The position numbers were made by a program, and so were the translations under genes. A stretch of 63,824 bases of DNA, counting the filler, from Acidimicrobiia bacterium (GTDB lineage Bacteria; Actinomycetota; Acidimicrobiia; Spongiisociales; SHLN01), in assembly GCA_041619515.1 (NCBI GenBank). It is 4 parts of 4 records of this genome, joined end to end, with 100 filler letters (N's around TTAATTAATTAA, not from the genome) between each part and the next. Parts side by side here need not be neighbours in the genome. Positions count along the whole stretch, not along the records: positions 16,880 to 33,319 come from JBFKDW010000070.1; 3 more parts are not named here. One strand, 5' to 3'. Under the pieces are notes generated by a model that worked only from the letters and a program-made list of their open reading frames with translations, made no database searches and was not told the origin of the DNA. Positions 1 to 63,824 of this stretch are shown piece by piece; positions within the stretch are counted from its first letter, which is position 1, and each line of letters starts with the position of its first letter.

Positions 1-404
1 CCGGTCTCGAGTTGGTGTTGAAGTCTGCGGTTCTCGTCTCGGAGTGTCTGGGGCCATGGGCCGTGGACGAGGTCGCTGCTGCGGAACTGCAGTAGCAGCC
101 GGGCATCCCTCAGGTTGGCCCGACTCCAGGTCACAACGTGAACAGCCGCTCCTAGGGCGGCCTCGAGAGGATCAGGATTGCCCAGCTTGGCAAGGTATCC
201 GCTTTGGAATCGTCGAACCCCTCGAACCCACAGGGCAGCCGCCAGGGTGTCACGCCCCGGAAAGCGGTGATACAACGACCCACTGGGGGCCCCCAACAAA
301 CGGGCCACGGCCGTCATGGTCAGGGTGGCGGGTCCGGAATGGACCACGAGATCCCGTGACACATCCAGGATCTGGTCTTCGCTGAACTTGGCAGGTCGTG
401 ACAC
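1..404 (-). CDS. TetR/AcrR family transcriptional regulator (3' end runs off the window; absent from ORF track)
   Basis: Manual translation from GTG at 404: MSRPAKFSEDQILDVSRDLVVHSGPATLTMTAVARLLGAPSGSLYHRFPGRDTL..., a typical TetR N-terminal HTH; frame open to base 1. Confidence 0.85.
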   Translation of the reverse strand, partial: MSRPAKFSEDQILDVSRDLVVHSGPATLTMTAVARLLGAPSGSLYHRFPGRDTLAAALWVRGVRRFQSGYLAKLGNPDPLEAALGAAVHVVTWSRANLRDARLLLQFRSSDLVHGPWPQTLRDENRRLQHQLET

Positions 405-405
405 G

Positions 406-427
406 ATTTAGAGAATACTCTCTAAAT
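406..427. promoter_or_regulatory. Putative TetR operator overlapping a leaderless -10 box
   Basis: Perfect 9-bp inverted repeat ATTTAGAGA-atac-TCTCTAAAT immediately upstream of the tetR start; minus-strand TATTCT lies 7 nt before the GTG. Confidence 0.7.
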
Positions 428-512
428 GGATCGTCAGTCAAAGACACCCGGAGCGCAGATCACCAAATCGGGGACGAGAACGCTCACATCGCCGAATAGC
501 GGCGATCGGCAC

Positions 513-947
513 CTACCGAGCGGCTCTCCGACGGTCGGAGTGCAGTCGAGTGGAGTGATGCTGGAGCCTTGCGATCACCCACACGATGGTTGCCAACGTC
601 AGAGCGACGACTCCACCGCCGATGATGCCCGGCGTCTGAGGCGAACCCGTGTACTCGACTCCAACGAGGCTGTGACACATTCGCGGGCTCCCATCAACAG
701 ATGCGCATGTGAGGGGGGCTAGGAATGCGTATCCGGCGATGAATCCGATAACCAATGCTACGGCTGGCAGAAAGACGGTGGGTCGAGAACGGAACGGGCT
801 CAGCAGGACCAACGTGAGCGCCACCACAAGCAAGACATACCCGATGCTGAGGATTGCGAGGAACCCGAGCCCGATCAGCACCAACACCAACCCCCAGTAC
901 GAAGTCATCGACGATCGAGATGCCTTGACCATGGGGACCTCCGGCAT
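513..947 (-). CDS. Hypothetical membrane protein
   Basis: 144 aa with about four hydrophobic segments; TAGGCT 5 nt before ATG. Confidence 0.6.
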   Translation of the reverse strand: MPEVPMVKASRSSMTSYWGLVLVLIGLGFLAILSIGYVLLVVALTLVLLSPFRSRPTVFLPAVALVIGFIAGYAFLAPLTCASVDGSPRMCHSLVGVEYTGSPQTPGIIGGGVVALTLATIVWVIARLQHHSTRLHSDRRRAAR

Positions 948-1108
948 GAATCAGCCTACGCGCCAACTCAGATCACCGATTATGGGCTATATCGCACGCC
1001 GCCCCATGGTGCCCTGGAACGGCACATATCGAGTTGGTGGTGCTCAGCCCAGCCGGGGGTCGAGGATGAACTGGTATACCTGCAGACCGAGCCCGATCGG
1101 GCGGGTTC

Positions 1109-1381
1109 CTACGGTTCGATGAAGATGCACTCGCCGGGGCATTCCTCGGCGGCTTCGATCACAGTGTCTTCCATGCCGTCCGGCACCCGGGCGAGCCCGC
1201 TGGCGCCCTCGGGACCATGACCCTCGCCTTCGGCGCCGTCGAAGATGGTGGTGGTGCCGAAGTGCTTGGCTTCCTCTTTGACGATCCACAGGCCGTCATC
1301 ACGGCCCTGGAACACGTCGGGAGCTATCTCTTCGCACAGGCCATCCCCGGTGCAGAGGTCCTGGTCGATCCAAACCTTCAT
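1109..1381 (-). CDS. Ferredoxin (single cluster)
   Basis: MKVWIDQDLCTGDGLCEEIAPDVF...CPGECI, a CxxDxxC...CP motif; AGGA RBS before ATG 1381. Confidence 0.9.
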   Translation of the reverse strand: MKVWIDQDLCTGDGLCEEIAPDVFQGRDDGLWIVKEEAKHFGTTTIFDGAEGEGHGPEGASGLARVPDGMEDTVIEAAEECPGECIFIEP

Positions 1382-1438
1382 CGAACTTCCTTTCCGAGCC
1401 GACATGATAGGCGAGGCATCACCGATATCCCATAGTTT

Positions 1439-2155
1439 CTAGTCCGAGAGGGCCAGGCGGATGCGTCGAAAGCCCTTGCCCTTCGACTCGACCTTGACGA
1501 TCTGCACTGCGCCGACCTCGTCGGTGCGGTGGACGTGGGTCCCGCCATCGGCTTGTCGGTCGAGGCCGACGATGTCGATGACGCGCACCTCTTGCAGCTC
1601 CCGAGGCAGCAGGCTCACCTTGGTGCGGATCAAGCTGGGGTCGCTATCGGCTTCTCGCCGGGGCAGGAACGATACTTTCACTTCCAGTGCATCCCTCAAG
1701 TGCGCATTGAGCTCTTCCTCCATGGGGAACTTGTGGGAGGCGTCCCAATCGGGTAGATCGAAATCGAGCCTCCCCTCTCCGGGCGACATATTGCCGCCGG
1801 TAACCGGGCTTTTGAATCGTTCCCATACGACGCCGCACAGGGCATGCATGGCCGTGTGGGTGCGCATCAGCGAGTAGCGATGGTCCCAATCGATCTCGCC
1901 TCTGACTTCGGTTCCGACCGCGGGCAGCCCACCCTCCAGCCAATGCCAGACACCGCGTCGGTCGGCGGTGACGCGAATCACGGCGAGCCGATCGTCACCC
2001 ACATACAGATGTCCGATGTCGTGAGGTTGACCGCCTCCTCCCGGATAGAAGACGGTTCTGTCGAGCAGGACCCGGTTGTCCTCGCGGTCGGCATCCGCCA
2101 CGGATGCGGCCATCGTACGGGCGTATGAGTCGGTGCTATAGATCTTCTCGGACAT
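1439..2155 (-). CDS. Alanyl-tRNA editing protein (AlaX-like)
   Basis: DRTVFYPGGGGQPHD, RTHTAMH (HxxxH), DGGTHV; start at MSEKIY. Confidence 0.88.
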   Translation of the reverse strand: MSEKIYSTDSYARTMAASVADADREDNRVLLDRTVFYPGGGGQPHDIGHLYVGDDRLAVIRVTADRRGVWHWLEGGLPAVGTEVRGEIDWDHRYSLMRTHTAMHALCGVVWERFKSPVTGGNMSPGEGRLDFDLPDWDASHKFPMEEELNAHLRDALEVKVSFLPRREADSDPSLIRTKVSLLPRELQEVRVIDIVGLDRQADGGTHVHRTDEVGAVQIVKVESKGKGFRRIRLALSD

Positions 2156-2474
2156 CTCCGGCAACAGTACTAGCCGGCGATGGTGGCCCGCCCTCCCTCT
2201 CGGTGGAGGGGGTGGAAGGATTGCCGTTGGCTGCGGCACGCTCGGCGCCGGTGGTGATTGCCGACTCCAGGTAGCGGGCCCGTCGCTCGTAGGCGGCAAC
2301 GGCTCGCTGGCTCTTGTCGAAGGATTCCCGGAGGTGTTCGATCTCCTGCTGACGCGACTCGAGGCGAGCCAGCAACATCTCACGCTCGGCCTCGAGCTGC
2401 CTGCGTGAATCGCGCCGCACCCACCACATCGCGAACAGATACCCGACGAGGGCACCCAGCGCCGCCTGCCACAT
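2136..2474 (-). CDS. Hypothetical protein with N-terminal TM helix and coiled coil
   Basis: AAGGAG RBS before ATG 2474; MWQAALGALVGYLFAMWW followed by a charged helical region. Confidence 0.6.
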   Translation of the reverse strand: MWQAALGALVGYLFAMWWVRRDSRRQLEAEREMLLARLESRQQEIEHLRESFDKSQRAVAAYERRARYLESAITTGAERAAANGNPSTPSTEREGGPPSPASTVAGDVREDL

Positions 2475-2587
2475 TTCCTTACTCCTTGGTGTCCCTTTCC
2501 TATTATGACTCAAATCTGAGCGCGAAAGTTCCCGGTGGAGCCCGCCCACTCCTCCCCTGCGTCGATCCAGAGGAGTAGGTTGGCCGT

Positions 2588-3100
2588 GTGGAGATCCGTA
2601 CCGCACGCCGGGACGATCTCATCGAGATCGGCCGGCTCGCTCACGAGGCATGGTGGAACGCATACTCGGGTCTCGTCACGGCTGAGACCATCAACCGGGC
2701 GCTCAGCGCCAGATACACCCCGTCGATTCTTGCCGAGCGCCTGCTCAAGCACTTCTGTTTCATGGCAGTCCGCGAAGGGGTCACCGTCGGTTTCGCCGAA
2801 GGGATCCCGGCCGAAGATCGAGTCGTGCTCGAGACCATTCACTGTCGCGAGGGAGGCGACGTCGAGGTGGGGCGGCGTCTGATCGAGCGCATGCACGAGC
2901 TGGCGCCCGAGCTGCCGATGTGCTGCGACGTCGTACTCGGGCACCTGGCGGTCGAATCGTTCCTCGAAGCCAGCGACTTCGCTCCCGGCGAGGTCATCGA
3001 GGACCGGCTGGAGGGCGAAGCGATCGTTCGACGACGCTGGTGGCGTCCGAGCTCAGCCGGGCGCGTAGCATTCCCTTCCCATGACCAGCACGCTCACTGA
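2588..3100 (+). CDS. GNAT-like N-acetyltransferase
   Basis: IRTARRDDL...AWWNAYSGLV...VGFAE pattern; overlaps the add start. Confidence 0.65.
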   Translation: MEIRTARRDDLIEIGRLAHEAWWNAYSGLVTAETINRALSARYTPSILAERLLKHFCFMAVREGVTVGFAEGIPAEDRVVLETIHCREGGDVEVGRRLIERMHELAPELPMCCDVVLGHLAVESFLEASDFAPGEVIEDRLEGEAIVRRRWWRPSSAGRVAFPSHDQHAH

Positions 3101-4139
3101 CTTCCCGAAGGCCGTGCTTCACGACCACCTCGACGGAGGGCTGCGGGTCGAAACTGTGCTCGACCTTGCCGAGCAGGCCGGATACGAGCTGCTCCCCGCT
3201 TCCGAGACCGCCGCCCTGGGTGAATGGTTCCACCAGGGCGAGACGGGCTCACTCGAGGCCTACCTTGCTGCGTTCACCCACACCATCGCCCTCATGCAAA
3301 CGGCGTCCGCCCTCGAACGGGTCGCCTACGAAGCTGTCGTCGACCTGGCAGCCGACGGGGTCCGATATGCCGAGATCCGCTTTGCACCCACCCTCCACAC
3401 TGCCGGCGGCCTCGAGCCAACCGAGGTCCTCGCTGCGGTCGCCGCCGGGATCAGAGCCGGTGAGCGGGAAACCGGCTGTCTCACAGGCCTGATCCTCGAT
3501 GCGATGCGTCCAATGCCGGATTCCGAGGAGGTCGCCAAGCTTGCTGTGGCAGGCCGGCATCTCGGGGTGGTCGGGTTCGACCTGGCCGGGCCCGAAGCCG
3601 GCTATCCGAACCGCGGCTACCGGACTGCTTGTCAGATTGCCCGCGATGGCAACATTCCTGTCACCGTTCACGCCGGTGAAGGCGATGGAGTGAGCCAGAT
3701 CTGGCAGGCGCTCCACCAGTGCGGTGCCAGGAGAATCGGACATGGCGTGCGCATCGTCGAGGACACGACGACCGCCGGGGGCTCCATCACCGGACTCGGG
3801 CCGCTCGCCGGCTACGTGCGCGACATGCAGATCGCCCTCGAGGTGAGCGTGTCCTCCAACCTCCATACCGGGGTCTATCCAACTGCGGCCTCCCATCCCA
3901 TTGGGATGCTGCACCGTGCCGGGTTTGCGGTCACCGTGAACACCGACAACCGTCTGATGTCGGGGACCTCGATGACCGATGAGTTCCGGCTCCTCGAAGC
4001 TCACCAGGGTTTCGAGGTCGAGGACTTCCACGCCGTCACTCGCACCGCCCTCCGTGCCGGTTTCGGCGCCTGGCCGGCACGGCGCCGGCTGATCGAGGAG
4101 ATCGACGCCCGCTATCGAGAGCTGGGGAGCGGCCGGTAG
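3081..4139 (+). CDS. add: Adenosine deaminase
   Basis: PKAVLHDHLDGG, GFDLAGPE, TVHAGE, RIGHG, NTDN motifs. Confidence 0.93.
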   Translation: MTSTLTDFPKAVLHDHLDGGLRVETVLDLAEQAGYELLPASETAALGEWFHQGETGSLEAYLAAFTHTIALMQTASALERVAYEAVVDLAADGVRYAEIRFAPTLHTAGGLEPTEVLAAVAAGIRAGERETGCLTGLILDAMRPMPDSEEVAKLAVAGRHLGVVGFDLAGPEAGYPNRGYRTACQIARDGNIPVTVHAGEGDGVSQIWQALHQCGARRIGHGVRIVEDTTTAGGSITGLGPLAGYVRDMQIALEVSVSSNLHTGVYPTAASHPIGMLHRAGFAVTVNTDNRLMSGTSMTDEFRLLEAHQGFEVEDFHAVTRTALRAGFGAWPARRRLIEEIDARYRELGSGR

Positions 4140-4151
4140 CGCTCCCCGGTG

Positions 4152-4970
4152 CTACGTGAGATGCTCGTCGATCCAGTCGGCGACGTCGGTGATGACGGCG
4201 GGGCCCTCGGGCTCGTTGTGGAGCTCATGGCGCAATTTGGGATACAGCTTGCGGTCGACTCCGGGAACCGCGCCCAGGCCGTGCGATGACTGTGGCGGGA
4301 CTATCTCGTCGTTCCCACCGGCAATCACGAGCGTCGGGGTTCGCAGAGAACCCATCGATTCCCGGACGCGCTTCTGGGCGGTGAGCGCTTCGGCCCCCAG
4401 CCGGGTGGTGGCCTTGGTTTCGACGAGTGGATCGCTGAAATATGCCTCACCGACCGCAGGGTCCCGCGACAGCTGGTCGCCTTCCAGGTCGAGCGGCAGG
4501 GCTGCGCTGGGGGCGATCTTGGCGATGACCGGGGCGAGGACCTGCTTCCACTTGGCGATCGTCGACTCAACTGCCGGAGCCGAAAGCACTAACAGGTCGG
4601 GCAGGACCTCCGACCTGGTGAGGCAGTAGTCGAGCGCTACGAGGCCGCCGAGTGAGTGTCCGTAGATCACCGTCGGAGCTTTCACCTCGAAAGCCATCGC
4701 AGATAGCCGGTCCTCCACGTCGTCGAGAAGCATCTCCCAGGCGTCGACGTCGACCCGGGCGCCCCCCGATTGGCCATGGCCTCGCTGATCGTAGGCGTGG
4801 ACGGCGAAGCCGCGAGCAGTGAGGGCCTCTGCCACGTGTTCGTATCGCCCAGAATGCTCGGCGATTCCGTGCACGATGAGCACGGCGGCGGTTGGTGTGC
4901 CCGCCGGCATCCATTCCCGGGTGGCCAGCTCCACACCGGTTCTGGAGGTCTCTCGCTTGATCTCGCTCAT
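4152..4970 (-). CDS. Alpha/beta hydrolase (lysophospholipase-like)
   Basis: VHGIAEHSGRY, DQRGHG, GHSLGG nucleophile elbow, HELHNE; AAGGAG RBS. Confidence 0.9.
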   Translation of the reverse strand: MSEIKRETSRTGVELATREWMPAGTPTAAVLIVHGIAEHSGRYEHVAEALTARGFAVHAYDQRGHGQSGGARVDVDAWEMLLDDVEDRLSAMAFEVKAPTVIYGHSLGGLVALDYCLTRSEVLPDLLVLSAPAVESTIAKWKQVLAPVIAKIAPSAALPLDLEGDQLSRDPAVGEAYFSDPLVETKATTRLGAEALTAQKRVRESMGSLRTPTLVIAGGNDEIVPPQSSHGLGAVPGVDRKLYPKLRHELHNEPEGPAVITDVADWIDEHLT

Positions 4971-5755
4971 TGTTCTCCTTCGTGAGCCGCGTGCCAGGCC
5001 GCTCCGACGATACCGGCACGGTTTTCCAGCTCGGCGGCAATGATATTCGCCGTGGTCTGCAAGTACGGGAAGAAGCGTTTGGAGTGTCGGCTCACCCCGC
5101 CGCCGATGATGAAGGCATCGGGGGAAAACAAGAACTCGAGGTGGGCGAGGTACGCAGCCACGCGGCCGCCCCACTCCTCCCAGGAGAGGTCCTCGTCCTC
5201 ACGTACCTTGGCGCTTGCGAAGTGCTCGGCGTCCGTGCCGCGGAATTCGAGGTGGCCGAGCTCACTATTCGGCAGCAAGTTGCCCCGCACGAGGATGGCG
5301 CTGCCGATGCCGGTCCCGAATGTGAGCAGGATGACGACACCGTCGGTATACGCCTTGGCCTCGCCGAAGGCGAACTCGGCAAGCCCGGCAGCGTCGGCGT
5401 CGTTGAGGACCGAGACCGGCCGACCGAGCGCTGTCGAGAAGAGCTCGACGGCTTCAACACCGATCCAGGATTTGTCGACATTGGCAGCCGAATGGACGAT
5501 TCCATGGCGGACGATGGTGGGAATCGCCACCCCGACTGCGCCCTCCCAGCCGAAGTGCTTGACGAGCCGCCCGACAGCGCGGGCAACCGCATCCGGGGTG
5601 GCGGGCTGGGGGGTTTCGATGCGATGGCGCTCGGTGGTGAGCTCACCCTTCGCGACGTCCACTACGCCGCCCTTGATGCCCGATCCCCCCACATCCACGC
5701 CGAGCACGAGTCTGCGGTCCTTCTTCTTGCTCTTGTTCTTGTTCTTTTCTGCCAT
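4967..5755 (-). CDS. ppgK: Polyphosphate glucokinase (ROK family)
   Basis: GVDVGGSGIKG, TPQPATP, NDADAAGLAE, GTGIGSA, ELGH. Confidence 0.9.
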   Translation of the reverse strand: MAEKNKNKSKKKDRRLVLGVDVGGSGIKGGVVDVAKGELTTERHRIETPQPATPDAVARAVGRLVKHFGWEGAVGVAIPTIVRHGIVHSAANVDKSWIGVEAVELFSTALGRPVSVLNDADAAGLAEFAFGEAKAYTDGVVILLTFGTGIGSAILVRGNLLPNSELGHLEFRGTDAEHFASAKVREDEDLSWEEWGGRVAAYLAHLEFLFSPDAFIIGGGVSRHSKRFFPYLQTTANIIAAELENRAGIVGAAWHAAHEGEQ

Positions 5756-6837
5756 CAGTCCTGTTTGATAAACGGTGTCGACGCCAGCGTGACCGGCTCC
5801 CACTCTCCTCGGATCTCGATTTCGAGAGGCGGGTCGGGCTCCCCGTCCGCCCGCGAGTGTCTGTGAAAGACGGGGGAGGGCGAGAGGTACCCAAGCCCGA
5901 TGCCCTTGCCGAGGATGGGACTGAAGTTGCCGCTGGTGACCGAACCGAAGCTGCCGCCCGCCCGGAGGGCATGGCCGGTACGCGGTATCCGGCGGCTTCT
6001 CATGACGAACGCCACCTGGCTCTTCTTCACTCCGGCACGTGACTGCCGGTGCAGTGCCTTCTTGCCGACGAAATCATGATCCCAATCGACGACCCAGCCC
6101 AGGTCCGCCTCCAGCGGCGAGGTGGTCTCATCCAAATCCTGACCCCACAGCGGATAGCCCATCTCCAACCGGAGCAGGTCCCGGGCCCCGAGCGCAGCCG
6201 GGGCGCCGCCGCCCTCGAGTAGCGCCCGCATGAGCGACTCGGCCTGTTCGTTGGGAACCATCAGCTCGCCGCCGGCCTCACCGGTGTACCCGGTGCCGGC
6301 GGCTGGGAAGCTGACACCGCCGTAGTGGACGTCTGCAACACGGAAGCGACGCGGACGCCATCCGGTCACCTGCTCCAGGAGATCGGGGGCGGTCGGCCCC
6401 TGCACCGCCAGCAATGCGGTGCTTTCCCGGATCGAGCCCATCGTCACGGTGTTGGGGGCGGAACGCTGCATGGCGCCGAGGACGTCGTCGATGTTGACGC
6501 CGTTCGGCATCACGATGTAGTCGTCCGCGGCCAGCATCCAGACGATGATGTCGTCGACCACGCCGGCCGAGTCGTTGAGGAGCATGGTGTACTGGGCCCG
6601 GCCCGGCTCGATGGCGCTGATGTCGTTGCAGAACAGGCTGCGAAGCAGGTCGCTAGCACCGGTCCCTTGCACCCGGATCCGCCCGAGATGCGAGACGTCG
6701 AAAACGCCAACTGCCTCCCGGACCGCCCGGTGCTCTTCCAGGACGCTGGCATACTGCACCGGCATCGACCAGCCACCGAAGTCCACGAAACGGGCACCGA
6801 GTTCGCGGTGGAGTGAGTCGAGCGGTGATGCTGGCAT
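5755..6837 (-). CDS. gcvT: Glycine cleavage system aminomethyltransferase T
   Basis: FGGWSMPVQY, FDVSHLG, TGYTGE, GARDLLRLEMG. Confidence 0.92.
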   Translation of the reverse strand: MPASPLDSLHRELGARFVDFGGWSMPVQYASVLEEHRAVREAVGVFDVSHLGRIRVQGTGASDLLRSLFCNDISAIEPGRAQYTMLLNDSAGVVDDIIVWMLAADDYIVMPNGVNIDDVLGAMQRSAPNTVTMGSIRESTALLAVQGPTAPDLLEQVTGWRPRRFRVADVHYGGVSFPAAGTGYTGEAGGELMVPNEQAESLMRALLEGGGAPAALGARDLLRLEMGYPLWGQDLDETTSPLEADLGWVVDWDHDFVGKKALHRQSRAGVKKSQVAFVMRSRRIPRTGHALRAGGSFGSVTSGNFSPILGKGIGLGYLSPSPVFHRHSRADGEPDPPLEIEIRGEWEPVTLASTPFIKQD

Positions 6838-6845
6838 GAACCGGG

Positions 6846-7286
6846 TCAGCCTACTCCGCGCTGCTCCCCCAGATCGGTGACCTGCGGAGGCCCGGGCAGG
6901 CGGGTCGGGGGCGGCAGATCGCCACTCGCCTCCTCCAGCCCGTATTTCAGCAGCAGGTGAAGATAGTCTCGCTGATAGAAGACCTTGCACCGCACTCCGG
7001 GATGGACTTCGCGCAACTGGCGCACTTTGCGGTTCTTCTTGGTCACGAGGCGCTGGTTCATCGTGGTGATCTCGATGTACATGTCCTCTTCGGGCAGGTA
7101 GAAGTCCGGGGTGAAGTACTTGGCCGGCTCTCCGTCTTCATCGAACTCAATGGGGAAGGCGGTCGGCTCGTACTCCCACGCGATTCCGTAGAAATCCAGC
7201 AATCGAGCAAACTGACGTTCACTGTCGTGGGCGAAATCCTCGGTCTCAGATGGGGGTACGGCTTCCGAGTCTCGGTTTGCGTTCAG
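6846..7286 (-). CDS. Conserved hypothetical protein, PD-(D/E)XK nuclease-like; start uncertain (CTG 7286 or TTG 7202)
   Basis: FAHDSERQFARLLDFYGIAWEYEP...FTPDFYLP...YIEITT; protein-like sequence continues upstream of the TTG. Confidence 0.7.
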   Translation of the reverse strand: MNANRDSEAVPPSETEDFAHDSERQFARLLDFYGIAWEYEPTAFPIEFDEDGEPAKYFTPDFYLPEEDMYIEITTMNQRLVTKKNRKVRQLREVHPGVRCKVFYQRDYLHLLLKYGLEEASGDLPPPTRLPGPPQVTDLGEQRGVG

Positions 7287-7762
7287 GTTGCCTCCGCGGT
7301 CCGGGCAGGCGATGCACCCGCCTCTGCTTCCTCTTCTAACTCGGGGAAGAGTTCGTGAAGCTGGCCCTCGAGCTCGTCCTGGACGGGCCCGACGGCGATG
7401 CCGAACACACCCTGGCCGCGACGGAACACGTCGACGACCTCGGATGGGTTGTGGGCGGCGTAGATGGTGTTCCCGTCGGAGAGCAGCGTGACGTCGGCGA
7501 GCGGGCTATCGGTCTGCATCTGCTGGGCGAGGATGTCGATCGCCTGGCGGATCTTCTTGAGGCTCATACCAGCGTCGAGCAGACGCTTGACGACCTTGAG
7601 CTGGACGATGTCGGTGAACGAGTACCGGCGTTGGCTGCCGGAACCCTGGGCGGACTGGACGGACGGCGTGATGAGCTTGGTGCGGGCCCAGTAGTCGAGT
7701 TGGCGATAGGTGATGTCCACCAGCTTGCACACCTGTGGCGCTCTGAATCCGTCCTGGGACAT
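7283..7762 (-). CDS. MerR family regulator (Rv1830-like)
   Basis: GFRAPQVCKLVDITYRQLDYWART, GSGSQRRYSF, GQGVFGIA; GGAGG RBS before ATG 7762; conserved synteny. Confidence 0.88.
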   Translation of the reverse strand: MSQDGFRAPQVCKLVDITYRQLDYWARTKLITPSVQSAQGSGSQRRYSFTDIVQLKVVKRLLDAGMSLKKIRQAIDILAQQMQTDSPLADVTLLSDGNTIYAAHNPSEVVDVFRRGQGVFGIAVGPVQDELEGQLHELFPELEEEAEAGASPARTAEAT

Positions 7763-7811
7763 CCCCATCCTCCTCGTCGAGTATCTTACACGTCCGTAAT
7801 TCCAACCGTGC

Positions 7812-7840
7812 AATCTACAGCCGGGGCACAGAGTTGTCAA
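7812..7840 (-). promoter_or_regulatory. Sigma-70-type promoter of the Rv1830-like gene
   Basis: TTGACA-17 bp-TAGATT on the minus strand. Confidence 0.7.
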
Positions 7841-7847
7841 CAGCGCC

Positions 7848-7856
7848 TGTGGATAA
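7848..7856 (-). promoter_or_regulatory. DnaA box
   Basis: Perfect TTATCCACA, with a near-match TTGTCAACA at 7834-7842 in the opposite orientation. Confidence 0.5.
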
Positions 7857-7867
7857 CCCGGGCAGGG

Positions 7868-8863
7868 TCAGGAAGTTTCGACGATGGTCCTCAGGCGACT
7901 CAGCTGATCATCGGTTCCGATCGCCACCACGCGGGCGCCGCTGAGGAATATGAGGTCGGGGTCCGGGTTGACGATGAGTCCACCGCCCGGCTCCTCGACG
8001 GCGAAGACCATTGCGCCGGAACGGCCCCGAATTTCGGATTCTCGCAGGCTCACTCCGGCCATCGGTGAGTTCTGGTCGATGAGGAACTCCTCGACCTTGA
8101 ACTCCACCGTCCGGCCGCCGTGAACGAGGTCGACGAAGTCGGCGAGCTCCCGATGGAGTACGAGCGATGCCAGCCGATGCCCGCCCACCTTGGGGGGCGC
8201 CACCACCCGATCCGCCCCCGCCATCACCAGCTTCTCTTCGGCCTCCCCCTCATTGGCGCGAGCGGTGATGAGGAGGCTGGGGTTGGCCGTCCGCGCCGAG
8301 AGCACGATGACGAGGTTCTCCGAATCCTCAGCCACCGAAGCGATCAGCCCGGCGGCGCGGTCAACCCCCGCCTTGAGGAGGATTTCGTTGTGGGTGGCGT
8401 CTCCCTCGATGACAAGGGCTCCGGCCTCTGCCGCCGCTTCTGCCTTGTGGGGGTTCTTGTCGATGACGACCACCGGCTTCCGGTCGTCGACGATGTGCTC
8501 CCAGGCATTGCGGCCCACCCGCCCGAATCCGCAGACGATGTAATGACCGTCCAGACCGTCGATTTCTCGTTCCACGGCTTTCTTCCGTCTCTTCGGGTGG
8601 TTGGCGATGATCAGCTCCACCGCTGCGGTCGCAGTGTAGAAAACTAAACCGACCCCGAGCACCACCAAGCCGATACTCAGGGTCCGCCCGGCGATCCCCA
8701 GCTCGATCACCTCCGCAAACCCGACGGTGGAGATGGTGATCATCGTCATGTAGAAGGCGTCGAAGATGGGAGCCGACTCGAGGATCATGTAGCCGACCGT
8801 TCCCACCACGCTCAATGCCAGCAGCAGGACGGCGGCCGTGGTCAGTCGCTGCTCGGCGATCAT
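7868..8863 (-). CDS. Potassium channel protein with RCK (TrkA-N/C) domains
   Basis: TISTVGF filter region, HYIVCGFGRVG, GDAT, C-terminal TrkA-C. Confidence 0.88.
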   Translation of the reverse strand: MIAEQRLTTAAVLLLALSVVGTVGYMILESAPIFDAFYMTMITISTVGFAEVIELGIAGRTLSIGLVVLGVGLVFYTATAAVELIIANHPKRRKKAVEREIDGLDGHYIVCGFGRVGRNAWEHIVDDRKPVVVIDKNPHKAEAAAEAGALVIEGDATHNEILLKAGVDRAAGLIASVAEDSENLVIVLSARTANPSLLITARANEGEAEEKLVMAGADRVVAPPKVGGHRLASLVLHRELADFVDLVHGGRTVEFKVEEFLIDQNSPMAGVSLRESEIRGRSGAMVFAVEEPGGGLIVNPDPDLIFLSGARVVAIGTDDQLSRLRTIVETS

Positions 8864-9354
8864 GAGCCGCCGGTGAAATCCTCGGGCTGAACCGTATCGA
8901 GAAACTCGCGGAAGCGCTCCACCTCGGCTTCCTCGTCGTCATCTTCCTTGATTTCGACTCCGGCCTCGTCCAACACCTCCGGAGAGGCGTAGAGCTTGGC
9001 ATCGGTGCGGGCGGCAAGCGCGATGGCGTCGGAGGGACGGGAGGAAACAACGACTTCCTGACCTGCTGTTGCCAGCACCAGGTCGGCGTAGTAAATCCCC
9101 TCACGCAGATCGTTGACCACAACCCGCTCAATCGTGGCGCCGAGGCCGATGGTCACGTTGCGCAGCAGGTCGTGGGTGAGGGGTCGCTGCGGCTCGACGC
9201 CTTCGAGGGCGAAGGCAATCGCAGTTGCCTCGGTTGCCCCGATCCAGATCGGCAGGTAGCGGACCCCGTCGGCTTCACGCAGCAACACGATCGGCTGGTT
9301 GGTCGGCAGCTCGATCCGCACTCCAACCAGCTCCATGGGGATTCCATAGCTCAC
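8860..9354 (-). CDS. Bifunctional nuclease family protein (DUF151, Rv1829-like)
   Basis: LPIWIGATEA, RPLTHDL, SRPSDAIALA, FREFLDTVQPEDF. Confidence 0.9.
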   Translation of the reverse strand: MSYGIPMELVGVRIELPTNQPIVLLREADGVRYLPIWIGATEATAIAFALEGVEPQRPLTHDLLRNVTIGLGATIERVVVNDLREGIYYADLVLATAGQEVVVSSRPSDAIALAARTDAKLYASPEVLDEAGVEIKEDDDEEAEVERFREFLDTVQPEDFTGGS

Positions 9355-9932
9355 GGGGCAACCCTATCACTGCTCGCGATGGTCCTTTGAAGGACTTCGG
9401 GGTCGGCGGTGAAGCGGACGAAATCCTGCACTGCCCACAGCGACGGGAGGTTGCGATACCGGCCGGCGTAATCGAGCCCGTATCCGAGCAGAAACTCCTC
9501 CCCCACCTCGAACCCGCGGTACTCGAGGGGCACGTCGACGATCCGACGCGGCGCCTTGTCGATGAGCGTGACCGTGCGCAGCGATGCCACCCGGCGGGTG
9601 TGAAACAGCTCACGGAGAAAGGAGAGTGTCAGGCCGGTATCGACCAGGTCCTCGACCAGCAGGACATGGCGGCCCTGCAGCGAGATGCTGGTATCCATGG
9701 CGATGCGGACTCTGCCGCCCTCGCCGAATCTGCTCACAGCCAGGAACTCCACCTCGTGATGCATATCGAGATTGCGGACGAGATCGGCCAGAAACAGGAG
9801 CGCGGCGTTGAGAACCCCGACGACAACGGGAGTCTTGCCCCGGTATTCCGCCGATATCTCAGATCCGAGGTCGGCGACGCGGGTTTGCACCGCGTCGGCT
9901 GCGACCACTTCGGTAACGATCTCGTCGATCAC
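9351..9932 (-). CDS. hpt: Hypoxanthine phosphoribosyltransferase
   Basis: LLVEDLVDTGLTL PRPP motif, FLLGYGLDYAGRYRNLP; GTGA overlap with the upstream stop. Confidence 0.88.
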   Translation of the reverse strand: MIDEIVTEVVAADAVQTRVADLGSEISAEYRGKTPVVVGVLNAALLFLADLVRNLDMHHEVEFLAVSRFGEGGRVRIAMDTSISLQGRHVLLVEDLVDTGLTLSFLRELFHTRRVASLRTVTLIDKAPRRIVDVPLEYRGFEVGEEFLLGYGLDYAGRYRNLPSLWAVQDFVRFTADPEVLQRTIASSDRVAP

Positions 9933-10873
9933 CACTCCGGCAGCTCTCGCTTCCACAATCCGAGGAGATGAGCCACCCGGGCCACGGATTCCCGGGAGAG
10001 AACCGTCCGCACCAGCTTCGCCTCCTGCCGATCTTCGGTTAGAGGCAACAGCCTACGCTCTGTGCTGCCGAACACGGCAAAGCTGTACTCGAGCAAGGCA
10101 GCCGCATCGGCGTTGGCATTGGTCGAGCCCATGACGACTGCGTACATGCGGCGGCCGTCGCGCTCGGCGGCCGCCACGAGCACGTCACCGGCCCGGGTGG
10201 TCCATCCGGTCTTGACCCCGATGGCGCCGTCGAAGAAGCCGAGCAGCTCGTTGGTGGACCGCCAGCGGCTGCTCGATCCACCCTCGCCCGCCAGCGTCGA
10301 CTCCGGGCGGGCGGCCAGGCGTGCCAGCACCGGAGTGGCCATGACATGGCGGGCGAGCGTCAGCAGATCCCGGGCACTGGTGTACTGACCGTCGGCGTCC
10401 AGCCCGTGAGGATTGACGTATGCGGTGTCGCTCAAGCCGAGGTCCCCGGCGCGACCATTCATCATCGCAACGAACGAGTCGACGTCGCCACCGACGTGTT
10501 CGGCGAGCGCAACCGCGGCATCGTTGGCCGACACCACCATCACCGCCTCGAGCAGCTCTCCCACGGTCCAGCTCTCCCCCTCCCGAAGCCCGATTTGCTT
10601 GTGGCCCGTGGCCGCAGATCGGCGGCTGATCGTCACCTCATCCGCCGGCCGAGCATGTTCGGCGACGAGCAGGGCCGTCATGAGCTTGGTCGTCGAAGCC
10701 ATCGGCGCCCGGCGTTCGGGCTGATAGGAATCGACCTCGTACCCGTAGGTGTCGTCGTACGCCAGCCAGGAACGCCCCGCGATCGGTCCCAGGACGGGCG
10801 CGTCGGAATGCGCCTCTGGCAGGCGCGGCACCGCCGGGGGGAAGGCCAGCGCCAGGATCAGCAGAACTACCAA
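9929..10873 (-). CDS. D-alanyl-D-alanine carboxypeptidase (peptidase S11)
   Basis: SxxK (ASTTK), SAN, NPHGL, KTG motifs; signal peptide. Confidence 0.88.
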   Translation of the reverse strand: MVVLLILALAFPPAVPRLPEAHSDAPVLGPIAGRSWLAYDDTYGYEVDSYQPERRAPMASTTKLMTALLVAEHARPADEVTISRRSAATGHKQIGLREGESWTVGELLEAVMVVSANDAAVALAEHVGGDVDSFVAMMNGRAGDLGLSDTAYVNPHGLDADGQYTSARDLLTLARHVMATPVLARLAARPESTLAGEGGSSSRWRSTNELLGFFDGAIGVKTGWTTRAGDVLVAAAERDGRRMYAVVMGSTNANADAAALLEYSFAVFGSTERRLLPLTEDRQEAKLVRTVLSRESVARVAHLLGLWKRELPEW

Positions 10874-11566
10874 CTACTCCTCTAGGTATCCGGCGAGGGT
10901 CGATCGCACTATCGCTTGCTGCAGTTCCCCGACGGCCTGGGCGCAGTCGGCGAGCACCTCGGCGGCTCGCCGCCGCGTGTCGGGGTTGCCGTGGCGCAGC
11001 AGTGGGACGGTGAGCTGGTGCAGCAGCTCACTCGACCGTTCGGCCCCGAGCCGCAAGGTCCGGAGGTGACGCGCTTCGAGGCCATTGCGGAGCAGTCGGG
11101 CCGCTGCCTGGGCGACACTCAGGTCGTCGCCGCCGAACACTTCCGAGGCTCCTGGCCCGGAGTGCGGTTGGATCACGTGATTCTCGATGAGCAGCGCCAG
11201 ATCGGCCGATGACAGGCCGGCGGCGCGGCTGAGCTCCTCCCGGTTCATCTCGGTGGGCGAGACGGCAAAATACGTGCCGGGTGGAGGGCCGCTCGGAGCA
11301 TCGGCCGGGACCTCCCCGCGTTCCCAGGCATTGAGCTTCGATTTGATCACCTTGAGTGGCAGAAAGTGGTCCCGCTGCTGCTGGAGGATGTAGCGAATGC
11401 GGCTCACGTCCTCCGGGGTGAACTCCCGGTAGCCCGATTTGCTCCTGCGTGGCTTGACCATCCCTTTGGTTTCGAGAAAGCGCACTTTGGAGACCGTGAT
11501 CTCCGGGAACTCCGGCCGCAGGTTGTTGATGACTTCACCGATGGTCCTGACCCGGGAGTCAGCCAT
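10874..11566 (-). CDS. MerR family regulator (Rv1828/FtsR-like)
   Basis: TIGEVINNLRPEFPEITVSKVRFLE, SGYREF, LPLKVIK; lies downstream of the FHA gene. Confidence 0.85.
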   Translation of the reverse strand: MADSRVRTIGEVINNLRPEFPEITVSKVRFLETKGMVKPRRSKSGYREFTPEDVSRIRYILQQQRDHFLPLKVIKSKLNAWERGEVPADAPSGPPPGTYFAVSPTEMNREELSRAAGLSSADLALLIENHVIQPHSGPGASEVFGGDDLSVAQAAARLLRNGLEARHLRTLRLGAERSSELLHQLTVPLLRHGNPDTRRRAAEVLADCAQAVGELQQAIVRSTLAGYLEE

Positions 11567-11972
11567 CGCCGTACACCAGGATGAGGTGATACTTGCCGAC
11601 GATGATCTCGTCGCCCGGGCGCACCAGCGCCTCGTCGAGGCGCTCCCCGTTGATGTAGATGCCGTTGGTGGAGCCCGCATCCTTGATGTGGGGCGGGCCC
11701 GCCTCCGCAATGGTCAGCTCGGCATGGCGCCGCGACACGGTGACATCGTCCAGGAAGATGTCCTGGTCGGGGCCGCGTCCGATCTTGGTTACGCCCGGTT
11801 CGAGCACCCATGTGAGCCCGGCTCGCGGGCCGCGATCGACCACGAGCGCGTACCCGGCCACCCCTTCGACGTCGGTCGGCGGGCTGAGAGCCGGATCGTG
11901 GTCCGAGTCGAGCGGCACGAACGTAACCGTCGGGTGTTGCTCTTCGTCGGGGTTTGGCTGTTCTCCCTCCAT
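11559..11972 (-). CDS. FHA domain protein (GarA/OdhI-like)
   Basis: IGRGPDQDIFLDDVTVSRRHA, DAGSTNG; synteny with gcvH. Confidence 0.88.
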   Translation of the reverse strand: MEGEQPNPDEEQHPTVTFVPLDSDHDPALSPPTDVEGVAGYALVVDRGPRAGLTWVLEPGVTKIGRGPDQDIFLDDVTVSRRHAELTIAEAGPPHIKDAGSTNGIYINGERLDEALVRPGDEIIVGKYHLILVYGDG

Positions 11973-12010
11973 CGCCCCAATCGTAGTTTGCCGGCGGGAC
12001 GAAACCGCGC

Positions 12011-12391
12011 CTACTCGGTGAGCGCCCGGTAGGCGGCGGCGTCGATGAGGGCACTTCGGTCGGCGTCGGCGGCCGGCTCGATCACGAAAAACCAGCCGGC
12101 ACCGTACGGGTCGGCGTTGACCAGGTCGGGGCTGTCGCCCAGGGCCTCGTTCACCTCGGCGACGGTGCCCGCCACCGGCATGTAGATTTCGCTGACGGAC
12201 TTGGTGGACTCGACTTCGGCCACGACCCCGCCGGCTTCGTACGTCCCTCCACCGGCGGGAAGATCCACGTAGACGACATCGCCGAGGGCATCCTGAGCAA
12301 AGTCGGTGATCCCGACTCTGAGGCGACCATCCTCCATCTCGGCTACCCACTCGTGTTCGGCGGTGTAGGCGAGGTCCTCGGGCGTGTTCAT
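12011..12391 (-). CDS. gcvH: Glycine cleavage system H protein
   Basis: HEWV, GITDFAQDALGD, VESTKSVS lipoyl Lys, DPYGAGW. Confidence 0.95.
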   Translation of the reverse strand: MNTPEDLAYTAEHEWVAEMEDGRLRVGITDFAQDALGDVVYVDLPAGGGTYEAGGVVAEVESTKSVSEIYMPVAGTVAEVNEALGDSPDLVNADPYGAGWFFVIEPAADADRSALIDAAAYRALTE

Positions 12392-12948
12392 GGTGTGCTC
12401 CCGTCGTCCAATGCCGCCAATTTAGCCCTCACGTCCCGGGCATAGTCAATCAGCACGCGGTAGTAGATCACGAGCCCCACGGTCCCCACTCCGAAGGCGA
12501 TCGCCTCCAGCCAGCCCCATTCCCACCCTTCCGCCCAGTAGAACCAGGTGACGGCGCTGTACACCATGAACGTTGCCAATTTCCCTATGTAGCGGACTTC
12601 GACGGTGCGATCGGCCCCCCGCACGAACACGACGATGGCGGCCAGGCCGACGAGGGACTCCCGGACGATGAGGGCAGCGGCGAACCAGGGGGCCAACACC
12701 CCGGCAACCCACCCGAACACGACCGCGACCGCAACTGCAATACGATCGGCCAGGGGATCGAGCAGCTTGCCCAGCTCGGAGACCTGATTGAGACGGCGGG
12801 CCAGGTAGCCGTCGATCCAGTCGCTCCAGGCGATGAAGAAGAACAGCGACCCTGCCCCGGCCGGGTCGTCCTTGCCCAGCAGCAACCACAGGAACACCGG
12901 CACGAGCCCCAGCCGGATGAGGGAAATGAGGTTGGGGATCGTTAGCAC
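12388..12948 (-). CDS. CDP-alcohol phosphatidyltransferase (PgsA2-like)
   Basis: TIPNLISLIR, DWIDGYLARR...GKLLDPLAD. Confidence 0.9.
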   Translation of the reverse strand: MLTIPNLISLIRLGLVPVFLWLLLGKDDPAGAGSLFFFIAWSDWIDGYLARRLNQVSELGKLLDPLADRIAVAVAVVFGWVAGVLAPWFAAALIVRESLVGLAAIVVFVRGADRTVEVRYIGKLATFMVYSAVTWFYWAEGWEWGWLEAIAFGVGTVGLVIYYRVLIDYARDVRAKLAALDDGSTP

Positions 12949-13028
12949 GGGTTTGAGAGTAGTTAGCTCCTCGCGTCCGGCCCGGTTGCTGGGTAATCTG
13001 CCCGGTACTTACTTCCCTCGGAGGCCCC

Positions 13029-13676
13029 ATGCGCGGCGACATCATCATCGTCGAGGACCACCATCGAGCGGCCGCCGCTCGAATTGTCGAGCAGATTGCG
13101 CCGGCCATCGAGGCCAAGCAGGGTCGATACGTGATCACGGTCGCCGGCGAGTCCGGCAGTGGCAAATCTGAGACGGCCCAGGCCCTTGCCGAAGCTCTAT
13201 CCGAGCGGGGAATTCTCGCAGCCATCTATCAGCAGGACGACTACTTCGTCCATCCGCCAAAAACCAATGACCGCACCAGGCGTGATGACATCTCGTGGGT
13301 GGGTTCGCACGAGGTGCGGCTCGATCTGCTGGATGCACACCTCCAGCTGGCCCTCGACGGAGCCGATGAGGTCGAGAAACCGCTCGTGATCTACGAGGAA
13401 GACAGGATAGACAGTGAGGTCATGGACCTGCGAGGCGTCAAGGTCGTGATTGCGGAAGGCACCTACACGAGCCTGCTCGAACACGTGGATACACGCGTGT
13501 TCATCGCCCGCAACCGGCTGGACACCGCCGAGCATCGACGCAAGCGAGGCCGGGAGGGCTTCGATCCCTTCCTCGAAGAGGTGTTGACGATCGAGCACGA
13601 CATCATCTCGCAGCATCGTCGGCTGGCCGATGTGGTCATCACCCGCGAATACGACGTCGAGTTCCCGGAGAGCTAA
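13029..13676 (+). CDS. P-loop kinase (uridine kinase/phosphoribulokinase-like)
   Basis: Walker A GESGSGKS, QDDYF, IAEG; GGAGG RBS. Confidence 0.75.
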   Translation: MRGDIIIVEDHHRAAAARIVEQIAPAIEAKQGRYVITVAGESGSGKSETAQALAEALSERGILAAIYQQDDYFVHPPKTNDRTRRDDISWVGSHEVRLDLLDAHLQLALDGADEVEKPLVIYEEDRIDSEVMDLRGVKVVIAEGTYTSLLEHVDTRVFIARNRLDTAEHRRKRGREGFDPFLEEVLTIEHDIISQHRRLADVVITREYDVEFPES

Positions 13677-13680
13677 CTCG

Positions 13681-15819
13681 ATGGCCATCCACGTTCCCCG
13701 AGTGTTCCGGGGCTTCTACGACGCCTGGGAGCAGCATCAGGCCGACTTCGTGGCCGCCTATGCGACGGGCGAGACCTCATTCGTTCCCAACCTCCTGCCG
13801 GAGACCGCACTCGGGTTGTCGGCCGACTCGGTCCTCACCATCCTCAAGGGCCGCCTCGGGGACCGGGTCGACGCGGCGCTCGCCCGCGAGCACACCGACC
13901 CCGAGGTTCCCGCCGCGGAGCTGCCCCCCGGGATCGCATCTCCGGTCGCCGACTGGCCCGACGGCCGATGGCTGAAGACGTCCAACATGGTGGGCGTCAA
14001 CGTCAGGACCGTGCAGACCTTCTGGAACGTGGTCAAGTACCTGCTGACGGTGCCCGGACCCATCGATTCCGTGCACCTGCTTCCGATCTGGGAGCCGGGC
14101 GTGCTCGACAGCCTCTACGGGATGGCCTCATGGCGGCTGAACAGCGAGTTCTACGACGCCGAACTGGCCGGAGAAGTGCCCCACCTCGACTCGGCCGAAG
14201 CGCAGCTGCGGGCGGTCACCAACCTGATTCATGCCACCGGGCGCACCATCGGCATGGATGTCATCCCGCACACCGACCGCTACTCGGAGATGTCGCTCGC
14301 TCAGCCACACTATTTCGAATGGCTCCAGCGCCAGGATGTGCGCATCGTGGACCATTCCGACCGGCTCCACGAGGAGGTGGAGAGAGAGATCCTCCGCTGG
14401 CTGGAGGCGGCCGGTCCCGCCACGCTCGGTGCGTCCCATCCGACGGATCCGGGCGAGTTCTTCGGTGACGGGTTCAACGAGGTGGAGCGTCTCCGCATCC
14501 TCTTCGGCTCACCGAGTGACCGCATCGGGCGCCACCGCCGCCGGGGCGATCTGGTGGCGCATCTCGCCTCCTACGGATACGAACCGGTGCCGGCGACGAT
14601 GGGCACGCCGTTCCGTGGCATCGAGGTGGACACGCGCAATCAGGCGCTGGTAGTCGACGAGGACGGCAACACCTGGCGAGACTACGTGCTCGCCAAGCCG
14701 GAAGCGTTCTCCCGGGTGTTCAATCCGCTGTCTCGCTACAAGCTGTACGGACGCAAGGACAACAATCGTCATTGGGAGATCGATTTCAGCCATCCCCGAC
14801 CTGAGGTTTTCGACTATGTGGCCGGCCACTACGCCAGCGTGCAGCGCCGCTTTGGCTTCGACTTCATGCGCGGGGACATGTCCCACGTCCAGATGCGCCC
14901 GGACGGTGTTCCGCCTGCCCTCGACGAGTTCTACGACGTCCTCGGAACGATCAAGAACCAGATCAGAGAGCGCAACGGCGTGCCGTACTTCGGCTACTTC
15001 GCCGAGACGTTTCTGCCGCCCCGCGACGTCTTCGGTTTCGGCGAGGAGATCGACCATCTCGAAGCCGCCGACGCCGAGGTCACCCAGGGGGACCTGCAGT
15101 CCAACGCGCTCGGTACCTCCGAATTCCTCGTGCAGTTCCGCCAATACCTGGACATCGCAGCGACTCGAGCGTGTGCACCGGCCTTCACAATCATGACGCC
15201 GGACAAGGACGACCCCCGCTTCGACGAGCTGTACCGGCGCGGAAACGTGGTGCGTGCCTTCATCGGGCTGTTCCTCACCGACCTCCCCTCCTACGTTGCA
15301 CTCGGCTACGAGATCCGGGACGTCCACCTGACGCCGTGGCCAAACGAGCACTACACCAAGCTCTTCGTCTTTCACGAGCACGGCGAGGAAAACGTCTACC
15401 CCTCCAAGGCACGCCGGGGCCTTCGCTACCTGTGGGGGAAGAACGGCTCGCTGTTCGGAGCCATGACCCGCCTGCGACTGTACGCCGACTCCATCTTTCT
15501 CACCATCAAAGGACGCCCGATCCGGTGGCTGGTGCCGCCCGATCCCCGGGGATACCGTCGCGAGATCGCCTGGACCCAGTGGGAGCATCCTGATTATGTC
15601 TTCGTGACGAACCTCGACACCGAGAGCGCCGCCGGCTACTTCGCAATCCCCGCGATCCCCGATCTTGAGCCCGACGCGGGTCTGGCGTTGGAGTTCTCCA
15701 CCGAATCGGATATCTCCGATGCCAACCGTCTGCCTCCCTGGAACGGCAAGCACTTCAGAATCGAGAGCCTGGAACCGGAGGAGGCCCGGGTCTACCGGAT
15801 CGTGCGGCCCGAAGGATGA
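13681..15819 (+). CDS. Divergent alpha-amylase (GH13)-like protein
   Basis: VHLLPIWE, MDVIPH, GFDFMRGDMSH (nucleophile region), FAE (acid/base). Confidence 0.65.
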   Translation: MAIHVPRVFRGFYDAWEQHQADFVAAYATGETSFVPNLLPETALGLSADSVLTILKGRLGDRVDAALAREHTDPEVPAAELPPGIASPVADWPDGRWLKTSNMVGVNVRTVQTFWNVVKYLLTVPGPIDSVHLLPIWEPGVLDSLYGMASWRLNSEFYDAELAGEVPHLDSAEAQLRAVTNLIHATGRTIGMDVIPHTDRYSEMSLAQPHYFEWLQRQDVRIVDHSDRLHEEVEREILRWLEAAGPATLGASHPTDPGEFFGDGFNEVERLRILFGSPSDRIGRHRRRGDLVAHLASYGYEPVPATMGTPFRGIEVDTRNQALVVDEDGNTWRDYVLAKPEAFSRVFNPLSRYKLYGRKDNNRHWEIDFSHPRPEVFDYVAGHYASVQRRFGFDFMRGDMSHVQMRPDGVPPALDEFYDVLGTIKNQIRERNGVPYFGYFAETFLPPRDVFGFGEEIDHLEAADAEVTQGDLQSNALGTSEFLVQFRQYLDIAATRACAPAFTIMTPDKDDPRFDELYRRGNVVRAFIGLFLTDLPSYVALGYEIRDVHLTPWPNEHYTKLFVFHEHGEENVYPSKARRGLRYLWGKNGSLFGAMTRLRLYADSIFLTIKGRPIRWLVPPDPRGYRREIAWTQWEHPDYVFVTNLDTESAAGYFAIPAIPDLEPDAGLALEFSTESDISDANRLPPWNGKHFRIESLEPEEARVYRIVRPEG

Positions 15820-15942
15820 GCCAGCGCCCCTCGTGATTTCGGCACATTCCGCTCCTCCCCGGATGCGCGCGTCCCGTCAGGTCGAAGGGGCACGCGGCCG
15901 GCGGGGCCAAGCCCGGGACCATGGGAGCCCGGTGCAAACGTA

Positions 15943-15977
15943 AGCGGCCCGGGGCCGAAGCCCCGGGCCGCTGTTTT
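15943..15977. terminator. Intrinsic terminator between convergent genes
   Basis: 13-bp stem AGCGGCCCGGGGC-cgaa-GCCCCGGGCCGCT followed by GTTTT. Confidence 0.75.
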
Positions 15978-15990
15978 CGAGACGCCGGCC

Positions 15991-16779
15991 CTATCGGGCT
16001 TCGTCGGCATTCACCAGGTGCCACGACACTTTGCTGCCCGGCCGGACCAGAGCCAGGGCGGCAGCGCCGATAAGCAGGAGAACGAGTCCGGCGATGCCGA
16101 AGTCGATCGTCTCGAAACCGGTTGTCGGGAGCGCCTGCGCGAACCCGAAGTCTGCGATCAGCGACATCTGACCGTCGCTGAGGGTGATGGTGTACTTGCC
16201 GGCAGTGGTGAGCGCCGTGCTCTCGGGCGCTGTGCCGGTGACGACACTCACCTCGTAGGTGCCTGCGGTGAGGGCGGCGAACAGGTATTGGCCACTGGCC
16301 CCGGTCACCGCCGTCTGGGCCGTCCCCGTGGCGGTGTCGAGGAGCGAGACGGTCACGCCCGGCAGCGTGGCCTCACCGGCGTCGAATACGCCGTTGAGAT
16401 TGTCGTCCATCCACACCTGGTCTCCGATGCCGGCAGAGGCGAGGACCGCACCCTGGGCAAACCCGAAGTCGGCGTCGACGAAGTTCTCTCCTTCGCCCAG
16501 GTTGACCGTGAAGGCACCGACGGTGGTGAGGTCGGTGTTGGCGGGGGCGGTGGTGAGGTCCACGGTCACGTCGTAGCTGCCGGCCGAAAGCCCGCTGAAG
16601 GTGTACTGGCCGTCGGCGTCGGTGATGGCCTCCACCGCGCCACCCATCCCCTGGGCGGTGAGCAATACCCGGATGCCGGCCAAACCGGTCTCGGCTCCGT
16701 CCATCCAGCGGTTGCCGTTGGCGTCGAACCACACCGTATCGCCGATGGAGCCGACGAGCGGCTCGACAACGACCGGCGC
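15991..16779 (-). CDS. Surface protein with SdrD B-like repeats and LPXTG anchor (5' truncated by contig end)
   Basis: Repeats IGDxVWxDxNxNG...TDADGQY...ADFG; LPTTG followed by TM helix and basic tail. Confidence 0.85.
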   Translation of the reverse strand, partial: APVVVEPLVGSIGDTVWFDANGNRWMDGAETGLAGIRVLLTAQGMGGAVEAITDADGQYTFSGLSAGSYDVTVDLTTAPANTDLTTVGAFTVNLGEGENFVDADFGFAQGAVLASAGIGDQVWMDDNLNGVFDAGEATLPGVTVSLLDTATGTAQTAVTGASGQYLFAALTAGTYEVSVVTGTAPESTALTTAGKYTITLSDGQMSLIADFGFAQALPTTGFETIDFGIAGLVLLLIGAAALALVRPGSKVSWHLVNADEAR

Positions 16780-16879
16780 NNNNNNNNNNNNNNNNNNNNN
16801 NNNNNNNNNNNNNNNNNNNNNNNTTAATTAATTAANNNNNNNNNNNNNNNNNNNNNNNNNNNNNNNNNNNNNNNNNNNN
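16780..16879. other. Artificial contig linker
   Basis: N run flanking TTAATTAATTAA (stops in all six frames). Confidence 0.97.
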
Positions 16880-17063
16880 ACACGTCGGCCAAGCGGCCCG
16901 GCCGACAGATGGGAAAACCGATAAGCGCTTCGGTGCCGCATCCGACGTCCAGCCATCGTAGTCCCGGAGGAGCATCGAGACCCCTCACGAAATCCGATCC
17001 GAGCAGCCGGCTCCACCGGCCCATGAAGAGCTCATAGTCGCCGTCCCCATCCCAGCGATCCAT
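16880..17063 (-). CDS. Class I SAM-dependent methyltransferase, N-terminal fragment (truncated or degenerate)
   Basis: YELFMGRWSR...WLDVGCGT motif I; ends at the contig edge. Confidence 0.6.
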
Positions 17064-17195
17064 AGCCGGGCAGAGTAACCAGCGACAACCTCGCCCCACT
17101 ATTATCGGGCTGGCCTCGGCAGCCGGCTCAGACCGTCGATGACCAATCGGGCGGAGGGCGCGCCATGACTAGAGTCTCCGGATCGTGGGAGTGAT

Positions 17196-17693
17196 ATGAA
17201 GAGCATCGGATGGAAGGGCCTTGTCTGGCTCACCCTGCTGGTGCTGACGGTGACGGCCTGCCGCGGCGCCACCACTGAGACGACTGTCAGCGCAAATCAG
17301 GTGGTCGGAATCGACCTGTCCGGGCTCAGCTTTGACGTTCATCAGGAGCCCGGCTGAGGATGCTGCTCAGGGTGGGTCGGGTACCTGCAAGATCTCGGAG
17401 CAAGCGTCGATATCACTGAGGATCCTCAGCTGGCGGCATTCAAGGTGGAAAACGGCGTTCCGGAAGGGGCCGCCTCCTGCCACACCGCGCTGGTCGACGG
17501 ATACGTCATCGAAGGGCACGTGCCGGCGGGAGCGATCGTGCGGCTCCTCGACGAACGACCAAACGCCATCGGCCTCGCCCTCCCGGGTATGCCGGCAGAT
17601 TCACCGGGAATGGGTGGGACTCCCGAAACCTGGGAGGCACAACCCGTGGCTCTGATCGGGCCGAGCGGAGAGTTGATTCCTTTCGATTTCTGA
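17196..17693 (+). CDS. DUF411/CopG-like metal-binding lipoprotein with in-frame TGA (probable selenocysteine, codon 54)
   Basis: GGGAG RBS and ATG 17196; signal peptide with lipobox VTAC; HQEPG*GCCSGW...SCHTA...YVIEGHVP...LPGMPADSPGM in one frame; TGA at 17355-17357. Confidence 0.8.
17368..17387 (+). promoter_or_regulatory. Candidate bacterial SECIS hairpin
   Basis: CAGGGUG-GGUCGGG-UACCUG starts at +11 after the UGA; the loop begins with GG. Confidence 0.5.
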
Positions 17694-17752
17694 CACGCCC
17701 GCCCCCGGGGGTGGCCAACTCACGACCGCGCCGCCCGCGATACAGTCGGGGG

Positions 17753-19009
17753 ATGACAAGCACCGCTCCCATTCAATGGATACCGAACCCGCGCGCCCGC
17801 TCGGTCATCGACAGCAAAGCAGTTGCCGAGAACTTTCCGGAGGGGATTTTCGAGCAGACCCGGGCCTTTCACCGCCAGATCCCCGGCTACCGCGTTAGCC
17901 CCCTGCGGAGCCTTTCCCACCTCGCCGACATGATCGGAGTGGGGGGTATCTGGGTCAAGGACGAGTCGGCCAGGCTGAGCCTCAACTCCTTCAAGGTGCT
18001 GGGAGGCTCGTTCGCCATCTACCGCTTCATCAAACAGCAGCTCGGCACGGACGACGTGGCCCTCACGTTCTCCGAGCTGGTGTCCGACGAGACCCGTGCC
18101 AAGCTGGGAGACATCACCTTCGCCACCGCCACCGACGGCAACCATGGACGGGGAGTGGCCTGGGCCGCCCAGCAGCTCAACTGTCGAGCCGTCATCTACG
18201 TACACAAGGACACCTCGGTGGCTCGGATTCGCGCCATCGAGGGGTACGGCGCCGAAGTGCACATCGTCGACGGCACCTACGACGATGCGGTGCGTCGGGC
18301 GGGTGAGGAAGCCAACATCAACGGCTGGCAGGTCATCTCCGACACGTCGTGGGAGGGATACGAAGACATTCCTCGCTGGGTCATGCAGGGCTACACCACC
18401 ATGCTGTCCGAGACGCAGGAAGAACTGGCCGGGCAAGGGATCGTCAAGCCAACCCACGTGCTCGTGCAAGCCGGCGTGGGCGCCCTCGCCGCCTCGGTCA
18501 CCGGCTTCTACGCCAGCCGCTTCGGGGCCGACCGTCCCACCCATGTGGTTGTCGAGCCGGCCTCCGCCGACTGCCTGTATCGGTCGGCCCAAATCGCCGA
18601 CGGCTCGCCACACGCCGTCGACGGTGACCTGCAGACCATCATGGCCGGTCTTGCCTGCGGTGAGCCGAGCCCGATCGCCTGGAGCGTCCTGTGGGATACG
18701 GTCGACGCATTCGTTTCCTCACCCGACTACGTGGCTGCCAAGGGCATGCGGGTCTACGGAGTCCCGTTGGCGGGTGACCCCTTCATCGTGTCGGGCGAAT
18801 CCGGAGCGGTCACGCTGGGGGCTCTCACGTTCATCGCCGAGAACCCTGCCTTCGCAGATTTGAAGGAGTATCTCGGGCTGGGCGCCGACTCCCACGTCTT
18901 GCTCATCAACTCCGAGGGCAACACCGATCCGGACTATTTCCGACGGGTGGTATGGGAGGGTGCCGACAGCGTCCCGGAGGACTATCGCCGGTCGCTCGCT
19001 GCCGTCTAG
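17753..19009 (+). CDS. dpaL: Diaminopropionate ammonia-lyase
   Basis: VKDESAR, SFKVLGG (PLP Lys), ATDGNHGRG, ISDTSWEGY, QAGVG, MAGLACGE, SGESGA. Confidence 0.9.
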   Translation: MTSTAPIQWIPNPRARSVIDSKAVAENFPEGIFEQTRAFHRQIPGYRVSPLRSLSHLADMIGVGGIWVKDESARLSLNSFKVLGGSFAIYRFIKQQLGTDDVALTFSELVSDETRAKLGDITFATATDGNHGRGVAWAAQQLNCRAVIYVHKDTSVARIRAIEGYGAEVHIVDGTYDDAVRRAGEEANINGWQVISDTSWEGYEDIPRWVMQGYTTMLSETQEELAGQGIVKPTHVLVQAGVGALAASVTGFYASRFGADRPTHVVVEPASADCLYRSAQIADGSPHAVDGDLQTIMAGLACGEPSPIAWSVLWDTVDAFVSSPDYVAAKGMRVYGVPLAGDPFIVSGESGAVTLGALTFIAENPAFADLKEYLGLGADSHVLLINSEGNTDPDYFRRVVWEGADSVPEDYRRSLAAV

Positions 19010-19224
19010 CTGTCGCTCGAATCCGACGAGCTCGGGGAGCCGGACTCGGAACCGCTCGACGTGCCTCCGTCGGAGTCCGACGGCTCGGAGGCGCTGGACC
19101 GGCCGCCCGGCTCGCCGACCCCCCGGTAGACGTTGGTCTGCTTCTTGGCGAGTTTCTCATGGCGAGGGCAGGACCCGACCGATCCTGAGCGCCACTTCCC
19201 ATGGCAGTAGTGACTGGTGGCCAA
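19006..19224 (-). CDS. Small hypothetical protein
   Basis: AGGAG RBS before TTG; Cys/His-containing N-terminus and Ser/Gly-rich tail. Confidence 0.45.
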   Translation of the reverse strand: MATSHYCHGKWRSGSVGSCPRHEKLAKKQTNVYRGVGEPGGRSSASEPSDSDGGTSSGSESGSPSSSDSSDS

Positions 19225-19288
19225 CTCGTCTCTCCTGTGTCTAGCGCTCCGGCGGACTATTCAACCAGACCGGCGGCGCCGGTGTTCC

Positions 19289-20986
19289 TCAGCGCCGGTA
19301 CGGGATGACCTCGACCGTGCCGGCCGCACCCGCTACCACGAGCAGATCAGTGAACTCGGCGGCTTCGACCGCCGCCGCCACCGCGCCGGCATCAGCAACC
19401 TCGCCGTTCCCGTCCAGGCGGTGCAGGACGGTGATGCGGGCGCCGGTGAGCTCGCCCACCGCTCCTGCGAGGTGCTCACTTGCGGTAACGAGGACCACCT
19501 GCTTGCGGAGCGGCGCCACCGGCGCGTCCACCTGGCCCTCCCGCAGCACCAGGAGGTGATAGACGGCAACCGCCCCGACCGTGAACAGGAGGGCAACGGG
19601 GACCTGGATGTCGTTGCGGAGCCTCCCGCCCCCCTCCCCCAGCAGGTCGTTGAACACCGTGACCAGCAAGAAGATGAGGGACACGGCAGCCACCACGCCG
19701 CCGAGCCCGACGATCCCGAAGAGGTAGCTGCGCCTGGTCGGAGAAGACAACTCGTCGGCGGGGGCGGCCTTGGAGAAGCGGTTGATGCGCCACCAGGCCT
19801 GGCCCCACAGTGGGACGCCGACCGCCAGCAACGTCAGGGCACCCAGGAAGAATTCGATTTCCGACACCATGCTGTCCTCCGGGGGAAACACCACTTCCTG
19901 GAAGCCGATGACCAGGATGACGACGCCCACCATGGCGGTCACCAGCCCAACGGCTGCCAGCACGTAGTCGTACACCCGCTGGACTTCGGTGCGGTCACCG
20001 ACGAGCGGGCCGAGCACGCGCCGGTGGTAGAGCCAGACGGCTCCACCGATGACGAAGGCGGTCACGGCCGGAATGAAATCGGCAAAGTGCCGGACTGCAG
20101 ACGTGAATTGGGGGTCACCAAACCACCATTGCAGGACCGCGAACATGCTGACGCCGGCCCCGACGACGGCGGTGATCAGGCCTCCGAGGACGCCGACGAG
20201 GACCACGTACGAATGCCACAGCACGTCGCGCTTCTCGCGCACTCCGGTGATGACCCAGTGCCAGGCGAACACGGCCGCCCCCACCGTCAGCGCCACCACC
20301 CACGCTGCTACCTGAGCGTCCGTCTCCAGCCCGAGCTCAACCCGGCTGCCGGCATCCAGCAGCCTCTCGAAGATGTGGGTGAGCAGCGCTCCCCCGTAGC
20401 CGGCCATCACGCCGAGGCCGACGGTGGCTCCGAGGTAGACGTGCAGATTGGAAACACCGGAACGGTTGGTGCGCCACAGCCACCAGTGGCCAAGCCAAAT
20501 GAGAGACCACACGAGCAGGGACGCCGGCGCCAGCGCCGCAAACTCCGCGTCCCCAACCAGCCAGTTTCCGGTCACGATGGCCGTTACCACCACCACGGTC
20601 AGCGCGGTGATCAGGGCGAGATTCACATAGATGCTCCAGGCAGGCCCGTGTTCGGTAGTGTCGGAGAGCCCGCGCAACACCCAGCGCCCGAGGAAGAACA
20701 GGATCGGAACACCCACGATGGCCATGGCCAGCGGCTCTGCGGCCCGTTCGCCGCGGGCGACGGAGCCCTCGCTCAGCAAGGCGATGAGCCCGGCCACACC
20801 CCAGGCGGCCACATGGAGAGCCGCATAGAGGGAGCCGAACACCAGGAGGTGTTTCAGCGTCACCGGGGCGACCTCCGACGGCTTGTCCTGCCTGCGACCG
20901 GAAACTGCTTTGACGACGAAGACGATGATGCCGACCAGGATCAGCAACTGAACGAGTGAGGCCAGCAGGCCCAGAACAACCATCAC
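19289..20986 (-). CDS. Multi-pass membrane protein (DUF5671-like repeats)
   Basis: 565 aa with repeated YxYx...xGL TM pairs; GGGAG RBS. Confidence 0.7.
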   Translation of the reverse strand: MMVVLGLLASLVQLLILVGIIVFVVKAVSGRRQDKPSEVAPVTLKHLLVFGSLYAALHVAAWGVAGLIALLSEGSVARGERAAEPLAMAIVGVPILFFLGRWVLRGLSDTTEHGPAWSIYVNLALITALTVVVVTAIVTGNWLVGDAEFAALAPASLLVWSLIWLGHWWLWRTNRSGVSNLHVYLGATVGLGVMAGYGGALLTHIFERLLDAGSRVELGLETDAQVAAWVVALTVGAAVFAWHWVITGVREKRDVLWHSYVVLVGVLGGLITAVVGAGVSMFAVLQWWFGDPQFTSAVRHFADFIPAVTAFVIGGAVWLYHRRVLGPLVGDRTEVQRVYDYVLAAVGLVTAMVGVVILVIGFQEVVFPPEDSMVSEIEFFLGALTLLAVGVPLWGQAWWRINRFSKAAPADELSSPTRRSYLFGIVGLGGVVAAVSLIFLLVTVFNDLLGEGGGRLRNDIQVPVALLFTVGAVAVYHLLVLREGQVDAPVAPLRKQVVLVTASEHLAGAVGELTGARITVLHRLDGNGEVADAGAVAAAVEAAEFTDLLVVAGAAGTVEVIPYRR

Positions 20987-21132
20987 CAGCTCCCGGTTCT
21001 CACGATTTGTTTCATACCATCAGCATGGCGGCACCCGCCTGCTTTCACCATCGGGAACCTCCCGGATTCCCTCTCAGGGTGCCGACCACCAAGCGCCGTC
21101 CCCGCAGGCGCCCGGTCGCAGGCCGCATGTGG

Positions 21133-22824
21133 TCATTCGAGCAGGGCAACGACCGCCGAATAGCCGGCCAGGTCGGCGGCCAGCCAGCCGTCATCGCCGA
21201 TCGAGACCCGCGAGTCGGGATCGGTTGAGACCGCCGGGGCCCACCGTCCCCCGGTCGAAGGCTGGATCTTGACGGCCCGGTGCTCGACGGAGAGATTCAT
21301 CACAACCAGGGCCTCGTCGCCGGGCCCGCCCTCCCGCCAACGCCGGTAGGCGACCACCTTGCCGCCCTCGTCCAGCTCGGCCAGCTCGAATCCCGAACCA
21401 CGCAGGCCCACCGCTCCGGAGTCGCGGCCGGACCGCAACCGGACGAGGCGAAGGATGGTGTCGGCGTCGTCGTTGTCGGCTCCGGACCAATCCACCGGCG
21501 CATCGTCTCTGAAGTAATCCGACTCGAGCCACTCTTGCCCCTGGAACATCATCGGGACGCCCCTGGCGGTGAGGGCGGAGACAATGCCACACATGGCACG
21601 GCCCCGGGCGTACCAGGCGTCGGGATCCTCGCCGTCTATCTCCGACACCACCCTGGTTTGTCCATTCGCAACCTCATCGTGCGATTCGGTGTAGACCACC
21701 CGACCCCAGCCGTCGCGATGATCGGGCCCGGCAATGGCCGTCACCAGCGCTGTCATGTCCCGGTTCTGGTCGTCGGCCGCTTCGAGCAAGGACCGGACGG
21801 GATGCACGAACCCGGCGGACCACTGCAGATCAAAGCCGGCGCCGCCCTCGCCCACCGTCTTGGTGAGCCATTCGTTGCCCTGGAGGTCCTCTGCGATGAG
21901 GAGGCGACCGGGGAACTCGCCGTCCCGCATCTCCGAGATCTGTTGCATCACGAGCCAGCCGTCCGGGAGCTCCTCGGTGCCCTCGGCACCGCCCACCGTC
22001 CGCATATTGATGGTCGAATCGAGCCTGAGACCGTCGATGTGGTACTCACCGAACCACATGCGGGCGTTGTCGACGATGAAGTCTCGAACCTCGGGCCTCC
22101 CGTAGTCGGGTCGGGTGTGTCCCCAGGGTGTCACCGATCGGTGATCGTTGTAGAAATACACGCCCCCGCCGTCGCCCTCGTACCATCCGTCGAAGCGCCA
22201 CATGTCGAGGTCGCTCGGTCCGAAGTGGTTGTACACGACGTCGAGGATCACGGCGATGCCGCGCTCGTGGGCGGATCGAACCAGCCGCTTCAGGGCCTCC
22301 GGGCCCCCGTAGGCGGATTCGACCGCATACGGCAGCGCCGGGTTGTACCCCCAGGAGACGTCGCCGGCGAACTCACCAACCGGCATCAACTCGATGGCGG
22401 TGAACCCGCCTGCGGCAATGTGGTCGAGACGGGAGGCGACACCGTCGAGGTCGCCGCCGAAGGTACCGGTGTGCAGTTCGTAGATCACGAGCTCGTCTAC
22501 CGGCGGGGTGGCGAACGCGTCACCGTTCCAGTCGAACGACGGGTCGAGGACGACGGCCCGACCAACTGAGTTGGTCACCATCCGTGCTCGCGGATCGATC
22601 CGGTCAAAGGTCTCCTCGCCGCGCGTCACCGTGAACACGTATTCGAGTCCCGGGCCTCCGTCGAGGGCGCCCGACCATGTTCCGTCTTCGTTTCTCTCCA
22701 GCGGGAATTCTCCGTTCGACTCTCCGTTCGCGAGCGCAACGGACACCTGGTCGGCGTTGGGCGCCCACACCCGGAATCGGACTCGGCCGTCTTCGATTGA
22801 GCTGCCGAGAGGAATGTCGGTCAT
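21133..22824 (-). CDS. GH13 alpha-glucan enzyme with CBM48 (trehalohydrolase/branching enzyme-like)
   Basis: FRVWAPNA, IYELH, WGYNP, DVVYNH, DGLRLD, IAED, ESHDE. Confidence 0.88.
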   Translation of the reverse strand: MTDIPLGSSIEDGRVRFRVWAPNADQVSVALANGESNGEFPLERNEDGTWSGALDGGPGLEYVFTVTRGEETFDRIDPRARMVTNSVGRAVVLDPSFDWNGDAFATPPVDELVIYELHTGTFGGDLDGVASRLDHIAAGGFTAIELMPVGEFAGDVSWGYNPALPYAVESAYGGPEALKRLVRSAHERGIAVILDVVYNHFGPSDLDMWRFDGWYEGDGGGVYFYNDHRSVTPWGHTRPDYGRPEVRDFIVDNARMWFGEYHIDGLRLDSTINMRTVGGAEGTEELPDGWLVMQQISEMRDGEFPGRLLIAEDLQGNEWLTKTVGEGGAGFDLQWSAGFVHPVRSLLEAADDQNRDMTALVTAIAGPDHRDGWGRVVYTESHDEVANGQTRVVSEIDGEDPDAWYARGRAMCGIVSALTARGVPMMFQGQEWLESDYFRDDAPVDWSGADNDDADTILRLVRLRSGRDSGAVGLRGSGFELAELDEGGKVVAYRRWREGGPGDEALVVMNLSVEHRAVKIQPSTGGRWAPAVSTDPDSRVSIGDDGWLAADLAGYSAVVALLE

Positions 22825-22921
22825 CGTCTGTCTTCGCTTTCAGGAAGGGCGAGATGTCGCTCGCCTGGGATTGGCCGTTGTGGGGGGAACCGGTGCTGGT
22901 GATGAGGATCGTCCCCCGGGT

Positions 22922-22946
22922 GTACCCAAACGTCGGAGATTCAAAC
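22922..22946 (-). promoter_or_regulatory. SigF/SigB-type stress promoter
   Basis: GTTT-15 bp-GGGTAC upstream of the GH13 gene. Confidence 0.55.
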
Positions 22947-23003
22947 CTTCAACGGGAAGGTCGAGCCCCACAGCACGGACGTTGTCGGCCCTGCCCCGCC
23001 CGG

Positions 23004-24014
23004 CTACGAACCCGACCCTTCCTCGAGCTCGAGCTCGTTGCCCGACAGCACCCCATCTTGAAACGCCGCCAGGTTCTCCATCGTGGTCTCGGCGATGGCG
23101 GTGATGGCGTCGATGGTGAAGAAGCCCTGATGGCCGGTGATGATGACGTTGGGGAACGTCAGGAGCCGGGAGAACACGTCGTCGGTGATGATGCGATCCG
23201 ACAGGTTCTCGAAGAAGAGATCCCCCTCCTCCTCGTAGACGTCCAGGCCGAGGTAACCGACCTTGCCGGTCTTGAGCCCATCGATGACGGCCACCGTGTC
23301 GACGAGGGCTCCCCGGCTGGTGTTGACGATCATCACGCCGTCCCGCATCACCGATACCGTCTCGGCATTGATGAGGTGATGGGTCTCGGGAGTGAGCGGC
23401 GTGTGGAGGGTGACGATGTCGGCTGCCCCGAACAGGTCGGGCAAATCGACATACTGGACGCCCAGCTCGGTGCACACCGGGTTCGGATACGGATCGTGAG
23501 CAACGATTCGACAACCGAAGCCGGACATGATGACGGCGACCCGCTCGCCGATCTTGCCGGTCCCGACGATGCCGACCGTGCGGCCGTGCAGATCGAAGCC
23601 GAGCAGCCCGTCGAGGGCGAAGTTGCCGTCCCGCACCCGGGTGTAGGCCTTGTGAATCTGACGGTTGAGGGCCAGGATCATGGCCACCGTATGCTCGGCG
23701 ACGGCGTGCGGCGAGTAGGCGGGAACCCGGGCCACCGTGAACCCGAGCCGCCCCGCCGCTTCCAGGTCGACATGATTGAACCCCGCGCTGCGCAGGGCAA
23801 TGAACCGCACGCCGTGGGCTCGAAGGTCCTCCAGCACCGGGGCGCTGAGGTCGTCGTTGACGAAGGCGCACACCGCGTCGAAGCCCCCCGCCAGCTTGGC
23901 GGTCTCGAGCCGCAGCCGGGTCTCGAGAAACACGAGCTCGTGCCCGAAGGGCTCGTTGGCAGCCTCCAGGTATTGCTCGTCGTGCGGATGGGAGCTGAAG
24001 ACGGCGACTCGCAT
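23004..24014 (-). CDS. ldhA: D-lactate (2-hydroxyacid) dehydrogenase
   Basis: [44 protein letters not shown]. Confidence 0.85.
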
Positions 24015-24970
24015 CAGGTTCCTACACCTCGCATGGCGCCATCTTCGCCGATACGACCCTCGCTCGGCAAGGGCTGGCGAAACAGCCCGGGCGGAACGGG
24101 CGCTCCCACCCGGACCAGCGAAACATGCCAGGAGGGGGAGGACCCGAGCGCCCACCGAAGGGCACCGATCATCAGGCGTCCCGCCGCAATCGCTCCCGGA
24201 TAGGTGCGAATCCCGAGAATCGTGCGGACCCGGGGTGGCACCGTGGCGGCCGCTGCCATATACAGGAGCCGGTACGGGATCTTCACATGGAGCGGGAGCG
24301 GGGGGCTGCGCACGAAGCCGACCGCGTCGACCAGGCCGGGTGAGGGACCCAGCGCCGGATGGCCGGCAATCCAGTTCGCCAGCGAGGAGGCAGTGGCCGG
24401 GGTCGGGTCGGCCGCCAGCAAGCGACCGATCGCAGCCTGTTCGACGACGAAGCGATCCGCCTCGGCAGTGGTGAGCCGGCGGGGCCCGTAGAACTGGTAG
24501 GCCTGCAGGAACGAGTCGGTGAGGGCGTTGTGAACCCAGGCGGCGAGAGCCGGCGACCCGGCGCTGTAGGTCTCACCCCGATGGGATCGGCCCGTGACGG
24601 GACGGTGCGCCCGCCGCACCATTGCGACGGCCGCCTCGACTTCGGGCATGGCGCCGAACGAGGTGGCAGTCACGTAGGCCGAGGTGCGAGAGAGACGCCC
24701 GAGCGGGTCCTCCCGGTAGCGGGAGTGATCGGACACCCCCGCCACCACCTCGGGATGGGCCGCCTGGATGAGCAGCGCCCGTATGCCGCCGACGAAGGCG
24801 GAGGCGTCGCCGACCACCGGCCAGGTCACGGAGTCGGGACCGCACAAGCCCGGGTCGCCGGAGTAATCGAGGGTATGGGCGAGGGGATAGGGGGCATGGG
24901 CAAAGAGGTCGGTGGTGGAGTTGACGATCCGGTCTCGGTAGCGGTCCAGAATCTGCCGGAGGCGTCTCAT
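24014..24970 (-). CDS. Oxygenase MpaB/DUF2236 family protein
   Basis: [32 protein letters not shown]. Confidence 0.85.
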
Positions 24971-25788
24971 CTTCCCGCCCCCGCCGGCTGGCACGACGGG
25001 CACCACCAGATCCGCCGGTTGGCCATCTCCGCCATCGAGATCGGGGTTCTGCACCGCCGGCATCCCTCGCCGTGGCGCCCGTACACGTAGAGCCGCTCGT
25101 CCCGGGCCAGGTCGCTCCGGCGGCGAGCCCCGACATCGGCCGGGTCGACGGTGACGATGCGACCCGCCCGCACGCCTCGCTCCAGGAGATCCACGCTGGT
25201 CGACCAGATTTGCCGGGCGCGCTCATCTGAGAGCTCCCCGGCCGGGACGGATGGGTCGGTATGGGTCAGGAACAGCACTTCGGCTCGATACACGTTCCCC
25301 ACGCCCGCGATCACCCGCTGATCCAGGAGGGCTGCCCCGATGGAAATGCTGCGGCGGGAGAGGTTGGCGATGAACTCGTCCCGACGCCCGCCCCGGGATC
25401 CGTTCTGAAGCGGATCCGGCCCCAAGCGAGAGCGCAGGGCGTGTTCGACTGCCGGGTCGATGAGCTCACAGATGGTCGGGCCTGCCAGGTAGATCGTGGC
25501 ATCGTCGCCGGCCATCACCAGCCGGGTGGCCTCCGAAGGCGGCGGCGGATCTGCCCGGTGGGTACGGAACTTGCCGAAGAGCCCGAGGTGGACGTGCAGC
25601 GTCTCGCCCCCTTCCCAGCGGTAGAACAGGTGCTTGCCGTGGGCGTCGATGCCTTCCAGGGTGCGGCCCGTTAGGCGCCTGGCGCCGGCGGCGAACCGGC
25701 CCTGCGGCGAGGCCGTTGCGATCGACTGGCCGCCGAGGGCTGCCCAGTGCTTGCGGGCATAGCGGTGGATGGTATGGCCTTCTGGCAT
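24967..25788 (-). CDS. nei: Fpg/Nei family DNA glycosylase
   Basis: N-terminal MPEG, GKHL, HLGLFG, LLDQ..IAGVGNVY H2TH, CRRC...CPSCQ zinc finger. Confidence 0.9.
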   Translation of the reverse strand: MPEGHTIHRYARKHWAALGGQSIATASPQGRFAAGARRLTGRTLEGIDAHGKHLFYRWEGGETLHVHLGLFGKFRTHRADPPPPSEATRLVMAGDDATIYLAGPTICELIDPAVEHALRSRLGPDPLQNGSRGGRRDEFIANLSRRSISIGAALLDQRVIAGVGNVYRAEVLFLTHTDPSVPAGELSDERARQIWSTSVDLLERGVRAGRIVTVDPADVGARRRSDLARDERLYVYGRHGEGCRRCRTPISMAEMANRRIWWCPSCQPAGAGR

Positions 25789-25793
25789 GCGGA

Positions 25794-26528
25794 TCAGATA
25801 GTACGGGGCAACCCGATGCGAACGTCCACACCGGCCGAGTAGTGGACGAGCGGGTCGCCGGCAGGCTTTGTGTAGCCGGCGGCTTCAATCAGCTGGTCGT
25901 CGAGCTCGTCGATGGTTGCCCGCTCGAGTGGCCAGGGCGGATGGTCGACCGGGGCATAGGCAAGCCGGGAACGGAGCCGGGTGTAGAGACCCCAACGGGC
26001 CGTGAGAAAGTGTTCGAGGCCGCTCACCTCCGCGGAGGGTATCGGCTCACCTCTCCGGACGCGCACGGTGCTCGCTGCGCCCGGGCCCGGCCAGCGGCGC
26101 CGGGCCGTGTACGACACGACGGGGCCGTCACGGCGGATCGACATCTTCGACCACATGTACGGGAGGCGGTAGCTCAGCCGGGCGATCAGCACCGGGATCA
26201 GCCTGGTGACGTCGAGCGAGTCGAACCACACCCCCGGCCGGCCGTCGGGGCCGAGCACGTAGGTGCGGACGTTCGTCTCGGGGAACGAACCGAAATACGG
26301 GATGGCCGGGGTGCCCGGAACTCGGATGCGCTGCATGTCGAATGCCACCAGCCCCACCCACGCCTGCCCGTCGAACGTGTCGACTTCCAGTCCGGCCGGC
26401 AGCCGCCGTTGCACGCTGGCGGCATCGAAGGGCCAGTGAATGTAGGCGAGGTCCTTCCAGCCCTGCAGCATGACGGGCCGGTCGACCGATTCGAGCGGAG
26501 TTGGCGGATACCGCGGCGGGATGTCCAT
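25794..26528 (-). CDS. YqjF/DUF2071 family protein
   Basis: QGWKDLAYIHW, FPETNVRTYV, GVWFDSLD, FLTARW, HPPW. Confidence 0.88.
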   Translation of the reverse strand: MDIPPRYPPTPLESVDRPVMLQGWKDLAYIHWPFDAASVQRRLPAGLEVDTFDGQAWVGLVAFDMQRIRVPGTPAIPYFGSFPETNVRTYVLGPDGRPGVWFDSLDVTRLIPVLIARLSYRLPYMWSKMSIRRDGPVVSYTARRRWPGPGAASTVRVRRGEPIPSAEVSGLEHFLTARWGLYTRLRSRLAYAPVDHPPWPLERATIDELDDQLIEAAGYTKPAGDPLVHYSAGVDVRIGLPRTI

Positions 26529-26620
26529 CAAAGAGTGTTCGGAGGCGAACGAGCCGGGGGATGAAGAATCCCACCCGGGAGGCGGAATGGCTTCGTATGC
26601 CTCTTGAGACAGGAGATGAC

Positions 26621-27358
26621 ATGAACGAGCAGGTGTTTGTGATTCTGGGGGCAGGCGGGGGCATCGGTTCCGCCACGGCTCGGCTGCTGGCCGAACGAGG
26701 AGCCCGGCTGATCGTGGCCGGGCGCAGCCCGGAGAGGCTGGCCGCAATCGCCGGAGAGACCGGGGGAACTCCGGTTTCCCTGGATGCCACCGACACGTCG
26801 GCGGTCGCCGCCGCGGTCGAACAGGCGGTCACCGATTTCGGGCAAGTCGATGGCATCGCCAACTGCGTCGGCTCCCTCTTGTTGAAGCCGGCGCACATCA
26901 CCAGCGACGACGAGTGGGACGAGACCATCGCCATCAACCTCCGGTCGGCATTCGCTGCCGTCCGTGCCGGAGCGCGCGCCATGCGCGCCGGAGGCGGCTC
27001 CATCGTGCTGGTGTCTTCGGCCGCCGCCCAGCTGGGGCTCGCCAACCACGAAGCCATTGCAGCCGCCAAGGGTGGAATAAACGGTCTCACCCTGGCCGCG
27101 GCCGCCAGCTATGCATCGAGCGGCATCAGAGTGAACGCGGTCGCCCCCGGACTGGTGCGTACCCCGCTCACCGAGCGTCTCACCGCCAACGACAAGGCCG
27201 AGCAAGCTTCACTCTCCATGCACGCCCTGGGACGGCTTGGTGAGCCGAAAGACGTCGCCGCCGCCATCGTCTTCCTGCTCGATCCGGCCAACAGCTGGAT
27301 CACCGGCCAGGTCGTCGGTGTGGATGGCGGCCTGGGCACAATCAGGCCGCGCGGCTGA
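26621..27358 (+). CDS. SDR family oxidoreductase
   Basis: GAGGGIG, AIAAAKGG, IRVNAVAPG, SWITGQ; AGGAG RBS. Confidence 0.9.
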   Translation: MNEQVFVILGAGGGIGSATARLLAERGARLIVAGRSPERLAAIAGETGGTPVSLDATDTSAVAAAVEQAVTDFGQVDGIANCVGSLLLKPAHITSDDEWDETIAINLRSAFAAVRAGARAMRAGGGSIVLVSSAAAQLGLANHEAIAAAKGGINGLTLAAAASYASSGIRVNAVAPGLVRTPLTERLTANDKAEQASLSMHALGRLGEPKDVAAAIVFLLDPANSWITGQVVGVDGGLGTIRPRG

Positions 27359-27360
27359 CG

Positions 27361-27795
27361 GTGGACACAGTTCTGCTGGTCAACCTGGCCGCCACCTGGG
27401 CAATGGTGGGGCTCATATGGTTCGTGCAGCTGGTTCACTATCCCCTGTTCGGCGCGGTTGGAGCATCCGAATTCGTCTCCTACGAGGCCCAGCACACCCG
27501 CAGGACCGCCGGGGCGGTTGCTCTCTTTATGCCGCTGGAGGCCCTCACCGCGGCCTGGCTGGCGGTCGACACCCCCACAGGTGTGAGTCCCGGCCTGCTG
27601 TACGTTGGTCTCGGCCTAGTAGCGGCGCTGTGGGTGTCGACGGCGGCGTGGCAGGCGCCGATGCACGGCCGCCTCGTGCGAGGATACGATGGCCGGCTCC
27701 ACCGCCGGCTCGTCCTGTCAAACTGGATCCGCACCGGGGCCTGGTCGGCCCGGGGGCTCCTCGGACTGGTTCTGGTCGGCCAGGCATTGGCCTGA
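27361..27795 (+). CDS. Conserved membrane protein
   Basis: GLIWFVQLVHYPLF...NWIRT; four TM segments; coupled to the SDR gene. Confidence 0.75.
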   Translation: MDTVLLVNLAATWAMVGLIWFVQLVHYPLFGAVGASEFVSYEAQHTRRTAGAVALFMPLEALTAAWLAVDTPTGVSPGLLYVGLGLVAALWVSTAAWQAPMHGRLVRGYDGRLHRRLVLSNWIRTGAWSARGLLGLVLVGQALA

Positions 27796-27859
27796 GGGGT
27801 GCACCGGGTCCGGGCGCCCGCTGGCATTTCGCGGACGGGGCGCCGTAGCCTGCACCAGC

Positions 27860-29344
27860 GTGGAGACAGTCTGGGTCCTGGGAGACCAGCTCAATCGGCG
27901 AATAACCAGCCTGGCGGAGCGCACGCCGGAGGACACCCGGGTGCTCTTCGTCGAGAGCGCTGCCAAGCTCGGCTCAAAGCCGTACCATCGTCAGCGCCTC
28001 CACCTCGTCATCACCGCCATGCGGCGGTTCGCCGCCGAGCTCGAAGACGCCGGATTCGAAGTCGATCACCGCACCGAGGAGAGCTTCGCCGCCGGCCTGG
28101 CCGCCCACCGGGACGAGTTTGGGCCGGATTCGATCACCGCCATGGAGCCGATGTCCTACCGGATGCTGCAACGCTTGCCCGGGCTGGGTGTCACCGTTGT
28201 GCGCTCCAACCAGTTCTTGTGCCACTACGAAGATTTCGCCGCCTGGGCGGACGGGCGCAAGCGGCTGGTCATGGAGGATTTCTACCGCATGCAGCGGGAG
28301 CGGCTCGGCTACCTGATGGACGGGGACGAACCGTCGGGCGGAGAGTGGAACTTCGACGCCGACAACCGCCAGCCGCCCCCGAAGGACGGGCGGGCGTGGC
28401 CGACACCGGTCCGCAGCCGGCTCGACGACCTCGACAGGGAAGTGATCGGCGCATTGCCCGAGTCGGCGGTGGGTGCCGACCCCGACGGAACCTGGGCCAC
28501 GTCGCGCCGAGCCGCCCTCGCTCGCCTGCGCCACGTCGTCGACAACGTGCTCCCCATTTTCGGGCCTCACGAGGACGCCATGCTCACCGGCGAGTGGTCC
28601 ATGGGGCACACGCTGCTGAGCCCGTACCTCAACCTCGGCCTGCTCTATCCGGACGAAGTGTGCGATGCCGCCGAGGAGGCCTATCGGGAGGGCAGGATCC
28701 CGATTGCCTCGGCCGAGGGGTTCATCCGCCAGATCATCGGGTGGCGGGAGTATGTGTGGGGTACCTACTGGCTATGGATGCCCGGCTATGCCGGCGTAAA
28801 CGAGCTGGATGCCGGCCGCCCGCTGCCTCCGCTCTATCGCTCGGGCCGCACCGCTATGAACTGTGTGTCGGAGTCATTGGATTCGGTCGACCAGCATGCC
28901 TACGCCCACCATATCCAGCGCCTCATGGTGCTTGGCAACCTCGCGCTCCTGACCGGAGTCGTGCCCCAGCAGATGGTCGAATGGATGTGGGCGTCGTTCG
29001 TCGACGGTGCCGAGTGGGTGATGCTCCCCAACGTGCTCGGGATGGGGCTCTATGCGGACGGCGGCCGAATGGCGACCAAGCCCTATGCCGCAGGCGGCAA
29101 CTACATCAACCGGATGAGCGACTACTGCGGGGATTGTCGGTTCGATCCGAAGAAGCGAGTGGGGCCCGACGCCTGTCCCTTCACCACCCTGTACTGGCAT
29201 TTCCTCGACGGCGCCCGCGATGTGCTTGGCAGCAATCACCGGATGGGACGCCAGCTCCACGCACTCGACCGGCTCGGCGATCTCGAGGCGGTACTCGATC
29301 GTGCGTCGGAAGTGTTGGACCGGCTCGACGCCGGCGAGCTCTAG
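27860..29344 (+). CDS. FeS-cluster bacterial cryptochrome/(6-4) photolyase (PhrB-like)
   Basis: LGDQL, MEDFYR, GGEWNFDADNR, YAHHIQRLMVLGN, Cys in MNC/YCGDC/ACPF. Confidence 0.9.
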   Translation: METVWVLGDQLNRRITSLAERTPEDTRVLFVESAAKLGSKPYHRQRLHLVITAMRRFAAELEDAGFEVDHRTEESFAAGLAAHRDEFGPDSITAMEPMSYRMLQRLPGLGVTVVRSNQFLCHYEDFAAWADGRKRLVMEDFYRMQRERLGYLMDGDEPSGGEWNFDADNRQPPPKDGRAWPTPVRSRLDDLDREVIGALPESAVGADPDGTWATSRRAALARLRHVVDNVLPIFGPHEDAMLTGEWSMGHTLLSPYLNLGLLYPDEVCDAAEEAYREGRIPIASAEGFIRQIIGWREYVWGTYWLWMPGYAGVNELDAGRPLPPLYRSGRTAMNCVSESLDSVDQHAYAHHIQRLMVLGNLALLTGVVPQQMVEWMWASFVDGAEWVMLPNVLGMGLYADGGRMATKPYAAGGNYINRMSDYCGDCRFDPKKRVGPDACPFTTLYWHFLDGARDVLGSNHRMGRQLHALDRLGDLEAVLDRASEVLDRLDAGEL

Positions 29345-29526
29345 CCGGATTGCTTGGGAGCGAGGACCTCGGTGTTGCCCTCCATGATGATGTCGGGAGC
29401 ACCGGCAGCCGACGCCTGGTCGATGCGATAGAGCTCACTGAACCTCAGTGAGAGAAAGACGATCGTCGCCCACGTGAGGAAGATGAATATCACGGCCCCG
29501 ATCGAGAAGATCCATACGTCACTCAT
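29341..29526 (-). CDS. Small membrane protein
   Basis: 61 aa with one TM helix; ATGA overlap with the upstream gene; GGAGAGG RBS. Confidence 0.55.
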   Translation of the reverse strand: MSDVWIFSIGAVIFIFLTWATIVFLSLRFSELYRIDQASAAGAPDIIMEGNTEVLAPKQSG

Positions 29527-29747
29527 GAGCGGTCCTCTCCCACGAGGACAAGTGTTCCGAGAGAGTGAATCGCAGGCACCCACAGGCCGACGAACAGGCC
29601 GACCTCGCGGTCGACCAGGAACCACAGCGACACGGACAATACGAAGGACACGAACGCGGCGGCGAGAAAGGCCAGCTTGAGGCGATGGAATGAGGAAAGC
29701 ATCGACCAGATGCTCTTGTCGCCGGTCAGCGCAATGCGGTTGGTCAT
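29523..29747 (-). CDS. Small membrane protein (GLFVGLWVP motif)
   Basis: AAGGAG RBS; two TM helices. Confidence 0.65.
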   Translation of the reverse strand: MTNRIALTGDKSIWSMLSSFHRLKLAFLAAAFVSFVLSVSLWFLVDREVGLFVGLWVPAIHSLGTLVLVGEDRS

Positions 29748-29840
29748 GGTAAAACTCCTTTGCTTCTACAACACCTACGAGACCGCCCGCCGTCCCGGAT
29801 GACCGCTCGAGGATTGGAGGGCCGGGCAATCCGCCCGCCG

Positions 29841-30818
29841 TCAATCGTAGACGCCGGGGTTGGCACAGGCCCGGAGATGCTCCCCGCGCAGCCCAGCCAC
29901 CAGATTGTCGGCAGCAAGGTCGGCCATCGCCTCCCGGGTGCGACGACTGGAGCTGCCGAGATGCGGCAGGATGAAACAGTTGGGCAGCCCTACGAGTGGA
30001 TGGTCGGCCGGGATCGGCTCGGGGTCGGTCACGTCCAGCCCGGCCGCCGCGATCTCGCCCGACCTGAGTGCTGCGGCCAGAGCGTCGGAATCCACGGTTC
30101 CGCCTCGGGAGATATTCACGAGCGTGGCGGTCGGCTTCATCCGGCCGAGGGCACCGGCACCGATCAGGCCCGCCGTTTCGGGAGTCAGCGGCGTCGCTAC
30201 GACGACATGGTCGCTCTCGGACAGCAGGTCGTCGAGGTCACGGTAGAGGACCCCGATGTCGGCTTCCGCCTGCGGGTCCCGGTGACGGCTGAAATACAGG
30301 ACTCGCATCCCGAAACCGGCTCCCCGGCGAGCCACTGCGCGGCCGACCCGGCCGAGTCCGATGATGCCGAGGCTGGACGAGTGGATGTCATGGCCGAGCA
30401 GCAGCTCGGGTTCCCACCGTCGCCACCGTCCCGCCCGGACGTAGTCGCGCCCCTCTCCGAACCGCCGGGCTGCGGCCATGAGCAGTCCGAAGGCGGTGTC
30501 GGCGGTCGTTTCGGTCAGGACGTCGGGTGTATGCCCCACCGGAATGCCGCGGTCGGTGCAGGCTGCAAGGTCGATGTTGTCGACGCCGACGGCCATCGTG
30601 CTCACCACCCGCAAGTCGGGCGCCGCTTCCAGCAGGCCGGCGTCGACGGTGTCGGTGAGCATGCAGTAGAGGCCGGCCGCTGAGCGAAGCCGGCGCCGCA
30701 GCTCCTCGGCCGGGATGGGACGGTCTTCCTCCCACACCCACGCCTCGGACGCACCCGCAATCTTCTGGAGGGCGGCTCCTGGCGGACGCCGGGTGACGAC
30801 GGCTCGCAACCTGGTCAT
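29841..30818 (-). CDS. D-glycerate dehydrogenase/glyoxylate reductase
   Basis: AVGVDNID, TPDVLTETTAD, GLGRVG, NISRG, LDVTDPEP, PHLGS. Confidence 0.88.
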   Translation of the reverse strand: MTRLRAVVTRRPPGAALQKIAGASEAWVWEEDRPIPAEELRRRLRSAAGLYCMLTDTVDAGLLEAAPDLRVVSTMAVGVDNIDLAACTDRGIPVGHTPDVLTETTADTAFGLLMAAARRFGEGRDYVRAGRWRRWEPELLLGHDIHSSSLGIIGLGRVGRAVARRGAGFGMRVLYFSRHRDPQAEADIGVLYRDLDDLLSESDHVVVATPLTPETAGLIGAGALGRMKPTATLVNISRGGTVDSDALAAALRSGEIAAAGLDVTDPEPIPADHPLVGLPNCFILPHLGSSSRRTREAMADLAADNLVAGLRGEHLRACANPGVYD

Positions 30819-30857
30819 GGTGCCATTCTTCCAGCCCGCCGACCCAAGCCCGCCCGG

Positions 30858-32084
30858 CTAGCGCACCGCCGCCATGCGAGAGATCGTTCCGGTCAGCGAT
30901 ACCACCAGGACGCTGCCGTCGGCGTCGACCCCGAAGCTGCTGATGGACGGGACCCCGGTGAGCAGCTCGGCCTCGCCCACGGCCACCCCGTCCTGGTAGA
31001 AGAACCCGCGCACGAACCCGGTGCAGAAGTCGCCGTAGATGTAGAAGCCGTCCAGCTCGGGAATCGCCGGGTCGTGCATCACGACTCCGCCGGTGATCGA
31101 GCAACCGTCGGCGTGGGTGTACTCGGCCACCGGCTCCAGCAACCCGGTACGGTCGCAGCCGGCATCGGCGAAGCATTCTGTTCCCTCCAGGACTGACCAG
31201 CCGAAGTTGGGCGGCTGCCCGGGTTGCACCGTGCCGATATCTACGACCGTGACTTCTTCGATCCTTCTCTGGCCGACGTCGGCGACATACAACAGGTCGC
31301 CGTCGAAGCTGTATCGCCACGGGTTGCGAAGCCCATAGGCGAACGTCAGCGGGTCACCGGCCTCTTCGCCGATCGGGTTGTCCGATGGGATGGTGTAGGC
31401 CAGGGCGTTCGAGGCCCGGGGATCGAGCCGGAGCATCGAGCCGAGGCGAGTGAAAGGATCCTGACCGGTTCCGAACCGGTCGTCGGAGCCTCCCCCGTCG
31501 CCCATGCCAACGTACAGCAAGCCGTCTGGCCCAAACGCCAGGTTGCCCCCGTTGTGATTTCCGGCCGGCTGGTCGATCTCGAGCAGAACCCGCTCGGTGC
31601 CTGGATCCAGCGTGCCCTCGAGCCTTTGGAACTCCGACACGACGGTGTCCCCGCCGGTGTCGGTGTAGTTGACGTACCAGAGGTCTGGATCGTCTGGGTG
31701 GAAAGCGAGCCCGAGCAGCCCCTGCTCGTTGCCTCCCGACCCCACCCGGGCATCGATGTCGAGCCGGGCGCTTCCGTCGATCCCGAGGATGCGGCCTCGC
31801 CGCTCCACCACGAGCAGCTCCCCGGTGCCGGGATCAACGCCGGCCCAGACGGGTTGCTCGAATCCGTCCGCCACCGGCTCCAGCACCACTCCCTGCAGCG
31901 GGGGGAGGGCGGTTGTGGTCGTCGTCGCTTGCGGGGTCGCCGACGACGTGGACGAAGCAGGAGTCGAGGTCGAGGTCGAGGTCGACGGCACGGACGGGAG
32001 GCTCGTAGAGGTGGCGGACTCGCCGCCGCCACAGGACGCACCGACCAGAGCGAGCACGATCGAAATGAGAGCAGCTCGTCGCAT
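30858..32084 (-). CDS. PQQ-dependent sugar dehydrogenase family lipoprotein
   Basis: Lipobox GASC, Ser/Thr linker, NHNGGNLAFGPDG, GLRNPW, DVGQ. Confidence 0.85.
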   Translation of the reverse strand: MRRAALISIVLALVGASCGGGESATSTSLPSVPSTSTSTSTPASSTSSATPQATTTTTALPPLQGVVLEPVADGFEQPVWAGVDPGTGELLVVERRGRILGIDGSARLDIDARVGSGGNEQGLLGLAFHPDDPDLWYVNYTDTGGDTVVSEFQRLEGTLDPGTERVLLEIDQPAGNHNGGNLAFGPDGLLYVGMGDGGGSDDRFGTGQDPFTRLGSMLRLDPRASNALAYTIPSDNPIGEEAGDPLTFAYGLRNPWRYSFDGDLLYVADVGQRRIEEVTVVDIGTVQPGQPPNFGWSVLEGTECFADAGCDRTGLLEPVAEYTHADGCSITGGVVMHDPAIPELDGFYIYGDFCTGFVRGFFYQDGVAVGEAELLTGVPSISSFGVDADGSVLVVSLTGTISRMAAVR

Positions 32085-32184
32085 GGGTCGCGAGGCTATC
32101 GGGCGGGTGGCGGTAGCGGGTCATGTGAGCCGAGCCCGGGCCCGGGTCTGCGAGGACCCTGCAAAACCCCTACGCTCTCTGACC

Positions 32185-33319
32185 GTGACGTATCGGCCGG
32201 CATACGAGGGCATCGACGAAACTGAATATCAGCGCCGGATTCGCGCCTGGACACTGTACGACTGGGCCAATTCGGCGTTCGCTACCACCATCCTCGCCGC
32301 CGTGCTTCCCATCTACTACAGCCAGGTGGCGGGGAACACGCTTCCCAGTGCGGCGGTTGCCACCGCCTATTGGACCGCCGGCCTCAGCCTGGCGCTCTTC
32401 ATCGTTGCAATCATCTCCCCCATCCTCGGCACCATCTCCGACATCCGGCGCGGCAAGAAGAAATTCTTGGCCATCTCCGTCGGTGTCGGCGTCGTCGCCA
32501 CCGGGCTGCTGGTGCTGGTCGGCTCGGGGGATTGGCTGCTTGCCTCCATGCTGTTCATTGTCGGCCGGGTCGGATTCGGGGCGGCCAACGTCTTCTACGA
32601 CTCTCTCCTTCCCCATGTCGCCCGCGCCGAGGACCAGGACAGGGTCTCCGCCCGCGGCTACGCAGTCGGATACCTCGGAGGTGGGCTGCTCCTCGCCGTC
32701 AACGCCGCCATGATCTTCGTGATCGGTCCCGAAGGCGGTGCCCGGCTCTCCTTCCTGTCGGTGGCGGTGTGGTGGGCGGTGTTCTCGATTCCACTCCTGC
32801 GGCGGGTGCCCGAGCCCCCGGCGGCCACGGAGGACCTCGCCGAAGGCGAATCGGTCTTGCGGGTGAGCTTCGGGCGCTTGAAGGACACACTGGCGCATAT
32901 CCGCCGCTTCCGGCAGCTGTTTCGCTTTCTCATCGCCTTCCTCATCTACAACGACGGGATCGGCACCATCATCGGTGTAGCTGCCATCTACGGGGCCGAG
33001 CTCGGATTCGGTGCCACGGAGCTCATCCTGGCGCTGCTGCTCGTGCAGTTCGTCGGCATCCCCTTCGCGCTGATCTTCGGGCGAATACCCGATCCCACTG
33101 AGGAACGCCGGCGGGCCTTTCTCGCCTTCATCGTGTTCAACCTGCTGGCGCTCCCGCTGGTCGGCATCGTCGGCGCCCGGGTACTCGACGCCGATACCGT
33201 CGGACGGCCCGGAGCCCCCTTCGAGACCTCGGGCCAGTTTCTCGGCGAGGGCGAGTACGGGCTGGATAGCTTCGCAGTGCTCCCTCCCACCGGGGCCTGG
33301 GAGCTCCGAACCGAGGACG
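32185..33319 (+). CDS. MFS transporter (UMF1/ATG22-like), 3' truncated
   Basis: [34 protein letters not shown]. Confidence 0.85.
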
Positions 33320-33419
33320 NNNNNNNNNNNNNNNNNNNNNNNNNNNNNNNNNNNNNNNNNNNNTTAATTAATTAANNNNNNNNNNNNNNNNNNNNNNNNN
33401 NNNNNNNNNNNNNNNNNNN
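33320..33419. other. Artificial contig linker
   Basis: N run flanking TTAATTAATTAA. Confidence 0.97.
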
Positions 33420-34193
33420 GCCCGCCATCCGGACGTCTTTGCCGGGCACGAGGCTGCGCTTGTCGGTGAGGTGCGCCGGCTGGGACCCCGCGACGCGTCC
33501 CGGCTCATTGCCTACTGGCGCCAGGCCCTCGACCACCACGACGAGGACGGAGCCGCCCGGCACCGGCGGCGGCGGTTGAGCATCGTCTCCACCTTTGAAG
33601 GGATGGTGCATGGAGAGTTCGAGCTCGACCCCGAGGGCGGCGAAGTGGTCATGACGGCGCTGCTGGCCTTGTCGGAGACCACCGACCGGTCAGACGAGAG
33701 GACTCCCGCTCAACGCCGGGCCGACGCTCTCGTCGACCTGTGCCGCGACTACCTCGATCACGGAAACGCTCCGGTTCGGGGCGGGGAGAAGCCCCACATC
33801 ACTCTGCTCGTATCTCTCGAAACGTTGGAACACCGGAGCGGAAGGCCATGCGAGCTCGAACAAGCGGGCGTCATCAGCGCCGGCGCGGCCCGGCGTATCG
33901 CCTGTGACGCCGGCATCAGCCGCCTGATCACCAACGGTACGTCTGAGCCCCTGGACGTGGGGCGCCGGACTCGAACCATCCCACCGGCCATCCGCCGGGC
34001 GCTCATGGTGCGAGACGGCGGGTGCGTCATCGCCGGCTGCGATCGGCCGGCTCGGTGGTGCGATGCCCATCACATCCAGCACTGGCTCGACGGTGGTTCG
34101 ACAGCGCTGGAGAATCTCGAGCTGCTGTGCCGGCGCCATCACCGAATGCAGCATGAGGGAGCGTCCTTGTCGCGCAAGGCGCGGGCGCCGTAG
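33420..34193 (+). CDS. DUF222/HNH endonuclease protein (13E12-like), 5' truncated
   Basis: RTPAQRRADAL, RRIACDA, RDGGCVIAGC, DAHHIQHW, LLCRRHH. Confidence 0.88.
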   Translation, partial: ARHPDVFAGHEAALVGEVRRLGPRDASRLIAYWRQALDHHDEDGAARHRRRRLSIVSTFEGMVHGEFELDPEGGEVVMTALLALSETTDRSDERTPAQRRADALVDLCRDYLDHGNAPVRGGEKPHITLLVSLETLEHRSGRPCELEQAGVISAGAARRIACDAGISRLITNGTSEPLDVGRRTRTIPPAIRRALMVRDGGCVIAGCDRPARWCDAHHIQHWLDGGSTALENLELLCRRHHRMQHEGASLSRKARAP

Positions 34194-34253
34194 CCGGTGG
34201 CTCGCGTCGGCGCGAGCTCTCTCGAACATCCGCCACTACATTGCGAGGCAGTC

Positions 34254-34766
34254 ATGCCGGTCTCGCCCGTTGCCCATCGTCAGGAGATCGCTGCACCAGC
34301 ACCTGCAGTGTGGGAACTGATCTCGACCGCCGGACATCTCGTGGAGTGCCATCCGTTTTGCGCTGCCAACCCGGTCGATGTCTGGCCGGGGGTCGGCTCG
34401 GAGGACCACATCGAGTATTTCAACGGCAGGACGATCACGCGCCGTTTCGTTGGGTGGCAGGAAGGCGCGGGCTATGACATCGAGATCACCGATGCCAACG
34501 GAACCGTTGCGACCGTCGACTGGCGACTGTCCGGTGAAGGGGCGGGGTCGGCCCTGACGATCGCCATCACGCCTCACCTGTTCGGAAACGTGCCCGCGGT
34601 GTTGCGATGGGTGCCGTACCGAGCACTGGTGCGCCCCATGCTTGCTCGCTATCTCCGTGCCGTGGTAGCGGGCATCGAGTGGCGAGTCACCACGGGCCGC
34701 CCGGTGCGGCGAAACCAGTTCGGGGCACATCGGTGGTTCTCGCCACCGGTGACCGAGCCACGGTGA
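34254..34766 (+). CDS. SRPBCC family protein
   Basis: QEIAAPAPAVWELIS...HPFC pattern. Confidence 0.7.
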   Translation: MPVSPVAHRQEIAAPAPAVWELISTAGHLVECHPFCAANPVDVWPGVGSEDHIEYFNGRTITRRFVGWQEGAGYDIEITDANGTVATVDWRLSGEGAGSALTIAITPHLFGNVPAVLRWVPYRALVRPMLARYLRAVVAGIEWRVTTGRPVRRNQFGAHRWFSPPVTEPR

Positions 34767-34831
34767 TCCCGCCGGCGGATGACCGAACGGCGACGGAATG
34801 ATCACACCGGCGATCTCGGCTTCCCCCCAGC

Positions 34832-35194
34832 TCAGCGCGGGGTTGCCGCTCGCTGCTTGAGGAGCGCCGAGATGCGCTGTCGGGTGACCCCGAACAGCTC
34901 GGCAATCGTTTCGATGGTGAGCCCCTCAGCCCGGAGCGCGAGAGCCTGAGCCACCCGGAGCTCGGCACCGGCCGTTTCGAGGGTTGTCATGTTCGTCGAC
35001 AAGAGCTCGACGACCCTCGGCGGTTCTTCGTCTCGAACCAGGTCGACGAGTGAGCCACCGTCTGCGAGACGCTCGCGAAGGTGGCGGGCTCTTCTCTGGA
35101 CCTCGAGGCTGCGTTCGACGTTGTGGGCGGCTGCGGATTCGATGTCGAGGAGAGCGCTCATGAGTCTGGTGAGATGCTCGCTGGGATGTGCCAC
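34832..35194 (-). CDS. Small HTH DNA-binding protein
   Basis: C-terminal EGLTIETIAELFGVTRQRISALL; leaderless GTG after TACTGT. Confidence 0.75.
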   Translation of the reverse strand: MAHPSEHLTRLMSALLDIESAAAHNVERSLEVQRRARHLRERLADGGSLVDLVRDEEPPRVVELLSTNMTTLETAGAELRVAQALALRAEGLTIETIAELFGVTRQRISALLKQRAATPR

Positions 35195-35200
35195 GGTTGA

Positions 35201-35280
35201 ACAGTAACCAGCATCACAGGTGTGTGTCAATAGCCCTTACAGCAATAGCTATTGACAATAGGTACCCAGATCAGTAGCAT
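35201..35280. promoter_or_regulatory. Back-to-back sigma-70 promoters with inverted-repeat operator
   Basis: Plus strand TTGACA(35252)-17-TAGCAT; minus strand TTGACA(35230)-18-TACTGT; inverted repeat TGTCAATAGC...GCTATTGACA and palindrome CAATAGCTATTG. Confidence 0.7.
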
Positions 35281-35324
35281 CCGCGCAGCATGCCGCAACC
35301 AGCGGTCGCCTCTCTGGAGAACCC

Positions 35325-36386
35325 ATGTCGATTATTGACACTCGTGACAACACCTCTTCCCCGACGCCTCCTGATGCACCCGAGCGGCGGTCGGTCGTCC
35401 GGCTCGTGTGGTGGATCGTCGCCGCAACGACCGTGGCGGTTCTCTTGGCCATCACGGGCTTGATAATCGGCGGGAGGACGCACGGCGCCGCCGGAACGGA
35501 CACGTGGATCGCCTATCAGTCGAGGGACCAGAAGGTTTTTCTCGTCCGGCCCGATGGCACAGGTGGACACTCGCCGGCCCGGGATGTCCCTGGGGGTTTT
35601 CAGATGAACCCGGATTGGTCGCCGGACGGCCGGCGACTCGTGTTCACCGTTGCCGATGCCGGGACCGACGATATGTGGGCGGTCGACGTCGACGGAACGG
35701 GAGCCCAGCGCCTCCTGGACTGTGAGGACCCGTGCGTCTGGCTCGACGACCCCTCGTGGTCGCCTGACGGCGCCTCGGTGATCTTCAGCCGCATGACCGA
35801 AGAGTCGGGCTCTGGTCGTTCGACGCTCGAAGTCCTCCGCCTGGACACCAACGCGGTCGAAATCGTCTTGACTGCAGGACCCACTGACCTTTATGCAGGC
35901 CCCCGCTGGTCGCCCTCCGGTGACTCGATCGTCGTCGAAGTGGCGCACCGGGCCGGACCCGGAGTCGACGATGACGTGACCGGAGTCACCCTCTCGATCG
36001 TCGAGCTGCGAACAACGCCGCCGAGCATCCGGCCCCTCACCGCACCCGGACTGTTCGCGGCCACGGCCGACTGGAGCCCGGACGGAAGTCTGATCGTGTT
36101 CTCAGCGCTCGCGCAGCCCGGTGACGACGCTCCAGATCTTTTCACAATCCGTCCGGACGGATCGGGTTTGAGGCAGGTGACGACCTTCGCCTCAAATGGG
36201 GGCAGCGCCGTGCACCCCTCCTTTACGCCCAATGGCCGACAGATCATCTTCGTGGCCCAGCAGCAACGAGGCGACAGCCCCGTCATGGCTACGGTCGAGC
36301 TGGACGGTAGTGGCCTCGGTCCGGCGACCAGCTCCGGATACAACTTCGGAACTCACCCCCGCATGCGGCCGATGATGAGGAACTGA
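35325..36386 (+). CDS. TolB-like beta-propeller (PD40 repeat) membrane-anchored protein
   Basis: Repeated PxWSPDG motifs; N-terminal TM helix. Confidence 0.85.
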   Translation: MSIIDTRDNTSSPTPPDAPERRSVVRLVWWIVAATTVAVLLAITGLIIGGRTHGAAGTDTWIAYQSRDQKVFLVRPDGTGGHSPARDVPGGFQMNPDWSPDGRRLVFTVADAGTDDMWAVDVDGTGAQRLLDCEDPCVWLDDPSWSPDGASVIFSRMTEESGSGRSTLEVLRLDTNAVEIVLTAGPTDLYAGPRWSPSGDSIVVEVAHRAGPGVDDDVTGVTLSIVELRTTPPSIRPLTAPGLFAATADWSPDGSLIVFSALAQPGDDAPDLFTIRPDGSGLRQVTTFASNGGSAVHPSFTPNGRQIIFVAQQQRGDSPVMATVELDGSGLGPATSSGYNFGTHPRMRPMMRN

Positions 36387-36572
36387 ACACCATGATTGAT
36401 GGGACGCGGCGGATGGCCGCCACGCGGTCGTCGCACACTCGGGCGGATCGCCTCCCCAGCCGCTAGCCCTGGAGCGGGCTCTCACGAAGGACTGTTGATG
36501 GAGGTACTGGCAGACGAATTCGACTGCCAGAGGCGGGAGGAGCTGCCAACCGCTGATCGATCCTCCTGGCCC

Positions 36573-37586
36573 CTACGAGGCGAGTGACCCGGCCTCCTTC
36601 TCGCTTATGTGCCCGGATCTGTAGAGCCACTTGATGGTGTCGGTGAGGGTCGTGTCGAGCGATGTGAAATCGACGCCCAATTCTTGTCTCGCCGGGGTGG
36701 AGTCGGCTTTCGCCGAGTTGGCCACCAGCCAGGGCCCCTCGTAACTCAGACCCAGTTCGACCCCGAACCTCGCCCGCGCCCAGTCGGCGGCACGGCCGGT
36801 GGCCAGCGCGACTGTGCCGGGAACCGGGATCGACCATAGGTTCCGTCCCGCCAGCTCTCCCAGCCGGGTTATGACTTCGCGAAAGCGGGCGTTGTGTCCG
36901 ACGGCGAGAAAGCGCCGCGGTCCGCGGCCGGGTCGCAGCACGGCGGCGTGAACCTCGGCGACGTCTCGAACATCGGAGATGGGAAGCAGCCCGTCGTTGA
37001 GCAGACGCAGCCGCCCTTTCAGGGCACTTTGCGCCAACTGGGCGCTCTCGCCCAGATACGGGTCATCGGGGCCCCACACCGAGCCGGGATAGGTCGTCAC
37101 CACCGGGACCCCCTCGGATTGGAAGCGACGAGCGATCCGTTCGGCCGCAGCCTTCGACCTGCTGTACGGGGGCGAAGGATCGCCGACATCGGACTCCCCG
37201 GTCACGGGCTTGTCGCTGGGAAGCAATGCCACGAAGCTGGACACGTGCACGATGGGATCGAGCCCGGCTGCCGAGGCCGCGGTCAGGACCAGCTCGGTTC
37301 CCTTCTCGTTGACTACATTCATGGCTTCGACCCGGCCGGGATCAAAGCTAAACACATTGGCTGCGTGGACGACGGCTTGACATCCCGAGATCGCAGCACC
37401 GACGGCCTGCTCGTCGGTGACATCTCCGACGACCACCTCCGAGACCGCCACTCCAAACGGCTCCAGCGCCGGCTCGACCCGATCGGGGGACCGAGCCAGT
37501 AGCCGTACCTGATGACCGTGCTTCACGAGCGCAGCCACCGTGTGCGATCCAACGAAGCCGGTTCCGCCGGTAACTAGGACGTGCAT
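36573..37586 (-). CDS. NAD-dependent epimerase/dehydratase
   Basis: VTGGTGFVG, YSRSK. Confidence 0.88.
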   Translation of the reverse strand: MHVLVTGGTGFVGSHTVAALVKHGHQVRLLARSPDRVEPALEPFGVAVSEVVVGDVTDEQAVGAAISGCQAVVHAANVFSFDPGRVEAMNVVNEKGTELVLTAASAAGLDPIVHVSSFVALLPSDKPVTGESDVGDPSPPYSRSKAAAERIARRFQSEGVPVVTTYPGSVWGPDDPYLGESAQLAQSALKGRLRLLNDGLLPISDVRDVAEVHAAVLRPGRGPRRFLAVGHNARFREVITRLGELAGRNLWSIPVPGTVALATGRAADWARARFGVELGLSYEGPWLVANSAKADSTPARQELGVDFTSLDTTLTDTIKWLYRSGHISEKEAGSLAS

Positions 37587-37652
37587 CGAGACCGTCTCCT
37601 TCCGGTCCCGTGCACCCTACCGATCCCCAGGAGTCGATGGAGGGCCCTCGGC

Positions 37653-37892
37653 CTATTCGCGGTCGTACTTGGTGTCGGCGACCTCGTGGCGCTCCGGGAC
37701 CAGGCCGTAGAGCTCGGAGAGGGTCGTCTGGATCTCCTCCTGGGACGCCCCCGTGCGCTCCCGGATCACGGCCGCGGCCTCGTCACGATCCCGGGGCAGG
37801 TCCGCCACGTCGTCGGCGGTCAGCGACGGCCACGCCTGGCGGAGGGCGGCGCGCGCTTCGGCCAGTTCGTCTCTGCGGTCAGATGTGCTCAT
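37653..37892 (-). CDS. CsbD-like small stress protein
   Basis: LRQAWPSLTADDV...IRERTG resembles the CsbD WGKLTDDD...IQERYG pattern; AAGGAGG RBS. Confidence 0.65.
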   Translation of the reverse strand: MSTSDRRDELAEARAALRQAWPSLTADDVADLPRDRDEAAAVIRERTGASQEEIQTTLSELYGLVPERHEVADTKYDRE

Positions 37893-37925
37893 AGCAACCC
37901 CTCCTTGAGTGTCCATCGTCTATCG

Positions 37926-37951
37926 GTACCCGGCCAGCCGCCCGTTCAAAC
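37926..37951 (-). promoter_or_regulatory. SigF/SigB-type stress promoter
   Basis: GTTT-16 bp-GGGTAC upstream of the csbD-like gene. Confidence 0.6.
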
Positions 37952-38001
37952 CTCTCATTGCGCGACAAGGTTCGAAGCTTCGAGCAACTACATTCGGTGC
38001 C

Positions 38002-38508
38002 ATGTTGATAGGCGAGCGCGTGCGTCTCAGAGAGATGACTCTGGACGACCTGGACGAGACGGTGCGCATCCGCTCCACTCCCGAGGTCAGCGCGCGGTGG
38101 ATGTCGGCCGACGTCGCCGCCGACGTGCGCCAGGCCCTGCTGCAGGACGGTTTGCACTACCTGGTGATCGAAGACGGGCGCGGAACAATGGTGGGCGGGA
38201 TTCAGTGGGAAGCCGAGGCGGATCCCGACTACCGGCACGCATCCATCGACATCTATCTCGACCCGGCCGTGCACGGCCAGGGTTTGTGCATCGACGCGGT
38301 GCGAACCCTCGCCCGCCACCTCTTCGAGGACATCGGGCATCACCGGCTGACCATTGACCCGGCGGCCGACAATCAGGCTGCGATCGGCTGCTACTCGCGT
38401 GTCGGCTTCCGGCCGGTCGGAGTAATGCGCCGATACGAGCTCGGGCCCGACGGCACCTTCCACGACGGTCTGCTAATGGAGCTGCTGGCTGAGGACTTCC
38501 TCGCCTGA
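38002..38508 (+). CDS. GNAT N-acetyltransferase (RimJ/AAC(6')-like)
   Basis: YRHASIDIYLDP, HGQGL, HHRLTIDPAADN, GFRPVGVMRRYE. Confidence 0.85.
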   Translation: MLIGERVRLREMTLDDLDETVRIRSTPEVSARWMSADVAADVRQALLQDGLHYLVIEDGRGTMVGGIQWEAEADPDYRHASIDIYLDPAVHGQGLCIDAVRTLARHLFEDIGHHRLTIDPAADNQAAIGCYSRVGFRPVGVMRRYELGPDGTFHDGLLMELLAEDFLA

Positions 38509-38576
38509 CCGAACCTCACAGGGGCGGTGCACGGACGCGGCCGGACTATGGTCGCCTTCACCCGAGCGAGGATCCG

Positions 38577-39245
38577 ATGAGACTCGAGTCCATCCAGATT
38601 GCCGCCCCCCGAACACTCGACGTGGCCGGCCGTGCGATCGAAACCGGGATCTTCAAGACGTCGGTCGGCGATGCATCGGTCGGCCGGCTGGGTGTGTCCG
38701 GTGACTCGGTCGTCAACCGCAAGCACCATGGGGGGCCCGATCAGGCCGTCTACGTCTACAGCGCCCAGGATTACGCATGGTGGGAGGCCGAGTTGGACGG
38801 TGAGCTGGCCCCGGGAACGTTTGGCGAGAACCTCACGTTCGCGGACTTCGGGGTAGGCGAGGTCATGATCGGGGACCGGTGGCGCCTGGGGGAAGTGCTT
38901 CTCGAAACCACTGCGCCGCGCATTCCGTGTGCCACCCTCGGCGCCAAGATGGCCGACCCCGAGTTCCCCCGCCGCTTTCGAGCCGCTCGCCGCCCCGGCT
39001 TCTACGCCCGCGTGGTGGAGCCCGGCCCGGTGCGGGCAGGGATCGAGATCCAGAGGATTGCGACCACGGGGACGATCCCGCTGCTGGAACTGTTCGACCT
39101 GGTCTACGACCGTGAGGCCGACGCCCCACGATTGCAACGCGCCCTGTTGGCCCCGGTCGCCGAGCGGGCCCGAGCCGATCTCGAGCGCCGCCTCGCCCGA
39201 TCCGTCGCAGGAGGGGGAGCGGCAACCCCGCTCACCGGCGGGTAG
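38577..39245 (+). CDS. MOSC domain protein (YiiM-like)
   Basis: TGIFK, HHGGPDQAVY, FGENLT, PRIPC, PGFYARV. Confidence 0.88.
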   Translation: MRLESIQIAAPRTLDVAGRAIETGIFKTSVGDASVGRLGVSGDSVVNRKHHGGPDQAVYVYSAQDYAWWEAELDGELAPGTFGENLTFADFGVGEVMIGDRWRLGEVLLETTAPRIPCATLGAKMADPEFPRRFRAARRPGFYARVVEPGPVRAGIEIQRIATTGTIPLLELFDLVYDREADAPRLQRALLAPVAERARADLERRLARSVAGGGAATPLTGG

Positions 39246-39272
39246 CCTGGACAAGCCCGAGCAGGAGACAAC

Positions 39273-39554
39273 GTGATCTTTTCAATGGCCCATGCCCAGG
39301 TTGCCGAAGCCGACAGGGAGAATGTCTTCGGCGAATGGTCCGACCTGGTCGTCGGTGAGAAGCCGAGCGGCCTCGTCTCCGCCTATCTGGTGACGGACGG
39401 TGAGTATGTCCGCGTGGCGGCGGTTTGGGAGAGCATCGAGGCCCACGATCGAGCGCTCGACGATGAGAGGACGCACCCGGCGTTCCGGGTATTCGAGGCC
39501 GCCGGGCTCGATCCTCACCACGCGGTGATGCGGGTCATGGGGTCCTTCGGCTAG
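39273..39554 (+). CDS. Small hypothetical protein (ABM-like)
   Basis: AGGAG RBS; AVWESIEAH motif. Confidence 0.6.
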   Translation: MIFSMAHAQVAEADRENVFGEWSDLVVGEKPSGLVSAYLVTDGEYVRVAAVWESIEAHDRALDDERTHPAFRVFEAAGLDPHHAVMRVMGSFG

Positions 39555-39575
39555 CCCACGGCCCGGATCGCCCTT

Positions 39576-40217
39576 CTACCGAGCCGTACCCGACACCTCC
39601 ATCGGGCAGTCGGAGCCGAGCATCCCGAAGCTGCCATCGCCGGAGAGGTTGGCGCCGTCGATTCGTCCCGTCATCCGAAGCACGTCGACGGTGATATCGA
39701 ACGAGCCGCCGCCACCCATCGTTGTGCTGGTGAGGAGCTCACGCGGCCCGCCTTGCCCGCCGATGTAGAAGTCCAGCTGGTCGCCATTCACCTCGACCTC
39801 CCCGATGAAATCGCCTTCACACGAGCCGACGTACACAGCCTGATAGTCGAAGACAACCACACCAGCCGGTTTGCTGCCGGTAGCGGCCGCAGCCGTCGTG
39901 TCTGAGGTCACGGCCGCGATCGTGGTCGGGGGCTGGCCGTCGGCTGGAGTAGTTACCGCCGCCTTGCTCTTGCCGGACGAACAACCCTGCCCGAGGGACG
40001 CGATGACAATGACGACCAGTATCAGCGGCAGCCTGCGGGAGGGTGCACACCCGGGGTCGGCCGCCGCGCGTTCGTTCCGCCCGATCCGATGTAGCCGTCC
40101 CGGAAGATGCAGGCGGCGCCGTGGGTCGGGACTCTCACCGCCAACGGGCCGCGAATCGATCCGCACGACCTTGGGAATCCTAGTTGGCGGGAGCCGGCCG
40201 ATTCCGATCAGGTACAA
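39576..40217 (-). CDS. Hypothetical lipoprotein (start uncertain)
   Basis: LILVVIVIASLGQGC lipobox-like segment and Thr/Ala linker; no clear start near the signal peptide. Confidence 0.45.
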   Translation of the reverse strand: MYLIGIGRLPPTRIPKVVRIDSRPVGGESPDPRRRLHLPGRLHRIGRNERAAADPGCAPSRRLPLILVVIVIASLGQGCSSGKSKAAVTTPADGQPPTTIAAVTSDTTAAAATGSKPAGVVVFDYQAVYVGSCEGDFIGEVEVNGDQLDFYIGGQGGPRELLTSTTMGGGGSFDITVDVLRMTGRIDGANLSGDGSFGMLGSDCPMEVSGTAR

Positions 40218-40433
40218 CCTCGCCGCGGTCAGGTACCGCCAGCGTGGATGATCTCCGTGATCGGTCCCGAGGCGACATCAGATTGTGAAGAACGCCGTTC
40301 GGAACCTGGCACTGGTCCTGCCCCTCGAACTTGAAGCAGTCAACCGTTGCATACACCTGCGGTCCTCTGATTGATTGTCTCCGCTGTTCAAGAGCCGGGA
40401 GCTGTACCGGAGCTCGGGGATTACCCTCAGCCC

Positions 40434-40955
40434 ATGGCGACGGTTGAACGCACTCGGCATCGGCTCGGCAGTCGGCAAGGCCTGACGACCCTGGAGCAGC
40501 GGTACCGGTTTGCCGGGGAGAGGGGGGATGCGATCGCCCGCGTCCTGCTGACGGCGGCGCTGACCGGTGGCGATTCGATCTTCGGCGACCGTCCCGGGGA
40601 GGAGGGAGCTCGCACCAAGTCCACCAGGACACTGCGAGGCTTCTCGCCTGCGCCCGGCTTCCGCTTCGATGTCGTGCTCGGGCACTATGACGAGAGCACC
40701 TTTCTGGTGCGATTCTCACAGCCCGACCGGAAGGTTCCCTACCTCCAGGGCCACCTGGTTTGGGCGGTGGCAGACGAGGGCGACGATGCGATCCTCGACG
40801 AGCAGATCAACACCGAGCGAGCGTTGCAGATAGCCGGCGAACCGCTGACCGGCCCAAGGCCGTCGCTGCGGCGCTGGCTGTTCTTCCGCGCCGGCCACAA
40901 GCAGGTGATGAGCCGGGCAACCCGCAACATTGGGCTGCTGCTCGACCGCCCCTAG
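40434..40955 (+). CDS. Hypothetical protein
   Basis: TACCCT 6 nt before ATG; coding-like sequence. Confidence 0.55.
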   Translation: MATVERTRHRLGSRQGLTTLEQRYRFAGERGDAIARVLLTAALTGGDSIFGDRPGEEGARTKSTRTLRGFSPAPGFRFDVVLGHYDESTFLVRFSQPDRKVPYLQGHLVWAVADEGDDAILDEQINTERALQIAGEPLTGPRPSLRRWLFFRAGHKQVMSRATRNIGLLLDRP

Positions 40956-40972
40956 TCCGGGCCGCAGGCAGA

Positions 40973-41005
40973 CTCCGGACCAGCATCGAGATGGCTGGTC
41001 CGGAG
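40973..41005. terminator. Hairpin between convergent genes
   Basis: CTCCGGACCAGC...GCTGGTCCGGAG, 12-bp stem just after the nrdJ stop. Confidence 0.6.
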
Positions 41006-41016
41006 CTGGTTCCTTC

Positions 41017-44000
41017 CTAGCTGCACCCTTTGCTGTCGCCGCAGTTCATGCAGCGGTAGCAGGACCCGTTGCGGACCGTGATGTGGCCACAGGTGTCGCA
41101 CAGGGGTGCGTCGCCCATGTTGGATGCCAGCGCCGCCTGCACGGAGCTGGTCTGGGCGTCTGTGGCCACCACGGCCGTTGTTTGGGCGGCGGGTTGCCCG
41201 TTGGTGGCGCCAGCGCTGGTGCCATTTGGCCTGGTTGGGGGGGCAGCCGGGGCGTCCGCGCCGGTGGGAGTGGAGTCGATGTCCTCCACCACCTCGGCAT
41301 CGACGAAGGCGGCGGCCTGCGTCTGGGCGGCGATGTCGTCCTCCATCCTGGCTTCCTCGAGGCCGAGTTGGTGGCCGGTCTGGGTGGCGATGCCTCTGGG
41401 AGGCTCCGGCAGGGCCCGGACCTCGGTGGGGGGAACCTGCACGAGATCGGTGCGCCCCAGGTACTCGAGGCCGAGCGCCCGGAACACGTAGTCGACGATG
41501 GAGTTCGCCATCTTGATGTTCGGGTGGCCTTCCACCATTCCCCGCGGCTCGAAGGTCTGGAACGTGAACGTGTCGACGAACTCTTCGAGCGGCACTCCGT
41601 ACTGGAGCCCCTTGCTGACGGCGATGGCAAAGCACGACAGCACGCCGCGCAGCGTGGCGCCCTCTTTGGCGAGATCGATGAACAGCTCACCCAGCGTCCC
41701 GTCCTCGTACTCGCCGGTGCGAACGAACAGCTTGTGCCCGCCGACCCGCGCTTCCTGAGTGAAACCGCTCCGTCGAGCCGGGAGCAGAAAGCGGGGCCGG
41801 CTCATGCCGTGATAGGCCATAGTGGGCGACACCCCGGGAGCGAAGTGAACGGCCGACATTGCCCCGGTCACGATGCGAGCCTCGTCCTCGAGCGCCTCGG
41901 GCAAGCCTTCCAGCTCGTCATCGGGATGCTCGCCTTCGTCGCTCGTCGCCGACAGCGGCTGTGATGCCTTGGAGCCGTCCCGGTAGAGGGCCATCGCCTT
42001 GAGCCCGAGGTCGGCCGACAGCATGTAGCTCTGCTCGATGTCCTCGACCGTCACCTCGTTCGGCATGTTGATCGTCTTGGAGATCGCACCCGAGATGAAC
42101 GGCTGAGCGGCCGCCATCATCTTGATGTGCCCGTTGTGGTGGATGAACCGCTCGCCGTGCTTGCCATTGCGGTTGGCGGTGTCGAACACCGGCAGATGCT
42201 CATCTCGCAGATACGGGGCTCCCTCGATGGTCTGGCGCCCGCAGATGATGTCGTTGGCGGTGCGGATGTCGTCGGTCGAGAACCCGAGCGCCCGCAGCAT
42301 GTCGAAATCGAGCGAGGTGTACTGCTCCTCACTGAAGCCGAGCCGCTGCATGGTCTTCTCGCCGAGCACGAACACGTTGAAGGCGTGCCTGAGCTCGAAT
42401 ACGCCGGGCAGGGTCTCCTCGACGTTTCTCAGATCGTCGGTGGTGAAGCCCTTCGAGGTGAGGCTGGCCCGGTTCACGCCGGGCGCACCCAGCAACGTCA
42501 TCGTGCCGACCACGTAGTCGACGATCTCGTCGATCTGGTCGGCCGTGTATCCGAGATGACGCAGCGCCGGTGCTATCGACTGGTTGGCGATCTTGAAATA
42601 TCCGCCGCCGGCCAGCTTCTTGAACTTGACGAGCGCGAAGTCGGGCTCCACGCCGGTTGTGTCGCAGTCCATCTGCAGGCCGATGGTGCCGGTCGGTGCC
42701 AGCACGGTCGCCTGGGCGTTGCGGAAGCCGTGCTGCTCACCCAGGTTGAGGGCGTTGTCCCATACCAGCTGGGCGGTCTGCAGCAGGTCGGCAGGAGCCA
42801 GATCCGGGTCGATGCCCATGACGTAATGGCTCAGACCCTCGTATTCGCCGGCATCGGAGTTGTAGGCCGCCCGGCGATGATTGCGGATCACCCGCAGCAT
42901 CGAGTCCTTGTTCATCTCGTACTTGGCAAACGGGCCGAGCACAGATGCCATCTCGGCCGAGGTTGCATACGAGTGGCCGGTGAGGATGGCGGTGAGCGTT
43001 CCGGCAATGGCACGCCCCTCGTCGGAGTCGTAGGGGATGCCCGAGCGCATGAGCAGCGAGCCGAGGTTGGCATAGCCCAGCCCCAATGTCCGATAGTTGT
43101 AGGAGCCCTCGGCGATCTCGCGAGAAGGGAACTGCGCCATCGTCACCGAGATCTCCAGGACGATGGTCCACAAGCGGACCGCGTGCAGGTAGGCATCGAT
43201 GTCGAAGGCTTGCTCTTCGTCGTCGTAGAACTTGACGAGGTTGAGGCTGGCCAGGTTGCAGGCTGTGTTGTCGAGGAACATGTACTCGCTGCAGGGGTTG
43301 CTGGCACGAATTCGTCCCTCGGCCGGTGAGGTGTGCCACTCGTTGATCGTGGTGTCGAACTGGACCCCGGGATCGGCGCACGACCAGGCGGCTTCGGCGA
43401 TCTGGCGCCACAGGTCGCGAGCCCGCAGCTTCTTCATCACGTCACCGCTCTTGCGGGATGTCAGTGCCCACAGCTCGTCGTTGATGACCGCCTGGATGAA
43501 GTCGATCGGAACCCGTACCGAGTTGTTGGAGTTCTGGCCCGAAACGGTCTGGTAGGCCTCTCCGTTGAAGTCGGAGGGATAGCCGGAGGCGATGAGTGCC
43601 CGCACCTTGTTCTCTTCTTCCATCTTCCAGCTGATGAACTCTTCGATGTCGGGATGGTCGAGGTCGAGGATCACCATCTTGGCGGCCCGGCGGGTGGTGC
43701 CGCCCGACTTGATGGCGCCGGCCGCACGATCGCCGATCTTGAGAAAGGACATGATTCCCGACGAGCGGCCTCCACCGGAGAGGCGCTCGCCTTCGCCCCG
43801 TATCTTCGAGAAGTTGGTTCCCGTACCGGAACCAAATTTGAACAACCGGGCCTCCCGCAGCCACAGGTCCATGATGCCGCCGTCGTTGACGAGGTCGTCT
43901 TCGACGGCCTGGATGAAGCAGGCGTGCGGGGCGGGCCGCGTGTAGGAGTCGTCGGCCGGGACCGATTCCTCGGTGTCGGGGTCTACGAACCAGAAGCCCT

Positions 44001-44493
44001 GGGCGGGGCCGGTCAGCCCGTATGCGAGGTTGAGCCCGGTGTTGAACCACTGCGGAGAGTTGGGGGAGGCGATCTGGTGGACGAGCATGTAGGTGAGCTC
44101 GTCCTGGAACGCCTGGGCGTCGTCGGCGGATGCGAAGTAGCCGTTGTCCTCGCCCCATGCCCGCCAGGTGGCCGAGAGGCGGCCGATGGTCTGGCGGGCG
44201 GAATGCTCCGGGTCGAGCACGGGGTTGCCGCCGTCGTCGAGGATGGCGTGACCGTCGTCGTCGACCTGCGGAACGCCGGCCTTGCGGAAGTACTTGGAGA
44301 CGATGATGTCCGAGGCGACCTGCGACCAGGAGGCCGGGACCTCGGCGCCGAGCATCTCGAAGACCACCGAGCCATCCGGATTGGTGATCCGCGAATTACG
44401 CCGCTCCCACTCGATGGTGTCGAACGGATCCTGGCCTGCCCGGGTGAATCGCCGGGGGATTCTCATGCCGTTGCGCACTGCCGCTTCTGTCAT
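41017..44493 (-). CDS. nrdJ: Vitamin B12-dependent ribonucleotide reductase (class II)
   Basis: SPNSPQWFN, ACFI, SNPCSEY, APTGT, SGAISKT, C-terminal CxxC...CxxC...GCS. Confidence 0.95.
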   Translation of the reverse strand: MTEAAVRNGMRIPRRFTRAGQDPFDTIEWERRNSRITNPDGSVVFEMLGAEVPASWSQVASDIIVSKYFRKAGVPQVDDDGHAILDDGGNPVLDPEHSARQTIGRLSATWRAWGEDNGYFASADDAQAFQDELTYMLVHQIASPNSPQWFNTGLNLAYGLTGPAQGFWFVDPDTEESVPADDSYTRPAPHACFIQAVEDDLVNDGGIMDLWLREARLFKFGSGTGTNFSKIRGEGERLSGGGRSSGIMSFLKIGDRAAGAIKSGGTTRRAAKMVILDLDHPDIEEFISWKMEEENKVRALIASGYPSDFNGEAYQTVSGQNSNNSVRVPIDFIQAVINDELWALTSRKSGDVMKKLRARDLWRQIAEAAWSCADPGVQFDTTINEWHTSPAEGRIRASNPCSEYMFLDNTACNLASLNLVKFYDDEEQAFDIDAYLHAVRLWTIVLEISVTMAQFPSREIAEGSYNYRTLGLGYANLGSLLMRSGIPYDSDEGRAIAGTLTAILTGHSYATSAEMASVLGPFAKYEMNKDSMLRVIRNHRRAAYNSDAGEYEGLSHYVMGIDPDLAPADLLQTAQLVWDNALNLGEQHGFRNAQATVLAPTGTIGLQMDCDTTGVEPDFALVKFKKLAGGGYFKIANQSIAPALRHLGYTADQIDEIVDYVVGTMTLLGAPGVNRASLTSKGFTTDDLRNVEETLPGVFELRHAFNVFVLGEKTMQRLGFSEEQYTSLDFDMLRALGFSTDDIRTANDIICGRQTIEGAPYLRDEHLPVFDTANRNGKHGERFIHHNGHIKMMAAAQPFISGAISKTINMPNEVTVEDIEQSYMLSADLGLKAMALYRDGSKASQPLSATSDEGEHPDDELEGLPEALEDEARIVTGAMSAVHFAPGVSPTMAYHGMSRPRFLLPARRSGFTQEARVGGHKLFVRTGEYEDGTLGELFIDLAKEGATLRGVLSCFAIAVSKGLQYGVPLEEFVDTFTFQTFEPRGMVEGHPNIKMANSIVDYVFRALGLEYLGRTDLVQVPPTEVRALPEPPRGIATQTGHQLGLEEARMEDDIAAQTQAAAFVDAEVVEDIDSTPTGADAPAAPPTRPNGTSAGATNGQPAAQTTAVVATDAQTSSVQAALASNMGDAPLCDTCGHITVRNGSCYRCMNCGDSKGCS

Positions 44494-44598
44494 CTAAACG
44501 CTCCTCGAAGTTCGTCTTCCGGTGTCCCAGGTAGTCCGTCTGAAGGCCGTTGCCGGCTTGCCTTTCTCCCTAGGCACTCACCTTTTCCTCCCCCCAAA

Positions 44599-44646
44599 CC
44601 ACAAGATGTAGTGGTGCGATTGGCGAGCTACCACATCATCTTGGGC
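44599..44646. promoter_or_regulatory. Tandem NrdR boxes
   Basis: CCACAAGATGTAGTGG (44599-44614) and CCACATCATCTTGGGC (44631-44646), starts 32 bp apart, upstream of nrdJ. Confidence 0.8.
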
Positions 44647-44886
44647 TGGACCCGCGATATTAATCACAGAGATGTAGTTACGTCAAGCGTATTACACGAG
44701 TGTGATATGAAACGCGAAAGAAACCCTTGTCGCGTCGGGAAGATACGAGCCGGGGGGAGGTGATCCCACGATAGAAGACGATCCCGAAGTCGCGGAAACG
44801 CGGGAAGGTGGGGCGCGAAAGATTGCCGTGGCGGGGCGCCCGGCAACGACCGAGTGCCTCGCCACAGGTTCGCGTAGCCTCACGGC

Positions 44887-45795
44887 ATGGTCGCCATCAC
44901 CAGCCGCCAGAAGGTCATGTTCCCGGCGTCGGGCGTGACGAAAGGCGACCTGATCGACTACTACCTGGCGGTGGCTCCGGTCATGCTGGAGCATCTCCGC
45001 AACCGGCCGCTCACCCTCGAACGGTTTCCGGCCGGCATCGGTGCCCGCGGATTCATGCAGAAGAAAGCCCCGGACTACTTCCCCGATTTCATCGGACGCT
45101 GCCCGATCGGCAAGCAGGACGGTGAGACCGTGCATCCGGTGATTACCGATGCCGACGGTCTCGTCTACCTGGCGAATCAGAACACGATCACCTTCCACGC
45201 TCCCACCGTCACCATCGCGGACCTGGACCGCCCCGATCGGCTGATCTTCGATCTCGATCCGTCCCCGGGCCGGCTGGGAGATGCCCGGGCGGCTGCCCGC
45301 ATCATCAAGGATTTCCTCGACAGCCTCCAGCTGCCGGCGTTCATCACCACCACCGGATCCAAGGGGTATCACGTCGTGACTCCGCTCGACGGGACCGCCA
45401 CTTCGGCCGAGGCAGCAGAAACGGCCCAGGGCATCGCCCGCCTGGCGGTGGCGCACGCCCCCGAGCTGCTCACGTTGGAGTTCCAGAAGAAGAATCGCCG
45501 GAGCCGGGTCTTCGTCGATTGGCTCCGCAACGGGCTCGGCGCCACCGCCGCCGTTCCCTGGTCGGTTCGACCGCTCCCGAACGCTCCGGTCGCGATGCCG
45601 ATCTCGTGGGACGAGCTCGAGAGCTCCGCGCCCGATGATTTCACACTCACCAAGGCCACCTCACGGGTCGAGCACCACTCCTGGGGAGGATTCGCCGCCC
45701 GCAGCAGCGACCTGTCGGTGGCTCACAGCTCGGTGATCTCGCTGCTGGAATCGGCCGGTCTGCAACTCGAGACGTTCGACCGATTCCGAAGCTGA
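44887..45795 (+). CDS. LigD-type primase-polymerase domain protein (stand-alone)
   Basis: TKGDLIDYY, RPLTLERFP, FDLDP, TTGSKGYH, FVDWLRN, PWSVR. Confidence 0.88.
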   Translation: MVAITSRQKVMFPASGVTKGDLIDYYLAVAPVMLEHLRNRPLTLERFPAGIGARGFMQKKAPDYFPDFIGRCPIGKQDGETVHPVITDADGLVYLANQNTITFHAPTVTIADLDRPDRLIFDLDPSPGRLGDARAAARIIKDFLDSLQLPAFITTTGSKGYHVVTPLDGTATSAEAAETAQGIARLAVAHAPELLTLEFQKKNRRSRVFVDWLRNGLGATAAVPWSVRPLPNAPVAMPISWDELESSAPDDFTLTKATSRVEHHSWGGFAARSSDLSVAHSSVISLLESAGLQLETFDRFRS

Positions 45796-45804
45796 GGCGG
45801 GCAC

Positions 45805-46521
45805 CTAGGCGAACAGCCGTCCCTGCGGATCCGGCCGGCGATAGCGGGGCTCGGTGATCTCGGGGATCGTGTCCATGAACGCCCAGCTCTTGCGGTGGAT
45901 GGGGCTGGGGCCGAGAGTTGCGAGGCCGGCGACGTGGTGCGGGCCGTTGTAGCCCTTGTTGTTTTCGAAGTTGTAGCCGGGGAAGCGAACGGCCATCCGC
46001 CGCATGATGCGGTCCCGGGTCACTTTGGCGAGGATGGACGCCGACGCCACCGACAAGCAGACGGCGTCCGCTCTGACCAGCTTCTTGATGCGCCCCCCGG
46101 AGACCGCCCCGCCCACGAAGTCCCAGTTGCCGTCGATGAGGGCCACGTCCGGCGTGATCCCGAGGCCGGCGATGGCCCGCCTGGCTGCGATCCGCTGCGC
46201 CTCCGACATCCCGTAGCGGTCACATTCCCAGTGGGAGGCGTGACCGACTGCCCATGCTTCGACCCACTCGGCAATCCGGCCGAAGAGAGCCTCCCGTTCT
46301 TCCTCTCGCAGCATCTTCGAGTCGCGCACCTTGTAGATGCGCCGGTCTTTGGGAACCACGGCCGCTCCGACGCTGATCGGTCCGGCCCAGGCGCCGCGCC
46401 CCACCTCATCGACCCCGGCGACGATCGCGAGGCCCTGCTCCCACAGCTCCCGCTCGAAGTGGAGCCCGGGTGATTTGCGCTTGATCGCGCGACGGAGCTT
46501 GGGCACGGTGGCGGTCGACAT
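45805..46521 (-). CDS. rnhB: Ribonuclease HII
   Basis: AGVDEVGRG, RDSK, LIDG, ASILAKVTRD, NKGY, HRKS. Confidence 0.93.
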   Translation of the reverse strand: MSTATVPKLRRAIKRKSPGLHFERELWEQGLAIVAGVDEVGRGAWAGPISVGAAVVPKDRRIYKVRDSKMLREEEREALFGRIAEWVEAWAVGHASHWECDRYGMSEAQRIAARRAIAGLGITPDVALIDGNWDFVGGAVSGGRIKKLVRADAVCLSVASASILAKVTRDRIMRRMAVRFPGYNFENNKGYNGPHHVAGLATLGPSPIHRKSWAFMDTIPEITEPRYRRPDPQGRLFA

Positions 46522-46559
46522 TATCGGCGAGCGTACCAGTGCCCACAGAGTGCCCGGGC

Positions 46560-46586
46560 TTTACGGCCCTTTTACGTTTCGTTACG
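46560..46586 (+). promoter_or_regulatory. Direct repeats, candidate OmpR-family binding site
   Basis: TTTACG-N5-TTTACG-N4-GTTACG upstream of the LPXTG gene. Confidence 0.5.
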
Positions 46587-46640
46587 TAGAACTGCGTGGC
46601 TTTCACCGAATGACTCCCCGAACCACCTTCGAGGAGAGAC

Positions 46641-47525
46641 ATGAAGCGAATACTCATCACGATCAGCCTGATCCTCTACAGCCTGATCGCACTTCCTGCG
46701 CCGGCTTCAGGAACCGATGCCGCCCCACCCGCATGCCCGCTCCAGGGCGACCACGTCGTGGCACTGGCCCAGACGTTTCTGCTCGGATGGAACCAGGAGC
46801 AGAGCCGACTCGGTCCGTTCCCCGCCTCGATCCCGGCCGGTCGGTACGAGCTCACGGTGGCCTCGTGGGACGATCATTCGGACAAGCCGAGTCAGGATGA
46901 CGAGCAGCCCAACGAGATCTGGTACCTGTCCGCCCACGGCGGGGGCTCCGAGATTGCACGGAGTACTACGACTCCCGACGTGCCGGGCGGCCAGGACCTG
47001 CTCGTCAGTTCCCTGGGCACCATCGACTTGATCGGCGACGTCGATTCCCTCACCGTGCACCACGGCTTCTTCGACGCCTACAACCCGAACTCGGTGGTTC
47101 CCCTGTGCGTCGCTCTCACGACTGTCACAGCTTCACCGGTGGTCGCCACTGTGGTGTCGGCTCCGGTGGTGGAGAACGGCGCAGCCGCCGCCTCGCAGCC
47201 TGTGGCCTCACACACAGCGCCAGTCGAGGCTGCGCCTGTCGCCGCCTCCGCCGCGCCGGAATCGCTGAACGTCGCCTCCTCCCGCGGCATCGTCCCGGCG
47301 CAGGTCTCGCCGCGCAACCAGATTCCGATGGCCGTGGTGAATTCGAGAACCGAGAGGCCGGCAGCGGTGCTCACTGAAGTCGGTGTGATGGGAATCCGGG
47401 CGCAGCTGACCGAGCTTCCCGACACTGGGATTCACAGCAGCCTGGCCGGGGCCGGGCTCGTCGCTCTCGCCCTCGGGATGATGCTGCTGCGCCTAGGCCG
47501 CAACCCGGCTGCCAGCGAGCTGTAG
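46641..47525 (+). CDS. Secreted LPXTG-anchored protein
   Basis: Signal peptide, Ala/Pro linker, LPDTG followed by TM helix and basic tail; GAGGAG RBS. Confidence 0.8.
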   Translation: MKRILITISLILYSLIALPAPASGTDAAPPACPLQGDHVVALAQTFLLGWNQEQSRLGPFPASIPAGRYELTVASWDDHSDKPSQDDEQPNEIWYLSAHGGGSEIARSTTTPDVPGGQDLLVSSLGTIDLIGDVDSLTVHHGFFDAYNPNSVVPLCVALTTVTASPVVATVVSAPVVENGAAAASQPVASHTAPVEAAPVAASAAPESLNVASSRGIVPAQVSPRNQIPMAVVNSRTERPAAVLTEVGVMGIRAQLTELPDTGIHSSLAGAGLVALALGMMLLRLGRNPAASEL

Positions 47526-47566
47526 AGGACGTTGATTCACTCCGGTCGTGTCGGTAACGTCGGCAT

Positions 47567-48235
47567 GTGGACCGCCCAATCCTGATGATCGAGGACGAGC
47601 CGATGTTCTCCGAGCTCGTGACCAGGGCCTTCGGGAAAGAGGGTTACGACGTGGTCGTCGAAGCGACCGGTCGGGGCGGGCTCGAAGCGTTCGCCACCAT
47701 TCACCCCCAGGTCGTCATTCTCGATCTGCGGCTCCCCGACATGGACGGGCTCGACGTCTGTCGCGAGATCAGGGCGATATCACAGGTGCCGATTGTCATC
47801 CTGTCGTCCAAAGCCGACGAGATGAACAAGGTGCTCGGCCTCGAGCTGGGGGCCGACGACTACGCCACCAAGCCGTTCTCGCCCCGCGAGCTGCTGGCCA
47901 GGGTGCGGGCGATCCAGCGGCGGGTCGGCACACTGCCCGCCCGCCTCCCGTTGGTGGAGATCGGGGGATACGAGGTCGATTTCAAGCGGCGGGAGGTGCG
48001 GTCCCCGGACGGCGTCATCGATCTCACCGCTCGCGAGTTCGATGTGCTTCGGCACTTCATCGATCACCGGGGGGCAGCCGTGTCCCGTCAGGAGTTGTTC
48101 TCCGCCGTGTGGGGCCAGGAGTTCCTCGGGCGTTCCCGCACGGTCGACGCCCATGTCGCCACCCTCAGGGGCAAGATGCCCAACCTCGACATTTCCACGC
48201 TGCGCGGGATCGGCTACCGGTTGGAGGGCGCATAG
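47567..48235 (+). CDS. OmpR/PhoB family response regulator
   Basis: IEDE, ILDLRLPDMDG, GADDYATKPF, LTAREF, RTVDAHV, RGIGY. Confidence 0.93.
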   Translation: MDRPILMIEDEPMFSELVTRAFGKEGYDVVVEATGRGGLEAFATIHPQVVILDLRLPDMDGLDVCREIRAISQVPIVILSSKADEMNKVLGLELGADDYATKPFSPRELLARVRAIQRRVGTLPARLPLVEIGGYEVDFKRREVRSPDGVIDLTAREFDVLRHFIDHRGAAVSRQELFSAVWGQEFLGRSRTVDAHVATLRGKMPNLDISTLRGIGYRLEGA

Positions 48236-48591
48236 CTGCGGCGGATGTCTTGCAGTTGCGCCAGCACGTCGGGCAACAGCCGGGTGAGGCAGTGGCACTG
48301 CTCTGTCGGGCTGGCCCCGCCTGCTGCGGCGAGCTGCTCGACATCCCGGGCTATGGCGGTCATTCCGAGCGCTCCCACCTGTCCGCTGGTCGACGCCAGG
48401 TCGTGGGCGAACCCGGCTGCCCTGGTGTGGTCGCCGGCCGACACGGCCTGCTGGAGGCCCGCCAGCAGCCGGGGGGCGCGCTCCAGGTAGGTGTCGATGA
48501 CAAAGGTCACCAGGTCGGAGCCTTCCCCCACTTCTGCCAGCTGCTGCAGGTACTCGGGGTCGATGCGACCGGATGGAACCGGTGGTGTCAC
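48214..48591 (-). CDS. Stand-alone Hpt domain protein
   Basis: FAHDLASTSGQVGA histidine-phosphotransfer motif in a 125-aa helical protein. Confidence 0.8.
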   Translation of the reverse strand: MTPPVPSGRIDPEYLQQLAEVGEGSDLVTFVIDTYLERAPRLLAGLQQAVSAGDHTRAAGFAHDLASTSGQVGALGMTAIARDVEQLAAAGGASPTEQCHCLTRLLPDVLAQLQDIRRSYAPSNR

Positions 48592-48968
48592 GCCGCCTCG
48601 GGCATGTTGTCGAGAGCTTCGGCCAGCTGATTGATGGTGAGGGGTTTGGTCAGCACGGTGTCGATGCCGGCGTTGCGGAACCGCTCGTAGTCGTCGGCCA
48701 TGGCACTGGCGGTCACGGCGATGACGTACGGCTGGTTGACGTCGTCGCCGAGGGCCCGGATGCGAACGGTGGCCTCGACGCCGTCGAGCCCTGGCATGCG
48801 AATGTCCATCAGCACGACGTCATAGTCGGACGAAGTGACGGCGTCGATCACGCCGTGCCCGTCCTCGGTGACATCGGCTTCATGTCCGAGCCGGGCGAGA
48901 AACGCCAGCAAGACCTTGCGGTTGACCAGGTTGTCCTCGGCGATGAGGATGCGCGTGGAACTGTCCAT
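48588..48968 (-). CDS. Single-domain response regulator (receiver only)
   Basis: ILIAEDNLVN, LMDIRMPGLDG, AVTA, TKP. Confidence 0.9.
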   Translation of the reverse strand: MDSSTRILIAEDNLVNRKVLLAFLARLGHEADVTEDGHGVIDAVTSSDYDVVLMDIRMPGLDGVEATVRIRALGDDVNQPYVIAVTASAMADDYERFRNAGIDTVLTKPLTINQLAEALDNMPEAA

Positions 48969-49043
48969 CGATGACTGTTTCGGCCTCCGTGAGGGGCGTC
49001 AGGAGCGATTTCTCGCCGGCTTCCGGGCCGTTGCATCGGGTTG

Positions 49044-49070
49044 TGTAAAGGGAGCGTAAAGCCGGGTAAC
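49044..49070 (-). promoter_or_regulatory. Second copy of the TTTAC direct-repeat motif
   Basis: Minus strand GTTACC-N4-TTTACG-N5-TTTACA in the divergent intergenic region. Confidence 0.5.
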
Positions 49071-49145
49071 CAGAGAGCAATACTGCGGAACGTTGTGCGC
49101 GCTGCGGTCGATACGTTCCTCACTACCAACGAGGAGCAAGAAACA

Positions 49146-49367
49146 ATGACGATTCGCAACATCATCGGAATGGCCGCCCTGGTGCTCACCCTCATGGCCG
49201 TGACCATCGTTCCCGCCATTGCCGGACATGCCGGACGCGCGACGTCGGCCACTCCGGCCCTCATCCCGACCACGCAGACGACCATCATCGTCGATACCGG
49301 GATCATCGAGTCCGAAGACGGCCGGGTGGCCATCAGCGCCCTTGCACTCAGCGCGGTCGGTGACTGA
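49146..49367 (+). CDS. Small secreted protein
   Basis: GAGGAG RBS; signal peptide with AIA cleavage site; 73 aa. Confidence 0.6.
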   Translation: MTIRNIIGMAALVLTLMAVTIVPAIAGHAGRATSATPALIPTTQTTIIVDTGIIESEDGRVAISALALSAVGD

Positions 49368-49570
49368 CCAGCCAACCCGGCTGCGACCGGTCGGGCTTGT
49401 GGCAAACCAGCGGCACGAGATCCGGGAAATGCTGGAGACACGGGACCGCTGACGGCTTCCAGGTATGAAACGTCTCCCGAGAGGGAACCTACCTAGTGAC
49501 GGACGGTGGTGGACAAGATTCCACTGCGCTTCTTGCGCCGAAAACGCAAGACGTCCCAGGCGACACGAGG

Positions 49571-49821
49571 AGGAGTTCTGGCAACGGAAGCCACGGTGAT
49601 CGGCGCACGGTCAGACCACTTCGCCTTCTGTGTGTCCGGCATCCCATGCGGAGGCCTGTTCACCGGTGCCGAGGGCATCGAGACGGCGGCTCAGGCAGCC
49701 GAGTGCGGCGGCACCGAAGGTGAGCAGTACGACCCGTGCTATCACCTGGCGTGTGACACGTTCGACAACAACAGCAACACCGCGCTCGGCCAGATGTCGG
49801 ACGCGGCCGCGTTCGCCATCC
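49571..49821 (+). pseudogene. C-terminal fragment of an M28 aminopeptidase
   Basis: RSDH..F...GIP.GGLFTGAEG...YDPCYH..CDT; no N-terminal part upstream. Confidence 0.65.
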
Positions 49822-49921
49822 NNNNNNNNNNNNNNNNNNNNNNNNNNNNNNNNNNNNNNNNNNNNTTAATTAATTAANNNNNNNNNNNNNNNNNNNNNNN
49901 NNNNNNNNNNNNNNNNNNNNN
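49822..49921. other. Artificial contig linker
   Basis: N run flanking TTAATTAATTAA. Confidence 0.97.
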
Positions 49922-50924
49922 CCGGCCCGCGGTCGAACACCTCCTCGCGTGCCTCTCCGGTGATGGCGGCCAGCAGGCTGGCGATGGCGACCTCGACCTG
50001 TCCGTCGTCTGGCTCGCGGGTCGTCAGCCGCTGCAGCTCGATGCCCGGACGAGACATGAAATGCAGCCAGGGCTTGGCGTCGGAGAGTTTGAGAACCTCG
50101 TAGGAAATCCCGGCGATGACGGGAATCAGGACGATCCGGCTCATGATCAGCCAGAAGACATTGGGCTCGAAGACTCCCACCAGGGTGAACACGAGGACGG
50201 AGAGGAGGACCACCAGGAGGAGAAAACTGGTTCCGCAGCGGGGATGCATCGTCTGATACTTCTGGACGTTCTCCACCGTCATCGGGTCGCCGGCCTCATA
50301 CGCGTAGATCGACTTGTGCTCGGCGCCGTGATACTGGAACACCCGCCGTATCTCGCCGGATAGGCCGATGAGCCAGATGTAGCCGACCAGGATGGCAACA
50401 CGGATGACACCCTCCGCCACGTTGAACACGACTGCGTTCGGCCCGCCCGAGAGGTTCTCGACCAGCCGGGCTCCGCCGAGAGGAAGGAGCATGAACACGC
50501 CGATGAAGAACACGATCGCCAGCGACATCGCGATGGCCAGATCGGCGCGGCTCAGCTCGGATCCCTTCTCCAAACGTCGCGTGGCGCGCCGCCGGCGCCA
50601 GCCTCCCAGCGGGCCGCCGGCATTCTCGGCGATCCCAATCAGCCTGGCGGTTTCCCTGGCATCCTCCTCGGTCGACGCGATCTGCGCCGACCAGGTGAGC
50701 GCCCGGAATCCGAGATTGAGTGATTCACCGAGGACCATCACCCCCCGCACGAAGGGAATGCGCGCCAGTCGCGAACGCGACGACAGCCGCGGCAGCGGAT
50801 CCTGCCGGGTCTCGATTTCGCCGTCGGGTCGGCGTACCGCCACCGACCACGCCTGGGGGCTGCGGATCATCACCCCTTCGATGACGGCCTGACCGCCGAC
50901 GGTCGAGCCAGGCGGCTGGCTCAT
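49922..50924 (-). CDS. DUF1385 membrane protein (3' truncated)
   Basis: GGQAVIEGVM, FQYHGAEHK, HPRCGTSF, QRLTTREP; follows rpmE. Confidence 0.9.
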
Positions 50925-50928
50925 GCGG

Positions 50929-51369
50929 TTACTCCGTGGCAGGGGCCGACGCGTCGGCTTCGGCGGGTGGTGCGTCGGCGGGTGCCTCGGCCTGTGCCTT
51001 GGAGGTGCGCTCGACCTTGGCCGCCTCGGCCGCCTTCTCCTTGGGGGTGCGACGGGTGCGGATGGGCTTGGCGGCGCCCGCCTTGGCGGCAGAGGTCGGC
51101 TTGCTGACTGCTTCCTTGATCTTGGCGGAGGCAGCCCGCTTGGCTCGCTTGGCTTCTACTGCCGAGGTGTCGGTCTTCTCAGTGCGCTTGCGAAAGCGTT
51201 CCACCCGGCCACCCGAATCGACCAGCTTCTGACGACCCGTATAGAACGGATGGCACTCGTTGCACAGCTCGGCGGTGAGTGTCTCCCGCGTTGAACGGGT
51301 GACGAACTCGTTTCCGCACGAGCAATGGACGGTTGTCTCGACGTATTCGGGGTGGATATCTGTCTTCAC
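50929..51369 (-). CDS. rpmE: 50S ribosomal protein L31 with Ala/Lys-rich C-terminal extension
   Basis: [30 protein letters not shown]. Confidence 0.95.
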
Positions 51370-51384
51370 GAGCTTCGCCCTTCG

Positions 51385-52833
51385 TCAGTTGCCGCTCTTC
51401 GCCACTTCGGCGAGGAACTCGGCATTGGATTTGGAATCTTTCAGCTTGTTGATGAGCAATTCGAGGGCGGGCGCCGATTCGAGCGCCAGCAGAACCCTTC
51501 GCAGCTTCCAGACCTGCTTCAGCTCGTCGGGATCGAACAACAGCTCTTCCTTGCGCGTGCCGGAGGCCTGGATGTCGATGGCCGGATAAATCCGCTTGTC
51601 GGCCAGGCTGCGATCGAGCCGTACTTCCATATTGCCGGTGCCCTTGAACTCCTCGAAAATGACCTCGTCCATGCGGGACCCGGTCTCAACGAGAGCCGTT
51701 CCCATGATCGTAAGGCTTCCACCCTCTTCGATATTCCGCGCCGCCCCGAAGAACCGCTTCGGTGGGTACAACGCCTGCGAATCGACGCCACCGGAGAGGA
51801 TCCGACCCGAGGCGGGTGTAGCCAGGTTGTGCGCCCGAGCCAGGCGGGTAATGGAGTCGAGGAGGATCACGACGTCACCTCCCATTTCCACGAGTCGCTT
51901 GGCCCGTTCCAGGGCCAGCTCGGACACCTGCGTGTGTTCCTCGGCGGGACGGTCGAAGGTTGAGTACACAACCTCACCCTTGGTGGACCGCTGCATGTCT
52001 GTGACCTCTTCGGGCCGCTCGTCCACCAGAACCACCATGAGGTGGCACTCGGGGTTGTTGACCGCCAGCGAGTGGGCAATCTCCTTGAGCACAGTGGTCT
52101 TGCCGGCCTTGGGAGGCGAGACGATCAGGCCACGCTGTCCCTTTCCAATCGGGGAGATCAGGTCCATGATGCGAGCCAGCGAGTCGTTGCTGTCGTCGTC
52201 GCGTTCCAGCCGGAGCCGGATGTCGGGAAACAGCGGCGTCAGGTTCCCGAATTTGGGTCGAGACCGTGCCTCATCCGGATCCATGCCGTTGGTCTTGACC
52301 ACCCGCACGAGGGCGGCAAACTTCTCCTGCGAACGCGGTGGCCGCACCGGCCCCTCGATGAGGTCCCCCTTGCGAAGCCCGAACTTGCGGACCTGGTTGG
52401 CGGGAACATACACGTCCTGCTCCCCCGGGAGGTAGCCGCCGACGCGCAGGAACCCGTAGCCCTCGGGAAGGATGTCAAGCAGCCCCTCCCTGACTTCGAG
52501 CTCGCTCTCGTCGATCGGCTCCTCACGTTCGCGCCCGCCGCGCTTGCGATTGCGCTTGCGGGGAGTCCCGTCACGATTCGAACCACCGTCGCGACCGGAG
52601 CCGCCACCGGAACGGGATTTGTCTGATCCCCGCCCGCCGTTGCTATCGGTCTTCTTTTCCGCGGTGGGGAGCTCTACCGGCTCCGGCTCTTCGCTCAACT
52701 CGAAACCATCCGAGCCGAGGATGGCGGCGATGAGCTTCGACTTCTGGAGGCCGTCGGGTTCGACGCCGACCGATGAAGCGATGGTGCGGAGGTCTTCGAG
52801 GGACTTGCCCTGGAGTTCGGCTCGTGTCGTCAT
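51385..52833 (-). CDS. rho: Transcription termination factor Rho
   Basis: [39 protein letters not shown]. Confidence 0.96.
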
Positions 52834-53035
52834 TGGTTTCCTTTGCTGCTGCCGAGAGAATTCGGGCATGCGCCAAGCGTGAGTGCACGTGAGTGCTCAA
52901 CGGCCGGAGCGCTGGGGTCGAGCTGTGGACGGAAGGTCCGGTTTCTATCATAGATGCTCGACGCATTTGAGCCAACCACACAGGCCGGTCCCCTATTCCA
53001 TCGGCCGCCGAGCCCGGCTGATTGAGCCGTCCGCG

Positions 53036-54442
53036 CTAGCCGGCTCCCGATGCGGCTTCGTCGATGAAGGCTTTCACCGCATCGAGATCATTCGGGAGAA
53101 CGTCGTATTTCTCGGCCAGACCGTTGAGTGCGGTGATCCGGGTAGGGGCAATGGGCCGCTCGCCGAGCGCCGCCTCGACCGTCTCGGGAAACTTGGCCGG
53201 GTGGGCGCAGGCGAGCATGACCAGCGGGACCCTGGGGTCGTCGCGCAGCTTCCGTCCGATCCCGATGCCGACTGCCGTGTGCGGGTCTACGACCAGCCCG
53301 GCCTGTTCGTACACCTGCCGGATGACCGCCCGCGTCCCTGCGTCATCCAGTCGGTCGGCGTCGAACAGCTCCTGGTAGGCCTCGAGCACGTCCCCGGCCA
53401 GCTCGACATGACCCACCCGGCGGAATTCATCGATGAGGGAAACGATGGCGGCCCCATTGCGACCAGAGAGCTCGAAGAGCAGGCGCTCGAAATTCGAGCT
53501 GATCTGAATATCCATCGCCGGGCTGCTCGACGGTATGACCTCGTGGATCTGCAGGAGGCCGGTTTCGAACGCCCGGCTGAGAATGTCGTTGACGTTGGTG
53601 GCGAGTATCAGTTGGCCGATCGGGACTCCCATTTGGCGGGCAACGTGACCGGCATAGATGTTCCCGAAGTTGCCGGTCGGCACAGAGAAGGAGACCGGGG
53701 TAGCGGGAGCACCCAACGCAGCGGCGGCCGTGACGTAGTAGACGGTCTGCGCCATGACCCTCGCCCAGTTGATGGAGTTGACCGCCGACAGCGCCTTTCG
53801 CTTCCGGAAATCCACATCGGCGAACATCGCCTTCACCAGGTCCTGACAGTCATCGAAGGTCCCCTCGATCGCCAGGTTGTGGATGTTGGGTGCGTCGACC
53901 GTTGTCATTTGCAGGCGTTGAACATGCGACACCCGGCCATGCGGATGCAGCATGAACAGCTCGATCCCGTCCCGATCACGGACTGCCTCGATGGCGGCGG
54001 AACCGGTGTCGCCGCTGGTGGCGCCGATGATGGTGACCGCAGTTGAGCGCGTGGCCAGCTCCCGCTCGAACAGGTTCCCCAGCAATTGCAGCGCCACGTC
54101 CTTGAAGGCCAACGTAGGGCCCCAAAACAGCTCCAGCAGCCACTCTCCCTTCGTCTGGTCGAGCACCCTCAGGGGGGCAACATCGGGATGGTCGAATCGC
54201 CGGTAGGTGCGGGTGACCAGTTCGGCGAACTCGTCCGGCTCGTAGTCGGGAACGACGAAGGGAAGCATCACCTGTGCCGCCACGTCGGCGAAGCGTTGGT
54301 CGGCGTATGTGCGCAGCTCTTCCTCGCTGAGGGTGGGAACCACTTCGGGCACATACAGGCCACCGTCCGGGGCGAGGCCCTCGAGCAACACGTCGGCGAA
54401 GCCCCGCCCCTCCACACCGCCCCGTGTGCTCCGGTATCTCAC
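53036..54442 (-). CDS. thrC: Threonine synthase
   Basis: YRSTRG, GLAPDGGL, GPTLAFKD, ATSGDTG, NSINWAR, VPTGNFG, AHPAKF. Confidence 0.95.
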   Translation of the reverse strand: MRYRSTRGGVEGRGFADVLLEGLAPDGGLYVPEVVPTLSEEELRTYADQRFADVAAQVMLPFVVPDYEPDEFAELVTRTYRRFDHPDVAPLRVLDQTKGEWLLELFWGPTLAFKDVALQLLGNLFERELATRSTAVTIIGATSGDTGSAAIEAVRDRDGIELFMLHPHGRVSHVQRLQMTTVDAPNIHNLAIEGTFDDCQDLVKAMFADVDFRKRKALSAVNSINWARVMAQTVYYVTAAAALGAPATPVSFSVPTGNFGNIYAGHVARQMGVPIGQLILATNVNDILSRAFETGLLQIHEVIPSSSPAMDIQISSNFERLLFELSGRNGAAIVSLIDEFRRVGHVELAGDVLEAYQELFDADRLDDAGTRAVIRQVYEQAGLVVDPHTAVGIGIGRKLRDDPRVPLVMLACAHPAKFPETVEAALGERPIAPTRITALNGLAEKYDVLPNDLDAVKAFIDEAASGAG

Positions 54443-55734
54443 AGGTTGGGTGTCGGCCCGGTGCCTTCGACACGGATGACGGCAGCGACGTTGCGCACGA
54501 CTTCCAGGGACCGCAGCGCCGCCACGCTGGCCCGCTGGCGCCCCTCCTCGTGGGAATGCGTCACCAGCAGGAGCGTGGCTCCGTCATCCTCTCCCTCCTG
54601 CCACACCGACTTGATGCTCACATCGTTGTCGCCAAACACCCCGGCCACCTGGGCGAGCACGCCGGGCCGATCGACCACCTCGAGCCTGAGATACCAGGTG
54701 GTCGAAATCGACTCGAAGTCGAGCACGCGGCCCGGTTGGAACCTGATGGGGGGCGCCACTTCCGCCCCGGCCAGCAGCTCCCGGGCGGCGTCGACGACGT
54801 CACCCAGGACGGCGGTGGCGGTGGGTGCTCCACCGGCCCCGGGACCCGCAAAGAGCAGCTCGCCAAAGCTGGGGCCCTCGACGTACACCGCATTGGTGGA
54901 GCCGCGAATGACCGCCAGCGGGTGGGCGGCCGGCACGAAGGTGGGGTGGACGCGCACGCTGATGCCGCCGGGCAGGTTCTCGGCGACGGCAAGCAGCTTG
55001 ATGACGTAGCCGAGCTCCCCGGCGATGCGGACATCGGTGGCGTCGACCGCGTCGATGCCCTCGGTGTACACCCGATCGAGCGCCACCCAGGTCCCAAACG
55101 CGAGGCTGGCGAGAATGGCGGCCTTGGCGGCGGCGTCGGCCCCCGAGACATCCGCCGCCGGATCGGCCTCGGCATAGCCGAGCTCCTGAGCCTCGGCCAG
55201 CGCCTCCTTGAATTCGGCTCCTTCCTCGCTCATCTTCGTGAGGATGTAATTGGTCGTCCCGTTCACGATCCCGAGCACCCGGTTGATTTGCTCGCCGGCC
55301 AGAGTCTCCGAGAGCGGCCGGATGATGGGGATGCCGCCTGCCACAGCCGCCTCGAACAGCAGTGGAACGCCGGCTTGCTCGGCGATACCGATGAGCTCCT
55401 TGCCCCGGGCGGCGATGAGCGCCTTGTTGGCGGTGACGACCGGCTTGCCGGCCCGAAGGGCGGCCGCCACCAGGTCTCCGGCCGGATCTTCACCGCCCAT
55501 GATCTCGACTACGAGCTGGACCTCCGGATTGTCGACCACCTCGGTGGGATCGTCGGTCAGCACCCCGGCGGGGAGCGCGACCGATCGCGCCCTGGCTTTA
55601 TCACGCACCGCCACCTTCACCACCTCGATCTCGAGGCCGGTCTTGGTGGATATGGACGCGTTCTCGTCGATCAGCTTGTGGAGGAGCGCTCCACCAACCG
55701 TGCCGAACCCGAGGATCCCGATGCCGACTCGCAT
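54439..55734 (-). CDS. hom: Homoserine dehydrogenase (ACT domain)
   Basis: GFGTVG, VTANK, EAAVAGGIP, NGTTNYIL, GYAEADP, DRPGVL. Confidence 0.95.
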   Translation of the reverse strand: MRVGIGILGFGTVGGALLHKLIDENASISTKTGLEIEVVKVAVRDKARARSVALPAGVLTDDPTEVVDNPEVQLVVEIMGGEDPAGDLVAAALRAGKPVVTANKALIAARGKELIGIAEQAGVPLLFEAAVAGGIPIIRPLSETLAGEQINRVLGIVNGTTNYILTKMSEEGAEFKEALAEAQELGYAEADPAADVSGADAAAKAAILASLAFGTWVALDRVYTEGIDAVDATDVRIAGELGYVIKLLAVAENLPGGISVRVHPTFVPAAHPLAVIRGSTNAVYVEGPSFGELLFAGPGAGGAPTATAVLGDVVDAARELLAGAEVAPPIRFQPGRVLDFESISTTWYLRLEVVDRPGVLAQVAGVFGDNDVSIKSVWQEGEDDGATLLLVTHSHEEGRQRASVAALRSLEVVRNVAAVIRVEGTGPTPNL

Positions 55735-55822
55735 AGGACGCGATGGTAGGGGCTTGCGACGGCGGCGGAGCGTTTTCGCAGCCTGCCCGCGCATGCCAAC
55801 CTGGAGCGGGCAGAAGACGCGC

Positions 55823-55856
55823 CAGAGGAGCGCCCGTTCTCCCGGACGCTCCTCTG
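55823..55856 (-). terminator. Candidate attenuator hairpin upstream of hom
   Basis: 14-bp stem CAGAGGAGCGUCCG-GGAGAA-CGGGCGCUCCUCUG (one G-U pair), 23 nt after the leader stop; weak U tail. Confidence 0.55.
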
Positions 55857-55879
55857 CTGTGGCGAGGCCCCTTGTTTGC

Positions 55880-55963
55880 CTACGAGATGATGATTCCGGC
55901 GGCGGCAGCTGCGGCAATGAAGGCTGCGGCTGAAGCGAGTGCCTGTCGGATTGCGATGGTCAT
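55880..55963 (-). CDS. Putative leader peptide MTIAIRQALASAAAFIAAAAAAGIIIS
   Basis: 27-codon ORF with 6 Ile (ATC ATC ATC near the stop) and 12 Ala, between the CPBP gene and hom. Confidence 0.55.
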   Translation of the reverse strand: MTIAIRQALASAAAFIAAAAAAGIIIS

Positions 55964-56072
55964 GCCGGATACATCGTCGGGACATCGAATCCCCCGAGAC
56001 ACAACCAACCGGGTGCCGAACGGACTAGTCCGCGTGCCCCGGGTCCGACTTGCTGCTCCGTACCGTGGCGGC

Positions 56073-56846
56073 TCAGCCCCAGCCGTAGCGGACGATGTAG
56101 GCGATCACCACGTCGGCGGCGAGGTGAACCAACACGGGAGCGGCCAGACCGTCCGAGCGGATCCTGAGCCAGCCGAGGGCGCCCCCGTACACCGACGCCA
56201 TCGCTACCCCCCACCAGCCGCTCGGGATGCCGTTGAGGTGGATGGCTCCAAAGGCGAGCGAACCGAGAACGACCGCGGTGACCGTCCCGAGCGGCAACAG
56301 TGCTTGGAGGACGATTCCCCGGTAGATGAGCTCCTCGGCGGCTGAGTTCAGGATGGCGAAGACCAATGCGGCAATCGGGAACAGCCACCAGGGAATCCGC
56401 TGTGCCTGGTCGATCACCTGGTCGAGGGTCGAGAGCTCGCCCGCAGCATGTCCGAGGCGCGGTTGGGAACCAGCCCACACCGCCAGTGAGGTCCCGGCCA
56501 CGATCACCGTGCCCACCATCACCGCAATCACCGCCGGGCTGAGGGTTCCGCGCCGTAGCCAACCCTGGCGGGATCGGAGGGACGGCCGGGCCAACAGCAC
56601 CGATCCGGCGGCGGCTGCTGCCACCCACACCGTTGACACGGGGAGGCCCGCCGTGCCCACGATGACGAGCCCGACGGCTGCCAGCCAGGTTGCGTCCTCG
56701 TGGCGGCGACGCCGTGCGTCGACGAGGATGGCGGCCAGGATCCCGATTGGGGCCCAGCGCCACCCGCTGCCCAGTAGCAGCGACCCGACGATCAGCGCAA
56801 CGAGCGCAGCCAACACGAGAGAGGTAGGCCCAAGGTGTCGATCCAT
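56073..56846 (-). CDS. CPBP (CAAX/Abi) intramembrane metalloprotease
   Basis: AEELIYRG, FGAIH, HLAAD. Confidence 0.85.
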   Translation of the reverse strand: MDRHLGPTSLVLAALVALIVGSLLLGSGWRWAPIGILAAILVDARRRRHEDATWLAAVGLVIVGTAGLPVSTVWVAAAAAGSVLLARPSLRSRQGWLRRGTLSPAVIAVMVGTVIVAGTSLAVWAGSQPRLGHAAGELSTLDQVIDQAQRIPWWLFPIAALVFAILNSAAEELIYRGIVLQALLPLGTVTAVVLGSLAFGAIHLNGIPSGWWGVAMASVYGGALGWLRIRSDGLAAPVLVHLAADVVIAYIVRYGWG

Positions 56847-56944
56847 CGGCCTCACGTTACGGGGCGCATCGCGATGGTGGCGAGGCCGGGAGCACAGCGG
56901 CAGGCGGGCGAGGCGCTGCCCGGTGCCGCTCGGGCAATCGACCG

Positions 56945-58216
56945 CTACCGAACGTCGCGCTCCACGAGGTCGGCAAAGGTCTCCCGCCGCACCACCAGGC
57001 GAGCCGCTCCGTCTCGAACGAACACCACCGGCGGACGCAGGACCATGTTGTAGTTGGAGCCCATGCTGTGCCCGTAGGCACCCGTGACCGGTGTCGCCAG
57101 CACGTCGCCGACGGCCAGGTCGTCGGGCACCGCGGCGTCGTGAACGATCACATCGCCGGATTCGCAGTGCTTGCCGACGACCCGGACCCGGCGGTCCCGT
57201 TCGGCGGTCGTCGACCGTGGGAGGAAGGCTTCGTAACCGCTGCCGTACAGCACCGGCCGAGGGTTGTCGCTCATCCCACCGTCGACCGACACGAACGTGC
57301 GCACCCCGTCAATCGACTTGATGGTGCCCACCCGGTACAGGGTGATGGCGGCTTGTGCGACGATGGAGCGCCCCGGCTCGGCCAGAATGCGTGACTCGAT
57401 CCCCGCCTCGGCGCAGGCCATCCTCACCGCCCCCGCCCACTCGGTGATCGAGGGAGCGGACTCGCCCTCGACATAGGCCACCCCCAAGCCCCCACCGATG
57501 GAGAACTCGGCTGCGCTCGCCCGCCGAACCAGCGGGGCCAGTGTTCCCACGGCCTTGACGAACGAATCGACGACAAACACCTGGCTTCCGATGTGGGCGT
57601 GGATGCCCGCCAGGTGCATGGCGGGCGAGCCGGCGGCCCGATCAATAGCTGCCTCTGCCGCCCCTCCCGCCAGTCCGAAGCCGAATTTGGAGTCGGCGGC
57701 GCCGGTCTGCAGATACTCGTGGGTATGGGCATCCACGCCGGGGTTCACCCGGATCAGGACCCGCGGGGCGGGAACACCGTCGGCGACGATTGCCTCGATG
57801 CGGTGCATCTCTTCGAAGGAGTCCACGACAATGCGCCCAACACCGGCTTCCAGGGCCGTTTGCAGTTCCAGCTCCGACTTGTTGTTGCCGTGCATGACGA
57901 GGCGGTCGGCGGGAACACCGGCGTGAAGGGCGACGTGAAGCTCTCCGCCCGTGGCGACGTCCAGATGCATCCCCTCTTCATGGGCCAGTTGCGCCATGGC
58001 GGTGCAGAGAAACGCTTTGGTGGCATAGGCCACGCCGTCGCCGAAGGCGGTCACTGCCTCGCGACAGCGGGCCCGCATATGGTCATCGTCGTAGACGAAC
58101 AGCGGAGTGCCGAACTCGTCGGCCAGGTCGAGCACGTCACATCCGGCCACGGACAGGCGGCCGTCGGTCGCGATCGCGGCATTGTCGGACAGAAGTGAAA
58201 TCGGAAGTGCGCTCAT
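56945..58216 (-). CDS. lysA: Diaminopimelate decarboxylase
   Basis: FGTPLFVYD, YATKA, HGNNKS, SKFG, HIGSQ, EPGRS, HCESGD. Confidence 0.95.
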   Translation of the reverse strand: MSALPISLLSDNAAIATDGRLSVAGCDVLDLADEFGTPLFVYDDDHMRARCREAVTAFGDGVAYATKAFLCTAMAQLAHEEGMHLDVATGGELHVALHAGVPADRLVMHGNNKSELELQTALEAGVGRIVVDSFEEMHRIEAIVADGVPAPRVLIRVNPGVDAHTHEYLQTGAADSKFGFGLAGGAAEAAIDRAAGSPAMHLAGIHAHIGSQVFVVDSFVKAVGTLAPLVRRASAAEFSIGGGLGVAYVEGESAPSITEWAGAVRMACAEAGIESRILAEPGRSIVAQAAITLYRVGTIKSIDGVRTFVSVDGGMSDNPRPVLYGSGYEAFLPRSTTAERDRRVRVVGKHCESGDVIVHDAAVPDDLAVGDVLATPVTGAYGHSMGSNYNMVLRPPVVFVRDGAARLVVRRETFADLVERDVR

Positions 58217-58342
58217 GGAGTGGCTATTGAAGCGGCTCGGGGCGTGGCTGTGGAATCGGACACGTCGCGGACACGTCGGGGCCACCCGGTGCAAATGGGG
58301 ATGAGAAGCCGATTCGGACTTCGCACGGGCAATAATCTGCCA

Positions 58343-59929
58343 ATGGAAATCGGACTCCTGATCGCTGCCTTCCTCGTCGGGTTCGGGGCGAGTGCGGTCG
58401 GCCTGCCCCCGCTGGTCGGATATCTGGTGGCCGGCTTCGTCCTCCACGCTGTGGGCTTCGAGACCACCGAGACCATCGAGCTGATCTCCGAGGGCGGAGT
58501 GCTGCTGTTGCTGTTCGGGATAGGTTTGAAGCTCCGCCCGAGCTTTCTGGCCGGTCCGGAGGTGTGGGGACCGGCAAGCGCTTTCGCCGTCACTGCCACA
58601 CTGGCGACCGGCGGGCTTCTGCTCGGGCTGGGCGCATTGGGCCTCCCGCTGGCCAGCGAGCTCGGGGTGCGTTCCGCGCTCATCGTCGGGTTTGCCTTGT
58701 CGTTCTCGAGCACCGTGTTTGCGGTGAAGGCTCTCGAGGCCGCCAACGAAACGGCTTCGCTATCGGGACGGGTGGCGGTCGGAGTACTCATCATCCAGGA
58801 CATCTTCGCCGTCGGTTTTCTCGTGGCGGTGGATGGGGAGCTGCCTTCGCTGTGGGCGCTCGCAGTCGTCCCCGGGTTCCTCCTGCTGCGGCCGGTGGCC
58901 GGATGGCTCCTCGACCGCAGCGGACACGGAGAAATCCTCCTACTGCTCGGTTTCACGCTGTCACTGGGCGTCGGCGCCGGTGCGTTCGATGCGGTCGGCC
59001 TCAAGCCCGACCTGGGTGCCCTCGCGGCGGGGTTCTTGCTTTCGCGCCACCCGCGGGCGGGCGAGATGGCCGACCGGCTCCTGGCCTTCAAGGACATACT
59101 GCTGGTGGCGTTCTTCTTGTCGATCGGCCTGCAGGGAACCCCACCGGCGGCGGCGTGGGTCATCGGACTCCTGGCGCTCTCGCTGCTGCCGTTGCGCAGC
59201 CTCGGCCATTTCTGGCTCTTCACCCGCTTCCGGCTCCGCGTCCGAACCTCGGTGCACGCATCCCTCAACTTGTCGACCTACAGCGAGTTCGGCCTCATCG
59301 TGGCAACCGCGGCACTATCGGCCGACATTCTCGAACAGGCCTGGGTCTCCACCGTCGCGGTAGCGGTGGCAGGATCATTCGTCGTCGCGTCCGCCGCCGG
59401 CTCGTTCAGATATCAGCTCTACGACCGCTGGTCCCGTCATATCATCCGGTTCCAGCGCGAGCCCACGATCGAAGAGGACGCCATCGTCGACTGCAGCAGC
59501 GCCCGCATGCTCATATTCGGGATGGGGCGGGTGGGCACCGGCGCCTACGACGAGGTGCTGAACCGGCTGGGGCCGGTAGCGATCGGTGTCGACCGGGACG
59601 CCGAGGTCGTAGCGCGCCATCGGCAGGCCGGGCGAGCGGTCATCCACGGTGACCCGCTGGACCGGGATTTCTGGGACCGGGTGCGCTTCAGCCCCGATGT
59701 CGACCTGGTCGTCGCGTCGACCGACAGCCACGTCGCCAACCTGGCCGTCACGGCCCGGGTGGCCGAGTTCCTGCCGTCGGCCCGGACCGCAGCCATCGCC
59801 GGGTTTCCTGATCAGGTGGCCCAGCTCAGAGAGGCAGGAGTGGACGTCGCCCGCAATCTCTTCGAGGAAGCCGGGCAAGGTCTCGTCGACGACGCAATCG
59901 CCGTCATCTTCAAAGACGAAGCGGGGTGA
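58343..59929 (+). CDS. Cation:proton antiporter (CPA2, Kef-like) with TrkA-N domain
   Basis: GLPPLVGYL, LLLFGIGL, SFSST, QD, SEFG, GMGRVG. Confidence 0.88.
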   Translation: MEIGLLIAAFLVGFGASAVGLPPLVGYLVAGFVLHAVGFETTETIELISEGGVLLLLFGIGLKLRPSFLAGPEVWGPASAFAVTATLATGGLLLGLGALGLPLASELGVRSALIVGFALSFSSTVFAVKALEAANETASLSGRVAVGVLIIQDIFAVGFLVAVDGELPSLWALAVVPGFLLLRPVAGWLLDRSGHGEILLLLGFTLSLGVGAGAFDAVGLKPDLGALAAGFLLSRHPRAGEMADRLLAFKDILLVAFFLSIGLQGTPPAAAWVIGLLALSLLPLRSLGHFWLFTRFRLRVRTSVHASLNLSTYSEFGLIVATAALSADILEQAWVSTVAVAVAGSFVVASAAGSFRYQLYDRWSRHIIRFQREPTIEEDAIVDCSSARMLIFGMGRVGTGAYDEVLNRLGPVAIGVDRDAEVVARHRQAGRAVIHGDPLDRDFWDRVRFSPDVDLVVASTDSHVANLAVTARVAEFLPSARTAAIAGFPDQVAQLREAGVDVARNLFEEAGQGLVDDAIAVIFKDEAG

Positions 59930-59957
59930 GGGCTGATCAGGGCGGGGAGTCGAGTTG

Positions 59958-61160
59958 CTACGGCGGACTATTGGCCGCAGCCAGCCTTCCGAGCCGGTAG
60001 TCGTGATAGTGGCCGAGGTGCTCGAGTAGCCACCCGGCGTGATCCGGCCCGATCGGCGACCGGGCCGGCCGGTACCGGGAGCCCCACTGATCGAGAAAGA
60101 CCAGATCGGCATTCGGATTCCCGGCGAGTTTCCAGCCTTTGCGGTGGATCATGCGGTGATGGAAACCGCACAACTGGACGAGATTGTCGAGGTTGGTCGG
60201 CCCGCGGTTGGCTCAGTGAATGACATGATGAATCTGCGTCCAGCGGGTGCGCCCGCATCCCGGGAACCGGCAGCCCTTATCACGGTTCTCCACCAGCCGT
60301 CGCAGCCAGGGCGGGATCTTGCGGCTGGTCCGTCCGATCCCAACGGTGGCGCCCGTCGGGTCATCGATCGCCGGTTGCAGGCGGGGATCGCATGCCAGCC
60401 GCAGCAGCTCATCACGGTCGATGAGGTGTTTGCCGACCGTTCCAGAGGTGATGCCGGAGGCGACCTCGGCGGCGTCAAGGTGAACGACCAATGTTGCCCT
60501 GTCGTGATCGCGGTCCTCCGCCGTGCTCTCGGAGGCGATTTGCACGAGTGCTTCGGCATTGCGCAGGTCGGGGTCTGTGAACAGGCCGGTGGCCGGGTCG
60601 CGGGGAGCCTTGGACGCCAGTCGACGGAGGGCGGTTTCCACGAGCAGCCCGTCCACGCCGGGGATCTCACCGCGCAGTTTCAGGTGCGACTCGTCCTCGC
60701 TCCACCACATCTGCAGCCACGGATCAGACTCGGGCCTGGCACGCCGCCGTGACTCGAGGTCCAGCTCGCTGCGGATCGCCGCCGCCAGGTCGTCCGCCTG
60801 CGTCTCGCTGGTGATCGCCAGCAACGCGGCCTCATTGGCCGGGGTGGCGTGCCGGCACAGGATTCGCACCTCGTCGAAGGACACTTCGCCGGCACGAAAG
60901 GCCCTTCTCGTCAGAGGCAAGTCGACCAGGGCCCGCGCCACCCGCACCCAACTCCGGGCCGTCTTCGCTTCCAAGCCGAGGTCGAACTGCACCCAAGCGG
61001 CCATGTCGGTGACCGAGTTGGCGAAGCGAATCTCGTCGGTGTCCAGCTCGACGATGAGATCCAACAGGCCGCAAATGGCCCGATTGATGGTGGCATGCGA
61101 CCTGGCGAGGCGCAGTCCGTCCCACCTGCCGACTGTTGCTTCTGCTACCCGATTCGCCAT
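59958..61160 (-). pseudogene. DUF222/HNH protein with in-frame stop
   Basis: RDKGCRFPGC..HHVIH*ANRGPTNLDNLVQLCGFHH; TGA at 60213-60215 at the usual Trp position. Confidence 0.8.
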
Positions 61161-61172
61161 GCCTGCAACGTA

Positions 61173-61736
61173 TCACCCGCCTGTGACACGACCCGCAGGT
61201 CCGTCGCCCACCGGCAGCGTCATCGCCACATCATCGATCGACACGCCACCGATCCGAAACTGATCCACGAACGTGCCGATCTCGCGAAACCCCAGCCGCT
61301 CGTACAGCCGCCGAGCCGGCGCGTTGTGGGCGAACACGTATAGGTCCAGCCATTCGATGGAGGGGGCCTGCCGACAGAAATCGATCGCCACCTGCGTGAG
61401 CCTCGTGCCCAGCCCGGCGCCCCGATAGGCCCGCTCGATCCCAATCCCCAGCACGCAGCGATGCCGGCCGGCCCTCAGCTTGGAGCCTCGCAAGTCGACG
61501 TGGCCGACGATCTCACCCGGCTCGACGAAGGCGCCCCACCAGCGGTGCCAGCCGGGTTCGTCGAGCGGGCCATCCAATCGGGCGTCGCCCCATCCGGTGG
61601 GGCCGTCGGGATCATCAGGCTCGAACGGCATGAAGGGGCCGTCGGCCGCACCAGATTCTGCTCGATGGCGGGCGAAGTGGGCTTCGAAGGCCTTCCGGTG
61701 GTCTTCGGTCAGAGGCTCGATGCGAGGCTCGGGCAT
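61173..61736 (-). CDS. GNAT N-acetyltransferase
   Basis: LGIGIERAYRGAGLG, NAPARRLYERLGF. Confidence 0.85.
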   Translation of the reverse strand: MPEPRIEPLTEDHRKAFEAHFARHRAESGAADGPFMPFEPDDPDGPTGWGDARLDGPLDEPGWHRWWGAFVEPGEIVGHVDLRGSKLRAGRHRCVLGIGIERAYRGAGLGTRLTQVAIDFCRQAPSIEWLDLYVFAHNAPARRLYERLGFREIGTFVDQFRIGGVSIDDVAMTLPVGDGPAGRVTGG

Positions 61737-61737
61737 C

Positions 61738-63501
61738 TCACATGCGCTCCGGCACTTCGATGCCGAGAAGGTCGAGCAACAATACGAGCAGCGACAGGGC
61801 GAGGTCCACCAATCCCAGCCATGAAGCCTGCCGCGCCGGGTCCTCTTCTCGGAGAATGTGGCACGCCTCATAGAACCGGTTGAAGGCGGTGACCACGTCA
61901 TAGGCATATTCGGCCACGTGGTTGGGGGCCCGAAAGTCGACGGTCCGATCGAGGACCTCCGGGAATCGGGTCAGTTCCAGCATCAGCGATCGCTCGGCAG
62001 GTTCGCTCGGGGCAAGGATCGGGCCGGGGACCAGGTCGTCTTCCGCCGCCTTGCGGAGAATCGACTTGATCCGCACCGCCCCGTACAGCAGGTAGGGCCC
62101 GGTCTTTCCCTCGAACGAGGTGAACCGGTCGAGGTCGAAGGTGTAGTTGGATGTCCGGTTGTTCTGCAGGTCCCCATACTTGAGGGCGGCCAGCCCCACC
62201 GTTCCTGCGATGTCTCGCCGCTCCGGCTCCGGGTATTCGATGGCGAGCTCGGCTTCGTCGAGCCGCTTCATTGCCGCCTCCCGCACCAGCGCAATCAGGT
62301 CGTCGAGCCGCAGCACACCGCCGGCGCGCGTCTTGAACGGCTTCCCATCGGGCCCATTCATCGTGCCGAACGGAATGTGCTCGAGGACCATCGACCTGGG
62401 CGCCACGCCGGTCTTGTACGCGGCCCGGAACACCTGCTCGAAGTGGAGCGACTGGCGGGCATCGACCACGTAGAGGGCTTCCCCCACGCCCATCGCAACC
62501 CGGTTGTCGATGGTGGCGAGGTCCGTGGTCCCGTACAGGTACCCGCCGTCGGACTTCGTCAAGAGTAACGGCGGAACCTCCTTGGTGTCGTCCGGTTCGC
62601 CAACGTCGATGATGAGAGCCCCGGCATCCTCGAGAGCGGCACCGCCGCGAGTGATCCGCTCGAGCATGGGCGCCACCAGGTCATGAACCGTGCTCTCGCC
62701 ATGCCACAGGTCGAACGCTATGCCGAGCTGATCGAAATCGCGCTTCTGGGCGTCATGGGAGACGTCCCAAAAGTGCTGCCACAGCGCCCGGTAGCCGGGG
62801 CGGCCCTGCTGCAGTTCCAGGGTGGCCTGGCGGGCGCGCTCGGCCTCGGCCGGATCTGCCTTCGTCCGGGCCGCCACCGCCGGATACATCTCCTGCAGGT
62901 CGTTGAGGGTAAACGGCGGCTCCGCCGGGTACGGCCCCTCGAAACCGGGATCGAAATAGGGAAGGTCGGGCTTGCGGAGCTGAGCCTCGATGATCAGCTG
63001 ACCCATTTGCGTGCCCCAGTCGCCGAAATGGATATCGGAGACGACGTCGTATCCGGCAAATCGGAACACTCGCTGCAGCGCGTCCCCGATCAGTGAGGAT
63101 CGGAGGTGGCCGACGTGCATCGCCTTGGCGACGTTGGGGCCCCCGAAGTCGATGAGCACCTTTCCATCCAGGGAGCGAGGAGCGTGGCCGAAACGGGGGT
63201 CGCCGGCCAGCCCCGCCAACCTGGCTGCGATGTACGCGTCCGTGAGATCGATGTTGATGAACCCCGGCCCGGCAATCCCCAGACCCTCGAAGACATCCGG
63301 ATCCGCTACCGCTTCGATCACGTCCGCCGCGATATCCCGGGGAGCCCGGCCCGCCGCCTTGGCTGCGGCCAGGGCTCCGTTGCACTGGAACTGGGCGAGG
63401 TCGGGCCGGTCGGAGACGGTGACGACCCCGAGCAGCGGATCAAGCCCCAGCGACTCGAAGGCGGCGCTAAACCGCCCAGACAGGTCTGTGATCAGGGACA
63501 T
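61738..63501 (-). CDS. argS: Arginine--tRNA ligase
   Basis: AGPGFIN, PNVAKAMHVGHLRS, GDWGTQ, KTRAG, GKTGPYL. Confidence 0.96.
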   Translation of the reverse strand: MSLITDLSGRFSAAFESLGLDPLLGVVTVSDRPDLAQFQCNGALAAAKAAGRAPRDIAADVIEAVADPDVFEGLGIAGPGFINIDLTDAYIAARLAGLAGDPRFGHAPRSLDGKVLIDFGGPNVAKAMHVGHLRSSLIGDALQRVFRFAGYDVVSDIHFGDWGTQMGQLIIEAQLRKPDLPYFDPGFEGPYPAEPPFTLNDLQEMYPAVAARTKADPAEAERARQATLELQQGRPGYRALWQHFWDVSHDAQKRDFDQLGIAFDLWHGESTVHDLVAPMLERITRGGAALEDAGALIIDVGEPDDTKEVPPLLLTKSDGGYLYGTTDLATIDNRVAMGVGEALYVVDARQSLHFEQVFRAAYKTGVAPRSMVLEHIPFGTMNGPDGKPFKTRAGGVLRLDDLIALVREAAMKRLDEAELAIEYPEPERRDIAGTVGLAALKYGDLQNNRTSNYTFDLDRFTSFEGKTGPYLLYGAVRIKSILRKAAEDDLVPGPILAPSEPAERSLMLELTRFPEVLDRTVDFRAPNHVAEYAYDVVTAFNRFYEACHILREEDPARQASWLGLVDLALSLLVLLLDLLGIEVPERM

Positions 63502-63626
63502 GAGCAGGAGGATAGGAGCACCCACCCAACAGCCGTTCCCGGACAGGGTGGCAAGCCCGGCCTGCTCTGCCCGGCGACGGCCACTCCCCCTCCAGGGAGG
63601 AGAGAGGCCGCCTTCAATCGATGTGG

Positions 63627-63824
63627 TCAGCCGTCTCCGGCGTCTTCGGTCCGCTGGGGATGGATGCGGGTCGTGGTACCCACCAGCGACTCACCGGTTC
63701 CCGCCCCGTAGCGAACCTGGATCATCTCGGCCAGGATCGAGATCGCCGTTTCACCGGGCTGTTCGGCGCCGATGTCGAGACCGACCGGGCCATGGATGCG
63801 GCCGATGTGCTCGTCGGAGTACCC
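63627..63824 (-). CDS. XdhC family protein, C-terminal part (5' off window; absent from ORF track)
   Basis: Manual translation: [27 protein letters not shown]. Confidence 0.8.

Follow-up and report, generated by a model that had tools for sequence, protein, structure and literature searches.

The reading frame at positions 17196-17693 in a draft genome of Acidimicrobiia bacterium (GCA_041619515.1) very probably encodes a CopG/DUF411 lipoprotein in which an in-frame UGA is recoded as selenocysteine (Sec, U54), probably under the direction of a downstream hairpin, and which would act in copper redox chemistry or as a copper chaperone. On the sequence evidence, the selenocysteine reading of the TGA is strongly supported. 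CopG/DUF411 is a new entry in the selenoproteome rather than a new mechanism.

The window, meaning the whole stretch of 63,824 nucleotides that was analysed, joins contigs C69, C70, C71 and C77 of a 146-contig draft, separated by N spacers at 16780-16879, 33320-33419 and 49822-49921. Features across a spacer, such as those of C69 before C70, are not known to be genomic neighbours. The gene lies on C70 (JBFKDW010000070.1, window 16880-33319), 316 bases from the contig start. Its DUF411/CopG reading frame holds 165 codons and a terminal stop, and the TGA at codon 54 (17355-17357) is the only internal stop. An earlier note on this DNA had proposed a frame that opens with ATG 17196 after GGGAG and is interrupted by that single TGA, and direct translation bears this out; the 165-residue read-through product, with the motifs G-U-G-C-C-S-G-W, SCHT, EGHVP and PGMPADSPGM, is likewise as predicted. 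ORF calling lists only a 53-residue head (17196-17357) and an 82-residue tail (17445-17693), which matches the truncated view reported earlier for the tail and adds the head. Table 1 gives the features of the gene.

Table 1. Features of the Sec-form DUF411/CopG gene, in window positions
Feature	Position	Strand	Evidence or remark
Shine-Dalgarno-like site GGGAG	17187..17191	+	4 nt 5' of the ATG; seen in the sequence
Full gene, Sec at codon 54	17196..17693	+	Translation; Pfam DUF411; PDB 6WIS, E 1.8e-24
Predicted signal peptide ending in lipobox V-T-A-C (Cys22 = 17259-17261)	17196..17261	+	Pattern evidence only
In-frame TGA, read as selenocysteine U54	17355..17357	+	Column conservation; Cys homologues; independent contig
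U-G-C-C motif, counterpart of CopG CxCC, also readable as UxxC	17355..17366	+	Alignment to 6WIS
Extended stem-loop bearing the apical hairpin	17359..17408	+	Lower stem GAUGCUGCUC with GAGC-AAGCGUC; predicted structure only
Candidate SECIS apical hairpin	17372..17388	+	6-bp stem, 5-nt loop CGGGU, 14 nt after the UGA
Pfam DUF411 core, residues 93-139 (SCHT, EGHVP, PGMPADSPGM)	17472..17612	+	Pfam match
Terminal TGA, ordinary stop	17691..17693	+	Seen in the sequence

Family, fold and location of the protein

Membership of the DUF411/CopG family, as the earlier note had recognized, is established by both sequence and fold. Pfam DUF411 (PF04214) matches residues 93-139 with an E-value of 1.2e-25 and a score of 89.4 bits against a cut-off of 27, and the PDB sequence match to CopG of Pseudomonas aeruginosa (6WIS/6WJE) spans residues 44-142 with an E-value of 1.8e-24. 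In the alignment to 6WIS, U54-G-C56-C57 stands opposite the C-G-C-C of CopG and codon 54 opposite its first Cys, as had been claimed for the TGA. An AlphaFold2 model, built on an alignment of homologues with Cys in place of Sec, has a pLDDT of 85.7, with residues 1-40 disordered. The top five PDB matches found by Foldseek are all CopG chains (6WIS/6WJE; target-normalised TM 0.80-0.82, E 2.6e-12), with 37-39% identity, and the glutaredoxin and thioredoxin matches are weak, with E-values of 0.015 and above. Sec54 sits in the model in the loop between the strand at 45-50 and the helix at 58-66, which is the CxxC position of the thioredoxin fold, so that U-G-C-C can also be read as UxxC.

The protein and 41 Cys-form homologues (42 sequences) share a set of invariant residues that includes C22, G53, position 54 (Cys in the homologues, the Sec column), C56, C57, W60, Y63, S94-C95-H96, E106-P110 with H108, M132 and M139. 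The N-terminus is hydrophobic and carries the lipobox VTAC, a sequence pattern that points to an extracytoplasmic location. The lipobox pattern is found in 22 of 22 Sec loci, about 30-45 residues before the Sec (in L015 and L031 the pattern matched an earlier site). Together with the invariant Cys22, this agrees with the exported, lipid-anchored protein predicted earlier. The nearest relatives are named Acidimicrobiia and Ilumatobacteraceae, in line with the actinobacterial host given there.

The accessible part of a review (PMC7558416) describes CopG as a periplasmic, thioredoxin-like protein with a part in copper resistance, in which CxCC and two Met residues bind a tetranuclear copper cluster. 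Its biochemical role is put forward there only as a proposal, namely Cu(I) oxidation and the hand-over of copper to cuproproteins.

The TGA column and the selenocysteine machinery

The in-frame TGA is conserved. Across the class, 22 loci in 20 genomes have it in one column, at 49-75% identity, and codons read directly from these loci give the pattern xG-U-[G/S]-C-C-x-x-W. A six-frame search of 60 relatives returned 12 matches over the column in 11 genomes, the source genome included, and each of the 12 has exactly one TGA. Even sampling of 401 class genomes gave 20 matches over the column; 18 of them, in 16 genomes, have the TGA and the other two have TGT (L024, 68% identity; L034, 41% identity). 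These column counts leave out L036 (G264, 33% identity), L038 (a second match in G346) and the partial loci L058 and L059. Among the best 80 named loci, 11 carry TGA, 67 a Cys codon (TGC or TGT) and two no motif; one named locus, L075, is identical to L037 in the compared stretch. The 11 TGA loci come from MAGs of Acidimicrobiia or Ilumatobacteraceae and from three MAGs of other phyla, one each labelled Vicinamibacterales, Candidatus Binatia and Candidatus Rokubacteria. Seven DUF411 matches, none with an in-frame stop, come from a set of 400 further genomes in the phylum of the source genome; TGC or TGT was read in five, and the other two are partial. Position 54 is Cys in all 41 full-length Cys-form homologues (alignment A2). 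As judged from these aligned codons, the codon-54 TGA across CopG/DUF411 is a genuine Sec/Cys pair. The outcome the earlier note had named as fatal to its reading, a TGA confined to this genome, is contradicted by the 20 class genomes and the other phyla, and its question of whether homologues have TGA or Cys at this column is answered with both. The same 22 Sec-form genes use TGA as their terminal stop in 17 cases, so TGA is not reassigned in these organisms.

Two further DUF411 arrangements were seen in the class. G004, of the same genus, has two Sec-form paralogues on the minus strand of one contig, 2.5 kb apart (L039:5758-6096 and L039:8304-8642). In G029, a second DUF411 match (L023, G029:C19:58718-58945) covers residues 90-165 only. 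It lacks an in-frame signal peptide and CxCC region and probably represents a fragment of a gene.

The TGA is also present in assemblies of other sequencing runs. Logan contigs of runs X1 and X2, a possible source of the genome, and of X5, from another study, show no differences over 17100-17378 or 17100-17390, which speaks to the concern about sequencing error raised earlier. The Logan contigs of four runs all break within 17361-17390, a segment that overlaps the invariant hairpin; the likely cause is branching of the assembly graph where co-occurring relatives share this stretch.

A protein database search gave 3654 matches. The best 120 consist of 53 full-length sequences with Cys, 66 stubs of at most 112 residues and one odd record (P0061). 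The stubs begin just after the motif and have neither the signal peptide nor the metal motif; some come from Acidimicrobiia MAGs and stand in NCBI as 'DUF411 domain-containing protein', and the start sites of the stubs vary among homologues (MYLQ.., MDLTED.., MQDLG..). A quick, poorly resolved tree of 148 rows and 104 columns places all stubs among confirmed Sec forms, with Cys forms nested among them. On this tree, the Cys form P0025 is sister to L028 with a support of 100, and the Cys label requires at least seven changes, two of them forced by well-supported branches. This pattern suggests repeated switching between Sec and Cys, in a direction that is not proved.

The source genome has the machinery to read UGA as Sec. 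All of selA, selB, tRNA-SeC and a Sec-type selD, for which the earlier note had advised a search, are present: selA and selB are adjacent on contig C59, ARAGORN finds one tRNA-SeC with anticodon tca on C51, and the selD gene on C8 itself contains an in-frame TGA, in a classic G-S-G-U-A-C-K site (G000:C8:27334-28263, L009; outside the window). A formate dehydrogenase (fdh)-like molybdoenzyme gene on C4 likewise has an in-frame TGA, in N-R-T-U-H-A-P-S (G000:C4:57739-58179, L061; outside the window). The search for selB, selC and selD covered the source genome, and that for SelA was wider. SelA is found in 282 of the 401 class-sample genomes, a tally that includes the unpublished G249, G310, G418 and G286, none of which has the gene or enters any other result. 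All 16 Sec-form genomes of that sample have SelA, as do five of five further ones, three of them from other phyla, giving 21 of 21 Sec-form genomes checked; this count leaves out four Sec-form genomes found only among the 60 relatives. In one Sec-form MAG, SelA is in two adjacent pieces (G800:C13:106140-107205), through either a frameshift or an assembly error.

The downstream hairpin and rival readings of the TGA

The bacterial SECIS (bSECIS) model has an apical loop of 3-9 nt on a stem of 4-16 bp, a G in the first two loop positions, a distance of 16-37 nt from UGA to loop and a minimum free energy (MFE) of -7.5 kcal/mol or lower (PMC13188914). The 17-nt hairpin listed in Table 1, GUGGGU-CGGGU-ACCUGC, has a G in the second loop position and a UGA-to-loop distance of 20 nt, and fits the loop, stem, loop-G and spacing criteria. 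The same geometry occurs in 18 of the 22 class Sec loci and in all eight Acidimicrobiia-type named loci. In L019, L020, L029 and L033 the hairpin is absent and other hairpins are anchored on the same Trp codon.

Constraint at the RNA level is evident in a synonymous-site test of 21 Sec genes. Codon entropy is zero at three hairpin codons counted from the UGA: +7 (Val, GTC in 17 of 17), +8 (Gly, GGG in 13 of 13) and +9 (Tyr, TAC in 21 of 21). A second conserved Tyr, at codon +49, is split between TAC (11) and TAT (10), and entropy at other four-fold sites is about 1.3-1.9 bits. A comparison of the hairpin codons with the 79 remaining eligible columns gives a p-value of 0.0007, and the three lowest-entropy columns among 58 four- and six-fold ones are +7, +8 and +17. 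Where the single variable hairpin codon changes (Leu, CTG or CTA), the pair with U is kept. Across 32 distinct Sec sequences, each of the six core pairs is held in 27-32, and pairing in the given register reaches 76.6% of cells versus at most 60% when the register is slid. Covariation exceeds that of all 500 shuffles; double-sided changes are few (three pairs, eight cells) because both arms encode conserved residues.

Sec forms of other phyla have hairpins at the same place after the UGA. In Binatia it is UGGGUG-GGU-CACCUG (6 bp), and in Vicinamibacterales UGGGAUG-GGUCUUG-CAUCUCA (7 bp). The Rokubacteria hairpin, GGCGUGGGUG-GGG-CACCUGCGCC, has 10 bp and a predicted energy of -15.6 kcal/mol, with a G-C pair where Acidimicrobiia have an unpaired C and U. 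A 17-nt hairpin likewise follows the UGA in two other genes of the source genome: in selD it lies 26 nt downstream and has the loop GGUCC, and in the fdh-like gene it lies 12 nt downstream and has the loop GGUCU.

The predicted energies are modest. Taken alone, the hairpin ranges from -4.1 to -8.4 kcal/mol, and only one of the 22 loci reaches -7.5. Compared with other stretches of these genes, the 42 nt after the UGA do not stand out in stability (mean z +0.63), nor do they differ in this from seven Cys forms (p 0.39). In the source gene, the unconstrained optimum of -20.0 kcal/mol has a different tip, enforcing the hairpin gives -18.8 kcal/mol, and the pair probability of the hairpin in the ensemble is 0.11-0.15. 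The energy criterion of the bSECIS model is reached only by the extended structure (17359..17408, -18.8 kcal/mol). RNAalifold on 21 Sec loci gave no convincing consensus structure. A stem across the UGA was also considered and was dropped because the RNAalifold result, a structure of only six pairs enclosing the UGA, contains no double-sided change. Rfam, searched at a permissive E-value, yielded no more than an lncRNA match attributable to chance (E 0.24); its coverage of bacterial SECIS elements is poor. Judged by codon constraint and pairing, SECIS function of the hairpin is likely.

Other explanations of the interrupted frame were weighed against recoding. A recent pseudogene derived from a Cys-form copG would need only one TGC/TGT-to-TGA change, and pipelines do treat the gene as truncated, as evidenced by the 66 stubs. 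However, a TGA kept in one column at 49-75% identity and in other phyla, between flanks that are open and conserved on both sides and behind a lipobox in every Sec locus, leaves a nonsense mutation with a negligible probability, as independent decay would not preserve one codon. An error of sequencing or assembly is an obvious concern for a gene near a contig end in a 146-contig MAG, yet it has become scarcely credible, given that the Logan contigs of X1, X2 and X5 agree without a difference and that independent assemblies of 19 other genomes have the same codon.

Two remaining alternatives accept the codon and dispute its product. Read-through of the UGA by near-cognate Trp, Cys or Arg insertion, or by local reassignment, gains some room from a site whose chemistry is deduced from sequence and from a hairpin that is thermodynamically unremarkable. 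Against it stand SelA in all 21 Sec-form genomes checked, a site that is an invariant Cys in homologues and thus a classic Sec/Cys pair, the use of TGA as terminal stop in 17 of 22 of the same genes, and constraint on the RNA at just the place where the bSECIS model puts the loop; non-Sec read-through is very unlikely. Production of two polypeptides, a 53-residue lipopeptide and a separately started C-terminal domain of about 82-104 residues, would agree with the start codons that gene callers find after the TGA, but the stub starts differ between homologues, the stub has neither the signal peptide nor the CxCC that the family needs, and the conserved motif spans the TGA, making this outcome highly improbable.

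Copper context, significance and known systems

Gene neighbourhoods of about 6 kb on each side were compared for 14 loci by searching 112 ORFs against Pfam; 13 were usable, with L050, a U-S-C-C variant, left out. In five of the 13, the gene adjoins copper or cuproenzyme genes. In L046, a multicopper oxidase gene is directly upstream and MerR and P-type ATPase genes directly downstream, with a TrwC relaxase gene nearby. L048 has SCO1/SenC directly upstream and two P-type ATPases and ArsR flanking, L047 has COX1 and a P-type ATPase, L040 a cupredoxin/COX2-like protein, and L044 multihaem cytochromes c, cytochrome b and a Rieske protein. No copper genes were found in the remaining eight neighbourhoods or on C70, where the neighbours of the gene (a PALP enzyme, an alpha-amylase/CBM48 protein, MpaB/Lcp, a Fapy glycosylase and DUF2071) say nothing on function.

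The copper island with the Sec-form copy in L046 (L046:4366-12162) belongs to a complete genome of the class, and the TrwC relaxase beside it hints at carriage on a mobile element. Two genomes have a heliorhodopsin gene near the Sec-form gene, immediately adjacent in one and at a distance of about 3 kb in the other (L049:6607-7383 and L044:2478-3233). In L043, the next gene downstream of the Sec form (L043:5408-5827, minus strand) encodes a DUF1573 lipoprotein. Catalogued selenoproteins include the DUF1573 family, with a UGC motif; the L043 neighbour was ruled out as a second selenoprotein, being a Cys form (S-C-G-C).

In the proposed mechanism, SelA, SelB, tRNA-Sec and SelD would recode the UGA at 17355-17357, probably directed by the small hairpin that begins 14 nt downstream and is seated on the longer stem. 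The mature product of the 165-codon gene would be tethered by a lipid anchor to the outer face of the membrane and would adopt a thioredoxin-like fold with a selenolate at the CxxC position. By analogy with CopG, it may bind copper through Sec/Cys, His and Met residues, and it could function as a copper redox protein or chaperone that serves copper export and cuproenzymes, with selenium presumably contributing to that role.

A further-reaching interpretation that joins copper and selenium is tentative and, taken as a whole, falls somewhat short of probable. Sec54 would ligate a multinuclear copper cluster directly and so form the first natural copper-selenolate site. The Sec form would prevail in CopG of Acidimicrobiia (18 of 20 full-length class-sample genes) and, together with a co-evolving SECIS hairpin of its own, recur in no fewer than three other phyla. 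Selenium would then tune Cu(I)/Cu(II) redox or transfer for respiratory and multicopper oxidases at the outer membrane face. If this is true, there is a selenium-dependent branch of copper homeostasis that annotation has concealed by truncating every such gene to a stub.

With 119 entries in the 2026 catalogue, selenoprotein families are not numerous, and each new one marks a place where organisms bear the cost of selenium in place of sulphur. Sec in a motif described as the holder of a copper cluster would tie selenium use to copper homeostasis and offer a putative natural Cu-Se site for bioinorganic study. There is also a practical consequence. Dozens of database entries for CopG/DUF411 are stubs of 95-112 residues without the signal peptide and metal motif, so annotation, metaproteomic searches and trait inference are wrong at this gene. 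The error touches abundant aquatic and soil Acidimicrobiia and would be mended by a dedicated model with a Sec column.

The earlier note did not place the family on the common selenoprotein lists, and the catalogue, BSepDB, deep-Sep and NCBIfam searches uphold this. A full-text literature search found no paper that pairs DUF411 with selenoprotein. Judged by titles and the openings of abstracts, the literature on CopG, selenocysteine and copper held nothing relevant, and among the matches listed for DUF411, many of them to DUF411x names, no title concerns selenium. The main text of the 2026 catalogue of 119 prokaryotic selenoprotein families (PMC13188914) has no DUF411, CopG, PF04214, UxCC or UGCC; the family is absent from the main text and one supplement of BSepDB (PMC13326102) and was not found in the accessible part of the deep-Sep paper (PMC12013277). 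NCBIfam release 20 gave no selenoprotein model at E <= 0.01, including the unnamed 'GOS_B/GOS_C' models, and one unrelated sub-threshold match. A preprint on Actinomarina, from another order of Acidimicrobiia, reports in its accessible part 69 mostly unnamed deep-Sep families, and its main text has no DUF411, CopG or copper. Within the class sample, none of the 65 genomes of family f16 (~1-Mb genomes) has a DUF411 match.

The known systems closest to this gene each share part of its design. As in bSECIS elements of the E. coli fdhF type, a stem-loop directly follows the UGA, and its loop at 20 nt is within the 16-37 range. The fdhF SECIS loop is GGUC, whereas that of the present gene is CGGGU, and at 21 of the 22 loci the isolated hairpin falls short of -7.5 kcal/mol. 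Thioredoxin-fold UxxC selenoproteins (Trx, Grx, DsbA-like and thiol:disulfide interchange proteins, as given in the accessible part of PMC13188914) share with the present protein a Sec where the first helix begins, paired with a Cys at the third residue after it (here U54 and C57), and Cys-form homologues are common. Unlike them, the U-G-C-C motif has an extra Cys, and its CopG counterpart is described, in the accessible part of PMC7558416, as holding a tetranuclear copper cluster rather than acting as a simple dithiol/disulfide couple. Predicted selenoproteins related to metals include, in the accessible part of the catalogue, a CopZ-family (2Fe-2S)-binding protein, the SO_0444 Cu/Zn efflux transporter, a YHS-domain protein, an E1-E2 cation ATPase and a MerT-like protein (PMC13188914). 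They resemble the present protein in placing Sec at a metal-ligand Cys and in handling soft metals; they differ in fold and family, and none is DUF411/PF04214.

The nearest counterpart is CopG of P. aeruginosa. It belongs to the same Pfam family and has the same predicted fold, and the CxCC, SCHT, EGHVP and PGMPxxSPGM blocks align. In the present protein, however, the first Cys of CxCC is Sec, its chemical analogue, about 30 additional linker residues follow the lipobox, and many copies have no copper genes nearby. CopG is a soluble periplasmic protein of a Gram-negative bacterium, whereas the present protein is a predicted lipoprotein of Acidimicrobiia; both are extracytoplasmic, the latter as judged from its N-terminal pattern. 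The linkage to multicopper oxidase and P-type ATPase genes in some Sec-form genomes parallels that described for copG in the accessible part of PMC7558416.
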